64,000 nt of DNA. Source: Candidatus Methylomirabilia bacterium (GTDB lineage Bacteria > Methylomirabilota > Methylomirabilia > Rokubacteriales > CSP1-6). Position 1 is the stretch's first letter. Each line of letters starts with the position of its first letter. Where the stretch lies: positions 298-64,297 of the forward strand of contig JBGQHJ010000004.1 of NCBI GenBank assembly GCA_041497895.1, given 5' to 3'. Position numbers and translations under genes: made by a program. Below, one piece after another: positions 1 through 64,000 of this stretch. The notes under the pieces were generated by a model. It did no database searches, was not told the origin of the DNA, and saw only the letters and a program-made list of their open reading frames with translations.

Positions 1-1
1 G

Positions 2-202
2 ATCTTCGTCAACTCGGAGCCGGCCTTCGCCTCGATCTCCCACCGGGGCCAGCGGCAGACGCTGCAACGCGCGCCGGCCGCCAGCGGCGCCCGCTACGAG
101 GGCGCGGACGAGCGCGCGTTCTGGGAGCATCAGGGTGAGGCCACCTACCGTGTCGGCGCGGCCGCGCCCGAGGTCCGGTGCGTGCCCGAGGCGATCGGCT
201 AG
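2..202 (+). CDS. MliC-family (lysozyme-inhibitor-like) protein, C-terminal fragment; 5' end lies outside the window
   Basis: Frame 2 is open from the window edge to TAG 200-202. Translation ...AASGARYEGADERAFWEHQGEATYRV... resembles the SGARY..FW.KGDEAT core of MliC. Confidence 0.45.
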   Translation: MFVNSEPAFASISHRGQRQTLQRAPAASGARYEGADERAFWEHQGEATYRVGAAAPEVRCVPEAIG

Positions 203-252
203 CCGCCCCGCGCCCTTGACAGCACCGGCGGCGGGACGCAATCTCTCTCGCC

Positions 253-1329
253 ATGAGCCTTCGAGCCCTGCGCGCGCGTCCCGTCCTGGTCCCGATCAAG
301 CGCCCACCGGTGAGCGCCAGCGGCGCGATCCCCGAGGCGGCCCTGGTGCTCTTCGATCTCGAGACCGACGAGGGTGTCACCGGCCGCTCCTACGTGTTCG
401 GCTTCGCCCCGTGGACCCTGTCGTCGATCGCGGCCTGCGCGCACGGGCTCTTCGAGATGATCGAGGGCGATCCGCTCGCCCCCGTTGATCTCGAGGCCAA
501 GCTGCGTCGCCAGCTCACCCTGCTCGATCCGAACGGGCTGGTCGGCCTGGCCCTGGCCGGCCTCGACATGGCGGCGTGGGACGCGCTGGCCCAGGCGCGC
601 GGGGTACCGCTCTGCACCTTGCTGGGCGGGGCGCCGCGCGGGATCGCCGCGTACAACAGCACCGGCCTCTGGATCCAGCCGGTGGACACGCTGGCCGACG
701 AGGCCGAGGCGCTGCTGGCCGAGGGCTTCTCCGCGGTCAAGCTGCGCCTCGGGCGCGCCGATCCGGCCCAGGACCTGGCCGCGGTGCGCGCGGTGAAGAA
801 GCGGATCGGCGACCGGACCACGCTCATGTGCGACTTCAACCAGCGCCTGACCGTCAGCGAGGCGCTCCGGTACGCGCGGGCGCTCGACGGCGAGGGGCTC
901 TACTGGATCGAGGAGCCGGTGCGCCACGACGACTACGAGGGCTACGCGCGGATCGCGGCCGAGGCGGCGACCCCGATCCAGACCGGCGAGAACCTGGTGG
1001 ACACCTTCGACATGGCGCGCGCCATCGCGCTCCGCTCGCTCGACTTCGTCATGCCCGACGTGCAGCGCATCGGCGGCGTCACCGGCTGGCTGCGCGCGGC
1101 CGCCCTCGCCCACGCGCACGGCATCGAGATGTCGAGCCACCTCTTCCCGGAGTTCAGCGTGCACCTGCTGGGGGTGACCCCGACCTGCCACTGGCTCGAG
1201 TACATGGACTGGGCCGCGCCGGTGCTGCAGGAACCGCTCGCGGTGAAGGACGGGGTCGCGCGCATCCCGGACCGGCCCGGTGCGGGCATCCGTTGGGACG
1301 AGGCCGCGGTGGCCCGCTACGCGGTCTGA
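253..1329 (+). CDS. Mandelate racemase/muconate lactonizing enzyme family protein (enolase superfamily)
   Basis: 358 aa ORF with capping-domain and TIM-barrel layout. Motifs include KLRLG, MCDFNQ, YWIEEP and MPDVQRIGG. Confidence 0.9.
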   Translation: MSLRALRARPVLVPIKRPPVSASGAIPEAALVLFDLETDEGVTGRSYVFGFAPWTLSSIAACAHGLFEMIEGDPLAPVDLEAKLRRQLTLLDPNGLVGLALAGLDMAAWDALAQARGVPLCTLLGGAPRGIAAYNSTGLWIQPVDTLADEAEALLAEGFSAVKLRLGRADPAQDLAAVRAVKKRIGDRTTLMCDFNQRLTVSEALRYARALDGEGLYWIEEPVRHDDYEGYARIAAEAATPIQTGENLVDTFDMARAIALRSLDFVMPDVQRIGGVTGWLRAAALAHAHGIEMSSHLFPEFSVHLLGVTPTCHWLEYMDWAAPVLQEPLAVKDGVARIPDRPGAGIRWDEAAVARYAV

Positions 1330-1341
1330 GGGAGGCGGCGC

Positions 1342-1641
1342 CTACTTCTCGCCGCGGATCTGGGCGATCTTGCGGTCGCGGTCGGTGGCGAGGCGGTCCA
1401 GGTCGCGACGCAGGGCCAGGTTGAGCCCCTCGACCTCCTCGGCGCTGCCGGCCTTGGCCAGCGCCGCGCGGTGCAGGATCTCCCGCTCGGCCATCCGCGC
1501 CTGGTGCACCTGCCGGGCCTCCGCGATGGCGGCCTTCTGCTCGTCGGTGAGCGGGCGGCTCTCGCTGCCGGTCTCCTTGTCCTTCTTGGCGAACCGCTCC
1601 ATCGCCACTTCGTAGGCGGTCTTCGGGCGCTCGTCGGCCAT
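1342..1641 (-). CDS. Hypothetical small charged coiled-coil protein (99 aa)
   Basis: Only the 3' end of the long 1342..2610 ORF looks protein-like (MADERPKTAYEVAMERFAKKDKE...IAQIRGEK). ATG at 1641. The rest overlaps the oxidoreductase gene antisense. Confidence 0.5.
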   Translation of the reverse strand: MADERPKTAYEVAMERFAKKDKETGSESRPLTDEQKAAIAEARQVHQARMAEREILHRAALAKAGSAEEVEGLNLALRRDLDRLATDRDRKIAQIRGEK

Positions 1642-1686
1642 GGCCCGGAGTGTAGCAGAAACGCCTCCTGGGGTATCCTCTAGGCC

Positions 1687-3765
1687 ATGGATATCGCGCC
1701 GTCCGTCTGCCCGCACGACTGCACCAGCACCTGCGCGCTCGAGGTCGAGCGCATCGACGCGCGCACCATCGGCCGCGTGCGCGGCTCCCAGCGCAACACC
1801 TACACCCGTGGGGTGATCTGCGAGAAGGTCGGCCGCTACGCGGAGCGCGTGCACCATCCCGACCGGCTGCTCCATCCCCTGCGGCGCGTGGGGCCCAAGG
1901 GTGCGGGCCGCTTCGAGCGGATCGGCTGGGACGAGGCGCTCGACGCGGTGGCGGAGGCCTTCACCCGCCAGGCGCAGACGCTCGGGCCCGAGACGGTGTG
2001 GCCCTACTACTACGCGGGCACCATGGGCCTCGTGCAGCGCGACGGCATCAACCGCCTGCGCCACGCGCTCGGCTACTCGCGCTACTACTCGACGATCTGC
2101 GTGACCCTGGCCGACACCGGCTGGGCCGCGGGCGTCGGGGCCAAGCGCGGGGTGGACCTGCGCGAGATCGATGAGCACTCGGACCTGGTGGTGATCTGGG
2201 GCGGCAACCCGGTCAACACCCAGGTCAACGTGATGAGCCACGCCATGGCGGCCAGGCGGCGCGGCGCAACCCTGGTGGTGGTCGATCCCTACCGCACCGG
2301 CACCGCCGCGCGGGCCGATCTGCACCTCGCCCCGCGGCCGGGCACCGACGGGGCGCTCGCCTGCGCGATGATGCACGTGCTGTTCGCCGAGGGCCTGGCC
2401 GACTGGGACTACCTGCGCGCCTACACCGACTGCCCCGACGAGCTGGCCGCGCACGTGGCGACCCGCACGCCCGAGTGGGCCGCCGCGATCACCGGGCTCC
2501 CCGTGTCGGAGATCGTGAGCTTCGCCCGGCTCTACGGCCGGACCCGGAAGAGCTTCATCCGCTGCCACCACGGCTTCAGCCGCTCGCGCAACGGGGCGGT
2601 GAACATGCACGCGGTCTCCTGCCTGCCCGCGATCACCGGCGCCTGGCGATATGCAGGTGGCGGCGCGGTCTACGGCCAGACCGCGCTGTATCCGCTGGAC
2701 CGGACGCTCATCGAGGGGCTCGACATGGTCGACAAGTCGATCCGCGCGCTCGATCAGTCGCGGCTGGGCCCGATCCTCACCGGCGACGCCCTAGCCCTGC
2801 TGGGCGGTCCGCCGGTGACCGCGATGCTCGTGCAGAACACGAACCCGGCGATGGTCTGCCCGGAGACCCATCTCGTGCACCGGGGCCTCGCCCGCGAGGA
2901 TCTCTTCCTCTGCGTGCACGAGCAGTTCCTGACCGAGACCGCGGCCTTCGCGGACATCGTGCTCCCCGCCACCATGATGGTCGAGCACGACGACTGCTAC
3001 ACCGCGAGCGGGCATACCTACTTCCAGGTCGCGAAGAAGGTCATCGAGCCGCCCGGCGAGTGCCGGGAGAACCACTGGGTGATCTGCCAGCTCGCCAAGC
3101 GGCTGGGCGCGACTCATCCCGCGTTCCAGATGACCGCGTGGGAGATCATGGACGAGACGCTGCGCCGGTCCGGCATGTGGGACGCCGAGACCAACTGGCG
3201 GAGCGGCGGGCAGGACTTCGCGCCCCCGTTCGAGACCGCCCACTTCCTGGACGGCTTCCCCACTCCGGACCGGCGGTTTCACTTCCGCCCCGACTGGGCG
3301 CGCCGGGGCGGGCGCGGCGCTTCCATGCCGGCCCTGCCCGACCACTTCGACGTGATCGACAACCCGACCGCCGAGAAGCCGTTCCGCCTGGTGGCCGCGC
3401 CGGCGCGCACCTTCCTCAACTCCACGTTCACCGAGACCCCCTCCTCGCGGGAGCGCGAGCAGCGGCCCACCGCCCTGCTCCACCCCGACGACTGCGCGGC
3501 CCTGGGCGCCCCCGCCGGCACCCCGGTCCTGCTCGGCAACGAGCGGGGCCAGGTGATCGCCCACGCGGAGCCGCGCCCCGGCCAGCAGCGGGGGGTGGTG
3601 GTCGTCGAAGGAGTGTGGCCCAACCGGGACTTCGTGGGGGGCGTGGGCATCAACGCGCTCACCAGCGCCGAGCCGGGCTACCCGAACGGCGGCGCCGTCT
3701 TCCACGACACCGCGGTGTGGATCCGCCCCCAACCTCTGCCCCCAACCTCTGCCCCCAACCTCTGA
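1687..3765 (+). CDS. Molybdopterin-dependent oxidoreductase (MopB superfamily, BisC/anaerobic dehydrogenase-like)
   Basis: 692 aa. N-terminal 4Fe-4S Cys motif CPHDCTSTCALEV, followed by molybdopterin-binding regions and a C-terminal beta-barrel region. Confidence 0.9.
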   Translation: MDIAPSVCPHDCTSTCALEVERIDARTIGRVRGSQRNTYTRGVICEKVGRYAERVHHPDRLLHPLRRVGPKGAGRFERIGWDEALDAVAEAFTRQAQTLGPETVWPYYYAGTMGLVQRDGINRLRHALGYSRYYSTICVTLADTGWAAGVGAKRGVDLREIDEHSDLVVIWGGNPVNTQVNVMSHAMAARRRGATLVVVDPYRTGTAARADLHLAPRPGTDGALACAMMHVLFAEGLADWDYLRAYTDCPDELAAHVATRTPEWAAAITGLPVSEIVSFARLYGRTRKSFIRCHHGFSRSRNGAVNMHAVSCLPAITGAWRYAGGGAVYGQTALYPLDRTLIEGLDMVDKSIRALDQSRLGPILTGDALALLGGPPVTAMLVQNTNPAMVCPETHLVHRGLAREDLFLCVHEQFLTETAAFADIVLPATMMVEHDDCYTASGHTYFQVAKKVIEPPGECRENHWVICQLAKRLGATHPAFQMTAWEIMDETLRRSGMWDAETNWRSGGQDFAPPFETAHFLDGFPTPDRRFHFRPDWARRGGRGASMPALPDHFDVIDNPTAEKPFRLVAAPARTFLNSTFTETPSSREREQRPTALLHPDDCAALGAPAGTPVLLGNERGQVIAHAEPRPGQQRGVVVVEGVWPNRDFVGGVGINALTSAEPGYPNGGAVFHDTAVWIRPQPLPPTSAPNL
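3726..3764 (+). repeat. Tandem repeat, 13-bp unit cccccaacctctg x3, at the 3' end of the oxidoreductase CDS
   Basis: Three perfect head-to-tail copies at 3726-3738, 3739-3751 and 3752-3764. They encode PQPLPPTSAPNL, with each unit read in a different frame. The stop codon is TGA 3763-3765. Confidence 0.9.
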
Positions 3766-3795
3766 TTGACTTGACCGGCGCCCGCCGGATATAAC
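3766..3795 (+). promoter_or_regulatory. Candidate sigma-70-type promoter for the liv-like ABC operon
   Basis: TTGACT (3766-3771), 18-nt spacer, TATAAC (3790-3795), about 55 nt upstream of the permease start at 3850. Confidence 0.4.
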
Positions 3796-3849
3796 CGCCC
3801 CCATTACCGTCACGCTGCGACAGGGTCGCCGCGGCGGACGGAGCGGCCG

Positions 3850-4746
3850 GTGGAGCCCGGCGGGGGGTCTGCGCTGGACACGATCCTGCAGCTTGCCCTG
3901 AATGGCCTCGCCGTGGGCTGCATCTACGGCCTGGTCGCCCTCGGCTTCGTCCTCATCTACAAGGCCACCGAGCTGGTCAACTTCGCCCAGGGCGACCTGC
4001 TCATGCTGGGCGCGTTCGTCTGCTACATGTTCGTGGTCTGGTACGGCGTCGGCTACTGGACCGCGTTCGCGCTCGCGGTCGGCATCGTCGGCGCGTTCGG
4101 AGCGGTGCTCGACGCCACCCTGCTCCGGCGCGTCATCGGGCAGCCCCAGTTCGCGGTGGTCATGCTCACCATCGGGCTCGGCGCGATGTTGCGGTCCTTC
4201 GCGTCGGCGACCTGGGGCTCCGAGATCTACACGCTGCCGACCCCGTTCAGCGCCAAGACCACCCGGCTCGGCGGGGTGACCGTGAGCCACGAGTACGTGG
4301 CGATCATCGTGGGCACCGTGGCGCTCTGCGCGCTGCTCTACGCGTTCTTCACCTACTCGCGGGTGGGCGTGGCCATGCAGGCCGCGTCGCAGAACCAGCT
4401 CGCCGCCTACTACATGGGCATCCCGGTGAAGCGGATGTTCTCGCTGATCTGGGCCATCTCGTCCGGCGTGGCCGCCATCGCGGGTGTCCTGCTGGCTCCG
4501 GTCTCGCTGATCGACATCAACCTGGGCTTCATCGGGCTCAAGGCGTTCGCGGCCGCGGTGCTGGGCGGCTTCGGGTCCATCCCGGGCGCGCTGGTGGGCG
4601 GCGTGACCATCGGGCTCATCGAGCTGTTCTCCGGCGCCTACCTGCCGCTCGGGGTGAAGGACGTGGCCGCCTACGTGGTGCTGCTGCTGGTGCTGGCCAT
4701 CCGCCCCCAGGGCATGTTCGGCACCGTGCGCCGGAAGAAGGTCTGA
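3850..4746 (+). CDS. Branched-chain amino acid (HAAT family) ABC transporter permease, LivH-like
   Basis: 298 aa polytopic membrane protein. LNGLAVGCIYGLVALGFVLIY is a typical LivH N-terminus. GTG start. Confidence 0.9.
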   Translation: MEPGGGSALDTILQLALNGLAVGCIYGLVALGFVLIYKATELVNFAQGDLLMLGAFVCYMFVVWYGVGYWTAFALAVGIVGAFGAVLDATLLRRVIGQPQFAVVMLTIGLGAMLRSFASATWGSEIYTLPTPFSAKTTRLGGVTVSHEYVAIIVGTVALCALLYAFFTYSRVGVAMQAASQNQLAAYYMGIPVKRMFSLIWAISSGVAAIAGVLLAPVSLIDINLGFIGLKAFAAAVLGGFGSIPGALVGGVTIGLIELFSGAYLPLGVKDVAAYVVLLLVLAIRPQGMFGTVRRKKV

Positions 4747-4758
4747 GCCCCCGCGGCC

Positions 4759-5901
4759 ATGCGCTTCGCCTTCAAGACCACCTACGATCACGACCTGGGG
4801 CTCTTCCGCGACCCGGTCCAGCGGCGCTGGTACGCGGGCCTGCTCGCCGCGGTGCTGCTGCTGCCGCTCGCGGTGCCCGACTACGTGAGCGACGTCAGCA
4901 TGGTCTTCATCTACGGGCTCTGCGGGCTCTCCCTGATGGTGCTGGCCGGCTACACCGGCCTGGTGAGCCTGGGGCACGCCGCGTTCCTCGGCATCGGGGC
5001 CTACGCCCACGTGTACTTCCTGCAGGATCTCGGGCTGCCGTGGGTGGTCTCGGTCGCCCTCGCCGGGGTCCTCTCGGCGGCGGCCGGGGTGCTGGTGGGC
5101 CTGCCCGCGCTGCGCATGACCGGCGTGTACCTGACGATCGCCACCCTGGCCTTCGCGCTGATCATCCAGGAGGTGTTCACCCGCTGGGAGCACGTGACCC
5201 ACGGTCTGAAGGGCCGGCCGGTGGACAAGCCGATGATCTTCGGCGTCTCCTTCGCCTCCGACGCGGCCTTCTACTTCCTCTGCCTGGCGGTGCTGATATG
5301 CGGCCTCTGGCTCACCGCCAACGTCCTGCGCGCGCCGACCGGCCGCGCGTGGGTGGCCATCCGGGACAGCGAGATCGCGGCGCAGTCGATGGGCGTGCAC
5401 CTGGCCCGCTACAAGACCCTGGCCTTCGCCTACTCGGCGGGCCTCATGGGCGCGGCGGGCGCCCTCTTCGCCCACAAGATCGGCTTCCTCGCCCCCGACA
5501 TCTTCAGCGTCCTGCTCTCGATCCAGTTCCTGTTGATGGTCGTGGTGGGCGGCCTCGGCAGCCTGCACGGCGCGCTCTACGGGGCGGTATTCGTGGCGAT
5601 GCTGCCGGTGCTCATCTCGCAGATGCGCGACACCACGCCCCAGTGGGTCGGCCACCTGGTGGGGGTGCTCGGCAAGGACGCGGGCGCCGCCGCCTACCTG
5701 GCGGTGGACCGCTTCGTCAAGCAGCCCGGGCTCGAGCCCGGGATCTTCGGCCTGATCCTGGTGCTCTTCATCCTGTTCGAGCCGCTCGGCATCTACGGCC
5801 GATGGCGCAAGATCCAGCTCCTCTTCTCCACGTTCCCGCTCTACAAGCGCGCCACCTTCCGGCGCCAGAAGACCTACATGCGCTCGGAGCGCCTTCGGTG
5901 A
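4759..5901 (+). CDS. Branched-chain amino acid ABC transporter permease, LivM-like
   Basis: 380 aa membrane protein containing GYTGLVSLGHAAFLGIGAY. Follows the LivH-like gene. Confidence 0.9.
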   Translation: MRFAFKTTYDHDLGLFRDPVQRRWYAGLLAAVLLLPLAVPDYVSDVSMVFIYGLCGLSLMVLAGYTGLVSLGHAAFLGIGAYAHVYFLQDLGLPWVVSVALAGVLSAAAGVLVGLPALRMTGVYLTIATLAFALIIQEVFTRWEHVTHGLKGRPVDKPMIFGVSFASDAAFYFLCLAVLICGLWLTANVLRAPTGRAWVAIRDSEIAAQSMGVHLARYKTLAFAYSAGLMGAAGALFAHKIGFLAPDIFSVLLSIQFLLMVVVGGLGSLHGALYGAVFVAMLPVLISQMRDTTPQWVGHLVGVLGKDAGAAAYLAVDRFVKQPGLEPGIFGLILVLFILFEPLGIYGRWRKIQLLFSTFPLYKRATFRRQKTYMRSERLR

Positions 5902-6656
5902 CCTTCTTCGCGGCCCACGACCTCGGGGTGAGCTTCGGCGGCATCCGGGCGGTGGACTCGGTGTCCTTCGAGATGGAGGCGGGCCAGGTGTTCACGATCA
6001 TCGGGCCCAACGGCGCGGGCAAGACCACCATCTTCAACCTCATCTCGCGCATCTACGAGCCCACCGACGGGCGTCTCGTCTTCCGCGACGAGGACATCAC
6101 CCGGGTGCCCCCGCACGAGATCGCCCGGCGCGGCATCGCGCGTACCTTCCAGAACATCGAGCTGTTCGAGCACGCCTCGGTGCTCCAGAACCTGCTGCTG
6201 GGCCGGCACACCCACGCGCGGGCGCGCCTGCTGGAGGAGATCTTCTTCCTCCCCGGGGTGCGCGCCCGGGAGCGCGCCCACCGCGAGGCGGCCGAGAAGG
6301 TGATAGACTTCCTCGACCTGCAGGCCTATCGCGACACCCTGGTGGTGAACCTGCCGTACGGGGTCCGCAAGGTCGTCGAGATGGGACGCGCCCTCTGCAC
6401 CGAGCCGGCGCTGCTCCTGCTCGACGAGCCCTCCTCGGGGCTCTCCGTCGAGGAGACCGAGGACATGGCGTTCTGGATCCAGGACATCCGGACGCTGCTC
6501 GGCATCAGCGTGCTGATGGTGGAGCACGACATGAGCCTGGTCGGCGCGGTCTCCGACCGCGTGCTCGCGCTCAACTACGGGCGCGTGGTGGCCTGCGGCA
6601 CCTGTCAGGAGGTCCAGGCGCATCCCGACGTGATCAAGGCGTACCTGGGGGGCTGA
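5898..6656 (+). CDS. ABC transporter ATP-binding protein, LivG-like
   Basis: GTG 5898 overlaps the upstream stop (GTGA). Walker A GPNGAGKTT, signature SSGLSVEE, Walker B LLLLDEP. Confidence 0.9.
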   Translation: MTFFAAHDLGVSFGGIRAVDSVSFEMEAGQVFTIIGPNGAGKTTIFNLISRIYEPTDGRLVFRDEDITRVPPHEIARRGIARTFQNIELFEHASVLQNLLLGRHTHARARLLEEIFFLPGVRARERAHREAAEKVIDFLDLQAYRDTLVVNLPYGVRKVVEMGRALCTEPALLLLDEPSSGLSVEETEDMAFWIQDIRTLLGISVLMVEHDMSLVGAVSDRVLALNYGRVVACGTCQEVQAHPDVIKAYLGG

Positions 6657-6660
6657 CGCG

Positions 6661-7424
<764 letters not shown>

Positions 7425-7434
<10 letters not shown>

Positions 7435-9296
7435 AGACCGAGCCCGGCCGCTCCACCACCCCCGAGCCGATCGCCGCCACCGTGCACGGCCAGGACACCC
7501 TGCCCCGGCTCTTCCGTCACGTGGTGCGGGAGCGGGGCGACCGGGTGGCGATGCGGGAGAAGCAGCTCGGCATCTGGCGCGGCATCTCGTGGCGCGAGTA
7601 CGGCCTGCGCGCGCGGCGGGTCGGCCTGGGGCTGGTCGCGCTCGGCCTCCGGCCGCGCGACGTGGTCTCGATCGTGTCGGACAACCGCCCGGAGTGGCTC
7701 TACACCGACCTCGGCGTCATGTCGGTGGCCGCCATCCCCAACGGCATCTACACCACCGACTCCCCGCGCCAGGTGGAGTACATCGTCAACGACAGCGGGA
7801 CCCGCTTCTTCTTCGCGGAGAACGAGGAGCAGCTCGACAAGATCCTGGCGGTGCGCGAGCGCTGCCCGGAGCTGGTGAAGATCTTCGTCTACGACATGGA
7901 GGGCCTGCACGCGTTCCGCGACGACCAGGTCATGCCCTTCGAGGCGCTGCTCGAGCTGGGCGAGCGGTACGACCGGGAGCACCCCGACGCCTTCGATCGC
8001 CTGGTCGAGATCCCGCGGCCCGACGACCTCGCGATCCTGGTCTACACCTCCGGCACCACCGGCCCCCCCAAGGGGGCGATGCTGAGCCACCGCAACATCC
8101 TGTTCCAGCTCGGCTACGCCGACTTCGTCACCCGGCTACACGAGGGCGACCAGCAGCTCTCCTTCCTGCCCCTCTGCCACATCGCGGAGCGAACCTTCAC
8201 CGTCTTCTACCCGCTCTACACCGGCTCGACGGTGAACTTCGCCGAAAGTCTCGACACGGTGCCCGAGGACATCCGCGAGGTGGCGCCGGCCCTGTTCTTC
8301 GCGGTGCCCCGGATCTGGGAGAAGTTCTACTCGGGGGTGGCCCTGCGCATGCGCGAGGCCACCTGGCTCGGCCGCGTGGCCTACGAGCAGGCGCTCGGGA
8401 TCGGCCAGCGCATCGCGGAGCGGCGGATCGGGGGCCGGCCGGTGCCGTGGGCACTCCGGCTGGCCTTCCGCGCGGCCGACTTCCTCGTGCTCGACAACGT
8501 CAAGCGCTCGATCGGGATGCACCGGGCCCGCGGAGCCGCCACCGGCGCCGCCCCCATCGCCCCCGAGCTGATCCGCTGGTACATGGCGCTCGGGATAAAC
8601 ATGTTAGAGGTCTACGGCCAGACCGAGAACACCGGCCTCGCCACCGCGATGCCGCCCGACCACATCAAGCTCGGCACGGTCGGCGTCGCGCGGGCGGATA
8701 CCGAGGTGCGTCTCTCCCCGGAGGGCGAGATCCTGCTCCGGGGCCCGCACGTCTTCCTCGGCTACTACGGCAAGCCGGAGAAGACCGCGGAGACGGTGGT
8801 CGACGGGTGGCTGCACACCGGTGACGTGGGCACCATCGACGCGGAGGGCTTCGTGCGGATCACCGACCGCATGAAGGACATCATCATCACCGCGGGGGGC
8901 AAGAACGTCACCCCCTCCGAGATCGAGAACCAGCTCAAGTTCTCGCCCTACATCTCCGACGCGGTGGTGATCGGCGACCGGCGGAAGTTCCTCTCGTGCC
9001 TGGTCATGATCGACCACGAGACGGTGGCCCAGTTCGCGCAGGAGCGCAACGTCCCCTTCAGCAACTTCGCGTCCCTCTGCCGGGCGTCCGAGGTGCAGGA
9101 CCTGATCTGGGGCGAGATCGAGCGGGTGAACCGGCAGCTCGCCCGCGTGGAGACGGTCAAGAAGTTCCGGCTGATCGAGCAGCTCCTCACGCCGGAGGAC
9201 GAGGAGCTCACCCCCACCATGAAGCTGAAGCGCGCGTTCGTCAACGTGAAGTACAAGGACCTGATCGACAGCATGTACGAAAGGAGCGAGGGATGA
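7425..9296 (+). CDS. AMP-dependent synthetase/long-chain acyl-CoA ligase
   Basis: 623 aa. AMP-binding motif YTSGTTGPPKGAML, YGQTE, GWLHTGDVG, and the C-terminal TPTMKLKR motif. Confidence 0.9.
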
Positions 9297-10468
9297 AGCG
9301 ACTACTGGTAATCGGAGTGGTGGCGGCCGCGGTGGCCCTGGCCGGGGTGGCCGCGGCCCAGAAGGAGCAGCGCGGGGTCACCAAGACCGAGATCGTGCTC
9401 GGCATGCACACCGACCTCTCGGGCCCCGCCGCGACCTACGGGGTCTCCTCCTCGAACGCGGTGAAGATGCGCTTCGACGAGGTCAACGACAAGGGCGGCA
9501 TCCACGGGCGCAAGATCCGGCTCGTGGTGGAGGACACCCAGTACCAGGTGCCCCGCGCGGTGCAGGCCGGCGCCAAGCTGATCAACCGCGACCACATCTT
9601 CGCGATGGTGGCGGGGCTCGGCACCCCGATGAACAACGCGCTCTTCAAGGACCAGTTCGACGCGGGGGTGCCCAACCTCTTCCCGCTCTCCGCGGCCCGC
9701 TCGATGTACGAGCCCTTCCACAAGCTCAAGTTCTACGGGGCGGCCAGCTACGTCGACCAGATCCGCGCCGGCATCCAGTACTTCGTGAGCAAGAAGGGCA
9801 AGAAGGCCCTCTGCGCCATGTACCAGGACACCGACTTCGGCAAGGAGGTGCTGGACGGCGTGCAGCTGCAGGCCGAGAAGCTCAAGCTCAAGGTCGTGGA
9901 GACCGTCACCCACAAGCCGACCGACCAGGACTTCACCGCCCAGGTCACCAAGCTGAAGGCGGCCGGCTGCGACCTGGTCCTCATGGGCACCATCGTGCGC
10001 GACTCGATCGTGCCCTACGCGACCGCACGCAAGATGGGCTGGACCGACGTGGACTTCCTCGGCTCGGCCGCATCCTACGATCTCTTCGTGGCCGCCGCCC
10101 AGGGCGGGGTGACCGAGGGCTTCTACGCCATGGGGCTCACCGCGATGCCGTATCGCGACACCCTCTCGCCGGAGGCGCAGGCCTGGTTCGACCGCTACAA
10201 GGAGCGCTACAAGGTCGACCCGAACATCGGCGCCATCTACGGGCACGTGGCCGCGGACCTCACCGTGACCGCGCTCGAGAAGACGGGTGTCGAGCTGACC
10301 ACCGACAACTTCGTCCGGGGCCTGGAGTCGATCAAGGGCTACCACGACATCTTCCACGGCCCGGAGATCAACTTCGCGTCCGACAAGCACCAGGGCGCCG
10401 ACTCGTCGTTCCTCGCGGTGGTGAAGGGCGGGCGCTGGACGCGCCTGACCGATCCGCTGCGGTTCTGA
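9293..10468 (+). CDS. ABC transporter substrate-binding protein (LivK/Leu-Ile-Val-binding family)
   Basis: ATG 9293 overlaps the upstream stop (ATGA). Signal peptide MKRLLVIGVVAAAVALAGVAAA, then a periplasmic-binding-protein type I fold sequence. Confidence 0.9.
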   Translation: MKRLLVIGVVAAAVALAGVAAAQKEQRGVTKTEIVLGMHTDLSGPAATYGVSSSNAVKMRFDEVNDKGGIHGRKIRLVVEDTQYQVPRAVQAGAKLINRDHIFAMVAGLGTPMNNALFKDQFDAGVPNLFPLSAARSMYEPFHKLKFYGAASYVDQIRAGIQYFVSKKGKKALCAMYQDTDFGKEVLDGVQLQAEKLKLKVVETVTHKPTDQDFTAQVTKLKAAGCDLVLMGTIVRDSIVPYATARKMGWTDVDFLGSAASYDLFVAAAQGGVTEGFYAMGLTAMPYRDTLSPEAQAWFDRYKERYKVDPNIGAIYGHVAADLTVTALEKTGVELTTDNFVRGLESIKGYHDIFHGPEINFASDKHQGADSSFLAVVKGGRWTRLTDPLRF

Positions 10469-10481
10469 GGTCCGACGCGGA

Positions 10482-10515
10482 CGGCGACGGCGCCGGGATC
10501 CCGGCGCCGTCGCCG
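10482..10515. terminator. Perfect 34-bp palindrome (17-bp arms) between convergent genes; likely a bidirectional terminator hairpin
   Basis: cggcgacggcgccggga|tcccggcgccgtcgccg, located between the stop at 10468 (+) and the stop at 10525 (-). Confidence 0.55.
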
Positions 10516-10524
10516 CCGTGGGCC

Positions 10525-11397
10525 TCAGGGGTCGCCGTCCAGCAGGCCCAGAAGGTACTGGCCGTAGCCGTTCTGCCTCATCGGCGCCGCGATGCGCCGG
10601 ATGTCGTCCGCGGTGATCCAGCCCATGCGCCAGGCGATCTCCTCCACGCACGCGACCATCAGGCCCTGCCGCTCCTCGATGGCCTGGATGAAGTTCGAGG
10701 CCTGCAGCAGCGAGTCGTAGGTGCCGGTGTCGAGCCACGCGATCCCGCGCCCGAGGCGCTCCACGTGCAGCTCCCCCCGCTCGAGGTACGCCCGGTTGAC
10801 GTCGGTGATCTCGAGCTCTCCCCGCGCGGAGGGCTTGAGGCCGGCCGCGATCTCGAGCACCCGGTTGTCGTAGAAGTAGAGGCCGGTGACCGCGAAGTTG
10901 GAGCGCGGCTGGGCCGGCTTCTCCTCGATCTCCCGCGCGCGCCCGTCGGGCCCGAAGGTCACCACTCCGTAGCGCGACGGGTCGCGCACCCGGTAGGCGA
11001 AGACGGTGGCCCCGATGGGGCGGGCCGCCGCCGCCTGCAGCGCGACCGGCAGGTTGTGGCCGTAGAAGACGTTGTCGCCCAGCGCCAGGGCCACCGCGTC
11101 GCGGCCGACGAACTCGCGGCCGATGACGAAGGCCTGGGCCAGCCCCTCGGGCCGGGGCTGCTCCGCGTAGGAGAGCCGGAGCCCCAGGTCGCGCCCGTCC
11201 CCGAAGAGCCGGTGGAAGGCGGGGGCGTCCTCGGGGGTCGTGATCAGGAGGATCTCCCGGATGCCGGCCAGCATGAGGGTGGACAGCGGGTGATACACCA
11301 TCGGCTTGTTGTAGATCGGTACGAGCTGCTTGCTGATCCCCCGGGTCACGGGGTAGAGCCGCGTCCCGGAGCCGCCCGCGAGGATGATCCCCTTCAC
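10525..11397 (-). CDS. rfbA: Glucose-1-phosphate thymidylyltransferase
   Basis: The N-terminus (V)[17 protein letters not shown]...[12 protein letters not shown] is the RmlA signature. About 290 aa if GTG 11397 is the start. The ORF-track extension to 11673 is Arg-rich and implausible. Confidence 0.9.
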
Positions 11398-11503
11398 CAG
11401 GTCATCGTAAGCGGGTCGGCAAGCTCCCTGCCTCGGTTTTTTCGGGGGTGAGGCGAATCCCTCCCCGTGGTACCTTCTGGCACCAACCTTCCCTCGGAGG
11501 TGA

Positions 11504-13033
11504 ATGATGCGTGTTCTCGGCGCGATCCTGACTCTCGTCCTCGTCACCCTGCTGGGCGCGATCCCCGCCGTCGCCGTCCCGCCGGACGGCACCATGGCCA
11601 TCGGCGTCCACGTGACCCTCGTCTCGCGCTGGCTCGATCCCGGCGAGACGGAAGCGCTCATCACCCCGTTCATGGTGCTCTACGCGCTGCACGACGCGCT
11701 CGTGAAGCCCATGCCCGGGGGGATCATGACGCCGAGCCTGGCCGAGTCCTGGACCGCGTCCAAGGACGGCCTGAGCTACGAGTTCGTCATCCGGAAGAAC
11801 GCGCGCTTCCACACCGGCGACCCGGTCACCGCCGAGGACGTGAAGTTCACGTTCGAGCGGTACAAGGGCAGCGGCGCGAAGCTCCTGAAGGACAAGGTGA
11901 AGGAGATCCAGGTCCTCGCGCCGAACCGGGTGCGCTTCGTCCTCAAGGAGCCGTGGCCCGACTTCATGGCCTTCTACGGAACCTCGGCCACCGGGGCCGG
12001 CTGGATCGTGCCGAAGAAGTACATCGAGAAGGTGGGGGAAGATGGCTTCAAGAAGGCCCCGGTCGGCGCGGGGCCCTACAAGTTCGTCGCCTTCACCCCG
12101 GGTATCGAGCTCACGCTCGAGGCCTTCGGGGACTACTGGCGGAAGGCCCCGCAGGTCAAGCGCCTGGTCATGCGCTCCATCCCCGACGAGACCACTCGCG
12201 CCGCCGCGGTGAAGACCGGCGAGGTCGACGCGGCCTATCTCTTCGGCGGGGCCGTCGCGGAGGACCTGAAGCGCTCGCCGGGAGTCCGGGTGGTGGCCCC
12301 CCTCCTCTACGGCATCTACTGGCTGGACTTCCCGGATCAGTGGGACCCGAAGTCGCCCTGGCACGACCGGCGGGTGCGCCTGGCCGCCAGCCTGGCCATC
12401 GACCGGCCGGCCATCAACCAGGCCGAGATGCTGGGGCTGGGGAAACCGGCCGGCGCCTTCGTGCCTCCGGAGTTCGACTTCGCCCTGCACGTCGATCCGC
12501 CCGCCTTTGATCCGAAGCGGGCCAAGGAGCTCATGGTCGAGGCCGGGTACCCGAACGGCTTCGACGCGGGCGACCTCACCCCCCTGCCGCCCTACACCTC
12601 GCTGGCCGAAGCGGTCGGGGGCTACCTGCAGGCGATCGGCATCCGCAGCTCGGTCCGCACGATGGAGCGCGCCACCTTCTTCTCCGGCTGGCGGGAGAAG
12701 AAGTTCCACGGCCTGATCATCGGCGCCACCGGCGCGGCCGGCAACGCCGCCGCCCGCATCGAGCCCTTCTTCACCAAGAGCGGCATCTACGCCTACGGCA
12801 CCCGGCCGGAAATCGACGATCTCTTCCAGCGGCAGACCAACGAGGGTGACCGCAAGAAGCGCGAGGCCGTGCTCCACCAGATCCAGAAGATCATCGTGGA
12901 CCAGACGATGGTCGCGCCGATCTTCCAGCAGGGCTTCATCTGGGGGGTCGGGTCGCGCGTCGAGCAGGCGGGCGCGGGCCTGATCCAGGGCTACCCGTAC
13001 GCGGCGCCCTGCGAGGACCTGAAGCTCAAGTAG
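11504..13033 (+). CDS. ABC transporter substrate-binding protein, family 5 (peptide/nickel type)
   Basis: 509 aa with signal peptide [24 protein letters not shown]. DppA/OppA-like sequence. Confidence 0.9.
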
Positions 13034-13044
13034 GCCGGGCGGCC

Positions 13045-13917
13045 CTACTCGTCGCGGGGGTCTTCCCGGATGAAGCGACCGGTCTGGAGGTCGCGCAGGG
13101 CCTCCTCGATCTCGGCGCGGGTGTTCATGACGAACGGCCCGTGACGAGCGATCGGCTCGCCGAGCGGGCGCGCCGCCGCGAGGAGGAAGCGCCCGCCCCC
13201 GGGCGCGCCGGCGGCCTCCACGAGATCGCCGTCGCCGAAGACCACCAGCGCCGGCGCGCGCGCCGCGGTCCGCTGCGGGCCGAAGCGCACCTCGCCCTGG
13301 TCCACGTACGCGAAGGCGGTGTGCCCGCGCGGCACCGCCTCGCGGAACGCGGCGCCGTCGGGCAGCGTCACGTCGAGGAACTTCGGCGCCACCGCCAGAC
13401 CGTCGACGGGTCCGGTGAGCCGCCCGCCCGCCGCGTCGCCCGCGACGACGCGTGCCCGCGCGCCGCCGTCGAGCGGGGTCTCGGGCAGATGGCTCGCGGT
13501 CAGGTCACGGTACTTCGGCCGCGTCATCTTCTCGCGCGCGGGCAGGTTGAGCCAGAGCTGCAGCCCGCCGATCCCCTCTGGGCGCACCTGCGGCATCTCC
13601 TCGTGGAGGATGCCGCTGCCGGAGGTCATCCACTGGATGTCGCCGGGCCCGATGCTCCCGTGGTGGCCGAGCGAGTCGCAGTGCTGCACCTCCCCGGTGC
13701 GGACGAACGTCACCGTCTCGATCCCGCGGTGGGGATGGTAGGGAAAGCCGGCCTCGTAGTCCTCGGGGCGGACCGACTCGAAGTGGTCGAGGAGCAGGAA
13801 CGGGTCGAGATGGTCGAGACGCCGCGTGCCGATGCTGCGCCGGAGATGCACCCCGGCGCCTTCCACCACCGGCTCCGGCTTGACGACGTGGGCGACCGGG
13901 CGCGAGGTCTCGCTCAT
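13045..13917 (-). CDS. Pirin family protein
   Basis: 290 aa with the bicupin metal motif FPYHPHRGIETVTFV...WMTSGSGILHEE. Confidence 0.9.
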   Translation of the reverse strand: MSETSRPVAHVVKPEPVVEGAGVHLRRSIGTRRLDHLDPFLLLDHFESVRPEDYEAGFPYHPHRGIETVTFVRTGEVQHCDSLGHHGSIGPGDIQWMTSGSGILHEEMPQVRPEGIGGLQLWLNLPAREKMTRPKYRDLTASHLPETPLDGGARARVVAGDAAGGRLTGPVDGLAVAPKFLDVTLPDGAAFREAVPRGHTAFAYVDQGEVRFGPQRTAARAPALVVFGDGDLVEAAGAPGGGRFLLAAARPLGEPIARHGPFVMNTRAEIEEALRDLQTGRFIREDPRDE

Positions 13918-13926
13918 CGGGAGCCC

Positions 13927-14394
13927 TCAGGCGCGCTCGAGGACGACGACCGGGATCTCCCGCATGGTCCGCGCCTGATACTCGTCGTACGGCGGCCAGA
14001 TCGCGGCCATCGTCTTCCACAGCGCCGGCCGCTCGGCCGGAGTGGCGGTGCGGGCGCGCGCCTTGAACCGGTCCGCCATCACCTGCACCTGCACCTCCGG
14101 CTGCGCGACGAGATTGCCGTACCACGCCGGATGCGCCGGGGCACCGCCGCGGGAGGCCACCACCAGGTAGCGCTCGCCGTCGCGGCCGTAGATGAGCGGA
14201 GTCGTGCGCGACTGGCCGGAGCGCCGGCCGGTCGTGGTCAGCAGGAGGGTCGTCACGCCCTCCCAGACGTGACCGTCCTGGCCGCCGGTCGCGAGGTAGC
14301 GCCGGGCATGCTCTTGCTGCCAGCCGGGCGGCCGGCTCGACGGAGCGGGGCGGGGCGTGGACATGGGTGATACCTCCCGGCGCCAGTCTGCCAC
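13927..14394 (-). CDS. Deazaflavin (F420)-dependent oxidoreductase-like protein, DUF385/nitroreductase family
   Basis: LLLTTTGRRSGQSRTTPLIYGRDGERYLVVASRGGAPAHPAWYGNL is typical of the DUF385/Ddn family. The start may instead be ATG 14364. Confidence 0.8.
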   Translation of the reverse strand: MADWRREVSPMSTPRPAPSSRPPGWQQEHARRYLATGGQDGHVWEGVTTLLLTTTGRRSGQSRTTPLIYGRDGERYLVVASRGGAPAHPAWYGNLVAQPEVQVQVMADRFKARARTATPAERPALWKTMAAIWPPYDEYQARTMREIPVVVLERA

Positions 14395-14431
14395 GGCGCC
14401 GGGCCGCCTGCCACCGGCCCGCGGTCGACGA

Positions 14432-14881
14432 TCAGGGCCGGCGGTGCGGCTCCGGGTGCGCCGAGGTCGCCCCGCCGGTCAGCCACACGAAGCCGCGCAG
14501 GATGTCGGTCTCGGTGACGATCCCGATCAGCTTGCCGCCCTCGGTCACCGGCAGCGCGCCGATCTTGTGGTCGAGCATCAGGACCGCGGCGGCCCGCGCG
14601 TCGCGGTCGGGCCCGACCGTGATCACGGTCTTGGTCATGACCTCGCCCACCGTGAGCTTGGTCAGGAGGTGGTTGACCTCCCACACCGAGAGGCTCGTGG
14701 CCTGCGAGGGCAGGTTGAGCCGGATATCGCGGTCGGTCACGATCCCCACCAGGCGGCCGTCGGAGCCGACGACCAGGAGATGCCGGATCTGCTTCTCCAC
14801 CATCGTGTGGCGTGCCTCGAGCACCCCGGTCTCCACCTTGACCGTGATCGGGTTCCTGGTCATGAGCTCGTCGACTCGCAT
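14432..14881 (-). CDS. CBS-pair domain protein
   Basis: 149 aa with two CBS repeats (MRVDELMTRNPITV...; VGEVMTKTVITV...). GGAGG 8 nt upstream of ATG 14881. Confidence 0.85.
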   Translation of the reverse strand: MRVDELMTRNPITVKVETGVLEARHTMVEKQIRHLLVVGSDGRLVGIVTDRDIRLNLPSQATSLSVWEVNHLLTKLTVGEVMTKTVITVGPDRDARAAAVLMLDHKIGALPVTEGGKLIGIVTETDILRGFVWLTGGATSAHPEPHRRP

Positions 14882-14907
14882 GGGGTTCCCTCCTCTCTCG
14901 GCCTCGG

Positions 14908-15477
14908 TCATACCGGCATGCCCCGGCGCCCGGGGCGCTCGGCCTCCCGCTTCTGGTCCATCGCCTCCGCGCGAATGTGCGCCCGGCACGGCTCGCAGAT
15001 CAGCTCGTCGCTCGGCTTGCCGCACACCAGGCACGGCCGTGGCGGTGTGACCGCGGGGGCCGCCGCGGGGGCGGCCGCGCCGACCGCCTCGAGCGACCCG
15101 GCGGGCACGGTGAGGACCGGACAGGGCGCCAGCCGCACCACCGTCTCGGCGACGCTGCCCAGGATCGCGTGGCTAAAACCCGTGCGCCCGTGCGTGCCGA
15201 GCACGATGAGGCCGATGCCCTTCTCGCGCGCGTAGTCGACGATCGTTCGCCCGGCCAGCCCGGTCCGCAGCGCGGTCTCCACCCGGAGCCCCTCGGCGAG
15301 ACCCTGGCTCGCCCGCGCGAGCTGCTCGCGGAAGGTCGATGGATCGGTGACGGGAGGCACCACGTACAGCACGTGCAGGCGAGCCCGCGCCTCGAGGGCC
15401 ATGCCACGCGCGATCCGGCCCGCCGCCTCGGAGGCGGGGGAGAAGTCGGTCGGGAAGAGAATCTCGGTCGGTCGCAT
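14908..15477 (-). CDS. Universal stress protein with a C-terminal CxxC...CxxC zinc-ribbon tail
   Basis: UspA fold residues 1-125 (ILFPTDFS..., GTHGRTGFSHAILGSVAE), an Ala/Pro linker, then CLVCGKPSDELICEPC. Confidence 0.85.
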   Translation of the reverse strand: MRPTEILFPTDFSPASEAAGRIARGMALEARARLHVLYVVPPVTDPSTFREQLARASQGLAEGLRVETALRTGLAGRTIVDYAREKGIGLIVLGTHGRTGFSHAILGSVAETVVRLAPCPVLTVPAGSLEAVGAAAPAAAPAVTPPRPCLVCGKPSDELICEPCRAHIRAEAMDQKREAERPGRRGMPV

Positions 15478-15491
15478 GTCGTCCTCCTCGC

Positions 15492-15959
15492 TCACTTGAC
15501 CACCAGCACCTCGACGGGCGAGCGCTTGAGCGCGGCCTCGGCGACGCTCCCCAGCAGGAAGTGGGTCACCGCGCCCGCCCCCCTCGCCCCCACCACCAGC
15601 ACGTCCGCCCGCTCCGCGCGGAGCGCGGCCAGCAACTCCGGCAGCGGGAGCCCGGTCCGCACGACGCCGCGGGCGCGCCAGCCGGCCTTCGCCAGCAGGG
15701 CGGCGGCGCCGTCGACCTGGCGCTGGGCCACCGACCGGCGGATCCGCTCCATGGAGGCCGCCTGCGCCGCGATCTGCGCGCGCATCGGAGCGGGCACGAG
15801 CGGCATCGCCGGCAGCCGCACCGGCTCGACCACGCGCACGCACGTCACCCGGCCGCCCCGCGGGGGACGGAGCCGCGCCACGAAGGCGGCGGCCCGGCGC
15901 GAGTGCGCCGACCCGTCCAGCCCGACCACGATACGGCGGTACCTCCGCGGAGCGGCCAT
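15492..15959 (-). CDS. Universal stress protein
   Basis: 155 aa. RIVVGLDGS..., VVGARGAGAVTHFLLGSVAE. Confidence 0.85.
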   Translation of the reverse strand: MAAPRRYRRIVVGLDGSAHSRRAAAFVARLRPPRGGRVTCVRVVEPVRLPAMPLVPAPMRAQIAAQAASMERIRRSVAQRQVDGAAALLAKAGWRARGVVRTGLPLPELLAALRAERADVLVVGARGAGAVTHFLLGSVAEAALKRSPVEVLVVK

Positions 15960-15968
15960 CGAGCTCTC

Positions 15969-18059
15969 CTAGGCGCCGAGGCTGGCCCGCGCGTCGACCA
16001 CGATCGCGCCGTCCGGGCTCGCCAGCAGAGGGTTGATCTCGATCTCTCGCAGCTCGGGGAGATCCACCATCAGCTGCGAGAACCGGCTGATGATGCCGGC
16101 GAGCGCGAGGCGATCCACCGGCCGCTCGCCGCGGATGCCGCGGAGCAGCGGCGCGATACGGAGCTCGTCGAGGAGCGTCGCCGCCTCGTCGGGAGAGACC
16201 GGGGCCAGGCACACCGCGGTGTCGCCCATGACCTCGACGTAGATGCCGCCGAGCCCGACCATCAGGACCGGGCCCCACTGCGGATCGCGCACGCCGCCCA
16301 GCAACAGCTCCTTGCCGGTCGGGGCCATCGCCTCGACGAGCAGCCCGCGGATCGTCGCCTGCGGCCGCTCCACCGCGACCCGCGCCAGCATGGCCGCCGC
16401 CGCCTCGCGCACCGCGCGCGCGTCGCGCAGGCCGAGGGCCACGCCGCCCACCTCGGTCTTGTGGGTGATGTCGGGCGAGACGATCTTCAGGGCCACCGGG
16501 AAGCCGAGACGCTCCGCGGCGGCCGCCGCGTCGTCCGCACTCTTGACCACGCGGCCCTCGACGCCGGGAATACCGTAGGCGGTGAGCAGCGGCTGCAGCT
16601 CGGGCGTGCCGAGCTGCCGCGCCCCCGGGCCGCCCTGCTCACCGAGCCAGGCGCGGGCCGCGGCCGGGTCGACCGACGGGACGAACGGGCTCGGGTCCCT
16701 GAGCCGGCGCTCGCTGAGCTTCGCCATGCCGGCCAGCGTCTTGACGGCCGGCTCGGGGAAGGCGTAGCACGGGATGCCGGCCTCCTCGAGGGTGCGGATC
16801 CCGGGGGCCACGCGCGCGCCTCCCACGAAGGCCGCGACCACCGGGATCGACCAGCCGAGCGTCGCGCCCGCGATGGTGCGCGCCACGCTGGCCGCGTCGG
16901 TCGCGGCCTGCGGCGTCAGGAGCACGAGCATCGCGTCGGCGCTCTCGCTGCCCAGGGTGTGCAGCGCGTGGCCGTACCGGCGCGCGTCGGCGTCGCCCAC
17001 CAGGTCCACCGGGTTGCCGAGCCCGGCCGTCGCGGGCAGCCCCTCGGCAAGTCGCCGGCGCAGCGGCTCGGCGGGCGGCTCCATGGTGAAGGCGGCGGCC
17101 CGCGCCGCGTCCGTGGCGACGATGCCGAGACCGCCCCCGTTGGTCACCACCACCAGACGGCGGCCGCGCGGCATCGGCTGGCTCGCGAGCCCGCGCGCGA
17201 CGTCGAACAGCTCCTCGACGGTGTCGACGCGCAGCGCGCCCGCCTGCCGGACCGCCGCGTCGAAGGCCCGGTCGGATCCGGCAAGCGCGCCGGTGTGCGA
17301 GGCGACCGCGCGCGCGCCCTCGGGGGAGCGCCCCGCCTTCAGCACCACCACCGGCTTGATGAGGGCGGCGCGCCGGAGCGCGTCGAGGAACCGGCGGCCG
17401 TCGGCCACGCCCTCGATGTAGCACGCCACCACGCGGGTCTCCGCGTCGGTGGCCACCGCATCGAGCAGGTCGCTCTCGTTGACGTCGGCCTGGTTGCCGA
17501 GCGAGGCGAAGAGGGAGAAGCCGACCCGGCGGTCGCGCGCCCAGTCGAGGATCGCCACCGCGAGCGCGCCGGAATGGGAGAGGAAGGCGATGCCGCCGGG
17601 CTCGGGCATGCCGGGGGCGAACGTCACGTTGAGCCGCCTGGTCGGCCGGATCCAGCCGAGGCAGTTCGGTCCCAGCACGCGGATCGGCTGGTCCCGCAGC
17701 CACTCGCGCAGCTGGGCCTCCCGCCGCGCGCCCTCCCCGCCGATCTCCCGGAAGCCGGCCGAGATCACCACCGCGCCGCCCACTCCCTTGGCCACGCACT
17801 GCACGAGCGCGGGCAGCACGTCGACCGCGGGCAGCGCGATCACGGCCAGGTCCACCGGGCCCTCGGCGTCCTGGATCCGCGGCACCGCGGCCAGGCCCTG
17901 CACCGTGCTCGCGCGCGAGTTGACCGGGATGATGCGGCCGCGGAAGCCGGCCGAGCGCAGGTTGGCGACGACGCTGCCGCCGACCTTGAACGGATCGCGC
18001 GAGGCCCCGATCACCGCCACGCTGCCCGGGTCGAGGAACGGAACGAGCGAGCCGCTCAC
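15969..18059 (-). CDS. ADP-forming acetyl-CoA synthetase / acyl-CoA synthetase (NDP-forming), fused alpha-beta type
   Basis: 696 aa. N-terminal CoA-binding and succinyl-CoA-synthetase-like domains (VAVIGASRDPFKVGG, SHSGAL), with a C-terminal ATP-grasp domain. Confidence 0.9.
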   Translation of the reverse strand: MSGSLVPFLDPGSVAVIGASRDPFKVGGSVVANLRSAGFRGRIIPVNSRASTVQGLAAVPRIQDAEGPVDLAVIALPAVDVLPALVQCVAKGVGGAVVISAGFREIGGEGARREAQLREWLRDQPIRVLGPNCLGWIRPTRRLNVTFAPGMPEPGGIAFLSHSGALAVAILDWARDRRVGFSLFASLGNQADVNESDLLDAVATDAETRVVACYIEGVADGRRFLDALRRAALIKPVVVLKAGRSPEGARAVASHTGALAGSDRAFDAAVRQAGALRVDTVEELFDVARGLASQPMPRGRRLVVVTNGGGLGIVATDAARAAAFTMEPPAEPLRRRLAEGLPATAGLGNPVDLVGDADARRYGHALHTLGSESADAMLVLLTPQAATDAASVARTIAGATLGWSIPVVAAFVGGARVAPGIRTLEEAGIPCYAFPEPAVKTLAGMAKLSERRLRDPSPFVPSVDPAAARAWLGEQGGPGARQLGTPELQPLLTAYGIPGVEGRVVKSADDAAAAAERLGFPVALKIVSPDITHKTEVGGVALGLRDARAVREAAAAMLARVAVERPQATIRGLLVEAMAPTGKELLLGGVRDPQWGPVLMVGLGGIYVEVMGDTAVCLAPVSPDEAATLLDELRIAPLLRGIRGERPVDRLALAGIISRFSQLMVDLPELREIEINPLLASPDGAIVVDARASLGA

Positions 18060-18478
18060 GCGTGGGGCCCCTCGGCGATCGCCAGCAGCGCCTCGAGGGC
18101 GTCCGCGGCCGTGAAGACGCCCACCACCTGCTCCCCGTCCCAGACCGGGAGCGCGCCGATCCGGCGCTCGAGCATGAGCCGCGCCGCCACCGTCATCGGC
18201 ACCCCGCGCCCCACGCTGACCGGGCCCTCGCTCATGATGGAGCGCACCGGCGCGGCGAGCGCGGGCGACCCCGGCTCGTGGCCGACGAGCCGCCGCAGGT
18301 CACGGTTGGAGAGGATGCCGGTGAGCACCGGGCCGTCCATCACGAGCAGGTGCCGCACGGCGGCGCGATCCATCAGGGCGACGGCGACGTGGACCGGGGT
18401 GTCCTCGGCCACCGCCACCGGCGGCTTGCTCATCCAGTCGCCCACCGTCCCGCCGCGCGCCCCGCCGTCCGGCGTCAT
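18056..18478 (-). CDS. CBS-pair domain protein
   Basis: 140 aa with two CBS repeats. The stop overlaps the start of the acetyl-CoA synthetase gene. Confidence 0.85.
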   Translation of the reverse strand: MTPDGGARGGTVGDWMSKPPVAVAEDTPVHVAVALMDRAAVRHLLVMDGPVLTGILSNRDLRRLVGHEPGSPALAAPVRSIMSEGPVSVGRGVPMTVAARLMLERRIGALPVWDGEQVVGVFTAADALEALLAIAEGPHA

Positions 18479-18483
18479 GGCGC

Positions 18484-18924
18484 TCAGGCGGGCTCGCGCA
18501 CCGTGAGCACGGGGCACGGCGCGAGCCGGATCACCCGATCGGCCACGCTGCCGAGGAGCGCGCGGTCGATCCCGCCGCGCCCGTGGGTGCCGATGACGAT
18601 CAGGTCGGCCCGCTCGTCCACCGCGAGCGTCACGATCTCCTGGTAGGCCACGCCGCTGCGGAGCGCGGCGCGCGCCGAGAGGCCCTCGGCCCGCGCCTTG
18701 GCCGCCCACTCCTCGAGCGCGGCGTCGGCGAAGCTCCGGGCCGCCTCGAAGACCTCGCGCACCTTGGGCATGATGAACGGGCCCTCGCGGAACAGCGGAG
18801 CCTCGGTCAGCACGTGGGTCAGCACCAGCTCCGCGCCCGACATGCCGGCGAGCCGCTGCGCGAGACGCCACGCGTCCTCCGAGCACGACGAGAAGTCGGT
18901 CGGGACGATGATCCGGTAGAACAT
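18484..18924 (-). CDS. Universal stress protein
   Basis: 146 aa. IIVPTDFSSCSE..., GTHGRGGIDRALLGSVAD. Confidence 0.9.
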   Translation of the reverse strand: MFYRIIVPTDFSSCSEDAWRLAQRLAGMSGAELVLTHVLTEAPLFREGPFIMPKVREVFEAARSFADAALEEWAAKARAEGLSARAALRSGVAYQEIVTLAVDERADLIVIGTHGRGGIDRALLGSVADRVIRLAPCPVLTVREPA

Positions 18925-18928
18925 GGTG

Positions 18929-19360
18929 CTAGGCCTCCCCGATCGGGATCATGGTGCCCCGGGCCGCGGGCGTCTTGGGCAGCGTCACGGTCAGGAGCCC
19001 GTTCTTGACCGTCGCGGTCACCCGCGCCGCGTCCACCGCCACCGGCAGACGCAGGGTGCGGACGAAGACCCCGCAGACGCGCTCGGCGTGATGATAGCGC
19101 GCCCCGGGCTCCCGGCGCTTCTCCCCCTTGATCGTGAGCAGGCCGTCGTGGAGCGCGATCTCGACGTCCTGCCGCTCCAGTCCCGGCACCTCGAGAGTCG
19201 CGACCAGGCTGTCGCCGGTCTCGGCGACATCCAGGCTGGGTACCCAGTCCCCCAGCGCCGGCAGCTCCGTGCGCTTGACCCGCGCGATGCGATCGAGCAG
19301 CCGGTCCATCTCCCGCTGCAGGCTTTCGATTCCGGCCCACGGCATCAGCCCGCGCATCAT
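18929..19360 (-). CDS. Hsp20/alpha-crystallin family small heat-shock protein
   Basis: 143 aa. WVPSLDVAETGDSLVATLEVPG...GLLTIKGEK...NGLLTVTLPK. Confidence 0.9.
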   Translation of the reverse strand: MMRGLMPWAGIESLQREMDRLLDRIARVKRTELPALGDWVPSLDVAETGDSLVATLEVPGLERQDVEIALHDGLLTIKGEKRREPGARYHHAERVCGVFVRTLRLPVAVDAARVTATVKNGLLTVTLPKTPAARGTMIPIGEA

Positions 19361-19408
19361 GGTGGTCTTCCTCCCTCCTCGAGCGTCACGTGCCCGCCCT
19401 CGAAGATT

Positions 19409-19424
19409 TGCAACGCGAGTGCCA
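19409..19424 (-). promoter_or_regulatory. Sigma-54 promoter (-24/-12), perfect consensus, upstream of the hsp20-USP-CBS operon
   Basis: The minus strand reads TGGCAC-tcgcg-TTGCA. Predicted +1 is ~19398, 38 nt before the hsp20 ATG at 19360, with a GGAGG-rich leader. Confidence 0.75.
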
Positions 19425-19475
19425 CGAGAGACCCCCGTCGATTCGGGCAGTTACGGCCGGCGGCGGCGCGACCGC

Positions 19476-19493
19476 CGAGGCGGCCCCGCCTCG
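19476..19493. promoter_or_regulatory. Inverted repeat CGAGGCGG-cc-CCGCCTCG; candidate enhancer (UAS) for the hsp20 sigma-54 promoter
   Basis: 8-bp arms, 52-69 nt upstream of the -24 element. The arms resemble the TGAGGCGG/CCGCCTCA arms at 27557-27587 and 61149-61166. Confidence 0.3.
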
Positions 19494-19581
19494 CTGTGGC
19501 GACGGCGCCCCAGGACCTCTTGAAGCCACCCGGCCCTTGGCCCACAATGCAGGCGTTCATGATCCCGCGCGCCGAGGCCAC

Positions 19582-21747
<2,166 letters not shown>

Positions 21748-21774
21748 CGGTGACCGGTCGCCCGCGGCGCGGGC

Positions 21775-23208
21775 TCAGTCCCGGTCCTCGCGCTTTGCGG
21801 TCTCGGCGCGCTCGCGATGGAGGCTGCGTGCGTGGAGCAGCAGGCCGAGCGCCAACCACAGCGCGATCACCGCCACCGGCACCGCGATCAGCCGCGGCCA
21901 GACGAGGCCGAGGAGGGCCAGCGCCACGAGCGCGACCCCGGCGCCGCCCATGATGCGCGCCTCGGCCGGACCCAGCGCGCGGCGCCCGGTCACCGCGGCA
22001 CTCACCGCGCTGCCGATGCTCACCGCCCCGGCGGCGGCCCGACCGGCGCTGCCTCGCCGCCGGGCCCGGCGGCGAGGCGAGGGCGCGGTCCGCACCACGC
22101 GCGAGCGCGCCGAGAGGGTGATCTCGGTGGCGCGCGTGAGGTCGTCGAGGTACATCCGCTCCATGGCCTGCGCGAAGCCTTCGTCCTCCACCGCCACGTC
22201 GAGCTCCCAGTTCCCGAACCAGGACTGCAGGTTCAGGTTGGTCGAGCCCACGCGGGCCCAGCGACCGTCCGCGACCGCGGTCTTGGCGTGCAGCATGGAT
22301 CCGTTCCACTCGTAGACGCGCACGCCCGCCTCGAGGAGCGGGCGATAGCCGGCCCGCGACAGGCCCCGCAGCAGCCAGATGTCGCTGGCGCCGGGCACCA
22401 GCAGGCGCACGTCGACGCCGTCGCGGGCCGCCGAGCTCAGGGCCTGCACATAGGTGGCCGTCCCGACGAAGTAGACGTCGGTGAGCCACAGCGTCCGCCG
22501 CGCCGCCGCCGCGATCAGCTGGTCCAGGCGGTACACCGCGGCGGTGCCCGGGGCGCTCGCGATCACCCGCATCGCCATGTGGCCGGCGGGCGCGGCGCGA
22601 TCACGGGCCAGCCGCGAGGTGCCGGGAGCCGGCGACCCGGCGGCCAGCGCCCACATCCGGGCGAACGCCTCCTCGAGCGCGGCCACCGCTGGCCCGCGCA
22701 CCGCCACGCCGGTGTCGCGCCATGGCTCGATCCCGCGCGCGGGATCGCCCACCCAGTGGCGGCCCACGCAGAGGCCGGTGACGAACGCGACCCGCCCGTC
22801 GACCGCGAGCATCTTCCGGTGATCGCGCGCCAGCCAGGCGAACGGGCTCGACAGGCCCGGCGGATTGAAGCCGCGCACCTCGACGCCCGCCGCGCGCAGG
22901 TCGCGCCAGAACCGCCGGCCGGTCTTGCCGACCGCGCCGAGCCAGTCGTAGATCACGCGCACGCGCACCCCCGAGCGGGCGCGCGCCGCGAGCGCGCGGG
23001 CGAACTCCTGTCCGGTCGCGTCGTCGTGGATGATGTAGCTCTCGAAGTGGATCGTGTGCTCCGCCGCCCGGATGGCCCCGAGCCACGCCGGGTAGTTCTG
23101 GCCCGCGTCCTTGAGCAGGCGCACCTCGTTGCCGGTGATGAGGGGTGCTCCCGACGCGCGGGCGAACGCTTGCTCGACGACCGGGAAGGTCTTCCGGGGC
23201 TCGTCCAC
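21775..23208 (-). CDS. Phospholipase D family protein / cardiolipin synthase-like
   Basis: 477 aa with two HKD motifs (HRKMLAVDG; HAKTAVADG) and C-terminal transmembrane helices. Confidence 0.9.
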
Positions 23209-23215
23209 GGGTCCG

Positions 23216-23221
23216 ATTATG
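23216..23221 (-). promoter_or_regulatory. Possible -10 box (CATAAT) for the PLD/cls gene; would give a near-leaderless mRNA
   Basis: The minus strand reads gtagCATAATcggacccGTG. The hexamer ends 7 nt before GTG 23208. No convincing -35. Confidence 0.25.
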
Positions 23222-23275
23222 CTACAGCCCCCGGCGGGTCCCCCGGGGCATACTCGGCACGAGGGAGGTGCCGCG

Positions 23276-24133
23276 ATGGATGCCCTGCTGCCGCCTCAGA
23301 TGGCGGAGCGCGCCGAGACGATCGGGGTGGCGAAGACGTCGATGGACGCCTCGCGGCTCTTCGTGCTCGCGGTCCTGGCCGGCGCGTTCATCGCGCTGGG
23401 GGCCGTCTTCGCCACCACCGCGCTGGCCGGGTCGTCCGCCCTGCCCTGGGGGCCCGCCCGCGTGCTCGGCGGGGTCGCCTTCAGCCTCGGGCTCATCCTG
23501 GTGGTGGTGGGTGGCGCCGAGCTCTTCACCGGTAACAACCTGATCGTGATGGCGTGGGCGAGTGGCCGCGTGAGCACCCCCGCCCTCCTCCAAAACTGGG
23601 CCATCGTGTTCGCCGGCAACTTCGCGGGAGCCGCCGCGACCGCGCTCGCGGTCTGCCTGGCCGGCACCGCCCGCGGCGGCGACGGCGCGTTCGGCGAGGC
23701 CGCCTTCGCCATCGCGCAGGCCAAGCTCGCGCTCCACCCGTTCCAGGCGGTGGTGCTCGGCATGCTGGGCAACTCGCTCGTGTGTCTCGCGGTATGGCTC
23801 GGCTACAGCGCGCGGACCACCGCCGACCGGATCCTCGCGATCGTGCCGCCGATCAGCGCGTTCGTGGCCGCCGGCTTCGAGCACTCGGTCGCGAACATGT
23901 ACTTCGTGCCCTATGCGATCTTCGTCACCGCGCTCGATCCGGAGTGGGTCCGCGCGCACGCGCCGGCCGCGGGCGCCGCCGCGCCGACGTGGGGCGCGTT
24001 CCTGGTGCGCAACCTGGCGCCGGTCACGCTCGGCAACATCATCGGCGGCGCGGTGCTGGTGGGCGCGGTCTACTGGTTCGTCTACCTGCGGGGCCGGCCG
24101 GGCTCGAAGCGCGCGAGCGGGCGCGAGTCCTAG
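23276..24133 (+). CDS. Formate/nitrite transporter (FNT) family protein
   Basis: 285 aa. GAELFTGNN and FEHSVANMY are signature FNT motifs. Confidence 0.9.
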
Positions 24134-25227
24134 GCGGGGGCCTCGTCGCCGAAGATCGTCCCCACGCTGCGCGCCACCGTCACGCGCTCCCCGAGCGGAT
24201 CGACGAGACGCGGACGGGTGACGGTCTCATCGATGGGCACGCGCTCGATCCGATTGCCGTGCAGGGCCACCATGCACCCGGAGTCGCCCTCGGCGAGCGC
24301 GGTCACCGCCGCGACCCCGAACCGGGTCGCCAGCATCCGATCGAACGCGGTCGGGCCCCCGCCGCGCTGCAGGTGCCCCAGCACGACGCAGCGCACCTCG
24401 AAGGGCACGAGGGCCTCGAGCGCGTGGGAGACCACCGCCCCCACCCCGCCCAGGCGGATCGGCTCCGGGCTGTCCGCGATCCGCTGGTGCACCACCGGGC
24501 CCCCGTCGGGACGGAGGGCTCCCTCCGCCACCACCACGATCGAGAACCGGCGGCCGCGATGGGCGCGCGCGAGGATGCCGGTGGCGGCGGCCTCGTAGCG
24601 GAACGGGATCTCCGGGATCAGGACCACGTCCCCGCCCGCCGCGATCCCGGCCTCGAGGGCGATCCAGCCCGCCTGCCGGCCCATCACCTCGACCACCATG
24701 ACGCGGTGATGGGCGGCGGCGGTGGTGTGCAGCCGATCGAGCGCCTCGGTCGCCACGCCCAGGGCCGAGTCGAACCCGACCGTGATGTCGGTGCCCGACA
24801 CGTCGTTGTCGATGGTCTTCGGGATGCCGACGATCGGCAGGCCCCGCGCGGCGAGCCGCCGGGCGATCGTGAGGCTACCGTCGCCGCCGACCACCACCAG
24901 GCCGTCGAGCCCGTGCCGCGCCGCGGTGGCCAGCACCGCGTCCGATCGATCCTCGTAGCCGGTCCCGCCCACGATCGGAACGCGGAACGGATCGTCGCGG
25001 TTGGAGGCGCCCAGCATCGTGCCCCCCTGGGCGAGAATGCCGGCCACGTCGTCGAACCCGAGCGGGCGGGCACGATCCGCGAGCAGCCCGGCGAAGCCGT
25101 CGAGGAAGCCGGTCACCCGGAGCTCGTGCCGGTGCTCCGCGGTCTTCACCACCGCGCGCACCGCCGCGTTCATCCCCGGGCAATCGCCGCCCGCGGTCAG
25201 GACGCCGATGTGGCGGGGGCGCGCCAT
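24130..25227 (-). CDS. pfkA: ATP-dependent 6-phosphofructokinase
   Basis: 365 aa. GVLTAGGDCPGMNAA, VVVGGDGS, IVGIPKTIDND, MGRQAG. Confidence 0.9.
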   Translation of the reverse strand: MARPRHIGVLTAGGDCPGMNAAVRAVVKTAEHRHELRVTGFLDGFAGLLADRARPLGFDDVAGILAQGGTMLGASNRDDPFRVPIVGGTGYEDRSDAVLATAARHGLDGLVVVGGDGSLTIARRLAARGLPIVGIPKTIDNDVSGTDITVGFDSALGVATEALDRLHTTAAAHHRVMVVEVMGRQAGWIALEAGIAAGGDVVLIPEIPFRYEAAATGILARAHRGRRFSIVVVAEGALRPDGGPVVHQRIADSPEPIRLGGVGAVVSHALEALVPFEVRCVVLGHLQRGGGPTAFDRMLATRFGVAAVTALAEGDSGCMVALHGNRIERVPIDETVTRPRLVDPLGERVTVARSVGTIFGDEAPA

Positions 25228-25260
25228 GCCCGGCCGATCAGCTGCGCTGCGCTTTCCAGA

Positions 25261-25566
25261 TCACCGCAGCGATGCGAGGTAGGAGGCGAGGGCCTGCACT
25301 TCGGCCTCGGTGAGCTGGAGCTTCGGCATGTGCTGGCGCGGCTTCTGCTGCGAGGGGTCGCGCAGCCAGCGGCCGAGGTAGGCCTCGTCGTGCTTCGCGC
25401 CGATCCGGGAGAGGTCCGTCGCGATCGGCGTGCCCGTCGCGCCGACCGTGTGACAGCCGTAGCAGCCCTGGTCCCTGAAGAGGCCCTTCCCGCGGGCCAC
25501 CAGCGCGCCGTCCTCCGCCTCCACGCCCGCGGCCAGCAACAGCATCAGCAGCAGTCCCTTGATCAC
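25261..25566 (-). CDS. Monoheme c-type cytochrome (class I-like), secreted
   Basis: Heme motif CYGCH and distal HMP Met. GTG 25566 is preceded by AAGGAGG. Signal peptide VIKGLLLMLLLAAG. Paralog of 45193..45534. Confidence 0.8.
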   Translation of the reverse strand: MIKGLLLMLLLAAGVEAEDGALVARGKGLFRDQGCYGCHTVGATGTPIATDLSRIGAKHDEAYLGRWLRDPSQQKPRQHMPKLQLTEAEVQALASYLASLR

Positions 25567-25925
25567 GGCACGACCTCCTTGCTCTCCTGGCAGACCACGC
25601 ACAAGCGCGCCGCGGGTACCGCCCGCAGGCGCGCGAGCGCGATGGGCTCACGGCAGCTCTCGCACATCCCGTACGCGCCCGATGCCAGCCGGCGCAGTGC
25701 GGCGGCCACCTCGTCGAGCTCCCGCTTCTCCTGACCCGCCAGCCGGGACATCAGCGTGGTCATCGAGCGCGACGAGGCATTGTCCAGCGAGTCGCCGGGG
25801 CCCGGGGCCTCGAGCGCCGACACCTCCTCGTCGCTGGCGGCCACCGTGCGCAGCAGGCTCTCGCGGGCCGCGAGGAGCCGACGGCGGAACTCGTCGTGCA
25901 GGGTCGAATCGAACCGGCCATCCAT
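25563..25925 (-). CDS. DksA/TraR-family C4-type zinc-finger protein
   Basis: 120 aa with a coiled-coil N-terminus and C-terminal CESCREPI...RLCVVC. GAGGAGG precedes ATG 25925. Confidence 0.8.
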   Translation of the reverse strand: MDGRFDSTLHDEFRRRLLAARESLLRTVAASDEEVSALEAPGPGDSLDNASSRSMTTLMSRLAGQEKRELDEVAAALRRLASGAYGMCESCREPIALARLRAVPAARLCVVCQESKEVVP

Positions 25926-25964
25926 CGCGCTCCTCCTCGGTTGTTCTTCCTGGGCAGAGGCAGC

Positions 25965-25980
25965 TGCAACGTGAGTGCCA
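25965..25980 (-). promoter_or_regulatory. Sigma-54 promoter, perfect consensus, upstream of the dksA-like / cytochrome c / pfkA operon
   Basis: The minus strand reads TGGCAC-tcacg-TTGCA. Predicted +1 is ~25954, 29 nt before ATG 25925. Confidence 0.75.
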
Positions 25981-26118
25981 TGCGGTAAGGCTGAAGAATC
26001 AGGACGTTGGCAGGGCCGACGCACACCTGCGTGGGGAGGGCGTGCCTCAGTCGGGGCCGGGCGGCCCCGAACCGGCGGGCCGCCGCTCGGGTCACGCCAC
26101 CAGGCCGTCACTCGCCCA

Positions 26119-26538
26119 TCACGCCGATGCCGGCGCGATGGCGTCCATCAGATCGTTGCGGGAGACCATGCCGACGACCCGCTGTTCGTCGTCGATGACG
26201 GGCAGGCTCCGGAGCTTCGACTCGGTGAGGTACTCGACCGCGGAAGCCAGCGACTCCGTCGGGCGCAGGGCCAGGACCCCGTGAGCCATGAACCGGGACA
26301 CCGGCTGCTGCCAGACCTCGGGGGTTTCGATGGCCAGGCACGCGACGCGCAGGAGGTCGCCCTTGGTGACCATGCCGACCAGACGTCCTTCGCGCGTGAC
26401 GACCGGAAACGCATTGTAGTCGTACTTGGCCGCGACGTTGCGGACCTCGAGCATCGGGATCGCCTCGATGATCTGCACGATCTTCCGCGTCATCACGGTC
26501 TCCACCGGAGCGGCCAGCGCGCTCGGCGCGGAGCCCAT
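26119..26538 (-). CDS. CBS-pair domain protein
   Basis: 139 aa with two CBS repeats. ATG 26538 overlaps the stop of the upstream DUF2267 gene. Confidence 0.85.
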   Translation of the reverse strand: MGSAPSALAAPVETVMTRKIVQIIEAIPMLEVRNVAAKYDYNAFPVVTREGRLVGMVTKGDLLRVACLAIETPEVWQQPVSRFMAHGVLALRPTESLASAVEYLTESKLRSLPVIDDEQRVVGMVSRNDLMDAIAPASA

Positions 26539-26927
26539 CACGCGTCCTCCCAGACGTCCTTGAGATCGCGGGGCAGCTGCGCACACACGTCGTCGGCCTC
26601 GCCGGGCGAGAGCTGCTCCTTGAGCGCGGCGAAGACGCCGATGGTGAGGAAGCGGGCCTCGCGAATGGTCTTGAGGCCCGCCTCCCGCCTGACCCGCTCG
26701 TAGAACTCCGGGCGATTCATCTTGATCGGCTTGCGCCCCGGCACGTCGCCGGCTTTCCACACCTCCTTGAGCGCGCGCGGCAGCTGCGCGACCGCCTGCG
26801 CCGCCTCCGTCGGCAGCAGGCGGTCCCGCAGGGCGTGGAGGACGGCCGCGGATCCGACCTTGGCCACCCCCCGATCCGTCTGCCCGGTCTCGTCGATCAC
26901 CCGGCGGTAGAAGCTGAGCGTGGTCAT
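26538..26927 (-). CDS. DUF2267 domain protein
   Basis: 129 aa with two tandem DUF2267-like halves (...AVLHALRDRLLPTEAAQAVAQLP...; ...GVFAALKEQLSPGEADDVCAQLP...). Confidence 0.8.
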   Translation of the reverse strand: MTTLSFYRRVIDETGQTDRGVAKVGSAAVLHALRDRLLPTEAAQAVAQLPRALKEVWKAGDVPGRKPIKMNRPEFYERVRREAGLKTIREARFLTIGVFAALKEQLSPGEADDVCAQLPRDLKDVWEDA

Positions 26928-26941
26928 TGGGATCCCTCCGG

Positions 26942-27424
26942 CTACTTCTTCAACAGACCGAGTGCCTCGCGGGCCTTGCGGGCCGAGAGGGTCATGTCAC
27001 CCTTCTTGCAGGCGGCATCCGCCTGCTGGACGAGCGCGCCGGCCTGCTTCACCCGCGGCGCCTGGATGTCCTGCCCGCGCGGCACCGGAGGCTCCTGCTG
27101 GCTGCGGGGCGCCTGAATGTCCTGCTGGCGCGGTGCCTGAATGTCCTGCTGCCGCGGTGCCTGAATGTCCTGCTGCCGCGGTGCCTGGATGTCCTGCTGG
27201 CGCGGTGCCTGAATGTCCTGCTGCCGCGGTGCCTGAATGTCCTGCGACCGGGCGCCCGCCTGACTGCGAGGAGACTGGATGTCCTGGCTCTTGGCCTGGG
27301 CGCTCTTGAGCGCGGCCTTGGCCTGGGCCAGCTCCGCCGGACATGGATCGGCAGCTCGGGCCACTCCGGGCGTCGTGAGCGCGATGATCCCGAGACCGAG
27401 CACGACAGCGACGACTTGCCTCAT
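26942..27424 (-). CDS. Secreted tandem-repeat protein with eight QDIQ(A/S)PR repeats; unknown function
   Basis: ATG 27424 is preceded by AAGGAGA. Signal peptide MRQVVAVVLGLGIIALTTPGVARA. Repeats are flanked by short helical regions each containing Cys. GC3 is high in this frame. Confidence 0.7.
   Translation of the reverse strand: MRQVVAVVLGLGIIALTTPGVARAADPCPAELAQAKAALKSAQAKSQDIQSPRSQAGARSQDIQAPRQQDIQAPRQQDIQAPRQQDIQAPRQQDIQAPRQQDIQAPRSQQEPPVPRGQDIQAPRVKQAGALVQQADAACKKGDMTLSARKAREALGLLKK
27111..27254 (-). repeat. Tandem 24-bp repeat x6 (plus-strand unit gcctgaatgtcctgctgccgcggt) inside the repeat-protein CDS
   Basis: Copies start at 27111, 27135, 27159, 27183, 27207 and 27231. Degenerate copies are at ~27060 and ~27273. 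In frame, 8 aa per unit (QQDIQAPR). Confidence 0.9.
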
Positions 27425-27459
27425 GGCATTCTCCTTTTGATGGACCCTTACACGGTGGG

Positions 27460-27475
27460 TGCATTCCGAGTGCCA
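27460..27475 (-). promoter_or_regulatory. Sigma-54 promoter upstream of the repeat-protein / DUF2267 / CBS operon
   Basis: The minus strand reads TGGCAC-tcgga-ATGCA. Predicted +1 is ~27449, 25 nt before ATG 27424. Confidence 0.65.
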
Positions 27476-27556
27476 CGCCACTCGGGTCGGCGGGTGCGAG
27501 AAAACGGGACGTTGGGCGGAGCCCGCGCGGCTCGGCTGGGGCGGCCCGCTCCGGAG

Positions 27557-27587
27557 TGAGGCGGCGATGCCCCGCCGCCCCGCCTCA
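27557..27587. promoter_or_regulatory. Inverted repeat TGAGGCGG-N15-CCGCCTCA; either the rtcB terminator hairpin or a UAS for the 27460 sigma-54 promoter
   Basis: 8-bp arms. The right arm overlaps the rtcB stop (27585-27587). It lies 82-112 nt upstream of the -24 element. The same 8-mers form the palindrome at 61149-61166. Confidence 0.35.
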
Positions 27588-29054
27588 GCCCTTGATGTTG
27601 CCGATCGGCGTGAGTGAAACCACGCGGCGGGAGATGTCGAGGCGGTGCAGGGTGTCGACCACCGCGGTCAGGTCCTTGTAGGCGAACCCGGCTTCCTCGG
27701 CCACTCCGGACTTGGACGCCGCGCGCACGACGATCCCGCGCTCCGCCATGCTCTTGATCAGGGTCTCCCCCCCCACTCGGCGCTTGGCCTGCGCGCGCGA
27801 CATGGTGCGGCCCGCGCCGTGGGCCGTCGAGCCCCAGGTCTCGGCCATGGCCCGTGCGGTCCCGACCAGGAGCGCGGAGCCGGTCTCCATGGAGCCGCCG
27901 ATGATCACCGGCTGGCCGATCTCCCGGTAGTCGGCGGGCACGTCGGGCTCGCCCGGCCCGAAGGAGCGCGTGGCGCCCTTGCGGTGCACGACCAGCTCCA
28001 GCGCCCGGCCGTCCACGACGTGGCGCTCGAGCTTGGCCGTGTTGTGGCAGACGTCGTAGACCACGGAGAGGCCGAGGGCATGCGCGTCGCGCCCGAACAC
28101 CTTGGAAAACACTTCCCGGATCCGGTGGGTGATCACTTGCCGGTTGGCGAACGCGGTGTTCGCCGCGGCCGTCATGGCCCCGAAGTAGGCCTGCCCTTCC
28201 TTCGACCGAAACGGCGCGCACGCGAGCTCGCGGTCCCGCACGCTGATGCCGTACTGCGGCATCACCCGGTCGAACATCTTGAGGTAGTCGGTGCCGACCT
28301 GATGACCGAAGCCGCGCGAGCCGCAGTGGAGCATGACGAAGATCTGACCGGGGCCGTCCACGCCGAGGACGCGCGCCACGCGCTCGTCGTGGATGGCGCC
28401 GGGCCGCACCACCTGGATCTCCAGGTAGTGGTTGCCGGAGCCCAGCGTCCCGAGCTGCTCCATCCCCCGCTCGAGCGCCCGCGCGCTGACCTGCTCGGGA
28501 TCGGCCCCGGGCAGGCAGCCGCCACTCTCGATGTGCGCGAGATCCTCGGGCCACGCGTAGCCGCGCGCCACGCACCAGCCGGCGCCCTCCACCATCACCT
28601 TGCGGAACTCCGACCCGGAGAGGCGCACGAAGCCCTTCGCGCCGACCCCGGCCGGCACCGAGCGGAACAGGGCATCGATCAGCTGGGGCAAGCGCGGCCG
28701 CACCTCGGCCTCGGTGAGGCCGGTCCGCACGAGCCGCATCCCGCAGTTGATGTCGAACCCGATGCCGCCCGGCGAGATCACCCCCGAGTCGGCGCGGAAC
28801 GCGGCGACCCCGCCGATCGGGAAGCCGTACCCCCAGTGGCCGTCGGGCATGCAGAGCGACGCGCGCACGATGCCGGGCAGGCAGGCCACGTTGGTGACCT
28901 GCTCGAACACGCCGTCGTCCATCTGCTCGAGCAACGGGCCCGAGGCGTAGAGACGCGCCGGCACCAGCATGCCGGGCTTCGCCTGCGCCGGGATCTCCCA
29001 GACGCACTCCTCGACCCGCCGGGCCGCGCCGCGCAGCGATTCGGTGATCTTCAT
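27585..29054 (-). CDS. rtcB: RNA-splicing ligase RtcB (3'-phosphate/5'-hydroxyl RNA ligase)
   Basis: 489 aa. GFDINCGMRL, GSGNHYLEIQ, HCGSRGFGHQ, HRKGATR and STAHGAGR motifs. Confidence 0.95.
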   Translation of the reverse strand: MKITESLRGAARRVEECVWEIPAQAKPGMLVPARLYASGPLLEQMDDGVFEQVTNVACLPGIVRASLCMPDGHWGYGFPIGGVAAFRADSGVISPGGIGFDINCGMRLVRTGLTEAEVRPRLPQLIDALFRSVPAGVGAKGFVRLSGSEFRKVMVEGAGWCVARGYAWPEDLAHIESGGCLPGADPEQVSARALERGMEQLGTLGSGNHYLEIQVVRPGAIHDERVARVLGVDGPGQIFVMLHCGSRGFGHQVGTDYLKMFDRVMPQYGISVRDRELACAPFRSKEGQAYFGAMTAAANTAFANRQVITHRIREVFSKVFGRDAHALGLSVVYDVCHNTAKLERHVVDGRALELVVHRKGATRSFGPGEPDVPADYREIGQPVIIGGSMETGSALLVGTARAMAETWGSTAHGAGRTMSRAQAKRRVGGETLIKSMAERGIVVRAASKSGVAEEAGFAYKDLTAVVDTLHRLDISRRVVSLTPIGNIKG

Positions 29055-29061
29055 GCGTCTC

Positions 29062-29490
29062 CTAGATGTCGATGACCACTCGCGCGCGCCAGCCTCCCTC
29101 GACGGGCGCGAGCGCGAACTGGTGGAAGGTGACCGCCTTGGGGTCGGCCCCCAGCGCGGTACGCGGGGGATCGATGATACCGCCCTGGACGTCGGCGGTC
29201 AGCCGGTACGGCCCCTCCCCCGTCACGCGCACCACCGCGTGGGGAAAGACCTGGGCGTCCCGGTCCTTGAGAAAGATCATCTCGGACAGCCAGTCGTACA
29301 GCAGCAGGTCGCGCTCCGCGGCCTCGAGCTCGATCCGCCGCTCGACCGTGATCGCCAGCGTGCCCGGATCCACCATGAGGCGGGCGATGGCCGCCGCCGC
29401 GGTCTCGAAGAGATCGTCGAGGGACTTCCCCTCGATCTCGACCGCGCAGTCGGCCAGCGCCACGTCCTCCAGGAACGTGTAGCGCCCCAT
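29062..29490 (-). CDS. Archease (RtcB cofactor)
   Basis: 142 aa. Starts MGRYTFLEDVALADCAVEIEG (archease N-terminal D...ADxA motif), with KAVTFH near the C-terminus. Located immediately upstream of rtcB. Confidence 0.85.
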   Translation of the reverse strand: MGRYTFLEDVALADCAVEIEGKSLDDLFETAAAAIARLMVDPGTLAITVERRIELEAAERDLLLYDWLSEMIFLKDRDAQVFPHAVVRVTGEGPYRLTADVQGGIIDPPRTALGADPKAVTFHQFALAPVEGGWRARVVIDI

Positions 29491-29495
29491 CCGGG

Positions 29496-29702
29496 CTAGC
29501 GGCCGCCGGGGATCACGGTCTCCTTCCGCGTCGAGATGCCGAGCGCCGACCAGATCGGGCACCATCCCGCGAGCGCGGTGGCGATCGGGACCACCCCGAT
29601 CAGGCCCCACCACGTCTGCGGTCCCACCACGACCAGGGCCAGCAACACCACGCCGACCAGGACCCGGATCACTCGTTCCGCACTCCCCACGTTGAGCGTC
29701 AT
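29496..29702 (-). CDS. DUF2892 (YgaP-like) small membrane protein
   Basis: 68 aa with two TM helices and the GWCP motif. Confidence 0.7.
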   Translation of the reverse strand: MTLNVGSAERVIRVLVGVVLLALVVVGPQTWWGLIGVVPIATALAGWCPIWSALGISTRKETVIPGGR

Positions 29703-29726
29703 CTCGCCTCCTCCTCTCGGGTCAGG

Positions 29727-30119
29727 TCAGCTCTCCGCCGCCTCCGCCATGATCGCCTCGAGCGTGGCCTCCACCTCGCGGGCGACCTCCTTGAGACCCG
29801 GGGTCCCGTAGAGGTCGATCAGCGCGCTCGGCTTGATGGTGGCCAGCTTGGTGACGCCGCCCTCCTCGTAGAGCGAGATCCGGCACGGCAGCGCGGTGGA
29901 GATCTCGAGGTTGGTGTCGAGCACCTTCTTCGCCTGGATCGGGTTGCACACCTCGAAGATCCGGCACTCGTGGTCGAAGGACACGCCCTTCTCGGCCATC
30001 TTGGCCCGGAGGTCGTGCGTCCCCAGCACCCCGAACTTGTGGCGGGCCACCGCGGCCTCGAGATCCTTGGCGACCCGATCCAGCGGCTTGCGGGATTGAA
30101 CGACGTGCAGCATCGGCAT
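29727..30119 (-). CDS. DUF302 domain protein
   Basis: 130 aa. FGVLGTHDL...FEVCNP...LPCRISLYE is typical of DUF302. Confidence 0.85.
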   Translation of the reverse strand: MPMLHVVQSRKPLDRVAKDLEAAVARHKFGVLGTHDLRAKMAEKGVSFDHECRIFEVCNPIQAKKVLDTNLEISTALPCRISLYEEGGVTKLATIKPSALIDLYGTPGLKEVAREVEATLEAIMAEAAES

Positions 30120-30132
30120 GATTGTCCTCCTC

Positions 30133-33100
30133 TCAGCGCTCGGCCATGTAGTAGAGGACCGGCACCGCCATGCGGGACAGCAGGGTGGACGCGACCTCGC
30201 CGGCCATGAGCGACACCGCGAGGCCCTGGAAGATCGGATCGAACAGGATCACCGAGGCGCCCACCACCACCGCGGCCGCGGTGAGCAGCATGGGACGGAA
30301 GCGCACCGCGCCCGCGTCGATCACCGCCTCGGCCAGCGGCATGCCCTGGGCCCGGCGCAGCTCGATGAAGTCCACCAGGATGATCGAGTTGCGCACGATG
30401 ATGCCGGCGCCCGCGATGAAGCCGATCATCGAGGTGGCGGTGAAGAAGGCGCCGAGCAGGCCGTGGGCGGGCAGGATCCCGACCAGGGTGAGCGGGATCG
30501 GCGCCATGATCACGAGCGGCGTGCGGAACGACCGGAACCAGCCCACCACCAGCACGTAGATCAGCACCATCACCGCGCCGAAGGCCAGGCCCAGATCGCG
30601 GAACACCTCGTAGGTCACCTGCCACTCCCCGTCCCACTTCATGGCCACGTGCTCGGTGAGGAACGGCTGGCTGGCCACGTGACGAGGGATGGCGCGCCCG
30701 TCGGGCAAGCGCACCGTGTCCAGCTCCCGGTTCATGCGGAGGATCGCATAGACCGGGCTCTCCTCCTGGCCGGCCACGTCGCCGGTGACGTAGACCACCC
30801 GCTGGAGGTTCTTCCGGTACACGAACGGGGGCTCGGTGGTGGCCTCCACCCGGACGAGCTCGGCCAGCGGCACCAGCGCGCCACTGCCGCTCCGGAGCTT
30901 GAGCCCGGCCAGGGCATCCACCCCGCTTCGCTGGTCGCGGGGCAGCCTCACGAAGATCGGCACGTCCTCCTTCTCGGCCGGCAGGTGGGCGAGGCCCGGG
31001 CTCGCCCCGCCGAGGACCACCCGCAGTGCGTCCACCACGCGCTCCGTCGAGACGCCGAGCAGCGCCGCCTTCTCCTTGTCGAGGACGAAGCGGTAGCCGG
31101 GCTGCGGATCCTCCACGTACCAGTCCACGTCCACCACGCCCGGCGTGCGCTCGAAGACGCCGAGCACCCGCCGCGCGGCGTCGAGCTGGGCGGTCCGATC
31201 GTCGCCGTACACCTCGGCGACGAGGGTTTGCAAGACCGGCGGGCCCGGCGGGACCTCGGCGACCTTGATGCGAGCGCCCGCGGGCCCCGCGATCCGCGCC
31301 AGCACCGGGCGCAGCCGCCCGGCGATCTCGTGGCTCTGGACGCTCCGCTCGCCCTTGGGCCGGAGGTTCACCTGGATGTCGGCCACGTTCGATCCCTGCC
31401 GCACCGGCGGGAAGTAGTGGCGGATCAGCCCGTTGAAATTGTACGGCGCCGCGGTCCCCACGTAGAGCTGCAGGTCGGTCACGTCGCGATCGGCGGCCAG
31501 GGCCCGGCCGAGCTCGCGGCCCACCCGCGCCGTCTCCTCGAGCGTGGTGCCCTCCGGCATGTCCACGATCACCTGCAGCTCGCTCTTGTTGTCGAAGGGC
31601 AGCATCTTCACCCGCACCAGCCGGAAGTACACGAGCGAGCCCGATCCCAGCAGGAGCAGGCCGACCACGCCCAGGAAGAGCCAGCGGCGCTTCCAGTCGG
31701 TGAGCAGCGGCGTCATGATCCGGCGGTAGAGGCGCGTGGTCCAGTCCTCCGCGCCCTCCTCGTGGCCGGGCCCGCCGCCGGTGGGCGCGCGCAGCAGTCG
31801 GGTGGCGGCCCACGGGGAGACCATGAACGCGATGAAGAGCGAGAAGAGCATGGCCACCGAGGCGCCCACCGGGATCGGCCGCATGTACGGACCCATGAGC
31901 CCGCCCACGAAGGCCATGGGCAGGATCGCGGCGATCACCGCGAACGTGGCGAGGATGGTGGGGTTGCCGACCTCGTCCACCGCCTCGACCGCCACCGCGG
32001 CCCGGGAGCGGCCGCGGTTGGCGGGCAGGTGGACGTGACGCGCGATGTTCTCGACCACCACGATCGCGTCGTCCACCAGGATGCCGATGGAGAAGATCAG
32101 GGCGAAGAGGGTGACCCGGTTCAGCGTGTAGCCGTAGAGATAGTAGAGGAAGAGGGTGAGCGCCAGCGTGACCGGGATCGCCACCAGCACCACCAGGGAC
32201 GCGCGCAGGCCCAGGAACAGCGCGATCAGCCCGGTCACCGACACCGTGGCGAGCAGCAGGTGCCGGAGGAGCTCGTTGGACTTCTCGCTGGCCGTCTCCC
32301 CGTAGTTGCGGGTCACGGCCAGGTGCACGTCGGCGGGGATCAGGCCGCCGCGGACCGCCTGCACCTTGGCCAGCACGCGGTCGGCGATCACCACCGCGTT
32401 GGTGCCCTTGCGCTTGGCCACCGACAGCGTCACCGCGGAGGCGACGTGTCCCGGAGCGGGGCCGTGGCCCGAGGCGCCCGCCCCCCCGCTCATCAGCACG
32501 TACTCCCGCGGCTCCTCGGGCCCGTCGTCCACGGAGGCCACGTCCCGCAGGTGGACGGGCCGGCCACGCGTCACCCCCACCACCACCTGCCCCAGCGCGG
32601 CGGGCTCGGCCAGGAAGACGCCGGCGTCGACCAGGTACTCGCGGTTGCCCCGGGAGAAGCGCCCGACCCGGAGCTCGCGGTTCGCCTCGCCGAGCGCCGC
32701 CACCACCGCGTCCGGCGTCACCCCGAAGCCGGCGAGGCGCTCGCGGTCGAGCGTCACCCGGAGCTGCCGGCGCAGCCCGCCGATGAGGCGCGTCTCGGCC
32801 ACGTCGGAGACGGCCTTGACCTGGTCGTCGAGCTGCGCGGCGATGCGGCGCAGGGTGAACGGATCGGCGTGCTCGCTCCAGAGGGTGAGCGCCAGGATCG
32901 GCACGTCGTCGATGGAGCGGGGCTTGACGAGGGGCTGGGAGGCCCCGGGTGGGATCAGGTCGAAGTTGGCCCGCAGCTTGTCGTGGAGCTTGACCATGCT
33001 GCGCTCCTCGTCCTCGCCCACGTAAAAGCGCACGATGGCCAGGGCGGCCCCGGGCTGGCTGGTCGAGTAGACATACTCGACGCCGGGGATCTCCCGCAGC

Positions 33101-33330
33101 TTCTTCTCCAGCGGAATGCTGATGCGCTCCTCGATCTCCTTGATCCCGGCCCCGGGCATCTCCACGAAGACGTCCGCGAAGGGCACCACGATCTGCGGCT
33201 CCTCCTCCCGCGGGGTGGCGAGGACCGCGAAGAGACCCAGCAGGAGCGAGCCCAGCACCACGAGCTGGGTCAGCTTGGAATCGATGAAGGCCTGCGCCAG
33301 CCGGCCCGCCACGCCGATCGGGCGGCTCAC
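30133..33330 (-). CDS. Efflux RND transporter permease (AcrB/CzcA superfamily)
   Basis: 1065 aa with 12-TM architecture and two large periplasmic loops. Typical [10 protein letters not shown]-terminus. Confidence 0.95.
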
Positions 33331-34523
33331 GACCCGGTCGCGACGCTCGCGCCGTCACTCAGGCGGGGCGCGCCCTCCACCACGAGGCGCTCCCCCGCGT
33401 CCAGGCCCGAGAGGATCTCGACGCGGTCTCCGTACCGCGCGCCCGCGGTGACCAGGCGGAGCCGGGCGATCCCCCGGGCGTCCACGACGTACGCGCTGGT
33501 GAGCTGGCCGCGCTCGACCAGGGCGGCGAGCGGGACCAGCAGGGCCTGGCGCTCCGCGGCGGGAAAGCGGGCGCGCCCGAACAGGCCGGTGCGCAGCCCG
33601 GGGTCGGCCGGCAGGTCGAGCTTGACCGTCACCGTGCGGCTGGTCGGATCGGCGGCGGGGATGATCTCGGCCACGCGGCCGAGCAGCGTGCGCGCGAGCG
33701 AGTCGACCACGACCGGGACGCTCTGGCCGATCTGCACGCGGCCGACCGCGGACTCCCCGACCACGGCCTCGAGGCGGTACGCACGCGGGTCGTCGAGCAC
33801 GAGCAGGGGCTGGCCGGGGACCGCCAGGTCTCCCGGCTCCGCGCGGCGATCCACCACCACCCCGGTGGCCGGCGCGGTGATGCGCGTCTCGCCCAGCGCG
33901 ATCTCGCTCGCCTGCAGCTCCGCGCTCGCTCCGTCGATGCGATAGCGCATCTGCTTCTCGCGGGCGTGCAGCGAGGCGATGCGCGCCTGGGCCTGCTCGA
34001 CCGCGGCTGCGGTGCTCTTCCGCTTCATCTCCACCGCCTCGTAGTCCTGCGCGCTGACCAGCTCGCGCTGCCAGAGCTGGCGATAGCGTCCCGCGGTGGC
34101 CGCCGCATAGACGTGATCGGCGTCGGCCGATCGAAGGGCGGCCTCCCCCTCCTCGAGCGTCCGCCGCGCCTCGTCGAGCGCCATCTCGGCCTCCGCGAGC
34201 GCGGCCCGGGCCCGCTCCGCGCGCGCCGCGAGCTCACGCTCGTCGACGGTCACCAGCACCCGGCCCTGCTCGACGTGGTCGCCCTGGCGCACCCGGATCT
34301 CGCGGACGTAGCCTTGCACCTTGCTCGAGACCAGCATCTGGGTCTTGGTCCGCACGGTCCCGACGACCTCCTCGGCGTCCCGCAGCGCCGAGAGGGCCAG
34401 CGTCTCCACCCGCACGCCGGTCACCGGCACGGCCCGATCCGCGGGGGCCTCGGCGGCGCGCTCGCCGCGGCAGGCCGCGAGCGCCGCGAGCGCCACGACC
34501 GCGACGAGGCACCGCGAGGTCAC
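33327..34523 (-). CDS. Efflux RND transporter periplasmic adaptor subunit (MFP/HlyD family), lipoprotein
   Basis: GTG 34523 overlaps the upstream stop (GTGA). Lipobox ALAAC. Contains a coiled-coil hairpin and beta-barrel domains. Confidence 0.85.
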
Positions 34524-34729
34524 GCGCGCACGCCCGCCGCGCCGCGCTCGACGCCGAGCTTCCGGAGGAACGTCTCCATCAGGCACCAGCCGGTGAGCGC
34601 AGACTGGAAGAGGTTGAGGCCCACGAACAGCGTGAAGAGCAGCCAGTACGGGCTGTGCACGTAGCTCAGCACGACGCTCACGGTGACGAAGGTCCCGGCG
34701 ATGAGGCGGATCCAGCGTTCGAGCGACAT
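34520..34729 (-). CDS. DUF2892 small membrane protein
   Basis: 69 aa starting at ATG 34729, which is preceded by GGAGG. Contains the TGWC motif. Paralog of 29496..29702. Confidence 0.7.
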   Translation of the reverse strand: MSLERWIRLIAGTFVTVSVVLSYVHSPYWLLFTLFVGLNLFQSALTGWCLMETFLRKLGVERGAAGVRA

Positions 34730-34787
34730 GGCTTCCTCCCGCGTTGCGCCCGTCACGGGCTAGGAGTGATGTACCCGCTCATGACGG

Positions 34788-34803
34788 TGCAACCGGGGTG
34801 CCA
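34788..34803 (-). promoter_or_regulatory. Sigma-54 promoter, perfect consensus, upstream of the DUF2892 / RND efflux / DUF302 / archease / rtcB operon
   Basis: The minus strand reads TGGCAC-cccgg-TTGCA. Predicted +1 is ~34777, 48 nt before ATG 34729. Confidence 0.75.
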
Positions 34804-34914
34804 CTGCTCTTCTGCCGTGGAATCCGAGACTTGCGGCGGCGAGCGGCGGCCCGGGCTGGGGAGCGCGCGCCTCAGCCGGGACCGCGGCGCCCCGGGCGCA
34901 CGCAGGCTACCGGC

Positions 34915-37440
<2,526 letters not shown>

Positions 37441-39177
37441 CTAGTCGTCGCCCCCGTAGCGCACCGTGATCAGCGCGTCGATCGCCTCGCGCAGATCCGG
37501 CAGCTCGCCGCGCCGCCAGCGCGTCTCGGCCTTGCCGAGCTGTCGCGCCAGCTCGCTGTCGGCGAATACGTCGCGCACCCAGCGCGAGAAGTCGCCGCGC
37601 TCGGCGTGGTACGCGAGCAGCTCTTCCGGCGTGATGGCCACCACGCGGCGAAAGGCCTGCAGGCTGTTGGCCGAACCGAGCACCCGGCCGCCGGCCCCCC
37701 GGAACAGGAACTCGCGGCCCGGGGGCACGTGCGAATCCACGTACTTGGTCAGGTGGCGCACGTGGACCGTCTGGCGCGGCGCGGCCACGAAGGTCACCGC
37801 GGTCGCCCGGCCGCCGGGGTCGCGCTGGACGATGAGGAACTGCCCGCGTGGCAGCCGCGAGAGCGCGGCCGACACCGCCTCGCTCCCGTCGATGGCGGGT
37901 AGGGTGGAATGGAGAAAGGCGAGCTCCTCGGGCACCGTGGTCCGCGCGAGGACGAATACGTCCACCGCCCGGATGACGGCCGCGCGCACCCACCGCGGCC
38001 GGTAGGTCACGAAGCAGAAGCCGCGGTCCTCGAGACCGAGCGCGTCGCTCGCGATGCCGCCGTCGTGCACCAGGTAGTGAGCCTCGTCGACCAGCACCCA
38101 GTGCGGACGCCCGACGCGCCGCCGGATCTCGCGGATGCGCCGCAGGGCCCGTTCGATCAGGAGGACCTTCTCGGCGTGGGACAGCGTGGAGAGGTCGAGG
38201 ACCGCCGAGGCCGTGGGGACGTGCTGGAGATGATCCAGCACCCGATCCACGTCCGCCGCCTCGGACACTTCGGCCCACGCGACGCCCGGCAGGCGCGAGA
38301 GCACACGGTAGTCCCCCTCCGGATCGATCACGCAGACCGCGTAGCGCGCAGCGACCAGCCGCTCGACGAGGGCGCCGGCGAGCCAGGACTTGCCGGAGTG
38401 CGGATCGCCGTGGATCAGCACGTTGATCCGGCGGGCCGGGATGGTGATCGGCTCGCTGGTGGTCGCGCCCCAGCCGAGCGAGATCCGGTGGCGTGGTGAC
38501 TGCTGCACCGCGAGCTGGTCCTCGAGCACCGGCCCGGCGATGGCGGCCCCGACGTCGGCGCCCGCGCCGCCCGGCAAGACCCAGTCCACGCGGTCGCGGA
38601 CGACCGCGATGCTGTTGCCCGGGCAGGCGCTGAAGCCGCACGCGTCGAAGAGGGCGAGGTCGTTCTCGGCGTCGCCCAGGGCCAGCACGTCGTGCGGCGA
38701 GAGCTCGAGAAATCGCAGCACCTGCTGGACCCCGGAGCCCTTGGACACGCCGGAGGGCAGCAGCATGAGGGCGGCGCGGTTCGGGATCAGGTCCCGGGTC
38801 ACGTCGGCCGCGCGCAGCGCCTCGCGCACCCCCGCCTCGTCGCCACGGCCGGTGCCGACGATGACCCGGCCCACCTGGTAGTAGATGCCCCGCCGCTCGA
38901 GCTCTCCGAGCAGCCGGCCGGGCACCGGGGGTCCCTGGTCGCGGATCATCGCCGAGCCGGGATAGTAGATCACCGCGCCGTTCTCGGCCACCACGCCGTC
39001 GAAGAGCTCCAGGCAGTCGCACACGCGCGTGAGCTCGAAGAAGGTGCGCCCGGTCACGAGCATCAGCCGGAGGCCCGCCTTCTTCGCCTGCTCGAGCGCG
39101 GCGCGCACCGACGGACCGATCCGGTCATCGACTGCGAGCGTGCCGTCGAAATCGCAAGCGAGCGCCTTGAAGAACAC
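37441..39177 (-). CDS. Fusion protein: N-terminal HAD-IIB (Cof-like) phosphatase plus C-terminal HerA/FtsK-like P-loop ATPase domain
   Basis: 578 aa. HAD motif I ACDFDGTLA and motif IV GDAENDL. Then Walker A GDPHSGKSW and Walker B VLVDEAHYL. GTG start. The stop abuts the mgtA start. Confidence 0.8.
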   Translation of the reverse strand: MFFKALACDFDGTLAVDDRIGPSVRAALEQAKKAGLRLMLVTGRTFFELTRVCDCLELFDGVVAENGAVIYYPGSAMIRDQGPPVPGRLLGELERRGIYYQVGRVIVGTGRGDEAGVREALRAADVTRDLIPNRAALMLLPSGVSKGSGVQQVLRFLELSPHDVLALGDAENDLALFDACGFSACPGNSIAVVRDRVDWVLPGGAGADVGAAIAGPVLEDQLAVQQSPRHRISLGWGATTSEPITIPARRINVLIHGDPHSGKSWLAGALVERLVAARYAVCVIDPEGDYRVLSRLPGVAWAEVSEAADVDRVLDHLQHVPTASAVLDLSTLSHAEKVLLIERALRRIREIRRRVGRPHWVLVDEAHYLVHDGGIASDALGLEDRGFCFVTYRPRWVRAAVIRAVDVFVLARTTVPEELAFLHSTLPAIDGSEAVSAALSRLPRGQFLIVQRDPGGRATAVTFVAAPRQTVHVRHLTKYVDSHVPPGREFLFRGAGGRVLGSANSLQAFRRVVAITPEELLAYHAERGDFSRWVRDVFADSELARQLGKAETRWRRGELPDLREAIDALITVRYGGDD

Positions 39178-39191
39178 GTGAGCGGTACCGG

Positions 39192-39207
39192 AGCAATCCT
39201 AGTGCCA
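39192..39207 (-). promoter_or_regulatory. Sigma-54 promoter upstream of the HAD-ATPase / mgtA operon
   Basis: The minus strand reads TGGCAC-tagga-TTGCT. Predicted +1 is ~39181, only ~4 nt before GTG 39177, so the transcript is near-leaderless. Confidence 0.7.
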
Positions 39208-39351
39208 CGCCGGCCGGTTCGGAAGACCCCGTTGGATGGCGATCATGGCCCGACCGGAGCGGGACACCCCTGCCCCACTGTCGTGGGAATTCCGTGCGGG
39301 CGGACCGGCTGGGCGAGGAGCGGATCGTCGATTCGGCGCGCGCTTGGGGCC

Positions 39352-39367
39352 GGGCACCACGCTTGCA
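39352..39367 (+). promoter_or_regulatory. Sigma-54 promoter upstream of the pal-like / gdh / DUF3300 / DUF2950 / OPT operon
   Basis: GGGCAC-cacgc-TTGCA. Predicted +1 is ~39378, 3 nt before ATG 39381. No Shine-Dalgarno is visible. Confidence 0.65.
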
Positions 39368-39380
39368 CCATGACAGGGGC

Positions 39381-39914
39381 ATGAGCACGATACCCGTCCT
39401 TGCGCTGCTGGTTCTCCTGGTCTCCGCCGCCGGCTGCGGGACGGCGAAGAGCAGTCAGCCGGACCTCGCGGCATCCCCGCGCGAGCCCTCGCCCGCGGTG
39501 GCCGCCACGGAGCCTCCAGATGAAGGCGCCCTGACCCCCACGGGCTCACCGCCGCCGCCCCAGGAGTTCATCCCGGCCGCCCGGCTGGCCGACATCTACT
39601 TCGCCTTCGACGCCCACGAGATCCGTGCCGAGGACACGCGCGTGCTCGACGAGAACGCGGCGTGGCTGCGGGCGACCCCGAACGCGCTCGTCCTGATCGA
39701 GGGGCACACCGACGAGCGCGGGACCAGCGAGTACAACCTGGGGCTCGGGGATCTGCGCGCCCGCGCCGCCATGACCTACCTGATGGCCCACGGCGTGCCG
39801 GCGGTCCGCATGGTCGCGATCTCCTACGGCAAGGAGCGGCCGATCTGCACCGAGCACGACGAGAGCTGCTGGGCGCGGAATCGCCGGGCCCACTTCCTGG
39901 TCAAGCTGCTCTGA
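39381..39914 (+). CDS. OmpA-family peptidoglycan-associated lipoprotein (Pal-like)
   Basis: Lipobox LVSAAGC. OmpA_C domain with GHTDERGTSEYNLGLGDLRA. Confidence 0.85.
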   Translation: MSTIPVLALLVLLVSAAGCGTAKSSQPDLAASPREPSPAVAATEPPDEGALTPTGSPPPPQEFIPAARLADIYFAFDAHEIRAEDTRVLDENAAWLRATPNALVLIEGHTDERGTSEYNLGLGDLRARAAMTYLMAHGVPAVRMVAISYGKERPICTEHDESCWARNRRAHFLVKLL

Positions 39915-39924
39915 CGAGCCGGCG

Positions 39925-41031
39925 ATGGACGTCCTCACCGCTGGCGGCGGCGACGAGCTCGGCCCGGCCAAGGTCGTGCTGATCAGGGAGCCGCGGGCCG
40001 GCCTCGAGGCCATCGTCGTCGTCGACAACGTCGCCTGCGGCCCCGCCATCGGCGGGGTGCGCATGGCCCCGGACGTGACGCTCGCGGAAGTGGCGCGGCT
40101 CGCGCGGGCCATGACCATGAAGAACGCGGCCGCCGGCCTGGCCCACGGTGGCGGCAAGGCCGGCATCGTCGCCGACCCCGCCGCCAATCCCGCGGACAAG
40201 GAGCGCCGGGTCCGGACATTCGCGCGGGCGATCCGCTCCCTCACGGAATACATTCCGGGCCCCGACATGGGCACCGACGAGCGCTGCATGGCGTGGGTCA
40301 AGGACGAGATCGACCGGGCGGTCGGCCTTCCGCGGGTGATCGGCGGCATCCCCCTCGACGAGATCGGGGCCACCGGCCTGGGCGTGGCCGTCGCGGCGGA
40401 GGTCGCGGCGCCGGAGGCCGGGATCTCCCTCGCCGGCGCGCGGGTGGCCGTCGAGGGCTTCGGCGCGGTGGGCCAGCACGCGGCGCGCTTCCTCGCCGCC
40501 CGCGGCGCCAGACTGGTCGCCGCCTCCGACAGTCGCGGCGCCATCCACGAACCGGCCGGGCTCGGCATCGACGCCCTGATCGCCCACAAGCGGGCGGGAC
40601 GGCCGCTGTCCGGCTTCGCGGGCGGCCGGGCGATCACCCGTGAGGCGTTGATCGGCGTCCCGTGCGACATGTGGATTCCCGCCGCCCGACCCGACACGCT
40701 CACCCTCGACAACGTGAAGGATCTCAAGGCCAGGCTGGTGATCCAGGGCGCCAACATCCCGGCCACCGGGCCGGCCGAGGAGTGGATGCACGCCCACGGC
40801 ATCCTGAGCATCCCCGACTTCATCGCCAATGCGGGCGGAGTCATCTGCGCCGCGATCGAGTACCACGGCGGCACGGAGACGCAGGCGCTGGCGGCCATCG
40901 AGGAGCGCATCCGCGCCAACACCCGCGAGACCCTCGAGCGCGCGCGCGCCGATCGGGTGCCGCCCCGGCAGGCGGCCACCCGGATGGCCACCGCCCGCGT
41001 GTGCGAGGCGATGGGCTACCGTCGGCCCTGA
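39925..41031 (+). CDS. Glu/Leu/Phe/Val dehydrogenase family protein (glutamate dehydrogenase-like)
   Basis: 368 aa. Catalytic-domain motif GGGKAG and Rossmann motif VEGFGAVG. Confidence 0.9.
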   Translation: MDVLTAGGGDELGPAKVVLIREPRAGLEAIVVVDNVACGPAIGGVRMAPDVTLAEVARLARAMTMKNAAAGLAHGGGKAGIVADPAANPADKERRVRTFARAIRSLTEYIPGPDMGTDERCMAWVKDEIDRAVGLPRVIGGIPLDEIGATGLGVAVAAEVAAPEAGISLAGARVAVEGFGAVGQHAARFLAARGARLVAASDSRGAIHEPAGLGIDALIAHKRAGRPLSGFAGGRAITREALIGVPCDMWIPAARPDTLTLDNVKDLKARLVIQGANIPATGPAEEWMHAHGILSIPDFIANAGGVICAAIEYHGGTETQALAAIEERIRANTRETLERARADRVPPRQAATRMATARVCEAMGYRRP

Positions 41032-41088
41032 CGCCCATCGGAGGCGACGACGAGACATCGAGGCGGTCGCGGCTGGCGGCTCGTCGGT

Positions 41089-42387
41089 CTGCGGGACACC
41101 CTCGCGGGCCTGCTGGCCCTGGCGCTCGCCGCGCCGCTCCCGCTGCTTGCCCAGCAGCCGGTCGCGCCCCGATCCTTCGCCCCGGAGGAGCTGGAGCAGA
41201 TCGCCGCGCCGATCGCCCTCTACCCCGACCCGCTCTTGGCGCAGGTGCTGATGGCGGCCACCTATCCGCTCGAGGTGGTCATGGCCGCTCGATTCGTCCA
41301 GGCCAATCCCGGGCTCACCGGCCCGGCCCTGAACGAGGCGCTCACCGCCCAGAACTGGGACGACAGCGTGAAATCGCTGGTCGCGTTCCCCCAGGTCCTC
41401 GGCATGATGAACGAGCAGCTCGCGTGGACCCAGAAGCTGGGCGACGCGTCCCTGGGGCAGCGGGAAGAGCTGATGGAGGCGATCCAGCGTCTCCGCGCTC
41501 GGGCCCAGGCCGAGGGCACGCTCGCCACGACCCCGCAGCAGGTGGTCACGGTGGAGCCCGCGCCGGCCGAGGGGCCACCGGTCATCGGCATCGAGCCGGC
41601 CGAGCCCGGCGTGGTCTACGTGCCGGCCTACGATCCGCTGGTCGTCTACGGCCCCTGGCCCTACCCGGCCTATCCGCCGTACTACTACTACCCGCCGGGA
41701 TGGATCGTGGGCGGCTTCTTCACCTTCGGCGTCGGCATCGTCGTCGGCATGGCGCTCTGGGGCCGGTGCGACTGGCATCGCCACCGGCTCGACCTGGACG
41801 TCGGACGCTACCAGCGCTTCACGCGCGTCGTGAACGTCGACCGCGATCGCGGCGAGCTGATCCGCGGGAGGCTGATCCCGGGAGGGGAGCGCCTGCCGTG
41901 GGAGCACAGCCCCGAGCATCGTCGCGGCGTCCTGTATCGCACCGAGAGCCTGCAGCGCGTGTTCGGCCGGCAAGTGGTGCCGGACCCGACGGCCCGCGAG
42001 ATGTTCCGCGGGCGGGAGGACGCGGGCCGGCCGCAGCCCGGGCGCGCGCCGGGAGCCGAGATCCGTCCCGGCCCTCAGTCCGGACGCGCGCCGGGCGCCG
42101 ACGTCCGCCCCGGCCCGGCACCGAGGCCGGAGCGGGGTCCCGGCACCGCCGCGCCGAGTCGCCCGATCGCGCCCGGCATCACGCCACGGGAGCCTGGCGC
42201 GTTTCAAGGCCTCGGCCGCGGCCCGGACACGCGAAGCTACAGCGATCGAGGCCGCGAGAGCCGTCGAAACATCGCCCCGCCGCCCAGGCCCGCTCCGCGA
42301 TCTTCCCCGTCTCGTCCGGCCCCGTCTCGACCCGGCCCCTCCGGCCCGAGCCACGGCGCGGCGCCGGGCGGCGGAGGTCGGCGATGA
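41089..42387 (+). CDS. DUF3300 domain protein; start codon unresolved (CTG 41089 proposed)
   Basis: APIALYPDPLLAQVLMAATYPLEV is the DUF3300 signature. A signal-peptide-like segment LAGLLALALAAPLPLLAQQ lies upstream of the first canonical start (TTG 41236). Pro/Arg-rich C-terminus. Confidence 0.7.
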   Translation: MRDTLAGLLALALAAPLPLLAQQPVAPRSFAPEELEQIAAPIALYPDPLLAQVLMAATYPLEVVMAARFVQANPGLTGPALNEALTAQNWDDSVKSLVAFPQVLGMMNEQLAWTQKLGDASLGQREELMEAIQRLRARAQAEGTLATTPQQVVTVEPAPAEGPPVIGIEPAEPGVVYVPAYDPLVVYGPWPYPAYPPYYYYPPGWIVGGFFTFGVGIVVGMALWGRCDWHRHRLDLDVGRYQRFTRVVNVDRDRGELIRGRLIPGGERLPWEHSPEHRRGVLYRTESLQRVFGRQVVPDPTAREMFRGREDAGRPQPGRAPGAEIRPGPQSGRAPGADVRPGPAPRPERGPGTAAPSRPIAPGITPREPGAFQGLGRGPDTRSYSDRGRESRRNIAPPPRPAPRSSPSRPAPSRPGPSGPSHGAAPGGGGRR

Positions 42388-43295
42388 TTCCGGCGCGGAT
42401 CGCGCTCGCGGTGGTCCTCCTGTGGGCGGCGGGCTCGAGCGCCGCGCCGGCCGCACCCACGCGTTTTCCGTCTCCCGAGGCCGCCGTCGCGGCCCTCGTC
42501 CAGGCGGTGCGAGCAAGCGACACCGCGACGCTGCTGCGCGTGCTCGGACCGGACGCCCGGGCGCTCGTCGCCTCGGGTGACGACGTGGCCGATCGACAGA
42601 GCCGGGAGCGCTTCGTCCGCGGCTACGACGAGGCCCACCGGCTCGCCGAGGTCGGCCCGGGGATGCTCGTCCTCACGGTCGGCCGAGACGAGTGGCCCAT
42701 GCCGATCCCGCTCGTCCAGGACGCCGCGGGCTGGTGGTTCGACACCTCCCGGGGTCGGGAAGAGATCCTCAACCGGCGTATCGGGCGGAACGAGCTCAAC
42801 GCGGTCCAGGTCTGCCTGGCCTACGTCGACGCCCAGCGCGAGTACTACGTGCGCGATCCCGACGGGGACGCCCTGCTGCAGTACGCGCAGCGGTTCCGCA
42901 GCACGCCCGGCAAGCGCGACGGGCTCTACTGGGACGCGCCGCCCGACGAGGCGCCGAGCCCGCTGGGTGCGCTGGTCGCCCGGGCCGAGGCGGAAGGCTA
43001 TCCGACGAAGCGTCCGAGTGGCGGGCGCATCCCCTACTGGGGGTACTATTACCGCATCGTGAAGGCCCAGGGAGCGCGCGCGCCGGGCGGAGCCTACGAC
43101 TACGTCGTGCGCGGCAACATGATCGGCGGCTTCGCGCTGGTCGCCTACCCGGCCGAGTACGGCGCCTCGGGCGTGATGACCTTCATCGTCAGCCACGACG
43201 GGGTGGTCTACCAGAAGGACCTGGGCCCGGGCACCGATGTGGCCGCGCGGGCGCTCACGCTCTTCGATCCCGACCCCACCTGGTCGCGCTTCTGA
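42384..43295 (+). CDS. DUF2950 domain protein
   Basis: ATG 42384 overlaps the upstream stop (ATGA). Has a signal peptide. YWGYYYRIV and GGFALVAYPAEYGASGVMTF are typical of DUF2950, the usual partner of DUF3300. Confidence 0.8.
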   Translation: MIPARIALAVVLLWAAGSSAAPAAPTRFPSPEAAVAALVQAVRASDTATLLRVLGPDARALVASGDDVADRQSRERFVRGYDEAHRLAEVGPGMLVLTVGRDEWPMPIPLVQDAAGWWFDTSRGREEILNRRIGRNELNAVQVCLAYVDAQREYYVRDPDGDALLQYAQRFRSTPGKRDGLYWDAPPDEAPSPLGALVARAEAEGYPTKRPSGGRIPYWGYYYRIVKAQGARAPGGAYDYVVRGNMIGGFALVAYPAEYGASGVMTFIVSHDGVVYQKDLGPGTDVAARALTLFDPDPTWSRF

Positions 43296-43333
43296 GCCAC
43301 CCGCCCCTCGCGGCCGAGCCGGACGCGCTCCCG

Positions 43334-45196
43334 GTGCGCGGGTTTCAGGGCAGCGCCGAGGAGATCGAGCGGCAGTGGTACGAGCAGGTCTACCGCGGCC
43401 GCGGCGACCGGCTGCCCCAGCTCACGTGGCGCGCGGTGGTCATGGGCTCGGTGCTGGGCGGGCTGCTTTCCCTCACTAATCTCTACATCGGGCTCAAGGC
43501 GGGCTGGGGCTTCGGGGTCGCCATCACCGCCTCCATCCTCTCGTACGCGATCTGGAGCGTGGTGCACCGGCTGGGCCTCGCGCGCACGCCGATGACCATC
43601 CTCGAGAACAACTGCATGCAGTCCACCGCGAGCGCGGCCGGCTACTCCACCGGCGGGACGCTCATCTCCGCCTTCGCGGCCTACATGCTGATCAACGACC
43701 GCGCGCTGTCGCTCCCGGTGATGCTCGCGTGGATCTTCTTCCTCTCGGTGCTCGGGGTGACCATGGCCATCCCGATGAAGCGCCAGATGATCAACATCGA
43801 GCAGCTCCGCTTCCCGAGCGGCATCGCGGCGGCGGAGACCCTCCGAGCGCTCCACTCGGTCGGCGACCGCGGCGCGCGCTCGGCCCGGGCCCTCGGCTGG
43901 GCCGGCCTCGGCGCGGTCCTCGGCAAGTTCTGGGCCGAGGGCCTCGTGCTAGTGAGCCCGAAGCTCGCCCCCTTCATGGTCGGCACGTGGATCGCGGCGG
44001 CCAACGAGCGCCTGCTCGGGCCCGCCTGGATCGGGCGGACCGTGATGCTCTCCTGGGAACCCATGTTCGTCGCGGCGGGCGCCATCACCGGCTGGCACGT
44101 GGGCTGGAGCATGCTGCTCGGCAGCGTCGGCGCGTGGATGATCTTCGTGCCCATGCTGCAGCACCAGGGCGTGATCGAGGGCTCGGGCTACGGCACGCTC
44201 GTGCAGTGGACGCTCTGGGGCGGCGTGGCGTGCATGGTCACCTCGAGCCTCGTCGCCTTCGCCATGCAGTGGCGGACCGCGCGCCGCGCCTTCGCCGATC
44301 TCGGCGCGATGTTCAGCGGCCGCGGGCGGGCCGCGGACGATCCGCTCGCCGCGATCGAGACCCCCGCCTCCTGGTTCCTCTGGGGCCAGGTCGTGGGCTT
44401 CGCCGGCCTCGCCTGGCTCGGCCACGTCACGTTCGGCATGCCGTACTGGCAGACCGGGGCCGCGGTGCTCCTCTCCTTCGTGCTGGCCCTCGTCGCGTGC
44501 CGCGTCACCGGGGAGACCGACACCACGCCGGTGGGCGCCATGGGGAAGATCACCCAGCTCTTCTTCGGCGCGGTGAGCCCCGGCAACATGAACGTGAACC
44601 TCATGAGCGCCGCGGTCACCGCCGCGGCCGCGAGCAGCAGCGCCGACCTGCTCACCGACCTGAAGAGCGGCTATCTCCTCGGGGCGCACCCGCGCCGGCA
44701 GTTCGTGGCCCAGTTCGCCGGCATCTTCGTCGGCACCCTCGTGAGCGTGCTGTCGTTCCGGCTGCTCGTGCCGGACGCGAGCGCGCTGGGTGGGGACCAG
44801 TTCCCCGCGCCCGCGGCCCAGGCGTGGCGCGCGGTCGCGCTCGCGCTGTCCCACGGCGTCCTCGCGCTCGGCCCGGTCAAGACGTGGTCGATCGCGGTCG
44901 GGGCCGGCGTCGGCGTCGTCCTGTCCGTGCTGCCGGCGATGTTCCCCGCGCGCCGGCACCTCTTCCCGTCACCGGCCGGGCTCGGCCTGGCGTGGACCTT
45001 CCACTGGCACTACGGCCTGCTGTTCTTCCTGGGCGGCGGGCTGGGCTGGTGGGCCGAGAAGAAGTACCCCCGGTGGTCGGAGGAGCTCACCTTCCCGGTG
45101 GCCTCGGGCTGGATCGCGGGCGAGAGCCTGATGGGCGTGCTACTCGTGATGTGGCAGAACGGCCCCGAGCTCGTGCGCAGGCTGACCGGCCACTAG
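43334..45196 (+). CDS. OPT family oligopeptide transporter
   Basis: About 620 aa polytopic protein with QLTWRAVVMGSVLGGLLSLTNLYIGLKAGW. The start (GTG 43334) is uncertain. Confidence 0.85.
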   Translation: MRGFQGSAEEIERQWYEQVYRGRGDRLPQLTWRAVVMGSVLGGLLSLTNLYIGLKAGWGFGVAITASILSYAIWSVVHRLGLARTPMTILENNCMQSTASAAGYSTGGTLISAFAAYMLINDRALSLPVMLAWIFFLSVLGVTMAIPMKRQMINIEQLRFPSGIAAAETLRALHSVGDRGARSARALGWAGLGAVLGKFWAEGLVLVSPKLAPFMVGTWIAAANERLLGPAWIGRTVMLSWEPMFVAAGAITGWHVGWSMLLGSVGAWMIFVPMLQHQGVIEGSGYGTLVQWTLWGGVACMVTSSLVAFAMQWRTARRAFADLGAMFSGRGRAADDPLAAIETPASWFLWGQVVGFAGLAWLGHVTFGMPYWQTGAAVLLSFVLALVACRVTGETDTTPVGAMGKITQLFFGAVSPGNMNVNLMSAAVTAAAASSSADLLTDLKSGYLLGAHPRRQFVAQFAGIFVGTLVSVLSFRLLVPDASALGGDQFPAPAAQAWRAVALALSHGVLALGPVKTWSIAVGAGVGVVLSVLPAMFPARRHLFPSPAGLGLAWTFHWHYGLLFFLGGGLGWWAEKKYPRWSEELTFPVASGWIAGESLMGVLLVMWQNGPELVRRLTGH

Positions 45197-45530
45197 AACT
45201 CGCGGAGCGAGCTGAGATAGGCGGCCAGCGTCTCCAGCTCGGGCCCGGCCAGCTGGATCTTCGGCATGTGCTCCACCGACCCTCGCGCCGGCGTGTCCCG
45301 GAGCCAGCGGGACAGGTACTCCCGCGAATACTTGGCGCCCACCCGCGAGAGGCTCGGCGCGGTCGTGGCGCCCACGCCGCCGATGGCGTGACAGCCGTAG
45401 CAGCCGTGGGTCTCGAAGAGGCGCCGTCCGCGCGCCACCGGCGAGTCGCCGTCCTCCGCCGCGGCCGGCGCGGCGGCGAGGAGCAGGGCACTCACGGTCA
45501 CCGCCCGCATCACGGTCCCGAGCGAAGCCA

Positions 45531-45534
<4 letters not shown>
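45193..45534 (-). CDS. Monoheme c-type cytochrome, secreted; paralog of 25261..25566
   Basis: CYGCH heme motif, HMP, and a signal peptide. The start overlaps the ppsA stop (GTGATG). Confidence 0.8.
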
Positions 45535-47937
<2,403 letters not shown>

Positions 47938-47945
<8 letters not shown>

Positions 47946-49170
47946 GGCGGAGCGCCTCGATCGGGTTGAGCCGGGATGCCTTCCGGGCCGGGTAGTAGCC
48001 GAAGAAGATCCCGACCGCGGCGGCGAAGAGGAACGCAGGCAGGACGGCCGACCACGAGACCAGCACGCTCCACTCGAAGAAGTAGGCGATCACGTAGGAC
48101 GAGGCGGCCCCGACCACGATGCCGATCAGGCCCCCGGCCAGGGACACGAACACCGCCTCGATCAGGAACTGGCCCAGGATGTCCCGGCGCCGCGCGCCGA
48201 CCGCCCGGCGCAGGCCGATCTCCCGCGTCCGCTCCGTCACCGAGACCAGCATGATGTTCATGATCCCGATGCCGCCCACCACCAGCGAGACCGCGGCCAC
48301 CGCGGCCAGGAGCAGGCTGAGGACGCGGGAAGACGCCTCCTGGCTGGCCAGGACCTCGGCCAGGTTCCGGAGCGCGAAGTCGTCGTCCTGGTTGGGCTGC
48401 AGGTGATGCCGCTGCCGGAGCAGCTCGCGGATCTGCAGCTCGGCCTCCCCCATGCGCGCGGGATCGGCGACCTTGACGAGGATGCCGCCCACCGATCGGG
48501 CGTTGGCCGGGCTCACCCCCAGGACCTTCTTCTTCGCGGTCGAGATGGGGATGATCACCGTGTCGTCCTGGTCCTCGCCCCGGGCGCTCTGCCCCTTGCG
48601 GGCCAGCACGCCGACGACGGTGAACGGCACCGTCTTGATCCGCACCGTCTGGTCGAGCGGGTCGCTGCCCCCGAAGAGATTGTCGGCCACCGTCTGCCCG
48701 AGCAGGATCACCTTCCCGGCGGCGTCGACGTCCTCCGCGGTGAGGAGCCGGCCGGTGGTCACGCCCCAGTCGCGGGCCTGGAAGTATTCCGGGGTCACGC
48801 CCTGCATCGCGGTCGACCAGTTGCTGTTGCCGACCACCGCCTGGACGCCGCCCCGCACCGTGGGCGCGGCCGCCTCGACGCTCGGCACGTCCCGCTGGAT
48901 CGCGCGGGCGTCGTCCTCGGTGATCGTGAGCAGGCTGCCCGAGCCGAGGCGGACGCCGCCCGAGGTGATGGAGCCCGACATCACGATGATCAGGTTCGAG
49001 CCGAGGCTCCGGATCTGCTCGGCGACACGGACCTGCGCGCCCGCCCCGACCGCCATCATGGTCACCACCGCCCCCACCCCGATGATGACCCCGAGCGCGG
49101 TGAGGGCGGTCCGGAGCCGGTTGCTCCGGAGCGCGGCCGACGCCATCTGCAGCGTGGCGCCGATCTTCAC
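47938..49170 (-). CDS. ABC transporter permease, MacB/FtsX-like
   Basis: MacB periplasmic-domain sequence followed by an FtsX C-terminal 3-TM module. GTG 49170 overlaps the upstream stop. Confidence 0.9.
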
Positions 49171-49904
49171 GCCGCCCGCCCCGCGTCCACCGCGAGCCCG
49201 GCCCGGGCGTCCCGGGGGTGCTCGATCCGCTCGTCGCCGACCAGCTCGCCGTCGCGGAAGCTCAGCACGCGCTGCGCGAACTGCGCGATGTCGGGCTCGT
49301 GGGTCACGAGCACGATGGTGAGACCGGCCCGGTGCAGGTCCTGGACGACCGCCATGATCTCGGCGCTGGTGCGCGTGTCGAGGTTGCCGGTCGGCTCGTC
49401 GGCCAGGAGGAGGATGGGATCGTTGACGAGGGCGCGCGCGATCGCGACCCGCTGCTGCTGGCCTCCCGAGAGCTGCCCGGGCCGGTGCTGGGCCCACCGC
49501 TCGAGCCCGACCATCGCGAGCTTGCGCCGCGCCCGCTCCCGGCGCTCGCGCCCGGGGACATCCCCGTAGAGCAGCGGCATCTCCACGTTGGCCTGGGCCG
49601 TGATGCGCGGGAGCAGGTTGAACTGCTGGAACACGAAGCCGACGCGCCGGTGCCGGATGGCCGACAGCGCATCGTCGTCGAGGCTCGACACGTCGCGGCC
49701 CTCCAGCAGGTACCGCCCCGCCGTCGGCGTGTCGAGGCACCCGAGAATCGTCATGAACGTCGACTTCCCGGAGCCGGACGGGCCCATGACCGCCACCATC
49801 TCCCCGGCCCGGATCTCGACCGAGACGCCCCGCAGCGCGTGCACCGTGTGGTCGCCGAGGGAATAGTCCTTCGAGAGCCCCTGGGTCGTGATCAGCGGAA
49901 TCAG
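49167..49904 (-). CDS. ABC transporter ATP-binding protein (MacB/LolD-like); apparently a non-canonical (CTG/ATT) start
   Basis: Walker A GPSGSGKST, signature LSGGQQQRV, Walker B LLLADEP. The homology-defined N-terminus (L)IPLITTQGLSKDY begins at CTG 49904, 5 nt after GAGGAGGAG. Confidence 0.85.
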   Translation of the reverse strand: MIPLITTQGLSKDYSLGDHTVHALRGVSVEIRAGEMVAVMGPSGSGKSTFMTILGCLDTPTAGRYLLEGRDVSSLDDDALSAIRHRRVGFVFQQFNLLPRITAQANVEMPLLYGDVPGRERRERARRKLAMVGLERWAQHRPGQLSGGQQQRVAIARALVNDPILLLADEPTGNLDTRTSAEIMAVVQDLHRAGLTIVLVTHEPDIAQFAQRVLSFRDGELVGDERIEHPRDARAGLAVDAGRAA

Positions 49905-50104
49905 TCGAGCTCCTCCTCGGAGCGCCCGCAGTGGTCGCAGCGGGTCGCCGGCCAGTCGGTCCCTGCAGCGTCTTCCTCGCCGGAGGCGGCGTGGATCAGC
50001 CCGCCGCAGGGGCAGGGCTCCGGATACTCCTCCAGGCACTCCGGGCATCTCGCGTCGCCCACGACGTGCGTCGTCTCGTCGCCGATCACGAACAGCTCAG
50101 GCAT
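49901..50104 (-). CDS. Small acidic Cys-rich protein (67 aa), putative zinc ribbon
   Basis: CPEC...CPC...CDHC. GGGAGG upstream of ATG 50104. High GC3 in this frame. Confidence 0.55.
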   Translation of the reverse strand: MPELFVIGDETTHVVGDARCPECLEEYPEPCPCGGLIHAASGEEDAAGTDWPATRCDHCGRSEEELD

Positions 50105-50118
50105 GGTGCCCGCCTCCC

Positions 50119-50556
50119 TCACCGGCAGACCAGCACCGGGATCTTGCTGTGGGTGAGCACCTTCATCGTCTCGCTGCCGAGCACCAGGGCCGACATGCCC
50201 TTCCGCCCGTGGGAGGCCATGAAGATCAGGTCGCAGCCCCCCTTGCGGGCGGTGTCGATGATCGCCTCGTAGGGGTGGGGCGCCCGGACGTGGAGCGTCT
50301 CGCAGGGCACGCCCGCGACGCTCGCCTCGGCCTTGGCCATCCCGAGACACTTCTCGGCCAGCGCCTCGCAGTGCTGCTCGTACTGCCCGGGGGTGTCGCT
50401 CACCATGACCGGATCGAGCGCGAAGGCGTGGAACGGGATCGAGACGGTCATCGCGGTCACCCGCGCCTGCATGCTCTTGGCGAAGAGAATGCCTTGCCGG
50501 ATCGCCAGCTCGGACAGCGTGGACCCATCGGTGGGGATCAGGATGTGCTTGTACAT
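50119..50556 (-). CDS. Universal stress protein
   Basis: 145 aa. MYKHILIPTDGS..., ASHGRKGMSALVLGSET. Confidence 0.9.
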   Translation of the reverse strand: MYKHILIPTDGSTLSELAIRQGILFAKSMQARVTAMTVSIPFHAFALDPVMVSDTPGQYEQHCEALAEKCLGMAKAEASVAGVPCETLHVRAPHPYEAIIDTARKGGCDLIFMASHGRKGMSALVLGSETMKVLTHSKIPVLVCR

Positions 50557-51209
50557 GTGGAGCCTCCTTCGGGCCAGCCCTCGGCCCCGATCAGTGGGAC
50601 GAATGCCACGTACTCCAGGTTCTCGTGCTCGTACTCGTGTGCGTCGGTCCGGGTCACCCGGACGAGCCGCTGGCTGCGCGGGTCCGTGCCCACCGGCATG
50701 ATCAGCCGGCCGCCGACCGCGAGCTGGTGCAGGAGAGCCTTGGGCACGCGCGGCCCACCCGCGGTCACCAGGATCGCTTCATAGGGGGCGTGCTCGGGCC
50801 AGCCCAGGCTGCCGTCGCCCTCGAGCACGTGGACGTTGTCGTATCCGAGCTCCGCCAGCCGCCGGCGCGCCGTCTCGGCCAGCTCCCCGACCCGCTCGAC
50901 CGTGTACACCTCGCCCGCGATCCGGGCCAGGACCGCCGCGCCATAGCCGGAGCCGGTCCCGATCTCGAGCACCCGCTCGCCGGGCTTGATCCCGACCGCC
51001 GCGGTCATGACCGCCACGATGTACGGCTGCGAGATGGTCTGGCCCTTGCCGATCGGCAGCGGGCCGTCGTCATAGGCGAACCGCTCCATCGAGGCGGGCA
51101 CGAAGCGCTCCCGCGGGACGGTCCGCATCGCGTCGAGCACGAGCGGATCGGTGATGCCCCGGGCCTCGATCTGGGTCGCGACCATGCGCTCCCGGTCCTC
51201 GCTCAGCAT
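50538..51209 (-). CDS. pcm: Protein-L-isoaspartate O-methyltransferase
   Basis: 223 aa. QTISQPYIVA and the SAM motif VLEIGTGSGY. Confidence 0.9.
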   Translation of the reverse strand: MLSEDRERMVATQIEARGITDPLVLDAMRTVPRERFVPASMERFAYDDGPLPIGKGQTISQPYIVAVMTAAVGIKPGERVLEIGTGSGYGAAVLARIAGEVYTVERVGELAETARRRLAELGYDNVHVLEGDGSLGWPEHAPYEAILVTAGGPRVPKALLHQLAVGGRLIMPVGTDPRSQRLVRVTRTDAHEYEHENLEYVAFVPLIGAEGWPEGGSTCTSTS

Positions 51210-51241
51210 CGGAGCATCACCTCCCGCTCGTCCGGATCCGG

Positions 51242-51682
51242 CTACTCGGCCTTGATCGGGATCATCGTGCCCTTGGCCGCCGGCGTCTTGGGCAGGGTCA
51301 CGGTCAGCAGGCCATTCTTGAAGCTCGCGGTCACCCGGCTCGCGTCCACCGCCACCGGCAGGCGCACGCTGCGGGTGAACGACCCGTAGGTCCGCTCCAC
51401 GCGGTGATAGCGCTCGTCCTTCTCTTCCTTCTCCTGCTTCTTCTCCCCCTTGATGGTCAGGAGGTTCTCCTGGAGCGAGATCTGGATGTCCTTCTCTTCC
51501 ATGCCGGGCGCCTCGATCTTCGCGACCAGGCTGTCCTTCGTCTCCGAGATGTCCATGCTCGGAGCCCAGTCACCGAGCGCCGGGAAGTCCTCCCACTTGC
51601 TCTCGAAGACCCGGTCGAACGCCCGATCCATCTCCTGCTTCAGACTCGCCATCCCCGTCCACGGCATCAACATGCGCATCAT
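51242..51682 (-). CDS. Hsp20/alpha-crystallin family small heat-shock protein; paralog of 18929..19360
   Basis: MMRMLMPWTG... parallels MMRGLMPWAG in the paralog. GAGGAGG precedes ATG 51682. Confidence 0.9.
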   Translation of the reverse strand: MMRMLMPWTGMASLKQEMDRAFDRVFESKWEDFPALGDWAPSMDISETKDSLVAKIEAPGMEEKDIQISLQENLLTIKGEKKQEKEEKDERYHRVERTYGSFTRSVRLPVAVDASRVTASFKNGLLTVTLPKTPAAKGTMIPIKAE

Positions 51683-51735
51683 CGATCCTCCTCTTGGCGA
51701 GAACGTTCCTCTCAACCTACCCGCCGGGCTCCAGG

Positions 51736-51751
51736 TGCATCGTGAGTGCCA
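51736..51751 (-). promoter_or_regulatory. Sigma-54 promoter upstream of the hsp20 / pcm / USP / ABC / ppsA / cytochrome c operon
   Basis: The minus strand reads TGGCAC-tcacg-ATGCA. Predicted +1 is ~51725, 43 nt before ATG 51682. Confidence 0.6.
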
Positions 51752-51881
51752 GGTAGAAGCCGCGCCAATTCAACCGCTTGGCGCGGGCGCGCGGACGAGT
51801 TGCCGAGGCACGCGCGCCCCGGTGAGGCCCGCCCGCCCCAGCGCGTGACGCCGGAAGGCCCGATCTAGCGAGCATTTCCAT

Positions 51882-51897
51882 CGGCATCTGCCTTGCA
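51882..51897 (+). promoter_or_regulatory. Sigma-54-like promoter upstream of the CBS / ACP-FAAL-acyltransferase / HdeD operon
   Basis: CGGCAT-ctgcc-TTGCA. Predicted +1 is ~51908, 31 nt before ATG 51939. Divergent from the 51736 promoter. Confidence 0.5.
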
Positions 51898-51938
51898 CCA
51901 CGATGGGCCGACCCACTCTCACTCACAGGAGGAATGCC

Positions 51939-52361
51939 ATGCTCGGGAAGATCTGCACCAAGCCAGTGGTGACCGCGTCGGCCCAGATGACGGTGGATCA
52001 AGCCGCGCGAGCGATGCGATCCAAGAACGTCGGATCCCTCGTGGTCGTCAACGCCGGACGGCCGGTCGGGATGCTGACCGACCGGGACATCGTCGTCGAG
52101 GTCGTGGCCCGCGGGATGGATCCCGAGGAGGTCCGGGTCGGCGACGTCATGGTCAAGAAGCCGGTGACGATCCGGCAGGATCTCGGGATCTTCGACGCGG
52201 CCAGGACTTTCGCCAAGACCGGCGTCCGCCGGCTCCCCGTCGTCACCGGCAGTGGCGCGCTGGTCGGCGTCATCACGATGGACGACGTGCTCATGCTCCT
52301 CGGCAACGAGATGGGCCACATGGCCGGGGCCCTCTCGGCCGGGCTTCGCCGGGTCTCGTAG
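51939..52361 (+). CDS. CBS-pair domain protein
   Basis: 140 aa starting at ATG 51939, preceded by CAGGAGGA. Two CBS repeats. Confidence 0.85.
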   Translation: MLGKICTKPVVTASAQMTVDQAARAMRSKNVGSLVVVNAGRPVGMLTDRDIVVEVVARGMDPEEVRVGDVMVKKPVTIRQDLGIFDAARTFAKTGVRRLPVVTGSGALVGVITMDDVLMLLGNEMGHMAGALSAGLRRVS

Positions 52362-52379
52362 GCCCGGCGAAGCGCGACC

Positions 52380-55229
52380 GTGCTGGCCGCGGACGCGATC
52401 CGGCAGGACCCGCGGGCGGTCGCGCGCGACGTCCTCGGCATCGTCTCGGTGCTCGTCGACGAGCTCGGCGGCCGGTCCGGCGACCGGCCGGTCGGGCTCG
52501 ACGACGCGCTCGACCGAGACCTCGGCATCGGCAGCCTCGAGCGGGTCGAGCTGCTGGTGCGGCTCGAGCAGCGCTACGGAATACGTCTGCCCGACGCGGT
52601 GATGGCGGAGGCGGTCAGCCCGCGCGATCTGGTCACCGCCATCCAGGGCGCCGAGCCCCCGGGGGTCGAGACCATGCCGCCGCCTCGCGCGCCGGTCGGC
52701 GAGGCCACTCCGGCGCCGGCACAAGCGAGATCGCTCGTCGAGGCGCTCGACTGGCACGCCCACGCCTCGCCCGAGCGCGTTCACATCTTCCTGCGGGACG
52801 ACGATGGGAAGGAGCGGCCGATCACCTATGGCTCGCTCTGGCAGCGGGCGCACGCGGTCGCGGCCTCCCTGCGAGAGCGGAAGCTCGGCCGGGGCGACAC
52901 GGTGGCGATCATGCTCAGGACCGAAGAGGCCTTCTTCCACGCCTTCTTCGGGGTCTTGCTCACCGGGGCGGTGCCCGTGCCCATCTACCCGCCGTTCCGG
53001 CGCGACCTGATCGAGGACTACGCCCGTCGCCAGACCGGCATCCTGCGGAACTCGGCCGCGCGAGCGATCATCACGTTCCCGGAGGCCCTCCGCGTGGCCA
53101 CGCTGCTCCGCTCCCGCGTGCCGTCGCTGTGGCACGTCGTGGCCGCCCCCGACCTCGCGCGGTCCGGGGGGCCCGGCGCCAGCGAGCGCGGGGGATCGGG
53201 GGACCCCGCGTTGATCCAGTACACCTCCGGGAGCACCGGGGAGCCCAAGGGCGTGCTGCTCTCCCATGGGAACCTGCTCGAGAACCTCCGGGCGATCGGC
53301 GAGGCGATCCGGGTGCGTCCCGACGACGTCGCCGTGAGCTGGCTGCCGCTCTACCACGACATGGGTCTGATCGGATCCTGGCTGGGCGCGCTCTATTTCG
53401 GCATCCCGATCGCGATCCTCTCCCCGCTGGCCTTTCTCGCCCGTCCCGCCCGGTGGCTGCAGGCCATCCACGCCCACCGCGCCACCATCTCCGCCGCTCC
53501 GAACTTCGCCTTCGATCTGTGCGCCCGGCGGCTGACCGACGAGGAGGTCGGTGGCCTCGATCTGTCGTCGTGGCGCCTCGCGCTCAACGGCTCGGAGCCG
53601 GTCAGCCCGGCGACGATCGACCGGTTCACCCTGCGCTTCGGCCCGCGGGGGTTCAGGGCGAGCGCGATGTGCCCGGTCTACGGGCTCGCCGAGGCCTCGG
53701 TGGCCCTCACGATCCCGCCGCCGGGGGCCCCGCGTGTGGACACGATCGGCCGGACGACCTTCCAGGAGGCGGGCCGGGCCGTCCCCGCCGCGCCGGACGA
53801 GCCGGCGCCGTTGCGCTTCGTCTCGTGCGGCCCGCCCCTGCCGCGACACGAGGTGCGCGTGGTCGATCGGGCGGGCCGGCCGCTCGGCGAGCGGGTCGAG
53901 GGCCGGATCGAGTTTCGCGGCCCCTCGGTCACCGACGGCTACTGGCGGAACCCGGCCGCGACCCGGGCGGCGCGACACGACGGGTGGATGGATTCGGGAG
54001 ACCTGGGTTACTGGGCCGACGGCGAGCTGTACGTCACCGGGCGGCAGAAGGATCTCATCATCAAGGCGGGACGCAATCTCTACCCGCAGGAGGTCGAGGA
54101 CATCGTGGGCGCCGTCCCGGGCATCCGGAAGGGCTGCGTGGCCGCCTTCGGCGTCCACGACCCGAGCGTGGGAACCGAGCGGCTGGTGGTCGTCGCGGAG
54201 ACCCGGACGCGCCCGGGCCCCGAGCGGGAGCAGCTCCGGGCCGCGGTGATGGACCGGGTGGTGGCCGCGCTCGGGATCCCGGCCGACGTGGTCGTGATCG
54301 CGGATCCCCACGCCGTGCTCAAGACCTCCAGCGGCAAGGTCCGGCGCAGCGCGACCCGCGCCGTCTACGTGAAGGGCACCCTGGGCCGCCCGGGGCGGAC
54401 GGTCGCGGCGCAGTGGGCGCGCCTGCTCCTGGGCGATCTCGGGGCGCGGGCGGGCCGGGCCGCCGGCCGGCTGCCCGCTCTCGTCCGCGCCGGCTACCTG
54501 GGCTCACTGCTCCTGCTCACCGTCCCGCCGCTCTGGCTGGCCGTGCGCCTCGCCCCGACCGGCCCCACGGCCGACCGGATGGTCCGAGGCTGGTGTCGCC
54601 TGATGCTCACGGCCTCCGGCTGCTCGCTTCGGCTGGAGGGAGCCGACCACCTCTCCGCGCGCGGACCGCTCGTGCTGGCCGCGAACCACGGGAGCTACCT
54701 GGACGTGGTCGCGCTCCTCGCGACCTTGCCGATCCCGTTCCGGTTCGTGGCCAAGCAAGAGCTCGTCACCACGCCGGTCGTGGGAAGCATCATCCGCAAG
54801 GTCGGACACCTGACCGTGGAGCGCGGGCCGACCTCTCGCAGCGTGGCCGACGCCCTACGGGTGACCCGGGCCCTGCGCGACGGCTTCTCGGTGCTGGTGT
54901 TCCCGGAGGGCACGTTCGTGCGGGCGCCGGGCATCCTGCCGTTCCGCCTGGGCGGCTTCAAGGCGGCGGTGGAGACCGGGTGCCCGGTCATCCCGGTCAC
55001 GATCCGGGGAACCCGCGAGATCCTGCCCGATGACAGCTGGCTCCCACGCCCCGGGCCGGTCACGGTGGCGGTCGGTGCCCCGATCGCCCCCGAGCGTGAT
55101 GGCTGGCCGGCCATGGTCCGCCTGCGCGACCGCAGCCGGGCCGAGATCATCCGCCGCTCGGGCGAGCCGGCAGTCGACCGCCACCAGATCCTCCCACCCC
55201 AACCCGGAGACCAAGATGATCAGCGATAG
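52380..55229 (+). CDS. Tri-domain fusion: acyl-carrier-like domain, fatty acyl-AMP ligase, TM linker, lysophospholipid acyltransferase (PlsC/LPLAT)
   Basis: 949 aa. Phosphopantetheine-binding-like LGIGSLERVELL. AMP-binding motifs YTSGSTGEPKGV and SGDLGY. Acyltransferase motifs NHGSYLD (HX4D) and FPEGT. Confidence 0.85.
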   Translation: MLAADAIRQDPRAVARDVLGIVSVLVDELGGRSGDRPVGLDDALDRDLGIGSLERVELLVRLEQRYGIRLPDAVMAEAVSPRDLVTAIQGAEPPGVETMPPPRAPVGEATPAPAQARSLVEALDWHAHASPERVHIFLRDDDGKERPITYGSLWQRAHAVAASLRERKLGRGDTVAIMLRTEEAFFHAFFGVLLTGAVPVPIYPPFRRDLIEDYARRQTGILRNSAARAIITFPEALRVATLLRSRVPSLWHVVAAPDLARSGGPGASERGGSGDPALIQYTSGSTGEPKGVLLSHGNLLENLRAIGEAIRVRPDDVAVSWLPLYHDMGLIGSWLGALYFGIPIAILSPLAFLARPARWLQAIHAHRATISAAPNFAFDLCARRLTDEEVGGLDLSSWRLALNGSEPVSPATIDRFTLRFGPRGFRASAMCPVYGLAEASVALTIPPPGAPRVDTIGRTTFQEAGRAVPAAPDEPAPLRFVSCGPPLPRHEVRVVDRAGRPLGERVEGRIEFRGPSVTDGYWRNPAATRAARHDGWMDSGDLGYWADGELYVTGRQKDLIIKAGRNLYPQEVEDIVGAVPGIRKGCVAAFGVHDPSVGTERLVVVAETRTRPGPEREQLRAAVMDRVVAALGIPADVVVIADPHAVLKTSSGKVRRSATRAVYVKGTLGRPGRTVAAQWARLLLGDLGARAGRAAGRLPALVRAGYLGSLLLLTVPPLWLAVRLAPTGPTADRMVRGWCRLMLTASGCSLRLEGADHLSARGPLVLAANHGSYLDVVALLATLPIPFRFVAKQELVTTPVVGSIIRKVGHLTVERGPTSRSVADALRVTRALRDGFSVLVFPEGTFVRAPGILPFRLGGFKAAVETGCPVIPVTIRGTREILPDDSWLPRPGPVTVAVGAPIAPERDGWPAMVRLRDRSRAEIIRRSGEPAVDRHQILPPQPGDQDDQR

Positions 55230-55785
55230 GCCCCACGGACACTTCCTTCTCGTCACGCTCGGCAAGAACTGGTGGATGATCGTTGCCCGGGGCGCGCTCG
55301 CGATCCTGTTCGGCGCCCTGCTCCTTCTCCGGCCTGCCACGTCCCTGAACGTGCTGGTCGCGTTCTTCGGTGTCTACGCGCTGCTCGACGGCGGCTGGGC
55401 TATCGCGTCGGCCCTCTGGGTCACACGGACGCCCTTCGCGGCCTGGCCGGTCCTGTTCGAGGGCGCGGTGAGCGTCGCGGTGGGTGGGCTCGCCCTGGCG
55501 TGGCCGCTCGTACCCCGCGAGCTGGTGCTCGCCATCGCCACCTGGGGTCTCCTCACCGGGGCCCTTGAGATCACCGCGGCCGTCCGCCTGCCCCGCCGGG
55601 GAGCCGGCTACTGGCTGCTGGCGACGGGCGGCGTGTTCTCGCTGTTCCTGGCCGTGGTCATCCTGATCCTGCCCCACGCCGCGCAGCCGTCGGTCGTCCG
55701 TGCCCTGGGCATCTACGCGCTCGGCTTCGGCGCCCTGCTGGTGGCGGTGGCCTTCTCGCTCCGGAGGACGCTGCCGGCACGGTGA
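55216..55785 (+). CDS. HdeD/DUF308 family membrane protein
   Basis: 189 aa with six predicted TM helices. NWWMIVARGALAILFGALLLL is typical of DUF308. Confidence 0.8.
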   Translation: MISDRPHGHFLLVTLGKNWWMIVARGALAILFGALLLLRPATSLNVLVAFFGVYALLDGGWAIASALWVTRTPFAAWPVLFEGAVSVAVGGLALAWPLVPRELVLAIATWGLLTGALEITAAVRLPRRGAGYWLLATGGVFSLFLAVVILILPHAAQPSVVRALGIYALGFGALLVAVAFSLRRTLPAR

Positions 55786-55852
55786 TCCGGTGAGCGGCGC
55801 CCCGATCTCCGCGGGCGGCATGGCTCGGGGACCAGGGCGCCACGGCCCGGCG

Positions 55853-56329
55853 TCACATCACGGCTTCACGCGACCTGCGTCGCGCCACCTCCGCCTCCGT
55901 GGTCCGCATCAGCAACACGGGGATCTCCGCCTCCCGCAGCACGGCCTCGGCCACCGACCCGAAGATCAGGCGTCCGAGGCCGCCACGGCCGTGGGTGGAC
56001 ATCGCGATGAGATCGGCCCCGGCCGCACGCGCGGCCGCCACGATCTCCTCGGCCGGCCCGCCGCTGCGCACCGCGGTCGTGACACGCACGCCCTTGTTCC
56101 GAAGCTCGACCGCCACCGGGGCGAGGTACTCCTCCGCGTCGATCCGCCGCGCGGCCGGGTCCTCGGCCGACAGGTATGGCGAGCCCTCGAGCACCATCGG
56201 CGGGAGGGGCTGGAGGACGCGGAGGAGGGTCACCTCCAGGTCCAGGGGCCCGGCGATGTCCAGGATGAACGGGATGATGGTCTCGGCCACCGGAGAGCCA
56301 TCGAGTGCGACCAGTGCGCGCTTGTACAT
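55853..56329 (-). CDS. Universal stress protein
   Basis: 158 aa. MYKRALVALDGS..., STHGRGGLGRLIFGSVAE. Confidence 0.9.
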   Translation of the reverse strand: MYKRALVALDGSPVAETIIPFILDIAGPLDLEVTLLRVLQPLPPMVLEGSPYLSAEDPAARRIDAEEYLAPVAVELRNKGVRVTTAVRSGGPAEEIVAAARAAGADLIAMSTHGRGGLGRLIFGSVAEAVLREAEIPVLLMRTTEAEVARRRSREAVM

Positions 56330-56425
56330 CGTCGTCTCCTCTAGGCTGGTTCAGGGTCGTTGCTATTTGAACTTCGCGATGGCGCTCCGCAGGGCCGGCG
56401 GCCCTGTCGCCCGTGGCTCATGGAG

Positions 56426-56441
56426 TGCATGGGCGATGCCG
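56426..56441 (-). promoter_or_regulatory. Weak sigma-54-like match upstream of the USP gene
   Basis: The minus strand reads CGGCAT-cgccc-ATGCA. GG and GC are correctly spaced but both hexamers are degenerate. Predicted +1 is ~56415, 86 nt before the ATG. Confidence 0.3.
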
Positions 56442-56584
56442 AGGGGGAAGGCCAGGAAAATCGAGGTCCTGGGAATCTCGCCGCCCCGCCCGAGACCGAG
56501 CGGGCGAGGCGCCACCGCCTCTCGTGGGTCGGCCGCGCCACGCCTGGCCCTTCCGGGCCGGGCATGGCAAGCTGCCCCAGCCCC

Positions 56585-57103
56585 ATGTCCACCATGGCCA
56601 CCTGCCTGTCGCGCGTCGGCCGACTCGTGTATTTCATGGCTCCGGCCTACATCGCCAACATGACCCCGCCCCTCGTCCGTTACTGGCGGGGATGGAACCG
56701 GCCGATCAGCGTGCGGTGGCTCGGCAGTCACAAGACCGTGGTCGGCTTCGGGGCGGGCGTCCTCGCGGCGGTGGTCGTCACGCTCGCCCAGTCGCACATC
56801 GCCTGGCCGGGCGGGCTCGTCGCGCACGACCGCTGGCTCGCGCTCGGTCTTCGATTCGGCGCCGGGGCCATGGCGGGCGACGCCGCGAAGAGCTTCGTGA
56901 AGCGCCGCCTGGGAATCGCCCCGGGCAAGCCCTGGATCCCATGGGACCAGGTGGACTTCGTACTCGGGGCGCTCATCCTGGTCTGGGGTCAGGCGGCCCT
57001 GTCATGGTCCGACGTGGCGATCATCCTGCTCCTGAGCGCCACGGGTCACATCCTGGCGAGCCACGTGGGCTACTGGATCGGGGTGCGGGACGTGAAGTGG
57101 TAG
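56585..57103 (+). CDS. CDP-archaeol synthase (CarS, DUF46/PF01864)-like integral membrane protein
   Basis: APAYIANMTPP, GSHKTVVGFGAG, GDAAKSFVKRRLGIAPGKPWIPWDQ and the C-terminal VRDVKW mirror archaeal CarS motifs. The start (ATG 56585 or 56594) is uncertain. Confidence 0.7.
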   Translation: MSTMATCLSRVGRLVYFMAPAYIANMTPPLVRYWRGWNRPISVRWLGSHKTVVGFGAGVLAAVVVTLAQSHIAWPGGLVAHDRWLALGLRFGAGAMAGDAAKSFVKRRLGIAPGKPWIPWDQVDFVLGALILVWGQAALSWSDVAIILLLSATGHILASHVGYWIGVRDVKW

Positions 57104-57115
57104 ATCCGGGAGGAT

Positions 57116-57313
57116 CTACCCCTTCTTGACCTTGGGCTTGGTGACGCCCCACAGCACGCGCGGTCCCTCGGCGGCCTGGTGAATCGTCGTGTCCTTGCGG
57201 AAGGCGGCCCGGGCGCTCTTCATCCGCCGCGCGACACGCGGGGCCAGCACCCGCACCTCGGGAGGCCGACCCGCCTTGCGGGAACGAGACGCCCCGGTCT
57301 TCGCCTTTGCCAT
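57116..57313 (-). CDS. Hypothetical small basic protein (65 aa)
   Basis: AGGAGG lies 5 nt upstream of ATG 57313. Lys/Arg-rich MAKAKTGASRSRKAGRPP... Directly downstream of a CBS gene. No homology recognised. Confidence 0.4.
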   Translation of the reverse strand: MAKAKTGASRSRKAGRPPEVRVLAPRVARRMKSARAAFRKDTTIHQAAEGPRVLWGVTKPKVKKG

Positions 57314-57337
57314 CACGTCCTCCTGTGGCCGTTGCTG

Positions 57338-57802
57338 CTACCACATGTAGCCGCCGACGAACTCGGCGACCCGGCCCTCCATCATGAGGGCCTTCAGCAC
57401 GTCCTGCTCGGTGAGCAGGCCGACGAGCCGGCCGCGCTCGATGACCGGCAGGCTGCCCACGCGGCTCTCGAACATGATGAGGGCCGCGGAGAGCACCGGG
57501 GTCTCCGGAGCCGTCGTGACGACGGCCCACGTCATCACGTCCCTCACCCGCAGGTTCTCCAGGGTCTCGCCCAGCTGCCGCGCGAGCCGTCGGGCCCGGA
57601 CCGAGAGGTATTCCTGCACCGCGGGCGCGAAGGCGGCGTGCCGCAGGTCGCGGTCGGTGACGATTCCCATCAGCGCTCCCTTTTCATCCACGACCGGCAG
57701 GTGACGAACGTGCTTCGTCCGCATGACGTCCAGCGCCGTGCCCACGGCCGCTTCCGGCTCGATCGTCAGCGGGTCCTTGGCCATCACGTCCCTGACCTTC
57801 AT
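57338..57802 (-). CDS. CBS-pair domain protein
   Basis: 154 aa with two CBS repeats (MKVRDVMAKDPLTI...; VRDVMTWAVVTT...). Confidence 0.85.
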   Translation of the reverse strand: MKVRDVMAKDPLTIEPEAAVGTALDVMRTKHVRHLPVVDEKGALMGIVTDRDLRHAAFAPAVQEYLSVRARRLARQLGETLENLRVRDVMTWAVVTTAPETPVLSAALIMFESRVGSLPVIERGRLVGLLTEQDVLKALMMEGRVAEFVGGYMW

Positions 57803-57892
57803 CTTGTGCTCCCTTCGCCGGACCGAACGCCTGGCACTGCGGGTCCGTCGGGCTCGGGTCATGGCTCGATCGCTCCTCCGCTTCCCTGAGAG

Positions 57893-57908
57893 TGCATCCG
57901 GCCTGCCA
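57893..57908 (-). promoter_or_regulatory. Sigma-54-like promoter upstream of the CBS / small basic protein genes
   Basis: The minus strand reads TGGCAG-gccgg-ATGCA. Predicted +1 is ~57882. Shares two upstream blocks with the 27460 promoter at identical offsets. Confidence 0.5.
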
Positions 57909-58011
57909 ACGCCCCACGTCTGCGACCGCTTCCGAACCGGGATGTTAGCCGCGATCTCCCGGGGCCCGCTGGGTCTGCGGCTCCCCGGCTGAGGCGTTCC
58001 GGCCCCAGGAG

Positions 58012-59397
58012 TCATGCGCTCGGTGGATTCGCGATGAGGCCTTCGCGCATGAGGAGCGCGACCGCTTCGCGCGCCTCCCGCATGGTCCTGGCCGCGTCGG
58101 TGTAGAGCCGCTCCCAGTCCTTCGATAAGACCGCGACACCGTCCTCCTGGGCCGCGACTCCCGCCGCGGCGGCCACCCGGGGAAAGACGTCCCACTCGTC
58201 CATGCGCGGCAGGATGTCCTCGTCGTGGATCGACCGTGACTCGGCGAAGCGCGCCAGCTCCCGGGCGACGCTCCGCGCCATGCCGTCCGTGATGGCCCGG
58301 GTGCGAACGTCGAGAGCGCCCCGGAACAGGCCCGGGAAGACCAGCGAGTTGTTGAGCTGGTTGGGAAAATCGCCCCGCCCCGTCGCGATCACGCGGGCGC
58401 CCGCCGCCCTGGCCTCCCACGGCCAGATCTCCGGAACCGGATTCGCGCAGGCGAACACGATGGCGTCGCGGGCCATGCCCGCCACCCACTCGGGCTTGAT
58501 GATCCCGGGCCCGGAGGCCGAGAACGCCGCGCAGACGTCCGCGCCGCGGAGGGCGTCGGCGATGCCGCCGACCAGGCCGTCGGCGTTGCTCTCCCGGCAC
58601 ACGCGCCACTTGTCCGGGAAGCGCGCCTGCTCGGCCTCGATATCGTGCCGCCCCCGATGCAGGATGCCCGCTCGGTCGCACGCCACGATGGCGCCCGGCT
58701 CGACGCCGCTGGTGGTGAGCAGGCGATATCCCGCGACGTTCGCCGCCCCGATTCCGACCATCACGATCCGCACCCGGCCCAGGTCCTTGCCGACAACCTT
58801 GAGGGCGTTGAGCAGTCCGGCCAGGAGGCAGGTGGCCGTCCCCTGCTGATCGTCGTGCCAGACGGGAATGCGGAGGTCCCGCCGGAGCGCGTCGAGCACG
58901 CGGAAGCACTTGGGCTGGGCGATGTCCTCCAGGTTGATCGCCCCGAAGGCGGGCTCGATCAGCTTGACCGCGCGCGTCAGCTCGTCGGGATCCTTGGTCG
59001 CCAGGCAGATCGGCACCGCGTCGACGCCGCCGAGGTACTTGAAGAGCATCGCCTTGCCTTCCATGACCGGCAGGCTGGCCTCGGGGCCGATGTCGCCGAG
59101 GCCGAGCACTCGCGTGCCGTCGGTCACGATCGCGATCGAGTTGCCCTTGTTGGTGTGGGCGTACACCTGCTCTGGATCGGCCTGGATGGCCCGGCACGGG
59201 GCGGCCACACCGGGCGAGTACCAGATCGCCAGGTCCGACAAGCCACGGATCGCGCACTTCGGCATCACCTGCAGCTTGCCGCGGTAGAAGGGATGCAGGC
59301 GCAGGGCCTCTTCCGCCGGCTTCGCCGCCCGCGCGAGCAGCTCCTCCATCCCGGAAGGCGGCGGCGTCTTCATGATCACACGCTCCATCGCCTGCAA
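58012..59397 (-). CDS. NAD(P)-dependent malic enzyme (short form, no PTA domain)
   Basis: YSPGVAAPC, VTDGTRVLGLGDIGP and GIGAANVA. The true start is probably GTG 59379 or ATG 59373, because the sigma-54 promoter overlaps the 59397 ATG. Confidence 0.9.
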   Translation of the reverse strand: MQAMERVIMKTPPPSGMEELLARAAKPAEEALRLHPFYRGKLQVMPKCAIRGLSDLAIWYSPGVAAPCRAIQADPEQVYAHTNKGNSIAIVTDGTRVLGLGDIGPEASLPVMEGKAMLFKYLGGVDAVPICLATKDPDELTRAVKLIEPAFGAINLEDIAQPKCFRVLDALRRDLRIPVWHDDQQGTATCLLAGLLNALKVVGKDLGRVRIVMVGIGAANVAGYRLLTTSGVEPGAIVACDRAGILHRGRHDIEAEQARFPDKWRVCRESNADGLVGGIADALRGADVCAAFSASGPGIIKPEWVAGMARDAIVFACANPVPEIWPWEARAAGARVIATGRGDFPNQLNNSLVFPGLFRGALDVRTRAITDGMARSVARELARFAESRSIHDEDILPRMDEWDVFPRVAAAAGVAAQEDGVAVLSKDWERLYTDAARTMREAREAVALLMREGLIANPPSA

Positions 59398-59408
59398 CTC
59401 GACTGCCA
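59393..59408 (-). promoter_or_regulatory. Sigma-54 promoter upstream of the malic enzyme gene
   Basis: The minus strand reads TGGCAG-tcgag-TTGCA. Predicted +1 is ~59382, 3 nt before GTG 59379. Confidence 0.6.
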
Positions 59409-59460
59409 GGCGAGGCGCCCACGATCACGGACACTTCTGATGCGAGCATGGAGGCACGCG

Positions 59461-59476
59461 CGCCCCAGCTGGGGCG
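59461..59476. promoter_or_regulatory. 16-bp perfect palindrome cgCCCCAGCTGGGGcg; candidate bEBP enhancer between divergent sigma-54 promoters
   Basis: Centrally placed between the -24 elements at 59408 (-) and 59553 (+). Homologous in sequence and position to the palindrome at 61149-61166. Confidence 0.4.
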
Positions 59477-59552
59477 GTGACTCCCCCGGTCGAGCTGAGC
59501 GTCCCGGTCGCCGGAGGATCGCCTGGTCTGCCCTCGTCAGCACTTGAGCGCC

Positions 59553-59568
59553 AGGCACGGGGTTTGCT
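59553..59568 (+). promoter_or_regulatory. Sigma-54 promoter upstream of the small 2-TM protein gene
   Basis: AGGCAC-ggggt-TTGCT, preceded by the conserved box ACTTGAGCG (59542-59550). Predicted +1 is ~59579. ATG at 59590. Confidence 0.65.
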
Positions 59569-59589
59569 CTCCCTCTGGAGGACGAGATC

Positions 59590-59901
59590 ATGAGCTATCA
59601 ATTCACCCGTATCTGGAGCCGGGCCTCGGTCGTCGTCGGGACCGGGGTGATCGTGCTGACCGTGCTCGTCGCGTCGTGGCTCGGCTTCTCGAGCGAGCCC
59701 GAGTTGGAGCGCTTCGCCTCGGCGAGCCGCATCCTGACCGGCCTGATCGTGAGCCTCGCGGGCCTGGTCGTCGGGGGCACCATGATCGTCGCGGGGCAGC
59801 TCGTCTCCGTGCTCCTCGACCAGCGCGAGCTCCTGGTCGAGATCCATCAGGCGCTCACCGCGCAGGCCAACCCGGCCTCGGAGGTGGCCCGACGGCCCTG
59901 A
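59590..59901 (+). CDS. Small membrane protein (103 aa, two TM helices plus an amphipathic C-terminal helix); unknown family
   Basis: MSYQFTRIWSRASVVVGTGVIVLTVLVASWLGFSS...GGTMIVAGQLVSVLLDQRELL. Clear paralog at 61286..61594. Confidence 0.65.
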   Translation: MSYQFTRIWSRASVVVGTGVIVLTVLVASWLGFSSEPELERFASASRILTGLIVSLAGLVVGGTMIVAGQLVSVLLDQRELLVEIHQALTAQANPASEVARRP

Positions 59902-59924
59902 CCCGTCACCGGCTGGCGGGGCTC

Positions 59925-60350
59925 CTATCCTGGGCCGGTACTTTCTGGGGATCCCACGACGGCCCGAATGACGTCGGTGGCCGTGAGGATCCCGACCACC
60001 CGGCCGGCGTCGGCCACCGGCAGGGCGCCGAGCTTGTGCTCGTGCATGATGCGGGCGGCGTCGCGAATGTCCGCGTCGGGTCCCACGGTTATCACGCCCC
60101 AGGTCATGATCTCGTTGGTCCTCAGACGGCCGAGGGTCCCGACCAACCGGTCCGGCTCCTCTTGCAGGCACCATCCGAGGATCACCAGCTGCAGATCATG
60201 GTCGGTGACCATCCCGATGAGCCGGCGGTCGCTATCGAGCACCGGGAGATGGCGCACCTGCCGGGAGCGGAGGATGCTCCACGCATCCGCGATCGTCGCG
60301 TCGTGGCCGATCGTGATCACCGGACCGGTCATCAGGTCTGCGACCCGCAT
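59925..60350 (-). CDS. CBS-pair domain protein
   Basis: 141 aa from ATG 60350, preceded by AAGAGGAG. Two CBS repeats. Confidence 0.85.
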   Translation of the reverse strand: MRVADLMTGPVITIGHDATIADAWSILRSRQVRHLPVLDSDRRLIGMVTDHDLQLVILGWCLQEEPDRLVGTLGRLRTNEIMTWGVITVGPDADIRDAARIMHEHKLGALPVADAGRVVGILTATDVIRAVVGSPESTGPG

Positions 60351-60400
60351 CGCTCCTCTTTCACGAGTCTCGCTCCGCACGCTCCTGGATCGCGCGGCTC

Positions 60401-60425
60401 GCCGCCGGTCTCACCTGCCGGCGGC
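60401..60425 (-). terminator. GC hairpin (8-bp stem gccgccgg/ccggcggc, 9-nt loop) between two CBS genes; possible attenuator or terminator
   Basis: Located 18 nt downstream of the stop of CBS gene 60443..61003. No U-tract. Confidence 0.3.
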
Positions 60426-60442
60426 GATCACGCGCCCGGGGG

Positions 60443-61003
60443 TCAGGCCTCGGCGCCCCAGCGACCCGGGAACGAGATCACGCCCTCGTCGAGCATCCGG
60501 ACCACCGTCTTCAGGACATCGCCGGCCGCGAGCATGCCGATCACCCGATCGTGCTCCACGACCGGCACGGCCCCGATCTTGTTGGCGTGGATGAGCCGCG
60601 CGACCTCACGCAGCAAGGCATCCGGCTTCGTGGTGATCACGCCCCAGGTCATCACGTCCTTGACGGTCTGGGTCCGGAGCGCCCGATCCAGATCCTCGAA
60701 CGCGTCGCGGAGGGCGGGGCTGAGAACCGTCTGGCGCAGGTCGCGGTCGCTTACGATGCCGACGAGATGCCCGGTGTCGTCCAATACCGGCGCGTGGCGG
60801 ATATTCCGGGTCCGCATGGCCTTGACTGCGGCACCGACGAGCATCCCCTCACGGAACGTCACGGCCGGACGGGTCATGACGTCGCGCACCCGCACGACCC
60901 CCTCCGGCCAGCCGGCCTCTTCCAGCTCGCGCCCGGCCCGCCCCGGGCGTTTCGGATTCCTGGTTCGCACGGCTCGGGTGATCGCTCTCTTCGGATGCTT
61001 CAT
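60443..61003 (-). CDS. CBS-pair domain protein with a basic N-terminal extension
   Basis: 186 aa from ATG 61003, preceded by GGAAGGAGGA. N-terminal region KHPKRAITRAVRTRNPKRPGRAGR, then two CBS repeats. Confidence 0.8.
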   Translation of the reverse strand: MKHPKRAITRAVRTRNPKRPGRAGRELEEAGWPEGVVRVRDVMTRPAVTFREGMLVGAAVKAMRTRNIRHAPVLDDTGHLVGIVSDRDLRQTVLSPALRDAFEDLDRALRTQTVKDVMTWGVITTKPDALLREVARLIHANKIGAVPVVEHDRVIGMLAAGDVLKTVVRMLDEGVISFPGRWGAEA

Positions 61004-61045
61004 GGGAGGTCCTCCTTCCATCGACGCGGTCGAGTTCGTGCGATG

Positions 61046-61061
61046 TGCATCTGCCCTGCCA
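61046..61061 (-). promoter_or_regulatory. Sigma-54-like promoter upstream of the tandem CBS genes
   Basis: The minus strand reads TGGCAG-ggcag-ATGCA. Predicted +1 is ~61035, 32 nt before ATG 61003. Confidence 0.5.
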
Positions 61062-61073
61062 GGGTCGAGTGGT

Positions 61074-61087
61074 GGTGATCGATCACC
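61074..61087. promoter_or_regulatory. 14-bp perfect palindrome GGTGATCGATCACC just upstream of the 61046 promoter; possible regulator site
   Basis: Lies 13-26 nt upstream of the -24 element. Confidence 0.25.
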
Positions 61088-61148
61088 CTCGATCCAGGAC
61101 ATTAGCCTCCATCCACCGTTGCGCTCCGGCTCGGTACCCGGGGCATCG

Positions 61149-61166
61149 CCGCCTCAGCTGAGGCGG
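61149..61166. promoter_or_regulatory. 18-bp perfect palindrome CCGCCTCAGCTGAGGCGG; candidate bEBP enhancer between divergent sigma-54 promoters
   Basis: Its CYCAGCTGRG core ends 79 nt upstream of the plus-strand -24 element, the same distance as the 59461 palindrome. The sequence between the conserved blocks has diverged. Confidence 0.4.
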
Positions 61167-61241
61167 TAATCTCCCGCACCGCCGAGGGCTCGATGCCCCG
61201 CTCGAGGTCAGCCCGCGTGCCTTTGCAAGGACTTGAGCGGA

Positions 61242-61257
61242 GGGCACAAAGCTTGCT
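61242..61257 (+). promoter_or_regulatory. Sigma-54 promoter upstream of the small 2-TM protein / lipoprotein / MlaC-like operon
   Basis: GGGCAC-aaagc-TTGCT, preceded by ACTTGAGCG (61231-61239). Predicted +1 is ~61268. GGAGGAAG is followed by ATG 61286. Confidence 0.65.
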
Positions 61258-61285
61258 CGCTCATACGGCGGTGGAGGAAGAGGCG

Positions 61286-61594
61286 ATGCGCTATCGATTC
61301 ACTCGCAGTTGGGGTCAGGCGTCGGTGATGGTCGGCGGGGGCGTGTTCGTAGTCGCCCTGATCCTCGCGTGGTGGCTCGGCTTCTCGAGCGACGACGGGT
61401 TCGAGCGCTTCTCCCCGGCGGTGCGCATCCTGGCCGCCCTGGTCGTGAGCTTGGCTGGGCTCCTGGTGGGGGGGACCATGATCGTGGCGGGACAGCTCGT
61501 CTCCGTGCTGCTCGACCAGCGCGCCCTGCTGGCGCAGATCCGCGAGGTGCTCACGGAGAAGGCCGGCGCGGGCGAGAAGGCCCTCGGTCGTTGA
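61286..61594 (+). CDS. Small membrane protein (102 aa); paralog of 59590..59901
   Basis: MRYRFTRSWGQASVMVGGGVFVVALILAWWLGFSS...GGTMIVAGQLVSVLLDQRALL. Confidence 0.65.
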   Translation: MRYRFTRSWGQASVMVGGGVFVVALILAWWLGFSSDDGFERFSPAVRILAALVVSLAGLLVGGTMIVAGQLVSVLLDQRALLAQIREVLTEKAGAGEKALGR

Positions 61595-61608
61595 CAGGAG
61601 GGAGATCG

Positions 61609-61869
61609 ATGCGCTACACGAGATCGACCGCAGCAGCGCTGATGCTCGCCGCCGCGGCAATATTCGTGGCGGGGTGCGCGACGGGTCGCATCGCCTGGGA
61701 GAAGGCCGGCATCACCCAGGCGGACCGGGAGCGGGACGAGAACGCGTGTCTCCGGTCCGCCATCACCGCGGATAGCGGTGGCGGGCAGTTGCTCGCCCCC
61801 TACTGCATCGACCGTGAGATCTACACTCGATGCATGGAAGGCCGCGGCTACACCGTTCATTCCCAGTGA
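61609..61869 (+). CDS. Small lipoprotein (86 aa), unknown function
   Basis: GGAGGGAG precedes ATG 61609. Signal peptide with lipobox FVAGC. Three further Cys residues. Confidence 0.6.
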   Translation: MRYTRSTAAALMLAAAAIFVAGCATGRIAWEKAGITQADRERDENACLRSAITADSGGGQLLAPYCIDREIYTRCMEGRGYTVHSQ

Positions 61870-62477
61870 AGCGATTCCTCACCCTGGGGGTGATCGGCCT
61901 GGCTTGCACGCTCGGCTGGGCGCCGGGGGCCGGCGGGGCCGGGTCGGGTCCGACCGAGCAGCTCAAGGGCGCCATCGACCGTGTGCTCCAGGTCCTGGAG
62001 GATCCGGCTCTCAAGGGTGAAGCGCGGGCCGCGGAGCGCCGTCGCGCGCTCAGACAGATCGCCGACGAGATCTTCGACTTCGACGAGACCGCGCGTCGGG
62101 CCATGGCGCAGCACTGGCGGACGCTCACCGAGGCCCAGCGCAAGGAGTTCGTCGAGCTCTTCAGCGATCTGCTGGAGCGCACCTACACGTCGAAGCTCGA
62201 GCTCTACGGCGGGGAGCGGATCCAGTACTCCGCCGCGCGGATCGAGGGCGACTTCGCCACCGTCTCCACCCGGCTCATCACGGAGAAGGGCACCGAGGTG
62301 CCGATCGACTACCGGATGCTCAGGCAGGGAGAGCGATGGCGGATCTACGACGTCAGCATCGAGGGAGTCAGTCTCGTCGCCAACTTTCGTGGGCAATTCA
62401 ACAACGTCATCCGCACCTCCTCCTACGACGAGCTCCTCCGGAGGCTGCGGAGCCGGGGCGCGGAGGTCCGGCCGTAG
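61866..62477 (+). CDS. MlaC/Ttg2D-family phospholipid-binding periplasmic protein
   Basis: GTG 61866 overlaps the upstream stop (GTGA). FDFDETARRAMAQHWRTLTEAQRKEFVELF and WRIYDVSIEGVSLVANFRGQF are typical of the Tgt2/MlaC family. Confidence 0.85.
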   Translation: MKRFLTLGVIGLACTLGWAPGAGGAGSGPTEQLKGAIDRVLQVLEDPALKGEARAAERRRALRQIADEIFDFDETARRAMAQHWRTLTEAQRKEFVELFSDLLERTYTSKLELYGGERIQYSAARIEGDFATVSTRLITEKGTEVPIDYRMLRQGERWRIYDVSIEGVSLVANFRGQFNNVIRTSSYDELLRRLRSRGAEVRP

Positions 62478-62514
62478 GTCACCCGCCAACCGGGACCGGC
62501 GGGCTCCCGGAGGA

Positions 62515-63069
62515 TCAGGCGGAATGCGACCAGGAGCGGACCCGCCCGACGTCCACGTGGACGAAGTCCGAGTCAGGGTAGTAGCCGACCCCACCCGCAC
62601 GGAGTGCCATGGCGGTGTCGCGGACGGCGCGAAGCAGGCGCCCCGGGACCCGGATGTCGATGGCCATGCCCACCACGTGCAGGCTGGTGGGCGAGACGCC
62701 GCTCGTGGTCGACACGAGCGAGGCATTCGTGGCCGGCGACCGGTACCCGGAGATGACCTCGAAGGGCTCGCGGGTGTCGAGCCGGCCATGGAGCTCGTCC
62801 AGCACCGCCAGCAGGCGCCGGTCGATCGGGTGTACCGCGTTGGTGCGATGGTCGCGCAGGAGGCGGTCGATCCGGCTCAGCCCCTCTCCCAGGTACCGTC
62901 CGGCGGCCCAGTAGGTCGCCCGCACGAACTCGCCGGTGTGGAGGCTGCGCAGCGCGAGCACCCGCGTGCCGGCCTCCGCCGCGATGCCCCGGGTCGGCAC
63001 GAGCAGGGCGGCCATTCCCGCGACGCCGAGCCGTACGAACCGCCGCCTCGCCCGGTTCCGATCAGTCAT
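62515..63069 (-). CDS. DUF882 / peptidase M15A family protein (YcbK-like) with a Tat signal
   Basis: 184 aa. Twin-arginine RRRFVRLG. SGYRSP...H..G.A.D and a C-terminal FVHVD motif. Confidence 0.85.
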   Translation of the reverse strand: MTDRNRARRRFVRLGVAGMAALLVPTRGIAAEAGTRVLALRSLHTGEFVRATYWAAGRYLGEGLSRIDRLLRDHRTNAVHPIDRRLLAVLDELHGRLDTREPFEVISGYRSPATNASLVSTTSGVSPTSLHVVGMAIDIRVPGRLLRAVRDTAMALRAGGVGYYPDSDFVHVDVGRVRSWSHSA

Positions 63070-64000
63070 CTCGCCCACTCCGATCCCCCTCGGCCAGCGC
63101 GGCGGCCAGCCGCCGGTCACGCCCGTAGACGTCCGCCCGGAACTGAACCGACCCGTCCGGCTCCACGAATGCCGTCCAGTACAGTATGTACACGGGTAGC
63201 GGCCGGGTGAGGGAAATTCGCTGCGTCTCGCCGGCGTCCAGGGCGTCGTCGAGGCGCCGCCGGGTCCATCCCTGCGCCTCGTCCTCGAGCACGTGGACGG
63301 CCAGGTCATCGGCCCGCTCCACCCGGATGCACCCATGGCTGGCCGTCCGCACCGGCCGCGCGAACAGTGCCCGGGTCGGCGTGTCGTGCAGGTACACGTC
63401 GAAGCGGTTCGGGATGTCGAGCTTGATGCGGCCCAGTGGGTTGTCGGGCCCGGGCTGCTGCTGCAGCCGGAACGGGAAGCGATCCGCGGGGATCGCGGCC
63501 CAGTCGATCGCGAGCCCGAACGGATCGCTCTCGCGCCGCTCCAGCACCACGATGTCGTTCTCGGCCAGATAGCGACGATTCTCGCGAAGCCGGGGCAGGA
63601 CCTCCTCGACCGCGATGGAGGTCGGCACGTTCCAGCGCGGGTGGAGAACGATCGCGTCCACCCAGGCCTGTACCACCGGCGTCGGATGCCGGAGATCGCC
63701 GACCACGACCCGCGAGGTCAGCACCGGGCGCCCGTCCACGACGACGTGGAGGCGCGCGTCGGGCACGTTGACCACGACGTGGTGGCGCCCGAGCTCCCGC
63801 GGCAGCCAGCGCCACCGCTCCAGGTTCACGACGATCTGCCGGATGCGGTCGGTCACCGGGACGTTCAGGGCCTCGACGGTCGCGGGACCCACGATCCCGT
63901 CGACGGCGAGCCCGTGGCGCGCCTGGAAGCGGCGCACGGCCTCGGCGAGCAGGTCATCGTAACGGACGTCGGCCCGGTGCGACACCAGCTCGTCCTCGGC
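63062..64000 (-). CDS. L,D-transpeptidase (YcbB/LdtD-like: PG-binding plus YkuD domains); N-terminus lies outside the window
   Basis: Contains the PG_binding_1 motif FQARHGLAVDGIVGPAT and the YkuD catalytic motif HDTP...ASHGCIRV. The frame remains open to the window edge. Confidence 0.85.
   Translation of the reverse strand, partial: AEDELVSHRADVRYDDLLAEAVRRFQARHGLAVDGIVGPATVEALNVPVTDRIRQIVVNLERWRWLPRELGRHHVVVNVPDARLHVVVDGRPVLTSRVVVGDLRHPTPVVQAWVDAIVLHPRWNVPTSIAVEEVLPRLRENRRYLAENDIVVLERRESDPFGLAIDWAAIPADRFPFRLQQQPGPDNPLGRIKLDIPNRFDVYLHDTPTRALFARPVRTASHGCIRVERADDLAVHVLEDEAQGWTRRRLDDALDAGETQRISLTRPLPVYILYWTAFVEPDGSVQFRADVYGRDRRLAAALAEGDRSGRDD

Follow-up and report, generated by a model that had tools for sequence, protein, structure and literature searches.

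The 64,000-nt stretch of DNA analysed here (the window) carries two paralogous genes for small membrane proteins. The first, p1 (59590..59901, + strand), encodes 103 aa with two hydrophobic segments and belongs to a family restricted to Methylomirabilota, while the second, p2 (61286..61594, + strand), encodes a 102-aa paralogue with 60% identity to p1. The p2 operon continues on the + strand with an 86-aa lipoprotein carrying the lipobox FVAGC (61609-61869) and with MlaC (about 61866-62477), so that these operon genes span 61609..62477. On the - strand lie a malic enzyme gene (58012..59373; publicly annotated at 453 aa) and two CBS-pair domain genes (60443-61003 and 59925-60350, together 59925..61003), the latter transcribed away from the p2 control region. 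Profile searches of p1, p2, and the lipoprotein against Pfam, NCBIfam, PADLOC, and PDB gave no match. The p1 and p2 paralogues co-occur in several genomes.

The sequence-only reading had held that the control regions of p1 and p2 diverged except for three islands, and coordinates confirmed each of these where it had been placed. Specifically, a palindrome lies at 59461-59476 (CGCCCCAGCTGGGGCG) and 61149-61166 (CCGCCTCAGCTGAGGCGG), a box, ACTTGAGCG, at 59542-59550 and 61231-61239 (with no further exact match in the window), and a -24/-12 element, GGCAC-N5-TTGC, at 59554-59567 and 61243-61256. The copy-to-copy offset is 1689 nt for all three islands, and their spacing is thus identical; as had been claimed, the box ends 3 nt short of the GG in either copy. 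In a gap-free alignment of the two upstream regions, the palindrome matched at 12/14 positions, the box at 9/9, GGCAC at 5/5, and TTGCT at 5/5, versus 15/43 for the spacer, which bears out the proposed divergence. Across 31 aligned homologous upstream regions from Methylomirabilota, pairwise identity was 95-97% for the -24/-12 elements, 83% for the palindrome, 80% for the outer-left half-site flanking it, and 68% for the box, versus about 42% for the spacer. Further, the palindrome, called with at most one mismatch to GCCYCA-NN-TGRGGC, stood 75-81 nt from the -24 GG in approximately 33 of 37 homologous regions. The 10-mer core CYCAGCTGRG occurs twice in the window versus 0.62 expected, a count reached in 14/100 shuffles and hence not significant within the window alone, so the significance of the palindrome had to rest on position and orthology. 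Both checks that had been named in advance came out in favor of functional cis-elements resembling a bEBP upstream activating sequence: footprinting among orthologues found the palindrome kept, with a constant spacing to the -24 element, and a recent duplication of the whole segment, with an equally conserved spacer, is contradicted by spacer identities of 35% between paralogues and 42% family-wide versus 83-97% for the islands, and is ruled out by the 60% protein identity of p1 and p2.

The downstream island is a sigma-54 promoter by motif in both copies. The p1 promoter, AGGCACGGGGTTTGCT (59553..59568, + strand; GG 59554-59555, GC 59566-59567), is conserved in orthologues, and that of the p2-lipoprotein-MlaC operon, GGGCACAAAGCTTGCT (61242..61257, + strand), was identified as a motif match; in each, the GG and GC doublets are exactly 10 bp apart within TGGCAC-N5-TTGCW. 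Exact GGCAC-N5-TTGC sites number 7 in the window versus 0.51 expected (0/100 shuffles reach 7), and all 7 lie upstream of open reading frames. Beyond the window, almost every one of 38 distinct homologues is preceded by this motif or a one-base variant, correctly oriented and with its GG 27-74 nt ahead of the ATG. Transcription from sigma-54 promoters would be expected to start approximately 12 nt downstream of the GC, hence near 59578 and 61267 and, for the divergent promoters described below, near 59382 and 61035 (both - strand), and to need rpoN together with a bEBP; the predicted start sites give very short leaders for the p1 orthologues and for malic enzyme. No rpoN or bEBP gene was found in the window or in its 8-kb rightward extension on public twin contigs, and when the window and the comparison loci were searched for GAFTGA, Walker A, and RpoN-box patterns, neither an activator nor a sigma-54 gene was found, with the RpoN-box motif being absent from the window and locus L047. 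Similarly, a tblastn search with an approximate PspF query found no activator in either. Across Methylomirabilota, genes for sigma-54 activators are widespread.

Upstream of these promoters, the palindrome proved to be part of a larger element. Enhancer A, a predicted upstream activating sequence at 59451..59486, consists of the dyads GAGGC-N6-GCCCC (59451-59466) and GGGGC-N6-TCCCC (59471-59486), and the palindrome at 59461-59476 (core 59462-59475) is the junction of the two. Enhancer B, likewise predicted, at 61140..61175, consists of GGGGC-N6-GCCTC (61140-61155) and GAGGC-N6-CTCCC (61160-61175). Each enhancer thus holds two tandem 16-bp dyads of the form GRGGC-N6-GCCYC, 20 bp apart, and in both the outer right half-site is degenerate. 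The palindrome described in the sequence-only reading is therefore present and conserved, but its two central bases are free (GC, TC, GA, AC, or CG), and the recurring module is the 16-bp dyad. Symmetry is kept in 95% of cells across 31 orthologues, with a single variable position, which argues that the sequence itself is conserved and not mere pairing. The dyad occurs 10 times in the window versus 2.4 expected (0/100 shuffles reach 10), and all but one of these stand ahead of a sigma-54-type promoter, at 44-88 nt; counted as dyads 30-120 nt upstream of a sigma-54-like site, the same 9/10 compares with 0.24 expected (0/5000 permutations). The dyad and IHF-like patterns were defined after inspection of the window, making these window statistics partly post hoc, a concern that tests at independent loci mitigate. 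A weight matrix built from non-window sites only scored enhancer A at 36.9 bits and enhancer B at 19.2 bits and recovered five window loci, each upstream of a sigma-54 promoter. In distant clades, both dyads are exact and lie 66-70 and 86-90 nt from the GG, and across dozens of genomes the distances from dyad to -24 element are fixed within 2 nt while differing between gene families. Helical phasing between enhancer and promoter (Rayleigh p ~0.04 at 10.5 bp, with no correction for trying several periods) is only weakly supported and so carries no weight in the argument.

The same enhancers face sigma-54 promoters on the opposite strand. For malic enzyme, this is TGGCAGTCGAGTTGCA (59393..59408, - strand), with its GG 44 nt from the nearest enhancer A dyad, and it is identical or near-identical at 12 loci or more. 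Its form TGGCAG(C/T)CGAGTTGCA is kept 43-45 nt from the dyad, whichever gene comes next, and at locus L037, where p1 has been lost, the enhancer and malic promoter are retained. For the two CBS-domain genes, the promoter is TGGCAGGGCAGATGCA (61046..61061, - strand), with its GG 80 nt from the enhancer B dyad; its orthologues read TGGCAGGCCNGTTGCA, with a dyad at 65-75 nt, and at three loci (L012, L008, and L016) a CTCAGCTGAG-type enhancer stands before a CBS gene with no small-protein promoter adjoining. A conserved divergent promoter on the opposite strand means that the enhancer is not private to the small-protein genes. Hence, the assignment of this region to the small membrane protein genes holds in that an enhancer lies upstream of both p1 and p2, but it was too narrow: the comparisons support a predicted second role for each enhancer at a divergent sigma-54 promoter, that of malic enzyme for A and of the CBS-domain gene for B. 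They likewise support a reading of the palindrome as the center of a conserved, predicted bEBP-type enhancer between back-to-back sigma-54 promoters.

Between enhancer and -24 element sits the box, which is identical in both copies but clade-limited, being conserved in part of the family and missing from distant clades. At p1, it forms part of a promoter-proximal element (59533..59550, + strand) comprising the box at 59542-59550 and a degenerate TTTGC-equivalent at 59533-59538; the reverse complement of this element contains CAAGT and is similar to the IHF-like YAA-N4-YYG-RWW found at other promoters of the surrounding stress-gene island. At p2, the element is TTTGCAAGGACTTGAGCG (61222..61239, + strand; box at 61231-61239), and in reverse complement (TCAAGTCCTTGCAAA) it fits the core of the IHF site, TCAA-N4-TTG. 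A further IHF-like element, TAATGTCCTGGAT, lies at 61092..61104 (- strand), between enhancer B and the CBS promoter. Against the IHF binding consensus, WATCAANNNNTTR, the p2 reverse complement TCAAGTCCTTG matches TCAA-N4-TTG, while p1 (TCAAGTGCTGA) and the single-copy type (TCAAGTCCCGG) match incompletely. In most promoters of the stress-gene island, the IHF-like element lies exactly 18 nt upstream of the GG, a rigid spacing that is tighter than is usual for IHF sites at sigma-54 promoters. Approximately 4 kb to the right of the window, the same genome carries a Bac_DNA_binding (HU/IHF family) gene behind a sigma-54-like site. The box is probably not a bEBP contact; it may be an inverted copy of the IHF-like element, and together with the TTTGC motif it most likely constitutes a putative site for an architectural (IHF/HU-type) protein. 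Inspected by eye as an overlapping sigma-70 or ECF promoter, the box had no correctly spaced -10 partner in either copy, and this reading was set aside.

From motifs, conservation, spacing, and co-localization, we infer protein binding, an activator, DNA looping, and a role for the box, and consider it likely, with good confidence, that the palindrome is the core of an approximately 36-bp predicted bEBP enhancer with tandem dyads, shared by divergent sigma-54 promoters and belonging to a stress regulon. In the arrangement we propose, dimers of an NtrC-family activator would bind the two dyads from the same face of the DNA, given the 20 bp or roughly two helical turns between the dyad centers, and would assemble into an active AAA+ ring. 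This ring, through DNA looping, would then remodel closed sigma-54 holoenzyme complexes at the two back-to-back -24/-12 promoters, one leading to a small membrane protein gene, either p1 by itself or p2 with the lipoprotein and MlaC genes of its operon, and the opposite one leading to malic enzyme at enhancer A or to the CBS-domain pair at enhancer B.

One alternative concerns only how the site is parsed. An activator dimer might read the central 14-bp palindrome GCCYCA-NN-TGRGGC, with the flanking GRGGC and CYCCC being secondary, and the inner half-sites do have the highest information content in the family, the palindrome slightly exceeding the outer-left half-site in pairwise identity (83% versus 80%). 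However, other promoters of the stress-gene island have single or tandem GRGGC-N6-GCCYC dyads without the 14-bp geometry. Single exact dyads occur at 19477, 27558, 56506, and 57991, and at 51805-51839 the gap between the dyads is 3 nt instead of 4, which gives the central dyad a 1-nt instead of a 2-nt center. Binding by Fis-type helix-turn-helix dimers, which would fit an 18-bp site with a 6-bp spacer, may also count against this parse, and we regard the parse as unlikely.

A less probable alternative, to which we give little credence, is that the palindrome is the site of an ordinary dimeric repressor, or of a sigma-70-type activator of the divergent gene, and that activation of the sigma-54 promoters comes from another site or from an activator without DNA-binding activity. 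A GC-rich dyad between divergent genes is what an operator typically looks like, and no activator gene lies nearby. Yet a promoter scan found no sigma-70-like promoter in 59300-61700, and the strong excess of dyads at sigma-54 sites, the -24 distances that are fixed yet specific to gene families, and the two tandem dyads 20 bp apart, which is the layout expected for bEBP oligomerization, all speak for an enhancer. Finally, the view of the islands as duplication leftovers, a REP-like dispersed palindromic repeat, or a hairpin terminator with no regulatory role is largely refuted and highly improbable: although modest DNA hairpins are possible (-12.7 and -10.7 kcal/mol; z-scores -1.8 and -2.2) and the 10-mer core by itself falls short of significance within the window, the paralogues are old, with both present in several genomes and their spacer randomized, the element is conserved in most orthologous regions and is placed in every case between the starts of divergent genes and in none at a 3' end, neither palindrome has a T-run or terminator call, and the central loop would be only 2 nt, in a sequence whose bases are conserved and do not co-vary. 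Scanned against Rfam, 59300-61400 yielded one sub-threshold chance match inside the p1 coding region and no known RNA family.

For the tandem-dyad enhancer, the activator most likely to act is an NtrC-type response regulator whose gene lies outside the window, a candidate assigned purely by co-localization. It has 465-472 aa, with Response_reg, Sigma54_activat, and HTH_8 (Fis-type helix-turn-helix) domains and a GAFTGA motif, and it is 77-95% identical phylum-wide; its C-terminal helix-turn-helix, YLRDLLARHDGNVSSAAKAAGIDRKTFHRLINKY in L052, is invariant among 8 diverse orthologues. In six other genomes, its gene lies directly upstream of an enhancer-bearing universal stress protein (USP) operon, and the five intergenic sequences read (L052-L055 and L057) contain TGGCAC-N5-GTTGC with a tandem-dyad enhancer 55-57 and 76 nt upstream. 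At L056, the activator gene adjoins the gene for an orthologue of the window's CHASE3-PAS histidine kinase (19582-21744), with 58% identity along the full length. The window kinase probably phosphorylates the candidate activator. Each genome may hold several NtrC-type paralogues.

The same enhancer type stands upstream of Hsp20, USP, CBS, and DksA/TraR genes, which places the two copies at p1 and p2 within one sigma-54 stress regulon. Within the window, it precedes at least nine more sigma-54 promoters, and about a dozen such predicted enhancers occur in one stress-gene island of an uncultured soil phylum (Methylomirabilota). The pairing of enhancer and promoter recurs at the same distances at L047, L051-L054, and L009; for Hsp20, for example, the enhancer distances are 55 and 74 nt in the window and L047 alike.

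The mechanism is classical, while the motif and the regulon are new. NtrC-type enhancers at sigma-54 promoters, as at glnAp2, comprise tandem dyad sites approximately 50-150 bp upstream of a TGGCAC-N5-TTGC-type promoter, and, as there, the candidate here is a bEBP of the response-regulator class that has a Fis-type helix-turn-helix and a probable histidine kinase partner. Four aspects deviate from that system. First, the half-site GRGGC/GCCYC is unrelated to the TGCACC-N5-GGTGCA of NtrC. Second, the enhancer lies nearer its promoter, at 44-95 nt. Third, the genes it precedes belong to stress, dormancy, and the envelope, not to nitrogen assimilation. Fourth, the organism is an uncultured Methylomirabilota bacterium. 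The Psp response to envelope stress (PspF, with pspA and pspG) likewise joins small membrane or envelope proteins to a sigma-54 promoter, an upstream activator site, and an IHF site, a combination paralleled here with the latter two sites being predicted. However, no similarity of p1 or p2 to PspG, PspA, or another family was detected, and a receiver domain is present in the candidate activator but absent from PspF.

Divergent sigma-54 pairs that share an activator region include zraP-zraSR of E. coli. In Desulfovibrio vulgaris, the divergent sigma-54 operons orp1 and orp2 have a common activator region, with IHF sites between the promoters (PMC3897727), and the DVUA0100 type III secretion operons have divergent sigma-54 promoters with activator sites in their common intergenic region (PMC4641369). 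The loci described here resemble orp1/orp2 and DVUA0100 in their back-to-back sigma-54 promoters and in activator sites, predicted in our case, within a common intergenic region. Unlike in these systems and zraP-zraSR, the activator gene lies outside the divergent pair, one enhancer type recurs across roughly a dozen promoters or more, and the architectural-type element is held rigidly 18 nt from the GG in most promoters of the stress-gene island.

Full-text literature searches returned nothing on sigma-54 in Methylomirabilis, Rokubacteria, or this phylum, and nothing on a combined sigma-54, USP, and Hsp20 regulon; to our knowledge, no Methylomirabilota are in culture outside Methylomirabilis enrichments. 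Because the mechanism is a textbook sigma-54 enhancer arrangement, the value of these findings lies in annotation and physiology rather than in a new principle. They provide a testable cis-regulatory code (enhancer dyad, fixed upstream element, and -24/-12 promoter), a named candidate kinase and activator pair, and a list of about a dozen target operons, from which a stress or dormancy regulon could be predicted in any Methylomirabilota MAG. A broader proposal, which we advance tentatively and at somewhat less than even chances, is that one two-component system, the CHASE3-PAS kinase and a single highly conserved NtrC-type activator, governs a phylum-wide general-stress/dormancy regulon through sigma-54. 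Among its members would be Hsp20 and universal stress proteins, along with CBS-pair proteins, DksA/TraR, malic enzyme, a hibernation factor, and, together with MlaC, the small envelope proteins, under three-part promoters made of a tandem-dyad enhancer, a YAA-N4-YYG-RWW element ending exactly 18 nt upstream of the GG, and the -24/-12 element. If true, sigma-54 would fill, in this phylum, the role of sigma-S, sigma-B, or EcfG in other phyla.

The three elements that a sequence-only reading had proposed upstream of the paralogous small membrane protein genes p1 (59590-59901, plus strand) and p2 (61286-61594, plus strand) are all present. Specifically, these are a palindrome (CGCCCCAGCTGGGGCG at 59461-59476 for p1 and CCGCCTCAGCTGAGGCGG at 61149-61166 for p2), a box (ACTTGAGCG at 59542-59550 and 61231-61239, its only two exact copies in the whole 64 kb), and -24/-12 elements of the form GGCAC-N5-TTGC (59554-59567 and 61243-61256). 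All three are displaced by 1689 nt from one copy to the other, and are thus identically spaced; aligned without gaps, the two control regions match at 12/14, 9/9, 5/5, and 5/5 positions in these elements, versus 15/43 in the spacer. The two proteins are 60% identical and both paralogue types occur in several related genomes, which argues for an old duplication in which neutral sequence has been randomised. In the window alone, the exact sigma-54 core is significantly enriched (7 found versus 0.51 expected, reached in none of 100 shuffles); the 10-mer palindrome core is not (2 versus 0.62, with 14 of 100 shuffles reaching 2).

The window (72% G+C) matches contigs of three NCBI metagenome-assembled genomes (MAGs), GCA_041499595.1 among them, at 99.8% identity. 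The small protein is ~100 aa long and has two hydrophobic segments and a GGTMIVAGQ...LDQ core that does not vary. It had no match in Pfam, NCBIfam, PADLOC, or PDB, and its homologues come almost only from MAGs labelled Methylomirabilota (Rokubacteria) and from unlabelled metagenomes, with two matches labelled otherwise. The ancestral order appears to have been a minus-strand CBS gene and malic enzyme facing a plus-strand small protein, lipoprotein, and MlaC; in the clade of the window, the malic enzyme is separated from the p2-lipoprotein-MlaC operon by p1 and two CBS genes. Among 46 loci retrieved (designated by L numbers), we inspected 38 distinct upstream regions, nearly every one of which carries GGCAC-N5-TTGC or a one-base variant. 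When these were anchored on the -24 doublet (GG), the palindrome, allowing at most one mismatch to GCCYCA-NN-TGRGGC, lay 75-81 nt away, mostly 78-80 nt, in ~33 of 37 regions. Mean pairwise identity in a MAFFT alignment of 31 regions was 97% for GGCAC, 95% for TTGCT, 83% for the palindrome, 80% for a CGAGGC motif 6 nt upstream of it, 68% for the box, and 62% for TTTGC, versus 42% for the spacer of ~48 nt. The interpretation of the palindrome as an upstream activating sequence for a bacterial enhancer-binding protein (bEBP), staked on its retention in orthologues and on a spacer less conserved than the islands, is thus supported on both counts. The central two bases vary freely, symmetry is kept in 95% of alignment cells, and the single variable position is C:G in 19 sequences, T:A in 7, and T:G in 3. 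This conservation of sequence, not of pairing, points to a protein-binding site rather than a hairpin.

Taken with CGAGGC upstream and CTCCC downstream, the palindrome becomes the centre of a larger symmetric element, GRGGC-N6-GCCYC-A-NN-T-GRGGC-N6-GCCYC, comprising two 16-bp dyads 20 bp apart from centre to centre. Both dyads are exact in loci from distant clades (L003, L018, L021, L022, L024, L026, and L039). The window holds 10 dyads versus 2.4 expected, a number reached in 0 of 100 shuffles, and nine of the ten have a sigma-54-like site 30-120 nt downstream, versus 0.24 expected (0 of 5000 permutations). Further, a weight matrix trained only on enhancers outside the window recovered p1 at 36.9 bits, p2 at 19.2 bits, and sites at 26057, 56530, and 34882 at 15-19 bits, all five upstream of sigma-54 promoters, compared with a mean maximum of 8.6 bits on shuffled sequence. 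At 51805-51839, 3 nt instead of 4 separate the two dyads, such that the dyads are kept and the geometry of the 14-bp palindrome is lost. Given these exact distant copies, the enrichment, the promoter co-location, and this altered geometry, the dyad, rather than the central palindrome, is likely the unit bound by one dimer.

Other explanations are disfavoured. A REP-like hairpin or a terminator sits poorly with the conservation of sequence over pairing; a terminator scan made no call at either palindrome, and an Rfam scan of 59300-61400 gave a single sub-threshold chance hit, within the p1 coding region. A relic of duplication, as the source of the islands, fits poorly with the fixed palindrome position and with the 83-97% identity of the palindrome and -24/-12 elements versus 42% for the spacer. 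An ordinary operator, as the source of the palindromes, fits poorly with that fixed position and with the placement of the dyads beside sigma-54-like sites, and no sigma-70-like promoter was found in 59300-61700.

Each enhancer also has a second sigma-54 promoter on the opposite strand: TGGCAGTCGAGTTGCA (59408-59393, minus strand), upstream of the malic enzyme, for enhancer A (59451-59486), and TGGCAGGGCAGATGCA (61061-61046, minus strand), upstream of the CBS pair, for enhancer B (61140-61175). At least 12 loci keep the malic-side promoter, as TGGCAG(C/T)CGAGTTGCA at a distance of 43-45 nt from the dyad, with either the malic enzyme or a universal stress protein (USP) gene downstream. L037 (1100-1280) has lost p1 and retains enhancer A together with the promoter of the malic enzyme; in L012 (430-620), L008, and L016, a CTCAGCTGAG-type enhancer precedes a CBS gene without an adjoining small-protein promoter. 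Together, the conserved opposite-strand promoters and these variants lead us to predict that the palindromes are bidirectional enhancers. One region common to divergent sigma-54 promoters is likewise known from the orp operons (PMC3897727) and type III secretion operons (PMC4641369) of D. vulgaris. L037 and L012 represent natural deletion or rearrangement variants, and we speculate that the window's p2 control region may have arisen by recombination inside the common palindrome core. Predicted sigma-54 starts fall ~3-10 nt before the start codons of the malic enzyme (59373-59408, minus strand) and of p1 orthologues in L002, L006, L007, and L013, where GG-to-ATG distances are 27-28 nt; such short predicted 5' leaders suggest leaderless or near-leaderless mRNAs.

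Sigma-54-type promoters with this type of enhancer also precede other operons in the window. On the minus strand, these serve Hsp20, USP, and ADP-forming acetyl-CoA synthetase (19424); DksA/TraR, cytochrome c, and phosphofructokinase (25980); a repeat protein, DUF2267, and a CBS gene (27475); a YgaP-like protein and efflux system (34803); Hsp20, protein-L-isoaspartate methyltransferase (PCMT), and USP (51751); a USP (56441); and a CBS gene (57908). On the plus strand, one serves a CBS gene and acyl-AMP ligase (51882). The same enhancer-promoter pairs recur at the same distances in independent genomes (for example, 55 and 74 nt for Hsp20 in both the window and L047). Helical phasing of enhancer-to-promoter distances is no more than suggestive (Rayleigh p ~0.04 at 10.5 bp, uncorrected for the periods tried). 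The stretch at 14400-62500 is a stress island in which at least 11 sigma-54-type promoters are packed into ~45 kb, alongside two Hsp20, at least four USPs, at least six CBS-pair proteins, PCMT, DksA/TraR, ADP-forming acetyl-CoA synthetase, phosphofructokinase, malic enzyme, and a P-type ATPase; it extends to the right of the window with HU-like, GYD, and M50-CBS genes (L048). At 39192-39367, strong divergent sigma-54 promoters, TGGCACTAGGATTGCT (minus strand) and GGGCACCACGCTTGCA (plus strand), serve an HAD/AAA protein with a P-type ATPase on one side and an OmpA-like protein with a Glu/Leu dehydrogenase on the other; the sequence between the promoters contains no more than a one-mismatch dyad, GGGACacccctGCCCC. 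The repeat protein behind the 27475 promoter (26945-27424, minus strand; 160 aa) has ~8 tandem QDIQAPR(Q/S) repeats; Pfam has no match to it, and NCBIfam just a weak one (MAP_0585). The island also contains an RtcB RNA ligase gene (27588-29054, minus strand; Pfam E-value 3e-167), near which there is no rtcR-type activator; in E. coli, rtcBA is sigma-54- and RtcR-dependent.

The box ACTTGAGCG is conserved in only part of the small-protein family, and none of the island's other promoters has it. Most of those instead have the pattern YAA-N4-YYG-RWW, such as CAAGCGGTTGAAT or TAACTAGCTGATT, whose end falls exactly 18 nt upstream of GG (19441-19453, 25997-26009, and 51768-51780, minus strand), as also found in L047, L051, L052, L053, L009, L021, and L045. 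Across 296 kb of independent loci it occurs 16 times, eight of them at an offset of exactly 18 nt relative to a sigma-54 GG versus 0.006 expected; the window has six versus 1.7 expected, five of which lie 18-32 nt upstream of GG. The pattern includes an IHF-like core, CAA-N4-TTG. It is a putative IHF-like or UP-like element with rigid spacing; we know of no fixed spacing of IHF sites at sigma-54 promoters. A gene of the HU/IHF family is located immediately to the right of the window. The reverse complement of the p2 proximal element, TCAAGTCCTTGCAAA, resembles YAA-N4-YYG-RWW, and the box with TTTGC could tentatively be read as an inverted copy of the architectural or UP-like element, shifted by ~10 nt, a reading we doubt somewhat more than we favour. 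Alternatively, the box may be the site of a separate gene-specific regulator.

With no bEBP gene in the window or in the loci retrieved first, the search was extended outward from orthologues of a CHASE3-PAS histidine kinase. In the window, this CHASE3-PAS-PAS kinase (19582-21744, plus strand) is divergent from the Hsp20 sigma-54 promoter and has no adjoining response regulator. Loci with kinase orthologues led to a 469-aa NtrC-type response regulator in L052, with Response_reg, Sigma54_activat, and HTH_8 domains and a GAFTGA motif, whose orthologues are 77-95% identical across the phylum. Its C-terminal helix-turn-helix is invariant in eight diverse members, matching an invariant DNA target. 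Directly downstream of the gene in six genomes (L052-L057) is a USP-USP-APH-AAA operon, and the five intergenic sequences read (L052-L055 and L057) have a sigma-54 promoter, TGGCAC-N5-GTTGC, again with the tandem-dyad enhancer, 55-57 and 76 nt upstream (cGGGGCgctcctGTCCCAgcGGGGCgacgccGCCTCA in L053). In L056, the gene adjoins an orthologue of the window's CHASE3-PAS kinase, with 58% identity along the full length. By co-localisation, the regulator is a candidate activator at the dyads, with a chance that we place just short of even. The operon that follows it in L052-L057 encodes two USPs, an APH-like kinase, an AAA_33/APS-kinase-like protein, a single-domain response regulator, and a CBS gene, continuing in L053 and L054 with a P-type ATPase, a hibernation factor (Ribosomal_S30AE), and a baeRF-family protein; it looks like a dormancy module.

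Judged from sequence, the p1 and p2 regions would each be a textbook three-part sigma-54 control region, with enhancer, proximal element, and -24/-12 promoter, used in both directions. Full-text literature searches returned nothing on sigma-54 in Methylomirabilota, and these control regions are predicted to belong to a sigma-54 stress regulon of this phylum that had not been described before.
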